Origin: Catajapyx aquilonaris
Taxonomy: Eukaryota
Assembly (NCBI GenBank): GCA_000934665.2
Contig: JYFJ02000469.1
Location: 116,555 to 136,554 of the forward strand
Length of the DNA stretch: 20,000 nucleotides
Direction: 5' to 3'
Position numbers and translations under genes: made by a program. This document shows positions 1 through 20,000 of this stretch, piece after piece (positions within the stretch are counted from its first letter, which is position 1; each line of letters starts with the position of its first letter). The notes beneath the pieces were generated by a model, which was not told where the DNA came from, did not search any database, and saw nothing but the letters and a program-made list of their open reading frames with translations.

Positions 1-57
1 AGTACATTTGTGACAAGTTGCATTGGGGCAGTTTAGAAAATGTTGGATTGTTTTCAG

Positions 58-183
58 GCGGTGTCTGCCTACAAAGTTGAACTGGAGAACGACCCTATTG
101 TGAAGGCTCACCTGCGCACTCTGTATGACAACATGCAGGAGCAGAACCTCTGCCGCATCATTGAGCCTTACTCTAGAGTACAG
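58..183 (+). CDS. PSMD11: 26S proteasome non-ATPase regulatory subunit 11 (Rpn6), penultimate coding exon (upstream exons outside window)
   Basis: After acceptor ttttcag(57) reads [42 protein letters not shown], matching the PCI-domain segment of PSMD11 ([32 protein letters not shown]). Ends at a phase-0 donor CAG|GCAAGT (GC-AG intron 184-1031). Confidence 0.95.
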
Positions 184-1031
184 GCAAGTAGTGCATTTCA
201 TCAACTCCCGAAAGCTGAGAAATGCTAGTGAACTCATTTTCCACTCATATGCAAGTAGAACCATGCCCAGTGGGAAACTGGACTTTACTGTGGTTATGAT
301 TATTATACTTGTAAGGTCTCATCCATCCCGAAAGACTCGGACAATGTAATGCAATGAACCTTGATGCGTTTTTTTTTTTAATGAACCGGTGACAAGAAGT
401 GGCATTTTCATCGTAAAAATTTGTACCTCCCCACTTGTTTAATAGTTGCCTTTTGCACATAGCCACTAGGCTCACATTTTTATCAGTGTTTAGTAAAAGT
501 GATGTGAAGCACAAGTCAAGGCAAGAGCCACTTGTTCCAGCCAATAAGGCTTTGCAAGTGTCAATAATCGCACATTTCAGGATCAGACAAAATGCCAAGC
601 AAGGGGTAGGGCATGACATTTGCACTGCAACCAATGCTTTAAAGAAGCAAACATGATATTTGTCTTCTAGGACTGCCCTTTGCAGACAGGTGCAATTATG
701 TGCATTACAAAACGAAGCATCACATAATATTATCTGGAGAGCCAAAATCCTTAATACCAACTAGGACAATATTTTGTCTTCTAATAATGCAAGGAACAGA
801 CGATCAAGAGCAAATGTGAAAACTGTTCCAAAGATCTTGTAGGTGTCAGCTGACTTGACAAACACACTGTGTAGGGCTTGTTAAAATTATGAATCTTTCC
901 GTACCAAAACTCTCCTGTGCCTTACATTTTGCAATTGTGCTTGCTTACACACTGGAAAAGATTTAGAAGTGACCATCATGATTATGGAGAATGCCTTGTG
1001 CATATGATAATGTATTGCACCATGTTCACAG

Positions 1032-1262
1032 GTGGCTCACATTGCAACGTGCATCAACCTCCCGAAGGATCAGGTGGAAAAGAAGCTGTCCCAAATGATT
1101 CTGGACAAGAAGTTCCACGGGATTCTGGACCAGGGGGAAGGTGTCCTCATCGTGTTTGAGGACAAACCAGTGGACAAGACTTATGAGGCTGCCCTTGAGA
1201 CCATCCAGAACATGGGGAAGGTGGTGGACACCCTTTACCAAAAAGTGAAGAAGCTGACGTAA
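1032..1262 (+). CDS. PSMD11: PSMD11/Rpn6 terminal coding exon
   Basis: Acceptor ttcacag(1031); [76 protein letters not shown] closely matches the PSMD11 C-terminus. Confidence 0.97.
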
Positions 1263-2077
1263 CGTGCAATTTTCCCCTCCCTGCCCTCCTCTGATCCTCT
1301 GTAAACCAGTTTATCTCACTATTTTGGTTCATTATTTCTGCCCTTTAAATCCCAACATCCTGTGATGGTTTAAAAGCAGTGTATCAATTTGGCAGACCTG
1401 TCCAAACGGACAATAATTATGCACCATGCAACTGTAACTACCAAGTTAGATAAAAAAAAAGAGAGGACAAGCTAATTATCCTTGTTTTGGGTACCTCACT
1501 TATGTACAATACAAATTGAATCCAGTTATTTTTTTTTGGCTGTATCTGTGTATTTTGTGGTTTAATTGAAATCTGGGAGGCCAATTTTAAAAGCAGCTCA
1601 AGTGCCCGCCATGTGAGGAAAAGGAGCCTTTTTTTGTGCAAGAAATTGGCCTTTCCTAGTGTTCTCTTAACACTCGTGACTTCTGAATGTTTGGTTTATT
1701 TCTTGTGTCAATATTTATGTATTTTTTTGGGTTTTTTTGATTAATTTAGGACTAAAAATTTGAGAGCATTGCCTTCCCCACAAGAATTTGAATTTTTGTA
1801 ATTATTTATCAATTGGTAAGACCTTCCCTTCTACGCATTTCCAACTTGTAAAGAAATCTCAGCCAGTGTTTATTAGGCTGTAAAATCTCTTAGGCCATAA
1901 CAACCTTCTGGTTTTCTTAAATTTTTTTTTGCTGATATCATGCATCAGGGTAAGGCGTAAAGATCTTTGCTGTGGCGCAGTGAGGCCGAGAGAGAACAAA
2001 GCAGAGTTTGTAGACTCCGATTTTTGGTTGGTCGGGTCGTGACTGCGGTTGAAAGTCTTGTAATTTCCAGTATTTAC

Positions 2078-2083
2078 AATAAA
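2078..2083 (+). terminator. Probable PSMD11 polyadenylation signal
   Basis: AATAAA followed by a GT-rich tract (tcgtttgttgatatgttgttgtc), ~820 nt after the stop codon. Confidence 0.55.
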
Positions 2084-2273
2084 ACCAGCCTCGTTTGTTG
2101 ATATGTTGTTGTCCTTATTTGCGGTCCTTTCCAGAAAAGATAAAACTGCTTTTGCACAATGTTTCAGTGCAAAACCGTCTTAACGTGAGAAAGTTCATGG
2201 TCATAATTCACGTCGAGCAAATAAAAGTGCTGTAGTAAAGTTCGTGCACAAATTGTGCGAGTTCAGTCTTTTC

Positions 2274-2279
2274 TTTATT
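2274..2279 (-). terminator. Probable polyadenylation signal of the IAP gene
   Basis: tttatt (AATAAA on minus) ~165 nt past the IAP stop codon at 2443-2445. Confidence 0.5.
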
Positions 2280-2442
2280 GTACTGTATGGCATCACATGA
2301 TACACAGCCTTATTCCTCTCCGTATAATGTAATAAATTATCAAAAAAATTGATCAAAAATACTCTGAATAACATCTGATTCCTGTTATATAATCCAATTA
2401 TCATTATGACTTTCACCTTCTGCGAGTTTCTTGCTAAACAAA

Positions 2443-2660
2443 TTACAACCCTAAGCGTTTCAGACGCAGCCGGGTGCATTCCTCCACCGCAGGGTTGATG
2501 GAGAGCCGGACCCGGAAGAGGGCTTGCACTGGACACTTGCAGAGAGGGCAAGCGGACAGCTCCAAGCCACACCTCATCCCGAATCGGTGTGCGCAAGGCT
2601 GGAGTATCACACGCAGGTCCTCCTTCTTGCACACTGAGCATTTGTTCTCCTCTTCCTTGA
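2443..2660 (-). CDS. IAP gene terminal exon: degenerate IAP-type RING finger
   Basis: Acceptor tctgttgcag|TC; reads (I)KEEENKCSVCKKEDLRVILQPCAHRFGMRCGLELSACPLCKCPVQALFRVRLS...GL*; Cx2C-x11-CxH...C-x6-CPxC spacing as in IAP RINGs. Confidence 0.85.
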
Positions 2661-5600
2661 CTGCAACAGAATACGCAAGTTAAGCCACATTCATTATATG
2701 GCAGTGAAAACATGAACTATCATTCGCTTTCATCGCATACTGACTGGAGAAAGGGAATGATTGCACACGTTCATTACGGTGATATATGCGACTTACACTT
2801 ACTACTTTTCGGACTGGTTTCAGTCGAAGATGGAGCATCCCCAGGAGTCTCCATCGACTGGCTGCTGAAATGGAAACGTAATATTAGGCCTGTAATGTTA
2901 TAAAACAATAGGCTGACTCACCTGGCGTCATCCAGTTTCTCATTATCTCCAGCCGCTTGCTCGTCAGCAATCACCTCACCTTCAGCCTCCTGATCTACTA
3001 CCAGCTCTGTTGCCTCGCTCAGCTCCTCTGCAGCATCCACTTCCTCCGCCAGTTCTACTGCCAGTTCTTTTGCCTCGGCCAGATCCTTTTCTGCAGCCTC
3101 AACTTCCTCCCAATCTACCATGAGCAATGCCTTGGCCAGCTGCTCTGTAGCCTCAACATCCTCCCAATCTACCATGAGTATTGCCTTGGCCAGCTGCTCA
3201 GCAGCCTCAACTTCCTCTCGATCGACTGGAAGCGCTTTTGCCTCGACCAGCTCCTCTGCAGTCTCCACTTCCTTTGCCAGTTCTTTTGCCTCGGCCAGCT
3301 CCTTTTCTGCAGCCTCACCTTCCTCCCGATCTACCATGAGCTTTGCCTCGGCTAGCTCCTCTGCAGCCTCCACTTCCTCCTGATCTACCGTTGGCTTTGC
3401 CTCGGCCAGCTCCTTCTGTGCAGCCTCCACTTCCTCCTGATCTACTGTGAGCTTTGCCTCGGCCAGCTGCTCTGCATTCTCCACTTCCTCCCGATCTACT
3501 GCCATATCTTTAACCTCAGCCAGCTCCTTCTGTGCAGCCTCCACTTCCTCCTGATCTACTGTGAGCTTTGCCTGGGCCAACTCCTCCTGTGCAGCCTCAA
3601 CTTCCTCCCGATCTACCATGAGCTTTGCCTTGGCCAGCTCCTCTGCAGCCNNNCCGATCTACCATGAGCTTTATCTCGGCCAGCTCCTTCTCTGCAGCCT
3701 CCGCTTCCTCCTGAACTACTGCCAGCTCTTTTGCTTCAGCCAGCCTCTTCTCTGCAGCCTCCACTTCCTCCCGATCTACCATGAGCTTTATCTCGGCCAG
3801 CTCCTTCTCTGCAGCCTCCACTTCCTCCCGTTCCTCTTCATTCCACAGCATCTCCGCCAGGGTAGCCGCGCAATCAAACATTCTTCTCTCCTCCTCCATC
3901 CTCTTCCTCACCACCTTTCTGACCAGATCCCGCTTGAACCCCATTCCTGCAACCTTCTTCACCATGTCTGACCTCAGCCACACCTCCAGGCCCACATCTG
4001 GCATTTTATACCTCCCTCGCACATCCTTCACAAACTGCGTACCTTGAATCATTGCGACAAAGGGGCAACGAAAGTAAAAGTAGGCATGATCCTTCCAGGG
4101 ATTGTCCAATTCGTTCCAGTTGCGAAGACCGCCTCCACACCAGAAGCACTTCACGTGGTCGCCCAGCCGAGTGTAGAAGAACCCAGCTGCAGCTAGGGCT
4201 CTTGGTTTCTGAACCCTTTTCAGGGGCCAGTCACGAAAGGTGTCCAGACGGGACAGAATGTGGGTATAGCAGACAAAGCGAGGCTCCATGTGCTCTGGGG
4301 TTCTCACTACTGGAGGAGAAACATTGCTCCGGTATGGATAAACATCATGAGTAACCTTCGCTGGAAGAGGGCAAATAGGCAAGTGTGAATTTTGAACAAT
4401 TGAAAGCAATGGTAGGTACAAGCTCTTCAAAACCACTGCAGTTCCTTCCATAAGCTCACCTTTCTCCTCGGGTGTTTGCGGGTCAAGGGGTTGCACATGC
4501 TCATGCAGAAACTTCCGTTCAAATTCTGGATCCACGAGGTTGAAAAGCAGTGCGTCCCCATCCTTCAAGCCGTAACTCTTCAAGGTTTTCTTCATGTCCC
4601 TCAGCCGGATGGTGTTGTGAGTCAAATAAAAGTGTGAGGCTGGAATGAGCGACTCCGCCTCAACATAAGTCATTAGCGTTTCGAGATCTAATCCCTCATT
4701 GACTTCCAGCGTGAATGAGATGTATCTCAGGTTGGTAATCAAGATCTTCATCAACGGTTTTTCTGCAAACGAAAAGGAAAATATTCTTTAAAGAAAACAG
4801 TGACAAAGAACCCGTACACATAAAGTACATTTTTGACATGCTCTCTTGTCCTCCATCTGGAAAATATGGATGGAATTTTCGTCCCACTGCTAGTTACTGC
4901 TAAATTAACAGTACCAAGTGTTGACAATGGTACTGTTACATTGATTACTTGATACTAGTGTACGATGGACTTCAGTCTTGGTGTATGAAGGACTTCATAA
5001 GTGACTAACCCCTCGATACGTCTACAGTCATACTGAATCATAAATTATGGGAATGTCTCTTTATTTTTGCCATCACCTGTTCCAGGGCCCAGACGTCCCG
5101 ATTCAAACTGAAGCTCGTCTTCCTCCTCCTCCGAATAATCCCTGTTGCCGCACTCCCCGGTGACAAACGGGCACTTGGGAGCAGCCATCCTATGAGTCTC
5201 CATTGGGTCCTGCCCTTTGTCCCAGTCCCAGATGACATTGGAGCAAAAAGCGCATCTCACAAAGTCCTTCTGCTTCAAGTAAAAGAACCCTGCCCTGGCC
5301 AGTTCCTCAATTTCCATGTAGTCGTTAGGCCACCCTTCATACGTGCTGAGTCTTGTACACTCGTTCTTCAGCGGGTCGTACAGGGTCACCCACTTGCGGT
5401 GCTTGTCATGGGACATGTCGCAATCGGGCTGGCCACGACCAGGCGTACACCTCTTAAGCACAGGCTTGTAAGGTTGTGACACTGTGTGAGGTTTTTCTTC
5501 TTCATCCTCTTCGTCCACTTCGTCCACTTCGTCCGGTCTTACTGAAGGCCAGCAGGGTATGCCGCTGCTCCTTGCAGTTTCCGCCCGCAGTTGAGACAGC

Positions 5601-5897
5601 ATGTATGAAATTCGCATGGCCCCGTCATGCACATTGTAGGCCTCTTCATGCACATTGCGGGCCCCATCTAGGAGATCAGCCACACTGAGCCATTCCGGTC
5701 TTACGCACTCAGGAACAAGGAAGGTAGGTACTGGGGACACAGGCACAAAGAAGCAAGGTCCTAGGAGCTCAGGATTGAACTCCATCCCTATGGAGAAGCA
5801 ATTAATTAATTACAGGCCCCCCAAGTACTTTTGATGGTGATTATTTCTAAACACAAATGGTGCAAATCCTGAGCCTGTGATGGACAGTACCTTCCAT
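2443..5897 (-). CDS. Baculoviral IAP repeat-containing (IAP/BIRC-family) protein, BIR-UBL-BIR-UBA-acidic repeats-RING; join(5897..5891,5787..5077,4762..2922,2864..2803,2660..2443), ~948 aa
   Basis: All four introns are GT-AG and phase-compatible (1,1,2,1). Two BIRs with CxxC...Hx6C, an IAP-type UBA (MGF motif), a C-terminal IAP-spaced RING. The only frame break coincides with the nnn gap at 3651-3653. Confidence 0.8.
2803..2864 (-). CDS. IAP gene 62-nt linker exon (SSQSMETPGDAPSSTETSPKS), not in ORF track
   Basis: Acceptor tttccatttcag, donor A|GTAAGT; bridges the phase-2 upstream donor (AG|GTGAGT at 2921) to the phase-1 RING exon without stops. Confidence 0.75.
2922..4762 (-). CDS. IAP gene large exon: DDI1-like UBL (~4751-4542), BIR (~4268-4056), UBA (~3980-3830), acidic repeat array
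   Basis: Strong acceptor ttttccttttcgtttgcag; ORFs 3597..4754 and 2918..3619 joined across the nnn gap. BIR: RLDTFRDWP..LAAAGFFY..DHVKCFWCGGGLRNW...PWKDHAYFYFRCPFV. UBA: SDMVKKVAGMGFKRDLVRKVV. Confidence 0.85.
2960..3830 (-). repeat. Coding tandem repeat, ~15 units of ~54-63 nt (consensus REEVEAAEKELAEAKLMVD)
   Basis: Recurring + strand motif tgcagcctccacttcctcccgatctaccatgagctttgcctcggccagctcc; unit lengths vary in multiples of 3. Confidence 0.95.
3651..3653. other. Assembly gap (nnn) inside the coding repeat
   Basis: Repeat consensus predicts 11 nt (GAGGAAGTGGA), plus possibly whole units, missing here; the 3-N placeholder causes an apparent frameshift. Confidence 0.85.
5077..5787 (-). 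CDS. IAP gene exon 2: acidic DEVD-containing N-terminus and first BIR (~5371-5162)
   Basis: ORF 5045..5785; BIR: LKNECTRLSTYEGWP..ELARAGFFY...DFVRCAFC...W...DPMETHRMAAPKCPFV. Acceptor ttctccatag (5788); donor ACAG|GTGATG (5076), phase 1. Confidence 0.85.
5891..5897 (-). CDS. Probable start-codon exon of the IAP gene (ATG GAA G)
   Basis: ATGGAAG|GTACTG splices in frame to GG ATG GAG (M-E-G-M-E-F); ATG at 5785 is an alternative start. Confidence 0.45.
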
Positions 5898-5959
5898 CCT
5901 GAAGCAAGCAGACAAAGGAAATGTCAGTTGAAGCAGACAACAGCAGCGCCAGATGGTGA

Positions 5960-6190
5960 AACACGTGGGTCAGGCACACCGGGGGAAACAGCTCATTGCG
6001 ACTGCGCTGGATTCGTACGGACCAATCAGAGGGCGAGATGAACATGTTCAGACCAATCAACACGAGCCAGATGTGCAACTGACATGTTTAAACTCTATTT
6101 AAAAACTTTGGCGCCATAATTTTTTTAATTGGATTTTAAAATTTAACCCTAATTGGCCCCAACATTTACAACAAATACAAATTGATTGGT
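5960..6190 (-). promoter_or_regulatory. Putative IAP promoter (multiple CCAAT boxes, E2F-like site, E-box, Inr-like TCAGTT)
   Basis: CCAAT at 6022 and 6053; ATTGG at 6128, 6152, 6185; TTTGGCGC 6107-6114; CACGTG 5962-5967; TCAGTT on minus at 6082-6077; immediately upstream of the first coding exon. Confidence 0.45.
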
Positions 6191-6257
6191 CAGCCTATGG
6201 GACGAGATTCATGGCACAACCTGTCTTTATTCATTGAGCAGTAATTGTGGTTAAGTG

Positions 6258-6387
6258 CACTGTTAAATAAACCACAAAATACAAAAAACATCACTACTGA
6301 GTCTCCCATGGAGCATCAATTTTGCTGCTAAAAAGCGTCACAAGAGCATTAAAAATTGATGCTCTTTTAAAGCTCTGCGGTTTAGTG
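6258..6387. mobile_element. Short relic of the same non-autonomous DNA transposon family as 18592-18927
   Basis: catcactactgagtctcccatggagcatcaat (6289-6320) is the near reverse complement of 18729-18760; shares cacaagagcatt and gatgctcttttaa motifs; CACTG start, AGTG-TA end. Confidence 0.6.
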
Positions 6388-6574
6388 TATGCAGGTTCAA
6401 GTGCGTGATTATTTTTCCTGGGCTTTTGGAGAGGTCTGGACCGGTGCTGGTCAATACATTTTACTTACAATTTACAAATACATTTACAACAAGTGTGCAT
6501 GGAGAGCATGGTTAGACTGAATCGGATGCGTCATAAGTCACTAGCATTTGCACAAACTCGCCGCCTACATCGTA

Positions 6575-6721
6575 CTATTAACCGCAAAAGTAATGTCGCA
6601 CTGTTCCGCAACTTGTTGTTTAGCATGGGTGTTGCCAAGTTACCGATGTTAATGTGGCAATATTCCGGAATCCACAGCCAATGCTAAACAACAAGTGCGA
6701 CACTACTTTTGCGGTTAGCAG
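6575..6721. mobile_element. Fold-back MITE with TA flanks (Tc1/mariner-like by TSD only)
   Basis: Terminal IR CTATTAACCGCAAAAGTAATGTCGCACT vs its partner 25/28 identical; inner IR acttgttgtttagcat/atgctaaacaacaagt; TA on both sides. Confidence 0.7.
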
Positions 6722-6917
6722 TACATTAATTAGGTAATCGGGCAGGTGCCAGTTATTGGCAGGAAGCCATTACCAGCAGCCGCAAGTATGCTCGTTAATC
6801 TGCAACAAGTAGTCATTCTCACTGCGCTGAAACTGCAAGACTGGAATAAACTCAATTTAAGCAAGCATCTTCACAGTGCGAGGGCACATTTCTAAGTGAT
6901 TAAAAACTGCAGCTTAA

Positions 6918-7080
6918 GGTGCATTTACATGTGAGCGATTTGACAAGCAAAGCGGAGCGAAATCTTCGCCGAGGCTAAGTAACCCAAGTAACCAATATTG
7001 TTCAAAGTGAAAATCAGTATTGTTAATTTCAGTCTCGGTGAAGATTTCGTTCGTTCAAATAGCTGACATGTAAACGCACC
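6918..7080. mobile_element. Fold-back MITE flanked by TTAA (Kolobok- or PIF/Harbinger-like)
   Basis: TIR GGTGCATTTACATGTGAGCGATTTGA vs partner 23/26; inner IR cgaaatcttcgccgaggct/agtctcggtgaagatttcg; TTAA at 6914-6917 and 7081-7084. Confidence 0.8.
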
Positions 7081-7164
7081 TTAAGGATAACTGTCATTGT
7101 ACAGGTTACACAACGTCGCTTGCACTTAATTTGAAAGGATCGATGCTTTTTGGAGCACAAACAC

Positions 7165-7170
7165 TTTATT
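7165..7170 (-). terminator. Probable ARF1 polyadenylation signal (3'UTR ~1.2 kb)
   Basis: tttatt = AATAAA on minus, at the end of a UTR-like homopolymer-rich stretch and just before the transposon-rich intergenic region. Confidence 0.45.
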
Positions 7171-8370
7171 TCACAAGTATAGCATGTTCACATGTCTGCC
7201 ATGTAGGAAGGTAGGGAGGGACAAGCCAAAAGCAAAAAATGTACAGTTTTCTTTTAACCTCATAATTTTTTGGGTGGGGGTGGACAGGAGGAAGTGAAAA
7301 AACCACACTTGGTAAACTGTCTTGATTAAAGATTGGGAGGGAATATAAGGAGAGACACATTGTGTTGTACACAAGGGGGGGGGCTTACAAATGATGAGTC
7401 CAATGGATGGGGCGGGGGGAAAAAACCAGTCTCTTCTTTCATGACAACCTCAGAGCCACTTAGGTTTGAAATGATATGGAGAAATCATAACACCTTAAAA
7501 GGGCCTTCCGAAGCACGAAAAGAGGATGGCGGCCAATTTTTCCCGATGCGTTAGAAAAACGAAGCCAACCAGGGGGCAAGCAATGAAAATGGGGCAATAC
7601 TCCTTGGAAGTCCTTATGATTGGAAAGCAGAAAACTGAGTTGAAAAATATGAAGAAGTGACACATATTATTAAGGGGGAAAAGGAAAAAAAAAAGGGCCT
7701 TCATTAATAAATAAACTGATCGATAAAATTGTCAAACACTCGGAATGTGACTAAGTTCTTGGTTTTCTGTCCCACTCACTCTTTTTTAGCTTTCAAATGT
7801 GGCTTTCTCTGCAGAACTGTTATCAATTTTACTAAATTTGCTAGAAACTCTACAAGTATGAAAAGCTAGAAACATTTTTTGTTTTATATTATATTATATA
7901 TATATAGAGCGTGTCAGATTCCGACCAATGCATTTCTCTTTCTCGTTCGCACTCACCCAAAAGTAATACAAAAAAATGTCCAACCTAACGTCTTTAATAA
8001 TAATTATGGATTCTGTATAATTATGTCTACAAAGGAACAAAAAGGCGACAGGGAAAAATAACTGTGGCTAATATGATGCTTTGACGGTGGTAATAGTGAA
8101 CTTTGTCCAGCAGGAAAAAGGATATCATTATCGTCGCAGCCACCCCCAAAAATTTCTCTCCCAAACTTGCGGGAACCAGGGGGATTTATAGAACCCAAGA
8201 AACGCAACTTTTTCCAACACTACAACGATAATGATCACACGGTGGCAAAACACACCACCTGCTCAATTTAACCCCCTTTTTTTCTAAAAAGAAAAAAAAA
8301 ATCATTCTGAAATCCCTTGATTTTTTTTTTTAATCGACCCCCTTTTTTTGAAAAAGTTTGGTCGCCCCCT

Positions 8371-10043
<1,673 letters not shown>

Positions 10044-11143
10044 TTAGAGAATTCTTGCATGTCAGGTTAATAGCTCTGATTGTGTGTTAATAACTTGTAT
10101 ATTTATCACATAAAATGCCACCTCAAATGTAACATTGACTCCAGATAAAAAGCTTCATGTGAGTGGCACTCTGCCAATAAGTTGTGACGTGACTAATCAA
10201 TATGCCGAGTCGTCCTCAATTATGAAAATAAAACTTGGGGCTGATGCCATTGCTTTGTAAAAATGCACCAGAACTCTCTTTTTTAAATTACGCAGACCCA
10301 GACCTCATATGAGAAAGATACTCAGGCTGCTGTGGGGAGATCAGCTCTTTCATTTGTACACTTCATCATCGCTTGTGATTATGCACAATAATCTCACTTG
10401 AGGAAGGATTACACACTACTCCAAATTACATGTGCTTGTGCAACAAAGCCAGCGGATAACACATCGACCCCTTGTACAACAGTGTTGATAAGACGAACAG
10501 CACATCCCTTAGGAAGATAAATTTATAAGCAAACAAGTTGCATTCAATGGCCACAAAGGTCATCAAAACCACAGCATAATCAGGCAAATACCTCAAACCT
10601 ACTGTGCTTTTGCTGGGATATTTCCATCGTTAATCCACATTTGCACATGCAGATTCGGTTATCTGAACAGCTGTTGTTTTAAGTACACCAACTGTTGCAG
10701 AACATATCGGCCTATGCAATTTTGACCAAAGTTTGTGCACGAGCACCCCACTAATGTGCTATCAGCAATTTCAGGCCATATTCAATACAAAGTTACACAT
10801 CCATACGTGGGAAATTAGCTTATATACCATGTAACTCAATTTAAAAATTTAAAATGGCAGCAATGTCTCACATTATGCCCTAGCATAACTACCAGGCCTA
10901 CTTATTGGCCCCTAACTCTCTCATATTCTGAACTGATCAATCTTTTCATGCATGCTGTAAACATTTATGTGACAGCTCATAACAACTAATACAAATTACC
11001 ATACGGTGGAATACAACAGGGGCTACTGTTGACTCAATATTAGATCTTGACTAGCCAACATTATGAACCATGAAATTGGTTACCACACCTGATTTGGATA
11101 CTTGTTGCTCACTTTTTTTCGTTGCAAGTATTGTGAGGACTGA

Positions 11144-11238
11144 AGGCCTATACACACAGGCCATCGACGGTTTTGGTTTTCGGTCGGCGTCAACGCCACC
11201 AAAAACCAAAACCGTCGACGGCCTGTGTGTATGGGCTT
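11144..11238. repeat. Near-perfect 95-bp palindrome/hairpin (likely Harbinger-type MITE)
   Basis: aggcctatacacacaggccatcgacggttttggttttcggtcggcgt pairs with acgccaccaaaaaccaaaaccgtcgacggcctgtgtgtatgggctt. Confidence 0.85.
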
Positions 11239-11284
11239 AAGCTTTGCGAAAAGCAGGCTGAAGAGCCAGTTTACTAAAGGTTAA

Positions 11285-11587
11285 TACAATGGGGTAGTCA
11301 CTCCCGAAAAAATTGTACACTGGCTCTCTTGAATTGGGGCTCTCCGCGGCTCTCTGTGGCAGCAGTGAGCCAGTAACACCATAGGCGAGCCAGTGTATAC
11401 TCACTGATGAGCAAGTTGGTGAGCCGGGGAGGGCTGCGGAAAGCCGAGGAGAGCCGAGGAGGCTGCCGAAGGCAAACTACGTCATACGATGCGGAATGAT
11501 GAGGAACAAAGGCATGTTTTGCCCCGGCTCTCCACAGCCCATCAGTGAGGGTGTACATCGGCTCTCTGAAGTGACTACCACCTTGGG
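11285..11587. mobile_element. Degenerate piggyBac-like non-autonomous element
   Basis: TTAA at 11281-11284 and 11588-11591; right end ...TTGGG; IR ggtagtcact(11293)/agtgactacc(11570); internal IRs and 10-bp gagccgagga repeats. Confidence 0.55.
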
Positions 11588-11951
11588 TTAATGATGCAAC
11601 AATGCCCAAGCATTTACAATATGCTACTAAAATAGTGAAATGTACCAAGAGAAACCTTTTCTAGGCAAAACTGTGGAATTGGGCAACTGTCCTACAGAGA
11701 AAAAGAAAAAAGCCACATCTGCACACTAGTGAGGTAGCATTTTCGAGATGTCCAACCCAAATGACCTCACTGCAATGTACAAACGCATTTTTTTCCTGGT
11801 CGGAAAGCAGTATACAGGCATCATTGTCCTCATAGCTTGCAGCCTCTTTAGCCAGAATATCACTGTAATGCCCAGCCACACTTCTCATGCAACATCAGGC
11901 TCGACACCCCAATATTACAACTGCCAACTTGACCAGTGCATCTCACACACC

Positions 11952-12017
11952 CAAGGGGTTAATCACTCATCAAGTCAAGTCCGTTGCATGCTCAACTGAC
12001 GAGTGATTTACCCCTTG
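11952..12017. repeat. Inverted repeat (21-bp arms, 24-nt loop)
   Basis: caaggggttaatcactcatca / tgacgagtgatttaccccttg, 19/21 complementary. Confidence 0.75.
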
Positions 12018-12117
12018 CACACACCTGGCTGTAACAACAATATGGCTGGGTTTAATCACTCTTTTTAGCTACCTTTTAGACCTATGCAATGTGCAGATTC
12101 AACATGTGAATGCTTAG

Positions 12118-12298
12118 TCTACACACAGCCAGTCGTATGCCCGAAAGTACCTTGGGTGCCGGTACTCCCTGCCCTTAGGTGTAAGAACCCCGCACGATAA
12201 GATACTGCGGTACATCCTGCAGGGTCGGACAAGCACCATTTACAAAGGCTGCCCGACCCCTCGGCGGATCCTTACAACTGAAACTGGCTGTGTGTAGA
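12118..12298. mobile_element. MITE-like element with perfect 16-bp TIRs
   Basis: tctacacacagccagt ... actggctgtgtgtaga; TIR core TACACACAG shared with the 11144 element. Confidence 0.7.
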
Positions 12299-12347
12299 AC
12301 CTGCTGTGGTGGCAACTTACCAGACGGAATTACGACCAAGTGTTGTT

Positions 12348-12394
12348 CGACCCAAGCAGCCTTCTTAAATAATTTAGGAAGGCTGCTTGGGTCG
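12348..12394. repeat. 47-bp near-perfect palindrome
   Basis: cgacccaagcagccttcttaaat-a-atttaggaaggctgcttgggtcg, 22/23 paired. Confidence 0.85.
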
Positions 12395-12401
12395 GGATTT
12401 G

Positions 12402-12466
12402 GGGGGATTTAATCGCGCTGTTGTTCCAATAATTACCATTGAAACAACAGCGCGATTAAATCCCCC
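12402..12466. repeat. 65-bp hairpin (29-bp arms, 7-nt loop)
   Basis: gggggatttaatcgcgctgttgttccaat / attgaaacaacagcgcgattaaatccccc, 28/29 paired. Confidence 0.85.
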
Positions 12467-12807
12467 TGCCCTTCCTCCTCCTCCTCGAGTACACGTCACC
12501 TGGATCCGTCCAATATGGACCACAACCCACTAGCAGTAGAGAGCACCGATTTGGCAAGTGACAGTGTGGGACAAGTGCCCTAGGTCCCAGATTATATACA
12601 CCTTTTTTCCGCCCGTGCCAGTTGCCGCGTTGGCCCAGCAAACGTATTCGGAGTATACACAACCCGAAAAAGGATGATTCACCGGCAGGTCACGCCACCC
12701 ACCCCCACTTTTTTTAAGTCGGTGATGCAACGAAGGGCCAACCGGGAGTGCAGGTCGTGTTCCTTGCGTACGTGTAGCGTTCTTTTCCCCCCGGCTGATG
12801 CCCTCAC

Positions 12808-12870
12808 CTTGTCTAGTCCGGCCGCAGCGAAAGGAAAGGGAAAATGGCGGAAAAAGGTAGACTCAGCCGG
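12808..12870 (-). other. ARF1: Probable non-coding first exon of ARF1 (5' end approximate)
   Basis: CpG-rich segment with donor AAG|GTGAGG at 12807, YY1-type CCGCCATTTT motif and pyrimidine-rich leader; the coding exon at 10026 has an acceptor that needs an upstream exon. Confidence 0.55.
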
Positions 12871-13060
12871 ACAGGAGGGAGGGAGAGGGGGGGGGGGGGC
12901 ANGGGGGGGCAATGAGTTCTACAGTGAATGGGGAGGGAGGGAGGGTACCAACTGCCACGTAGAGTTGGATGAGTCACGGCTGCCATTGGCCAATTCCATG
13001 TCACGTGGGGATGCGGGGGTGATCGGTGATTGGAGCAGGTTGGGGGAAGATGGCGCTGCT
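12871..13060 (-). promoter_or_regulatory. Putative ARF1 promoter
   Basis: G-tracts 12873-12945, TGCCACGT 12953-12960, TGAGTCA 12970-12976, ATTGGCCAAT 12985-12994, GTCACGTGG 13000-13008, ATTGG 13029. Confidence 0.5.
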
Positions 13061-13301
13061 CAATTCGAAGGAGGAGGAGGAGGAAGAAGCGGAAGCCATG
13101 TTTGATCTAGTCAACCTGTATGCGACGATCTGTGGTTGTTCGATTGGATGGGGATGGCAGAGCCACGGTGCGAGTCTCATTGGAAAGCGGAAGGTCCTTG
13201 TAGTTGTTCCAGTTGTTCGTAGATGGCGGGGACATCTGCAAATAGGGTTCATCGTTCATGCAGCTCCTTTTGAATGAATCTTGAATTTTGTTCGAACCAA
13301 G

Positions 13302-13455
13302 ATTATTTGTTTGTTAGTTAGTTTAGTAAATTACTTACTTATTTAATTTATTATTTGTGTTTGTTTAGTGACTTTTTTGTTTCAGTTATTCAGTTAAAAT
13401 TAGCTATTTAGTTATGTAGCTGGATAGTTATTTGTTTGTTTAGTTAGTTATTAAC
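13302..13455. repeat. Degenerate (TTAG/TTTG/TTAT)n low-complexity repeat
   Basis: ttatttgtttgttagttagtttagtaaattacttacttattt...tttgtttgtttagttagttatt. Confidence 0.7.
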
Positions 13456-16070
13456 TCATATAGGCCTACAGCAAACAGCATGACCCTGGCATGACCTATT
13501 GGCTATTGTCCCCGGTAGGGAACATTTCAACTATTACAATAATTTCGAAATGTACTGATATGGTGCAGTACAGTACACTCTACAGATGTGTTATGTTTCT
13601 TCATTTGGTCATAAAAAGAAGACATTTACGGTATCAAATTTAAACAAAGAAATAAAGACATATCTGAGTTAATTAATATTAATTGTTGTTGTTGTGTTAG
13701 GGTCTGTAAGCACATTTCATTATATTATGAGTAATGTGCTGCCTTTTCATGGGTCAGTTTTACCTCTGCTTCCCAGATTACCCTACAAAAGGGAGGAAAA
13801 ATAAATGCATCTTTTTTTATATTTTTAATTTTTAATTCAGCAGCTTCAATAAATAACAGATCGTTTTGGAGAATTTGTGACTAAAATATAATTATTTTAC
13901 AACACATACATATATGCACATCGTAACAGATGGGTCGTTCAGTTTTATCCCACATAAAGTATGCAGTGACAAAATTGTACACTATGTACACCCCGTAGTG
14001 ATGCAAAACCACATAACTTTTTTTTTTCCAGGCTCGACTTTCTGATAAAGGCACCAATGGGTGATGGACATACGTCCCCCACCTGTAGGCAAAATCAATT
14101 CCATTGTGAAATGGAAATTATTCATTTTTTTTTGTTAAAATACTGCTTTTACAACTGGCATAAGAACAACAACCAAGTAGTTTGACACTAGTTAGTTTCA
14201 CAGGAACATTGCAATTACCTTTATACCACAACTATAACCACTTATCTGAACATTTTTCAAATAGTTATATGGTCTTGCAGTCAGCGACAGTATTACGCAC
14301 ACACTACTGGTTCCAATAAACTGGGATCGGTTTCACAGGGGGATTCTGGCAATATTTTTCAAAGAGTTCGTCTTCACTTGAAGTGACAGAAACAAAATTT
14401 TGGAACTCCATTTTAAGCACAACTGCTTCGTTGGTCATTTTGTTGGCATTGTCTCATTGTCAGGCATTGTTTTTTAACAACCCAGTCTGCACCTAAGGTC
14501 ACAATATATACATATCACAGGTGGTGAAATATTTCTTTCAATGAAGCCGCATAAATGTAGAGACAAGTTGGAAAGCTGGCTTTTTAACTGCTTCTCTGCT
14601 TGTCCCCAATTATTTTTTCTCCCAGTATATACACTTTGCTCAGCATTCAACTCATTCACACATCTCTTCCACAAGTAATCTGAACATTGCAATATATTCT
14701 ACCAACAAGGGATTATTGTGCCTCCCGAGGTTCTTCAGCTCTCTACTTAAGCCACAAGTTTTCGTGTACTTTGTTATAAGGCCTACAAGTCTATTATCAT
14801 GGTTGTTTTACAGGCAATTTTTCTCTCACGACATCAGATTATAGGTTCTGTTCCAGCCCGACTTTTAAAACTATTACTATGAATGCAGATTCCACAAAGC
14901 TAGCGTTTCACTATGTAGTACAACAATTATATTTTTGTAAAGAGGACATGGTAAACGAGACAAAAAAATGCAGTTTTCTGGCAAATCTGATCAAGGCTAA
15001 CAGACACAGTTAATTTTGGTCCGAGAACCTGAGGTAGGTTGGCCACAAGTTTCGTATAATGAGCATTAATTCATTAAAGTTTTTTTTTGACATTTGAATC
15101 AGTTGGCAATCATTTGGAAGCACATTTCTTCTCTTTTTGGAAAGACAGAGTCAAGGCTGCAATGCAGGCATTTTCGTTGTTACATATAAACTGCTGTGTA
15201 ATCACAATATTGTTGTACTGTACTTGCTATTTCGCTGCTATACAGGAGCAACGCTACTGTGTGAAATAATGCCTAAAAACTGTGCAATGCAGATACCATA
15301 AGGGGAGTGCTTAGTACTACGGTACTGTTCGACTATTTCTTTTTTAAAATGTCTCTTGACATTGGGCACAGTCACTTCAAAAAAAAAATTAAATGGCATT
15401 ATACTATTTTTTGGCATTGTAGCAATGTCTTTATGTGTCAACTTGGAATTTACTTTAGTAGCACATTTGGGTACGTATATAAATAATTGAAGGCAGAATT
15501 TGCAACTATACCGGGGACAAAATACATCAGCACTTGCAAAAAGTACAACTGGAAGTCTGGATCAGTCACAGGCCTGCCGTCAAAATGGCGAGAACCAAGT
15601 AATAATTTCTGGTAGTGAAAAGACACTTCTAAAGTGGAATACAAAAGCTTCCATACATCTAGACAAGTACAAATCACGGGGACAATACATCAGAACCAGT
15701 ACCATAAACAACAGTTTTTTATAAACTATTATTTGCCTCTTTCTGATTCAGCCTCAAAGCTCTGGAATTATACAAAAATTTATGCAAAATATACTTTGAG
15801 ATTTAACGCTTCCAAGTTGGCCCAGCATTTTTGAAAATGGTCCCCCGTGGGAGAGTGTCAAAAGGCCATTTCAGCAAAACAATAGATATAATGCAACGGA
15901 TGTGCTGTAGAGTTAAACTCCATGACTGCGCAAATACAAGAGTAGCAAGTATATGGTTTTTTTTCGTCTCTTTGAGAGTTCATTTAGCGGAAGTCATCGA
16001 CAATATTCTCACCCACAGAAATGTCCACCTTCACACACACACTGTTTCTAACAACTCCGTGTCTTTTATG

Positions 16071-16540
16071 CTAGAGCAGAGTTCCCTCCGGTTTCCCCCA
16101 TAACACTATTGTTGTGTACGCTCCCGAAGGAGCTGCATTGTTGAGACACTTTTCCACTTTCTCCACCGGCTCGGTGGATATAGCGACATTGACGTCTCTA
16201 AACACATTGTTCTGCTGCTTCTCCGCCTGGAGATTTTGATTGAGTTTGGCATTGGCAGCATTCTTGCTGTCCACTGTCACCACCTGCTGGTAGTGCGGCT
16301 CCTGAAGAAGCCGGTGAGACTTGGAGAAGTGGTGTTGGCGCCGCACCTCCATGGCTTTCTGGTGTCTCTTGCTGTCCTTCCGTAGCATCCGGACAGCCAG
16401 CACAACCAGCAGTATGAGAATAAAGATTCCGCAGATGGGCACAGCAATAGTAGCCGCCTTGAACCACACATCCTGTCGCAAGGCTGCGTCCTGTCCAAAG
16501 TAGGATGAACCATCATTGCTGCCGCTTCCACCTGACACAC
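16071..16540 (-). CDS. BAMBI: BAMBI terminal exon: transmembrane helix and cytoplasmic tail
   Basis: Acceptor ttgttgtttcag|GT; WFKAATIAVPI motif then hydrophobic helix; TAG at 16073-16071. Confidence 0.93.
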
Positions 16541-19431
16541 CTGAAACAACAACAATACATTAATCACAATTGAATAAAAATGGTGCGGTTCCAATACTAC
16601 AGCACATTTGCACCTGTTCTTTCCTCATAATTATGCATGGAACAGAGCACTTGGTGGAGTATCAATATTTGCCCAGACCATTCTTTGAGGGGACAAAAGG
16701 TGAGTGATGTTGATAATCTGGCGGCAGCCCATGGGCCCATTGTGTCCCATTGTGAGCCGCATTACTTCCCAATCCCAAGGATGTTTTGGGGGGCTGACAA
16801 GCCGGGGCTTCTAAAGGGGGGACGTTTCAATAAGTGGCCTTCTTGTAGGAGGCCCTTAGAGGCCATAGTCGGGCATCAAGCGCAGGTCCAATGGGCCTTG
16901 CGTGCCCGGGTGCATTAGAGCGGACGGGCGCCCCTCGAGCTGCCGGAGGGGGTCAGCCTGGGTCATTGCTTTCGGTTGCTGCTTTGCCTGCCAAGCCCCC
17001 ACGTGAAGGGCCTCACAACTAACTTGGAGGAAGAAGCAGGACAACAACAACAAAAAAAAAGTCGGGTGAAGAGGAGGAATTTTCTTCAGGTAGTTGCATG
17101 GCGCGGGGTGGTTTTGTTTCGTCCCTTTTTCAGTTTTTTTTCGCAGGCAAGTACCGGTACTGCCGCAATTTGAAGGGTCAAAGCCGTGATAACTCCTGCT
17201 GGTGTCATTTTGAGAAAGTTTACCATGTTTTCTAAAGGTGTGCTGATGCGCCGGCTATGCTAATACCTGTGGGAAAATACTAATCGCGAGGTGAATTTTT
17301 AATTACCCCGTTTGATTGCAATGCTGATGGCGTGCATGAATCCCGACTATAAATTGCAAGGATGGCCAGGTTCTTGCTCAAGGACGAGGTGTTTTTTAAG
17401 GAACAAAATGGGCCGAATCTGACTAGCCTGGGCATCAAATTGAATTATCAATTAACTCAAAAAAAATGCCTAGCGTCCTATGTTATAGGACACTTGTACT
17501 GTTATTCATTTTCTCACATGAAAACGAAAATTATGTTAAAGATTAAACAAAACAAAAAAATCTGGCATATCTGAGTTAATAAGTGGACAGATAGTTCTTT
17601 TAAAATTATTGCTGGAGTGAGCAATTAGGCAAGTGGCTACTCAATTATCAATTACAATTAGCTGAAGTGTCTATTGTGTGTGCAACATTATTGGGGCGAC
17701 ATGTTACACATTTGCTGATTTGCACCATATGTCACCACTGATAAGGTTGTGTACAATACACATTGTGGTTGATAAGAGGCTGATGCAACCTTTATGAGTG
17801 TATACGAACAAGTCTATTCCTGCACCAAGTTATCGCTGAATTATCCCCTCGTGCTTGCCTTGCACATTTTGGGGCAACCACAGGCCCGTGCAGAATGGGT
17901 CGCCCTATGCCAAATAATATTTCTGGCAGCTGCCAGACCATTTTCTGGGGGCGGACGCAACAAAACTGACAAAGGGGGGCAGTTATCGCCCGGCAGACTC
18001 GTCTCCGCCATTAGAAGGCCCGGCTAAAAGGGTCGGGGGAAGAAGATTTTTATTACCTAGTCTTGAGAAGGTGATGGCGGGTCTGTGGTGGGCCATACCC
18101 CACGGGGGGTATTTCGGCTCAAGGGGGGAAGAATCCACGGGGTTGGAGGCAAAAACCAACAGCGGATAACAAAGCGTGGTAACCCCCCCATGCCAGATGG
18201 AAATGCATCATCCCCAAGCTGCAGAAGGCCCCTGCTTGCCCTAATGGGGGTCACTTTTCGAGGTCTCATGTCAGCTCCCAGAGTGCATTCGCCTTTGGAT
18301 GGTAAAAGAAAGAAGAGGGGACCACCCCCCGGGAATGTTTACTTGCTGGAAAGACTCACCAGTGTAACTTTCGTTGAGCTTGGTCACCTGGATCCAGATC
18401 TCCAGATTGCCGCTGTAGTTGCACATGTCTTCGTTACAGCACATGAGCGAGGGACTAACTCTTGCTTTGGCATTGGGATGAGTGATGCATTCGTTGGATG
18501 GCCTGGAAGAGAAATGAATTAGTTGAATATTAATTAAGCGAGAATTACATAGTAGGGTTCTACATGTTGGACACTTGTACAATTGTGTATACAATGCAAA
18601 CAGCTAAACAACAAAATAGTGAGTTTCCAATGGAGCATCCACTTTAATGCTCATGTAATGCTCTTTTAATGTTTTTGTTGCTAAAAGCATCGAAAAAACA
18701 TTACAGGAGCATCACAAGAGCATTAACAATTGATGTTCTATGAGAAACTCAGTAGTGATGCTCTTTTAATGCTCTGATGATGCTCTTGTGGTGTTCCTGT
18801 AATGTTTTTTGATACTTTTTAGCAACCAAACATTACAAGAGCATCACAAGAGCATTTAAAATGTGTTTTTCTATGGCTGATGCTCTTTTTGACGTTAATG
18901 CTTCTTGGGGCATTTCGGTTTGCAGTGTAGTTATTGCGTTAGTTCGCCATTTGATCATTAAAAATAGATTTTTAAATTATTCGGGCATATCTGGGTTAAG
19001 GACAAAATATCGTGGGCATAAGCACACATTTCATGCAAGTCTGACAATGCGGCGCGTGATCTGCCCACGATCTACTCAAAGAGCACGGGAGTAAACAAAC
19101 TGCACAGTCCCAAGGCATTTTTTTCTTCTTCTTATACTGCACTGTCAGCATACTTGTACACATAATTACAGTCCGCCTGCTTCTAATAGCCATCCCACGT
19201 TGCAACGGTTTGATTGATTTTGGCCTTCTTTGCCAAAAGTGGCCTTGCTTCTAAGAAACCCTTGGCAACAAAATGTGATCCCTCACCTGGAGATGAGCTC
19301 GAGGCATCCATGCCTTGTTTTGCTGAGATCCGAGTGATCCACCACTTCCGAGAAGCAAGTCCCCTGGGCCGACTTGCACATGTAACCGGTGCTCACACAA
19401 GCCGGGAGGTTGCAGGAGCATCTGATGTCAC
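16071..19431 (-). CDS. BAMBI: BMP and activin membrane-bound inhibitor (BAMBI), 5'-partial; join(19431..19287,18502..18360,16540..16071)
   Basis: DIRCSCNLPACVSTGYMCKS...CFS...HGCL, CCNEDMCNY, VWFKAATIAVPICGIFILILLVVLAVRMLR match BAMBI signature motifs; splice phases 1/2/1 are consistent; no kinase domain. Confidence 0.93.
18360..18502 (-). CDS. BAMBI: BAMBI ectodomain exon with cysteine box (CCNEDMCNY)
   Basis: Acceptor catttctcttccag|G; donor G|GTGAGT at 18359. Confidence 0.9.
18592..18927. mobile_element. Non-autonomous CACT-type (EnSpm/CMC-like) DNA element in a BAMBI intron
   Basis: Ends CAATGCAAAC / GTTTGCAGTG flanked by TA; many direct and inverted copies of gagcatcacaagagcatt / gatgctcttttaatg; related copy at 6258-6387. 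Confidence 0.65.
19287..19431 (-). CDS. BAMBI: BAMBI first ectodomain exon (not in ORF track)
   Basis: cag|GT GAC ATC AGA TGC...; (G)DIRCSCNLPACVSTGYMCKSAQGTCFSEVVDHSDLSKTRHGCLELIS(R); donor AG|GTGAGG at 19286. Confidence 0.92.
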
Positions 19432-20000
19432 CTGTCGATCAACAAAGAGGTCATGAACATACACCCTCACACACAAAAAAAAAGAAATCCCAAAAGGGCT
19501 TAGTAATTAACCCGGGCTCTTTGTCACGAAGTGATCCGCTCGGAGCCGACAAGAAGAGCTCTCTAAAAGATAAACACCACCTGCGGACTGCGAAAGGAGG
19601 AGATTTCAGCAATGTAATGACTTTGCAGAAAAAAAACCCATGACCCCGCAGGTAGTCACCGAAACGAATTTTTCGGCTGAGTTAACGGTTTCATTACCCA
19701 GCAACTCAGGTGCAGTACTGTACATCGTGAAAATGCTCATTTATTACAACATGGAAAGTCAGCAACAACGTTGCACACAAAATATGTGCTTCATAGGCAT
19801 GCTGATGTGATGTTATCAACACTAAGCCCATTAGGGGTTCGTGCCAAAACTAACTTTTGAGGGGCCGTACCGTAGCGGACGTAATGTCGCAACGACTCAT
19901 TGCTGTTGCTAATGGACGTCGCAATCAACGTACCAGAAAACCGGAAGAAGGGGGTTCGTCCCCCCCCTCCTAAAGTTTGTAAGAGAGAGAGAGAGGGGGG

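Follow-up and report, generated by a model that had tools for sequence, protein, structure and literature searches.

A probable IAP-family gene with a DDI-type ubiquitin-like domain between two BIR domains in Catajapyx aquilonaris

Gene structure and reading frame

The window analyzed here is a 20,000-nt stretch of the Catajapyx aquilonaris genome (assembly GCA_000934665.2, contig JYFJ02000469.1, positions 116,555 to 136,554). Its reverse strand carries a gene whose predicted product combines two BIR domains, a ubiquitin-like (UBL) domain, a UBA domain, acidic tandem repeats, and a RING (Table 1). The order BIR-UBL-BIR-UBA-repeats-RING, proposed in an initial annotation of this DNA, is present in the sequence, as seen from the Pfam domains and a DDI-type UBL match. 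No second copy of the BIR, UBL, or RING parts was found elsewhere in the window.

Table 1. Features of the IAP gene, in positions of the window; a slash marks a splice boundary.
Feature	Position	Strand	Basis or remark
IAP gene exons	5785-5077, 4762-2922, 2864-2803, 2660-2443	(-)	Phase-compatible
Candidate first coding mini-exon, ATG + 4 nt	5891..5897	(-)	Sequence; donor AAG/GTACTG; unproven
Exon 1: acidic N-terminal region and BIR1	5077..5785	(-)	Pfam BIR; X5 contigs 5077-5257 and 5639-5789
Intron 1, 314 nt, GT..AG	4763..5076	(-)	X5 contig skips exactly 4763-5076; GC 0.369
UBL-coding segment, 303 nt	4460..4762	(-)	UBL domain itself 4751-4542
Candidate 99-nt intron or in-frame linker	4361..4459	(-)	AAG/GTGAGC ... 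CTCTTCCAG/C
BIR2, zinc ligands intact	4056..4250	(-)	Pfam BIR 3.8e-20
UBA domain, MGF loop	3861..3974	(-)	Pfam DUF1421 and AF2
Acidic E/A-rich 19-aa tandem repeats, ~15 units seen	2922..3830	(-)	TRF
Mini-exon, 62 nt, predicted	2803..2864	(-)	Sequence and splice strings; puts RING exon in frame
Last exon: variant RING (~2652-2521), 18-aa extra tail, TAA 2445-2443	2443..2660	(-)	Pfam zf-C3HC4_3

The exons had been claimed to join in compatible phases into one long protein, and the phases and open frames bear this out. Translation of the spliced exons gives at least 941 codons with a sole, terminal stop. Exon 1, read from the ATG at 5785-5783, is 709 nt long, and its end is in phase 1. The exon beginning at 4762 keeps a single open frame across the UBL, BIR2, and UBA and then the repeats, and it ends at 2922 in CAG/GTGAGT. 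Exon 1 together with exon 2 as far as an assembly gap comprises 1818 nt, or 606 codons, with no stops. The remainder of exon 2, the mini-exon, and the RING exon add 336 codons, in which the TAA is the only stop.

The assembly gap (NNN, 3651-3653) lies inside the coding repeats, and the reading frame shifts across it. A true frameshift at this position was considered and rejected, as the repeat register implies that 11 + 57n nt are missing. Thus, the 941 codons are a minimum. At the 5′ end, one X5 contig record (record 23, on 5639-5789) has three loose letters at its 5′ end. Splicing of an upstream exon with a terminal AG to 5787 would leave such letters, a weak hint of an additional first exon.

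In a 279-nt X5 contig, 5077 is followed directly by 4762, with intron 1 (CT..AC on the forward strand, GT..AG on the gene strand) omitted, and the contig extends 98 nt into the UBL segment. The two DNA runs, X1 and X4, contain no such contig. The predicted 5077/4762 junction is therefore real, and the support for it consists of one contig, of depth 2.4, from the single run X5, whose kind is not on record. X5 is likened to cDNA because its coverage at the gene is confined to exon parts and a high-copy repeat. Contig depth there is 2.4-3.2, and coverage of 3850-4608 is absent.

The UBL, BIR2, and UBA are contiguous, as one DNA contig covers 3850-4897 with no differences. Within intron 1, about 4816-5022 is taken up by a repeat of very high copy number, where the summed word depth in runs X1 and X4 reaches 14,000-50,000 (at 4816-4953) vs 17-34 in the flanks. 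The DNA contigs end inside this repeat, at 4897-4985, and thus the DNA linkage between exons 1 and 2 rests on the assembly. No inverted repeat was found in 4700-5100.

The segment 4459-4361, between the UBL and BIR2, is open and divisible by 3, and the frame is kept whether it is spliced or not. Its GC content is 0.424, vs 0.47-0.58 in the exons, and its pLDDT in the AF2 model is below 50.

BIR and UBA domains

BIR1 (aa 145-208 in exon 1; ~5353-5162) matches Pfam BIR at 2.3e-18 and keeps all four zinc ligands in the arrangement CX2C X16 H X6 C. Its best single-domain PDB matches are BIR1 chains of cIAP1 and DIAP1, at 7e-14 to 3e-13. BIR2 matches the DIAP1 BIR2 structure 1jd4 at 3.2e-25 and cIAP1 chains at about 4e-22, and AF2 models it with a pLDDT of 93-98. 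The two BIRs share 34% identity. Members of the IAP family are recognized by at least one BIR with a CX2C-X16-H-X6-C zinc site, and this protein has two BIRs of that type.

The domain that follows BIR2 scores 23.7 bits against Pfam DUF1421, a UBA-like family with a cut-off of 22.8. The UBA_BIRC2-3 profile gives a weak match to it (14.4 bits, under the cut-off of 27.2). AF2 predicts helices, with a pLDDT of 82-97. Together, the DUF1421 match and the modeled helices place here the three-helix bundle past the last BIR that characterizes a cIAP-type UBA.

Ubiquitin-like domain

The Pfam ubiquitin family (PF00240) matches 4751-4542 with an E-value of 3.3e-5 and 24.0 bits, under the cut-off of 25.4. 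The closest PDB relatives in phmmer are the UBLs of human DDI2 (2n7d, 1.8e-6) and mouse DDI1 (1v5o, 9.7e-6), followed by ubiquitin variants with E-values of 0.2-0.9. In the printed alignment with the DDI type, 22 of the 64 aligned positions are identical. Judged by these matches, the UBL belongs to the DDI1/2 kind in particular.

Modeled alone from the single sequence, the UBL reaches a pLDDT of 58 in AF2. Its predicted secondary structure runs b-b-a-b-b-h-b, in agreement with the elements given for the hDdi2 UBL (PMC4962041). A Foldseek search of this low-confidence model against the PDB returned nothing at E ≤ 0.001, with unrelated structures in the top rows. When exon 2 was modeled with a 29-row alignment, the UBL fell below a pLDDT of 50; in that alignment, MAFFT had placed the relatives' upstream BIR on the linker. 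In the ESM Atlas, features of the UBL point to ubiquitin families and clusters at 0.83-0.87, which is a lead only, and the UBL with BIR2 gave no usable match. A complex prediction of the UBA (250-315) with the UBL (1-82) scored 0.00, which gives no verdict.

A score below the Pfam cut-off means that routine domain surveys may overlook such a UBL. Thus, similar proteins may hide in other genomes.

Acidic repeats and variant RING

TRF reports tandem repeats of 57 nt (19 aa) at 3010-3830, with 14.7 copies and 74% matches. AF2 models the first units as helix (pLDDT 77-86).

The RING scores 30.9 bits against Pfam zf-C3HC4_3, over the cut-off of 27. It has seven of the eight canonical zinc ligands: Cys5 is absent, there is one residue fewer, and the full C3HC4 pattern fails. 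An extra Cys lies two residues past Cys8, and the tail after Cys8 is 31 residues long. Among 160 relatives, 124 have the full C3HC4; the tail is 13 residues in 109 of these 124, and the longest is 23. RING-type IAPs are marked by an eight-ligand C3HC4 and a short conserved tail, and the domain here departs from both. The name variant RING suits it best; it has drifted away from the usual form in the family. In function, RING-type IAPs are marked by E3 activity and by binding or inhibiting caspases or IBM proteins. In IAPs, the RING tail is important for dimerization and E2~Ub binding. A RING without Cys5 would fit the earlier idea that the protein may work without E3 activity of its own. The ligand loss and long tail could equally reflect decay.

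Search for relatives

A word-index homologue search found no match among "longer" proteins and seven BIR proteins among those of "near" length, which share 37-50% identity with 21-41% of the query. None of these seven has a ubiquitin family annotation. The same search with the UBL region (1-100) found nothing. A representative search gave 7,333 matches; each of the best 150 is to a BIR, with 31-46% identity. In phmmer, neither the UBL nor the UBL with its linker matched any of the 157 nearest BIR proteins (0/157; best E 0.82). No orthologue of the gene was found in the word-index and representative searches.

A survey of 2,843 IAPs counts 121 architectures, most of them rare; its text-converted interdomain tables make no mention of a UBL-bearing IAP, which may yet appear in the unconverted parts (PMC13159474).

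Origin and possible function

The locus very probably holds a real IAP-family gene that is spliced and restricted to its lineage. In this reading, a cIAP/DIAP-like BIR-BIR-UBA-RING gene carries a DDI1/DDI2-type UBL between its BIRs, a long acidic 19-aa helical repeat, and a drifted RING. A BIR and a DDI-type UBL in one gene is a rare domain combination. The chances are about even that it arose by exon shuffling, through insertion of a UBL exon into a phase-1 intron between BIR exons. Such an origin is suggested by the UBL's own Met four codons past the acceptor and by its G+C content of 0.469, below the values of the other coding exons. The length of the unit points the same way if the 99-nt candidate intron is real, as the 303-nt UBL segment would then be a symmetric phase 1-1 exon.

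A possible mechanism, offered tentatively, couples BIR clients or the IAP itself to degradation through the BIRs, the UBA, and the DDI-type UBL. Clients with an IBM, for example caspases or antagonists of IAPs, would bind to the BIRs, and ubiquitin chains to the UBA. The UBL would let the protein grip ubiquitin conjugates or the 26S proteasome. In this way, the clients on the BIRs, or the IAP itself, would be linked to degradation, and the weakened RING would be little needed. Identity, origin, and mechanism taken as one explanation are held with slightly better than even confidence.

By analogy, the proteasome-shuttle idea put forward in the initial annotation is reasonable, since the UBL appears to be of the DDI1/2 kind and the Ddi2 UBL is reported to bind ubiquitin conjugates as well as 26S proteasomes (PMC9062259). 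For human DDI2, the reported UBL-ubiquitin binding is weak in vitro, with a Kd of 0.4-1.1 mM, and a pull-down with full-length hDdi2 recovered no di-ubiquitin (PMC4962041). Thus, a DDI-type UBL is not proven to be a strong proteasome handle. The stricter form of the idea is a substrate-specific shuttle on an IAP scaffold, in which the BIRs would select IBM-bearing clients, the UBA and UBL would bridge to ubiquitin conjugates and the 26S proteasome, and the RING would be dispensable. This form is improbable. If true, it would make the removal of BIR clients different in kind from RING-mediated ubiquitylation.

An active RING E3 is an unlikely alternative. BIR-bound clients would then be ubiquitylated as by cIAP or DIAP1, and the UBL would be a cis-regulatory or E2-recruiting module that tunes activity or stability, not a proteasome handle. 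This alternative is modeled on Parkin and UHRF1, which are UBL-bearing E3s. The above-cut-off RING with its seven ligands and extra Cys speaks for it, as do the intact UBA and BIRs and the UBL of BIRC6, which is structural and co-precipitates the E1 UBA6 and not the proteasome (PMC10827748). The missing Cys5 and a tail 18 residues longer than in 109 of the 124 relatives argue against an active ligase.

Equally unlikely is a recent chimeric paralogue that gained no new function, weakly expressed and drifting, in which the UBL is tolerated and not selected. The gene would then be an ordinary by-product of IAP family turnover. Consistent with this are the low X5 depth, the RING ligand loss, longer tail, and expanded repeats, the rarity of most IAP architectures in the survey cited above, and the searches, in which none of the best 150 of 7,333 matches exceeds 46% identity and none has a UBL. 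However, at least 941 codons are open over four to five exons in correct phases, the X5 contig is correctly spliced, both BIRs keep all their zinc ligands, and the UBA is well modeled. Additionally, a very recent gene would not show only 34% identity between its BIRs and only 74% matches among its repeats.

A third alternative is an artefact of the gene model or the assembly: the UBL would be a usually skipped cassette exon, two separate genes would be merged, or exons 1 and 2 would be misjoined across the intronic repeat. It draws on the break of the DNA contigs in that repeat, on a frame that is also kept if 4762-4460 is skipped, and on the gap at 3651-3653. It is very improbable given the X5 contig that runs from exon 1 into the UBL and the gap-free DNA contig that holds the UBL, BIR2, and UBA in one open frame.

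The reading as a spliced IAP gene with an added DDI-type UBL has a wider meaning. In IAPs, the known links between cell-death control and the ubiquitin system run through RING, UBA, or UBC domains. A RING-type IAP with a DDI-type UBL would have a fourth kind of link, in which the protein docks directly on ubiquitin conjugates or the proteasome. The gene would also illustrate cleanly how exon shuffling acts in a family of immune/apoptosis genes that is expanding.

Comparison with known systems

Parkin and UHRF1/2 resemble the window protein in that a UBL and a RING-type domain occur in one E3-like protein. There, the UBL has a regulatory role or brings in the E2. To our knowledge, they have neither a BIR nor a UBA.

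Rad23 and Dsk2/ubiquilin also carry a UBL and a UBA in the same polypeptide. Their shuttle layout consists of an N-terminal UBL, a C-terminal UBA, and no ligase parts; in such shuttles, the UBL binds Rpn1, Rpn10, or Rpn13, and the UBA binds polyubiquitin. In contrast, the UBL and UBA of the window protein flank a BIR, and a second BIR and a RING are also present: the UBL follows BIR1, and the repeats and RING follow the UBA.

The window UBL is closest to those of DDI2 and DDI1. A UBL and a ubiquitin-binding domain also share one chain in yeast Ddi1 (UBL and UBA; PMC4962041, PMC9062259). However, the UBL is N-terminal in DDI1/DDI2 and internal here, and the module alone is common to both. No retroviral-protease (RVP) or helical (HDD) domain, which would mark a DDI1/DDI2 protein, was found in the four exon translations at Pfam E-values up to 0.1.

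Among IAPs, the initial annotation knew of none with a UBL, which is not strictly right. BIRC6 is the one IAP already known to have such a domain, cryptic and inserted in its armadillo region; it is buried in armadillo repeat 26 and shapes the dimer (PMC10827748). BIRC6/BRUCE/Apollon is a giant UBC-type E2/E3, whereas the window protein has a separate DDI-type UBL in a small RING-type IAP. A UBC domain, which together with the BIRC6-specific region marks BIRC6/BRUCE, has no Pfam match in the window protein.

The closest overall likeness is to cIAP1 and cIAP2 (BIRC2/3), DIAP2, and the mollusc "BIRC2/3-like" IAPs, in which a UBA and then a C-terminal RING come after the BIRs. Oyster IAPs of the form BIR-BIR-(DD)-UBA-RING have been described (PMC8917759), and Pfam found no CARD or death domain in the window protein. 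Unlike all of these types, the window protein carries a UBL between its BIRs and 19-aa acidic repeats before its RING, and that RING is long-tailed and without Cys5.

Gene structure and reading frame

The gene under study (window 2443-5897) lies on the minus strand and is split into several exons. Its GT..AG introns of 57-314 nt and the neighbouring Arf and BAMBI exons clearly mark the genome as that of an animal. When the exons are joined by coordinates, 606 codons without a stop precede a run of three N at 3651-3653, and 336 codons with the terminal stop only follow it, so the ~950 aa of the initial annotation hold as a minimum. The three N lie within the coding tandem repeats, and the reading frame differs on either side. 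A frameshift at this point was rejected, since the repeat register and the TRF period of 57 nt show the change of frame to be that expected for 11 + 57n nt of missing repeat. Judged from the repeat, the run of N is thus an assembly gap. A single N also occurs at window 12902.

Features of the gene, its predicted protein and its neighbours (window positions)
Feature	Position	Strand	Details
First large exon	5785-5077, ATG at 5785-5783	-	709 nt, phase 1 at end
Intron 1	5076-4763	-	GT..AG
Exon 2, part before gap	from 4762 up to NNN at 3653-3651	-	369 open codons
Repeat-coding part past NNN	ends at 2922	-	same repeat frame carried on; donor CAG/GTGAGT
Mini-exon	2864-2803	-	62 nt, brings last exon back into phase
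Last exon	2660-2443, stop TAA 2445-2443	-	RING-coding
BIR1			Pfam 2.3e-18
Ubiquitin (PF00240)	exon 2 residues 6-72		E 3.3e-5, 24.0 bits, slightly below cut-off 25.4
BIR2			Pfam 3.8e-20
UBA-like (DUF1421)			Pfam 23.7 bits, cut-off 22.8
UBA_BIRC2-3			Pfam 14.4 bits, weak
RING (zf-C3HC4_3)			Pfam 30.9 bits, cut-off 27
Arf-family GTPase gene exon	9269-9541	-	Pfam Arf 2.1e-17
BAMBI C-terminal region, with ORF upstream of it	16071-16559 and 18271-18603	-	Pfam BAMBI_C 6.7e-15

Elsewhere in the window, an ORF upstream of the BAMBI region carries a Cys-rich motif and may be the BAMBI ectodomain; it has 0 Pfam matches. The segment 12000-13100 has a G+C of 0.49-0.53, against ~0.40 around it, and holds Gly-rich open frames on both strands that lack a Pfam match; a possible identity is a promoter region of CpG-island type.

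BIR, UBA and UBL domains

The zinc site CX2C-X16-H-X6-C is complete in BIR1 and in BIR2. The two domains are 34% identical, so the pair did not arise by recent duplication. A structural model of exon 2 has high confidence in BIR2 (pLDDT 93-98), in the UBA (pLDDT 82-97) and in the first repeats, which it renders as helical (pLDDT 77-86); it is not confident for the UBL.

The identity of the UBL, which starts with its own Met four codons past the acceptor, is supported by sequence. Among all PDB sequences, its top two matches are the human DDI2 UBL (2n7d, E 1.8e-6) and the mouse DDI1 UBL (1v5o, 9.7e-6); the next are ubiquitin variants (E 0.2-0.9). By manual count, 22 of 64 positions aligned with DDI2 are identical. 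ESM-Atlas features point to ubiquitin-type families (0.83-0.87), as a lead only. An AF2 model from the single sequence has low confidence (pLDDT 58) and the element order b-b-a-b-b-short helix-b, the same as that given for the hDdi2 UBL (PMC4962041). Foldseek returned no match for the 3D packing of this model.

A variant RING

A full C3HC4 motif is found in the last 90 residues of 124 of the 160 relatives compared (start only, 2; none, 34). The tail after Cys8 is exactly 13 residues in 109 of these 124 and 23 at its longest. The RING in the window lacks the ligand-5 Cys, has one residue fewer at that point and extends 31 residues past Cys8. An extra Cys two residues past Cys8 (C-x2-C-x-C, window 2521-2540, minus strand) is absent from the tails of all 44 aligned relatives. 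Ligand 5 is part of the first zinc site, and the tail of IAP RINGs matters for dimerisation. The altered RING would fit a protein that depends less on E3 activity of its own, and would fit relaxed constraint equally well. As rivals to a proteasome-docking role, the UBL might regulate an active RING, or the gene might be a drifting young paralogue.

The BIR1-UBL splice and contiguity

Contigs from three runs with the same organism label, the DNA runs X1 and X4 and a third run, X5, were placed on window 3850-5900. A single 279-nt X5 contig (depth 2.4) covers 5257-5077 and then directly 4762-4665. The 314 nt skipped end in GT..AG on the gene strand, bearing out exactly the predicted 5077/4762 junction; this joint is found in neither X1 nor X4. 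An artefact of gene model or assembly is unlikely, because the contig joining 5077 to 4762 is spliced. The X5 run, whose kind is not on record, covers just exon parts and the high-copy intronic repeat, as cDNA does; its contig cover leaves out 3850-4608 and the downstream junctions. Three loose letters at the 5789 end of a second X5 contig hint weakly at the mini-exon that was initially proposed further upstream (5897-5891).

A DNA contig without gaps spans 3850-4897, so the UBL, BIR2 and the UBA adjoin one another in DNA and also share one open frame. The analysis shows the protein architecture and one splice, and with them the gene originally read as BIR-UBL-BIR-UBA-repeats-RING is confirmed with amendments.

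Within intron 1, summed depth over 4816-5022 is 14,000-50,000, compared with 17-34 on either side, and two short segments (~4864-4917 and ~4956-5017) have matches of 90-95% in hundreds of other contigs. The stretch, which precedes the UBL exon by 50-250 nt, is therefore a very high-copy repeat. No inverted repeat was found within 4700-5100.

Origin of the UBL exon

Directly past the UBL, the 99 nt at 4459-4361 have a good donor (AAG/GTGAGC), a pyrimidine tract and an acceptor. This stretch is a candidate intron with intron-like G+C (0.42; introns 0.35-0.40, exons 0.47-0.58). It is open and its length is divisible by three, so both splicing and retention would keep the frame. Were it an intron, the UBL would sit on a 303-nt symmetric (phase 1-1) exon, a class discussed for exon shuffling (PMC8001218). 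The G+C of the UBL (0.469) is the lowest among the coding exons. The gene probably arose when exon shuffling brought a UBL of the DDI type into an IAP.

Proposed function and comparison with known IAPs

The initial annotation proposed that the protein might act as an IAP-based proteasome shuttle. This interpretation is supported in part: the domain architecture behind it stands, and client binding and proteasome docking are inferred. The BIRs would bind IBM clients (IBM-bearing proteins such as caspases or IAP antagonists), the UBA would bind ubiquitin chains and the DDI-type UBL may dock to the proteasome or to ubiquitin conjugates. Ddi2 is reported to bind both through its UBL (PMC9062259); the ubiquitin binding of the isolated human Ddi2 UBL is only millimolar (PMC4962041). 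Taken together, the parts of the gene point to a possible connection, open to testing, from BIR clients to the proteasome.

By its sequence, the gene is a member of the IAP family, known from one genome and one low-depth spliced contig; the homologue searches found no orthologue. The best 150 of 7,333 matches in a representative library are BIR proteins (31-46% identity), and the ten clusters looked up have named members from ticks, bivalves, amphioxus, mosquito and two bacterial MAGs. The UBL or linker matched 0 of the 157 nearest BIR proteins (best E 0.82), and word-index homologue searches with the UBL returned nothing. Of the four BIR relatives with the highest scores, two (P0008, P0011) are multi-BIR 'RING-HC finger proteins' of 1,371-1,406 aa from bacterial MAGs of Candidatus Endonucleobacter from deep-sea mussels, that is, animal-type IAPs encoded in a bacterium.

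A 2026 survey covers 2,843 IAPs from 312 species in 121 architectures (PMC13159474). The terms 'ubiquitin-like', 'UBL' and 'UBQ' are absent from its main text; in the available supplement text, IPR001370 occurs 6,237 times and 'Ubiquitin-like', IPR000626, IPR029071 and PF00240 never. The accessible text of an oyster IAP paper (PMC8917759) has no ubiquitin-like, UBL or UBQ term either. Domain-call surveys could miss similar proteins, because the UBL here scores below the Pfam cut-off. A literature search for BIR with UBL found only BIRC6 papers and unrelated work. The BIR-UBL-BIR-UBA-RING architecture of this IAP appears undescribed.

The initial view that IAPs lack a UBL holds only with a qualification, since BIRC6 contains one, which co-precipitates UBA6 (PMC10827748). 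The databases and papers searched yielded no RING-type IAP with a UBL of the DDI type placed between its BIRs. In BIRC6, the UBL is inserted within armadillo repeat 26, whereas in the gene described here it is of the DDI type, separates the two BIRs and belongs to an IAP of the RING type.

Follow-up and report, generated by a model that had tools for sequence, protein, structure and literature searches.

Caspases are restrained mainly by inhibitor of apoptosis proteins (IAPs). How an IAP uses the ubiquitin system is determined by its accessory domains (RING, UBA, CARD and UBC). IAPs of the DIAP1 and cIAP type carry two BIR domains, then in some cases a UBA, and finally a C3HC4 RING at the C-terminus. 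Ubiquitin-like domains (UBLs) are familiar from other proteins: Rad23, Dsk2/ubiquilin and yeast Ddi1 are UBL-UBA proteasome shuttle factors, and Parkin joins a UBL to an E3 module. Among IAPs, BIRC6/BRUCE is the one reported with a ubiquitin-like domain; this UBL lies inside an armadillo repeat of a 4,800-residue E2/E3 and is a proposed UBA6 binder (PMC10827748). It is neither DDI-type nor located between BIRs. The UBL of DDI2 binds ubiquitin conjugates as well as 26S proteasomes (PMC9062259), with weak ubiquitin binding for the human protein (PMC4962041).

The locus described here lies in a 20,000-nucleotide stretch of DNA from Catajapyx aquilonaris, all of which we call the window. It lies in the interval between the RPN6/PSMD11 and ARF genes. 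Its gene follows the general plan of DIAP1 and the cIAPs: two BIRs, the last of which is followed by a UBA-like domain, and a C3HC4 RING at the C-terminus. Unlike them, it has a UBL between the BIRs and about 15 repeats of 19 residues between the UBA-like domain and the RING. Like BIRC6, it is an IAP that holds a UBL fold. It resembles the shuttle factors and Parkin in combining a UBL with a UBA, or a UBL with a ubiquitin ligase, in one chain (PMC4962041, PMC9062259), whereas those proteins have no BIR and proteasome binding by the window's UBL is only putative. With the UBLs of DDI1 and DDI2, the domain shares the beta-grasp, a Met start, the motifs F-x-L-x-V, E-x-E-S and Y-G-x-K-D-G-D, and a full-length profile match. 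However, it is internal to another protein, without the HDD and retroviral protease, and it departs from DDI UBLs at three of 11 near-invariant columns.

Our best explanation, which we consider probable as a whole, is that the locus is a single, expressed gene for a DIAP1-type IAP (BIR1, BIR2, UBA-like domain, RING), which gained the N-terminal UBL of a DDI1/DDI2 gene in its inter-BIR linker.

Gene structure and transcript evidence

The UBL exon is on the minus strand, and translation of 4542-4762 on the plus strand yields stops only. A Pfam scan and TRF give the domain order BIR1, UBL, BIR2, UBA-like domain, 19-residue repeats, RING (Table 1). For evidence of transcription we used X1, one public sequencing run whose kind is not stated, solely as a source of spliced contigs. 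One such contig skips the intron between BIR1 and the UBL, with 181 nucleotides in the BIR1 exon and 98 in the UBL exon. The two introns downstream of the UBL exon are also confirmed by spliced X1 contigs.

Table 1. Features of the gene, with positions in the window
Feature	Position	Strand	Basis
Coding exon 1: ATG at 5785-5783, acidic N-terminal region, BIR1, phase-1 GT donor	5077..5785	-	X1 contigs cover 5077-5257 and 5639-5789
Intron, 314 nt, GT..AG, phase 1	4763..5076	-	Joint 4762/5077 in X1 contig
Leader from acceptor to ATG, 11 nt	4752..4762	-	Sequence; frame check
DDI1/DDI2-type UBL, 70 residues, Met first, without C-terminal GG	4542..4751	-	Profile, structure and tree comparisons
Linker from UBL to BIR2, about 97 residues, no intron	4251..4541	-	No Pfam match
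BIR2	4056..4250	-	Pfam BIR, 3.7e-20
UBA-like domain with MGF loop	3837..3974	-	Pfam DUF1421 (UBA-like), 23.7 bits against a cut-off of 22.8
Rest of exon 2, with 19-residue repeats	2922..3836	-	TRF; donor joint 2864/2922
Coding exon 3, 68 nt	2797..2864	-	Joints 2864/2922 and 2660/2797 within a single X1 contig
Last coding exon: C3HC4 RING (about 2521-2652) and stop codon	2443..2660	-	X1 record 1 spans 2300-2660

The acceptor at which the first exon is joined to the UBL exon has a pyrimidine-rich tract whose last letters, cag, reach 4763; 11 nucleotides (4762-4752) and then the ATG at 4751-4749 come after it. A preliminary description of this DNA had placed the start codon 11 nucleotides after a strong acceptor, and on the minus strand this is indeed the arrangement, with the acceptor used in the spliced contig. 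It had also proposed a chimeric gene, and the spliced message bears this out in that BIR1 is joined to the UBL in frame. The intron splits one codon; in the spliced message the leader is translated, two of its nucleotides completing the split codon and the others forming three codons. It is possible that the leader derives from a DDI 5'UTR. X1 coverage of the UBL exon is limited to its first 98 nucleotides and is zero across 3872-4657, so the continuity from UBL to BIR2 is taken from the assembly only, in which a single unbroken reading frame runs from the UBL through BIR2. Inside the intron, at about 4789-4919, there is a repeated element with a summed X1 depth of 229 and many loose ends.

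An ATG 11 nucleotides behind an acceptor is also the layout of a first coding exon that follows a 5'UTR intron. It might therefore be proposed that a UBL-BIR-UBA-RING gene starting at ATG 4751, in which the UBL was N-terminal and the 11 nucleotides were 5'UTR, was fused to a neighboring, upstream BIR1-only exon once the donor of that exon began to be spliced to the acceptor of the 5'UTR intron. Exon 1 has a similar layout, with an AG two nucleotides before its ATG and an X1 contig with three unmatched letters beyond, and the unspliced BIR1 ORF ends 10 codons past the donor, which would give a plausible BIR-only protein. However, with only 314 nucleotides between the two parts, a promoter and a 5'UTR exon would hardly fit, an in-frame junction would be a one-in-three coincidence, and the order of a BIR1-type followed by a BIR2-type domain matches a DIAP1-like gene, although the BIR1 preference is marginal (see below). 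Moreover, such a fusion would still need a DDI-derived UBL, and would change only the order of events. We regard it as unlikely.

The IAP portion of the gene

The zinc ligands C-x2-C-x16-H-x6-C are complete in both BIR1 (domain at about 5162-5353; Pfam BIR, 2.6e-18) and BIR2. For BIR2, the best single-domain relative in the PDB is 1jd4 (92.7 bits), an entry for BIR2 of DIAP1. The nearest PDB relatives of BIR1, at 52 and 50 bits, are entries for cIAP1 and BIR1 of DIAP1; the preference of this domain for BIR1-type entries is marginal (50.5 versus 47.5 bits). The RING reaches 30.6 bits with Pfam zf-C3HC4_3 (cut-off 27), and the UBA-like segment matches Pfam UBA_BIRC2-3 under that family's cut-off (E 0.039). 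The gene therefore has the features of the IAP family, i.e., two BIRs with zinc ligands and a C-terminal RING, and its nearest solved domains are from DIAP1 and cIAP1, in agreement with the earlier placement of the UBL in the inter-BIR linker of a DIAP1-like gene.

The 19-residue repeats (57 nucleotides each) are acidic and helix-prone. TRF detects them with a period of 57 and 14.7 copies at 3010-3830; the copy number of about 15 is uncertain because nnn at 3651-3653 breaks the reading frame.

Identity of the ubiquitin-like domain

The 70-residue peptide encoded from the ATG at 4751-4749 down to 4542 is letter for letter that of the preliminary description. Scored by itself, it matches the Pfam ubiquitin family (PF00240) with 28.2 bits against a cut-off of 25.4 (E 1.7e-6); for the 362-residue piece as a whole, the score is 24.0 bits and falls slightly short of the cut-off. 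An AlphaFold2 model of the domain, made with an alignment of 30 DDI UBLs, is a beta-grasp with pLDDT 93.5 that superposes on ubiquitin (1ubq) with a TM score of 0.86 and an rmsd of 1.1 A (Foldseek). The score above the cut-off and the predicted fold thus place the domain among the ubiquitin-like beta-grasps. It is not a cleavable ubiquitin, as had been said at the outset, since the peptide continues into the linker without a GG.

Several comparisons connect this UBL to DDI proteins, as the preliminary description had supposed. In a phmmer search of the PDB, the best matches are the DDI2 UBL 2n7d (E 9.6e-7) and 1v5o (E 6.9e-6), the latter presumably the UBL of mouse Ddi1, and the next UBL-type matches follow at E 0.8-1.7, with no other UBL better than E 0.7. 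A profile of 81 DDI-type UBLs, only some of which are proven DDI proteins, matches end to end with 81.4 bits, compared with 55 for a poly-UBL profile and 28 for Pfam ubiquitin. The window's UBL keeps all three invariant columns of the DDI UBLs and eight of the 11 near-invariant ones. In a tree, the DDI-type UBLs and the window's UBL are on one side of a branch and poly-UBL repeats on the other (SH-aLRT 98), although the position of the window's UBL within the DDI clade is not settled. In interpreting these results, it is important to consider that the rows of the DDI profile, of the tree and of the identity statistics given below were all selected by likeness to the query.

Among 1.84 billion representative proteins, there are 103 matches to the UBL, and those that match in a single stretch starting at residue 1 are DDI proteins wherever their sequence suffices to tell. 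A Pfam scan of 44 matching proteins detected Asp_protease and/or Ddi2_HDD in nine and BIR in none. The source names of the matches include DDI1 homolog 2 (Nematostella, Callorhinchus) and "DNA damage-inducible protein 1". The Met of the window's UBL aligns with DDI Met1, and many matches run from 1-70 to 1-70, which upholds the earlier claim that the domain begins where DDI proteins begin. By these comparisons, the UBL is clearly a descendant of a DDI1/DDI2 N-terminus, from a gene for a proteasome shuttle. That this was the host's own DDI gene is inferred, since the DDI sequences compared are all foreign.

The match ranked first is a DDI of the mussel Potamilus streckersoni. It has five tandem UBLs as internal domains, four of them starting with Met, and is in this respect like the window's protein; unlike it, it is still a DDI protein, with HDD and protease. 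Its rank arises only from the summing of five weak repeats, each of which scores 12-23 bits against the window's UBL.

The HDD and protease (PF09668) families are absent from the gene and from the 103 other window ORFs scanned, out of 119 ORFs of at least 62 codons. Judged by its domains, the whole protein is not of the DDI family, and its DDI-derived part is the UBL only.

We also considered whether the UBL could be an old beta-grasp, or one that evolved independently, and resemble DDI through convergence, or whether the locus could be an assembly chimera. In the Foldseek comparison, ubiquitin comes first and 2n7d is absent among the 48 matches listed, and the tree does not fix the placement inside the DDI clade. 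However, the Foldseek list is filled by ubiquitin entries, such that UBL families are not distinguishable there, while the sequence tests (PDB phmmer and the DDI profile) favor DDI by a wide margin. As for a chimera, the spliced contig bridges BIR1 and the UBL, and the frame is unbroken from there through BIR2. Either of these explanations would be highly surprising. Other structure-based comparisons were less informative: the ESM Atlas returned only generic ubiquitin-like clusters for the UBL (0.81-0.84) and no usable match for a 310-residue piece (UBL, linker, BIR2, UBA), and AlphaFold2 without an alignment gave an unusable model of the latter (pLDDT 32).

Probable origin of the UBL piece

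The preliminary description had suggested that the source was either a first coding exon of DDI1 or a retrocopy. We compared the window with 41 DDI loci in metagenome contigs. In 28 of these loci, the DDI similarity that begins at the ATG extends to residue 57-93, shortly after which the ORF ends; in the window, DDI similarity stops at about residue 72. Eight Nematostella-like loci appear to have an exon 1 that ends near residue 85 at a phase-1 GT donor. In one of the 41 loci, the tblastn match extends weakly and with gaps into the linker, to residue 94. These exon limits fit an origin of the UBL from a first coding exon. The absence of any DDI HDD or protease sequence after the UBL makes a retrocopy the less likely source.

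The acquired piece would thus correspond to the first coding exon found in many DDI genes, beginning at the start codon and extending slightly beyond the beta-grasp. Most likely, it was captured as an exon into a phase-1 intron, and the junction on its downstream side subsequently disappeared or came to be read through. No intron follows the UBL, so that classical exon shuffling is just half visible. If correct, the locus illustrates how multidomain genes originate, with a borrowed piece that equals one donor exon and the donor's start codon still first.

A more specific version of this scenario is capture of an entire DDI first coding exon, together with its 5'UTR acceptor, its start codon and its phase-1 donor, as a symmetric 1-1 unit in the inter-BIR intron. 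It would have yielded an E3 with a built-in shuttle module (DDI-type UBL plus UBA), which passes BIR-bound caspases straight to the proteasome or rivals DDI at the site where DDI docks. This would be textbook-clean exon shuffling in which the start codon of the donor gene can still be seen. We consider this version rather doubtful. An acceptor within 15 nucleotides upstream of the DDI ATG is present in four of the 27 loci with a short exon 1, compared with 9% of 4,926 control ATGs, so that this simple acceptor rule does not demonstrate conservation of a 5'UTR acceptor among DDI genes. Nucleotide similarity to the foreign DDI loci is absent from the acceptor and leader, and is limited to 38 nucleotides at 82% within the coding part.

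Age of the probable acquisition

The chimera had been called young. The UBL gives no support for this: its identity to the 81 DDI-type UBLs is 33-45% (mean 39%), while these UBLs average 52% among themselves, and the highest identity to any DDI locus is 51%, over 57 residues. Its terminal branch is 0.99, 4.5 times the median of 0.22. Because the UBL is so strongly diverged from every DDI UBL found, the acquisition is not demonstrably recent, and nothing in these comparisons appears to indicate recency.

If, as the preliminary description had proposed, the UBL was captured recently from DDI1 of the host with acceptor and 5'UTR, very fast evolution after the capture or an unusually divergent host DDI would be needed to account for these values. 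Met1 is kept, with an acceptor and leader ahead of it; the architecture is unmatched in protein collections and IAP surveys (see below), as would fit a narrow lineage; and DDI UBLs do duplicate and diverge, e.g., in the bivalve DDI with its five tandem UBLs. However, four of those five tandem UBLs also begin with Met, so the retained Met says little about age, and around the start there is no nucleotide similarity to the foreign DDI loci. Given also the divergence of the UBL, we think such a capture very unlikely.

Novelty of the domain arrangement

Three large surveys of IAPs list no such UBL-bearing member and no 19-residue repeats of this sort, and the InterPro table for 2,843 IAPs of 312 species has no ubiquitin-like term. 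The BIR-UBL-BIR combination is thus unreported in these surveys. Word-indexed searches, which are weak evidence of absence, found no match to the UBL plus linker among proteins of near length and none to the UBL alone among longer proteins. When the 362-residue piece was searched against longer proteins in the same way, the one match was a BIR/RING protein of Gigantopelta aegis, covering 24% of the query and the BIR only. A scan of metagenome and viral contigs with the window's own protein gave no relatives.

Possible function

The gene encodes both shuttle-type domains, UBL and UBA-like, as detected by Pfam. By analogy with DDI2 and the UBL-UBA shuttles, the UBL might dock the ligase on the 26S proteasome and/or bind ubiquitin conjugates. 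Together with the UBA-like domain and the RING, it would form part of an E3 that ubiquitylates BIR-bound clients such as caspases, and the same putative E3 could carry these clients, or itself, to the proteasome. If the UBL does dock the ligase there, substrate capture, ubiquitylation and delivery would be united in one chain. A complex prediction of the UBL with the gene's own UBA-like segment scored 0.00; it was run without controls and counts neither way.

At the three near-invariant DDI columns where the window's UBL deviates, it has G for D at 20, D for E at 22 and T for G at 47. Read residue by residue against ubiquitin numbering, a Thr is at the position of ubiquitin Ile44. These substitutions may have changed the binding properties of the UBL.

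Structure and expression of the gene

The gene under study, an IAP, is a single expressed gene, whose message encodes, in order, BIR1, the ubiquitin-like domain (UBL), BIR2, a UBA-like domain, repeats, a small exon and a RING. On the minus strand, the frame of the UBL stays open through a linker, a BIR and a UBA-like segment into a long acidic repeat, with no stop; plus-strand translation of 4542-4762 gives stops only.

Features of the IAP gene and its neighbours in the window
Feature	Position	Strand	Remark
Acceptor	pyrimidine tract with cag end at 4763	minus	sequence
Leader, 11 nt	4762-4752	minus	between acceptor and ATG
UBL, 70 residues	ATG 4751 to 4542	minus	peptide identical to that of the preliminary description
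Linker, ~97 residues	between UBL and BIR2	minus	open frame
ORF with acidic region and BIR (BIR1)	5785-5077	minus	upstream of UBL
ORF with C3HC4 RING	2660-2443	minus	downstream
Tandem 57-nt unit, ~14.7 copies	3010-3830	minus	coding
RPN6/PSMD11, last exons	37-1259	plus	tail to tail with the IAP
ARF GTPase gene	8371-10043	minus	four exons
BAMBI-like gene	16074-16559	minus	BAMBI_C, 6.7e-15
Cysteine-rich ORF	19283-19438	minus	may be BAMBI ectodomain; further upstream

The preliminary description had placed the UBL at 4542-4762, with its ATG 11 nt after an acceptor, and this is confirmed on the minus strand, where contigs of X1 contain the joint 4762|5077. X1 is the single public sequencing run that contains part of the stretch; we compared its contigs with window positions 2300-6200, of which 3872-4657 lies outside its coverage. 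The three joints found there are all GT..AG on the minus strand and coincide exactly with splice sites predicted from the sequence. At 4762|5077, a contig skips 314 nt and matches 181 nt of the BIR1 exon and 98 nt of the UBL exon; the others are 2864|2922 and 2660|2797. The BIR1-UBL intron is in phase 1, and the frame is kept from BIR1 into the UBL. This joint splices BIR1 to the UBL in frame, so the acceptor is genuine and the UBL lies inside the encoded protein, which supports a chimeric transcript. The kind of X1 is not on record, so its joints could in principle derive from a processed DNA copy.

Several smaller features were observed in X1. Its BIR1-UBL contig (record 6) agrees with the window at all 181 letters of the BIR1 part but has 2 mismatches among the 98 letters of the UBL part (4665-4762), which could reflect an allele, a paralogue or an error in the contig. 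Within the intron between BIR1 and the UBL, the contigs add up to a depth of 229 at 4789-4919, compared with 0-8 elsewhere, and loose contig ends are plentiful at 4866-4913; the pattern resembles that of a dispersed repeat or a fragment of a mobile element. The ATG of the BIR1 exon sits 2 nt after an AG (5786-5790), and a contig ending at 5789 has 3 letters not fitting the genome, which suggests a 5'UTR intron immediately before the start codon.

The 57-nt unit, located between the UBA-like domain and the RING, encodes an acidic, helix-prone repeat of 19 residues. An nnn at 3651-3653 shifts the reading frame within the array, which in the assembly is probably collapsed or of indefinite length.

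Both BIRs have the complete C-x2-C-x16-H-x6-C pattern. In PDB searches, the nearest single domains to BIR2 are the DIAP1 entry 1jd4 (92.7 bits) and cIAP1 BIR entries, and those to BIR1 are the cIAP1 entry 7qgj (52 bits) and the DIAP1 entries 1sdz, 3sip and 3siq (~50 bits). The proposed position of the UBL between the BIRs is supported, and the host can fairly be labelled DIAP1-like.

Classification of the UBL

The 70 residues score 28.2 bits with the Pfam ubiquitin model (cut-off 25.4), and AlphaFold2, given 30 DDI UBLs as alignment, predicts a beta-grasp fold (pLDDT 93.5, pTM 0.81). Foldseek superposes this model on ubiquitin (TM ~0.86, rmsd 1.1 A), a comparison that does not separate UBL families. 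Reading of the sequence confirmed that Gly-Gly is absent from the UBL's C-terminal end.

The proposed DDI1/DDI2 type is supported, in that all sequence tests agree. A PDB search with the 70 residues gave only two clear matches: the human DDI2 UBL 2n7d (E 9.6e-7) and 1v5o (E 6.9e-6), named '1700011N24Rik protein' by its depositors and presumably mouse Ddi1. The next-best UBL-type entries have E 0.8-1.7. Among 1.84 billion representative proteins, 103 matched at E <= 0.001, and we scanned 44 of these (every long one and the best short ones) with Pfam. The DDI protease and/or HDD domain is present in nine. Another 21 consist of multiple UBLs in an array and owe their score to summed repeats, one is an OAS-UBL protein, ten are short pieces in which a ubiquitin domain is the sole match, and three lack any ubiquitin family; a BIR was found in none of the 44. 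Among the source names, looked up for 20 proteins, are DDI1 homolog 2 (Nematostella, Callorhinchus) and a crab 'Protein DDI1 2', and six of seven members of one cluster are named 'DNA damage-inducible protein 1'.

All rows behind our profiles, alignment and tree were selected for their similarity to the query, and only part of the 81 single-stretch UBL segments used are proven DDI proteins. The profile from these 81 scores the window at 81.4 bits, aligned 1-70 to 1-70, compared with 55 bits for a profile from 91 poly-UBL repeats. Aligned with 30 DDI N-termini, the window retains the invariant columns M1, E31 and E33 and 8 of 11 near-invariant columns, differing at positions 20, 22 and 47. A tree branch with SH-aLRT 98 separates the DDI-type rows and the window from 12 poly-UBL repeats.

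DDI UBLs evidently duplicate readily, since the mussel DDI P0002 (Potamilus streckersoni, 677 aa) has five in tandem before its HDD and protease domains, and the fungal DDI P0006 (Acaulospora) has two.

Extent of the borrowed segment

Matches to DDI proteins start at residue 1 in both partners, in keeping with the proposal that the UBL begins at DDI Met1, and stop near residue 70-73. No HDD or protease sequence was found in the gene or in the 103 other ORFs scanned, of the 119 in the window with at least 62 codons. The preliminary description had left a choice between a DDI1 first coding exon and a retrocopy. We favour exon capture, because a retrocopy should carry more of DDI.

In many DDI genes the borrowed piece corresponds to coding exon 1, and an exon-1 origin is plausible. 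Scanning metagenome contigs with the alignment gave 41 DDI-type UBL loci, on which we mapped the Nematostella DDI2 protein. Similarity from the ATG ends at residue 57-93, with an ORF stop soon after, at 28 of these loci, 19 of which have a second similarity block further downstream, and the remaining 13 are continuous, because they resemble cDNA or have a first exon of greater length. Several loci are near-copies of each other, which means that the counts lack independence. In eight Nematostella-like loci, judged from the sequence alone, exon 1 appears to end near residue 85 at a GT after a codon's first base. Within the flanks retrieved, no BIR2-like segment accompanies any of the 41 loci. 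A DDI exon that has an 11-nt leader and ends at a phase-1 donor would be symmetric (1-1), and it would suit a phase-1 intron; we infer this symmetry, because the window today has no intron after the UBL.

In the eight Nematostella-like loci (L010, L013, L017, L020, L022, L026, L027 and L031), a pyrimidine-rich ...cag is present 7-13 nt before the DDI ATG, a layout that, as read from the sequence, matches the start of the window's UBL exon. The simple acceptor rule used has little specificity, since 9% of control ATGs also pass it.

Age of the proposed capture

The capture had been proposed to be young. Judged from foreign DDIs, the evidence leans against this. The UBL is 33-45% identical to the 81 DDI-type segments (mean 39%), compared with a mean of 52% among the segments themselves, and the highest local identity to any DDI locus is 51% over 57 residues. 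Its terminal branch measures 0.99 changes per column (median 0.22). The tree gives the window no settled place within the DDI group; a constraint joining it to the Nematostella-containing clade, a group chosen after inspection of the tree, was not rejected (p-AU 0.56). Nucleotide likeness to foreign DDI loci is confined to 38 nt (82%) within the coding part, with none in the acceptor or leader. The retained Met is no clock, since four of the five tandem UBLs in the mussel DDI also start with Met.

Possible function and novelty

The DDI2 UBL is reported to bind 26S proteasomes as well as ubiquitin conjugates (PMC9062259). When isolated, the human DDI2 UBL binds ubiquitin weakly (PMC4962041), and UBL plus UBA is described as the signature of proteasome shuttle factors (PMC9062259, PMC4962041). 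The present gene combines, in one chain, two BIRs and a RING with a DDI-type UBL and a UBA-like domain that has an MGF loop. By analogy, the most likely effect of the UBL would be to let the ligase dock on the proteasome and/or bind ubiquitin conjugates, so that BIR-bound clients, or the IAP itself, would be delivered faster; we hold this tentatively, at somewhat under an even chance. A regulatory contact in cis between the UBL and the UBA-like domain is possible, and the UBL might also be no more than a tolerated spacer.

IAPs with accessory domains are already known; this one has a new accessory domain, the DDI-type UBL. The main texts of three IAP surveys (PMC13159474, covering 2,843 IAPs, 312 species and 121 architectures; PMC7831173; PMC8917759) mention no ubiquitin-like or DDI domain. 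The per-IAP InterPro workbook of PMC13159474, in the first 400 characters of its cells, lacks 'Ubiquitin-like', IPR000626, IPR029071 and PF00240, and for PMC8917759 the 11 supplementary files searched, out of 16, gave no hit. Full-text literature searches (IAP/BIR with ubiquitin-like domain and DDI1; bivalve, domain architecture) found no such protein described among the papers listed, and protein collections, in searches of limited reach, gave no relative of this architecture. BIRC6 is the one IAP known to have a UBL fold, inserted in an armadillo repeat (PMC10827748); that UBL and ours are unrelated in place and type.

Neighbouring genes

The RPN6/PSMD11, ARF and BAMBI-like neighbours could anchor synteny for dating the UBL insertion. 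The first of these encodes a proteasome lid subunit, whose last exons in the window include PCI and RPN6_C_helix.
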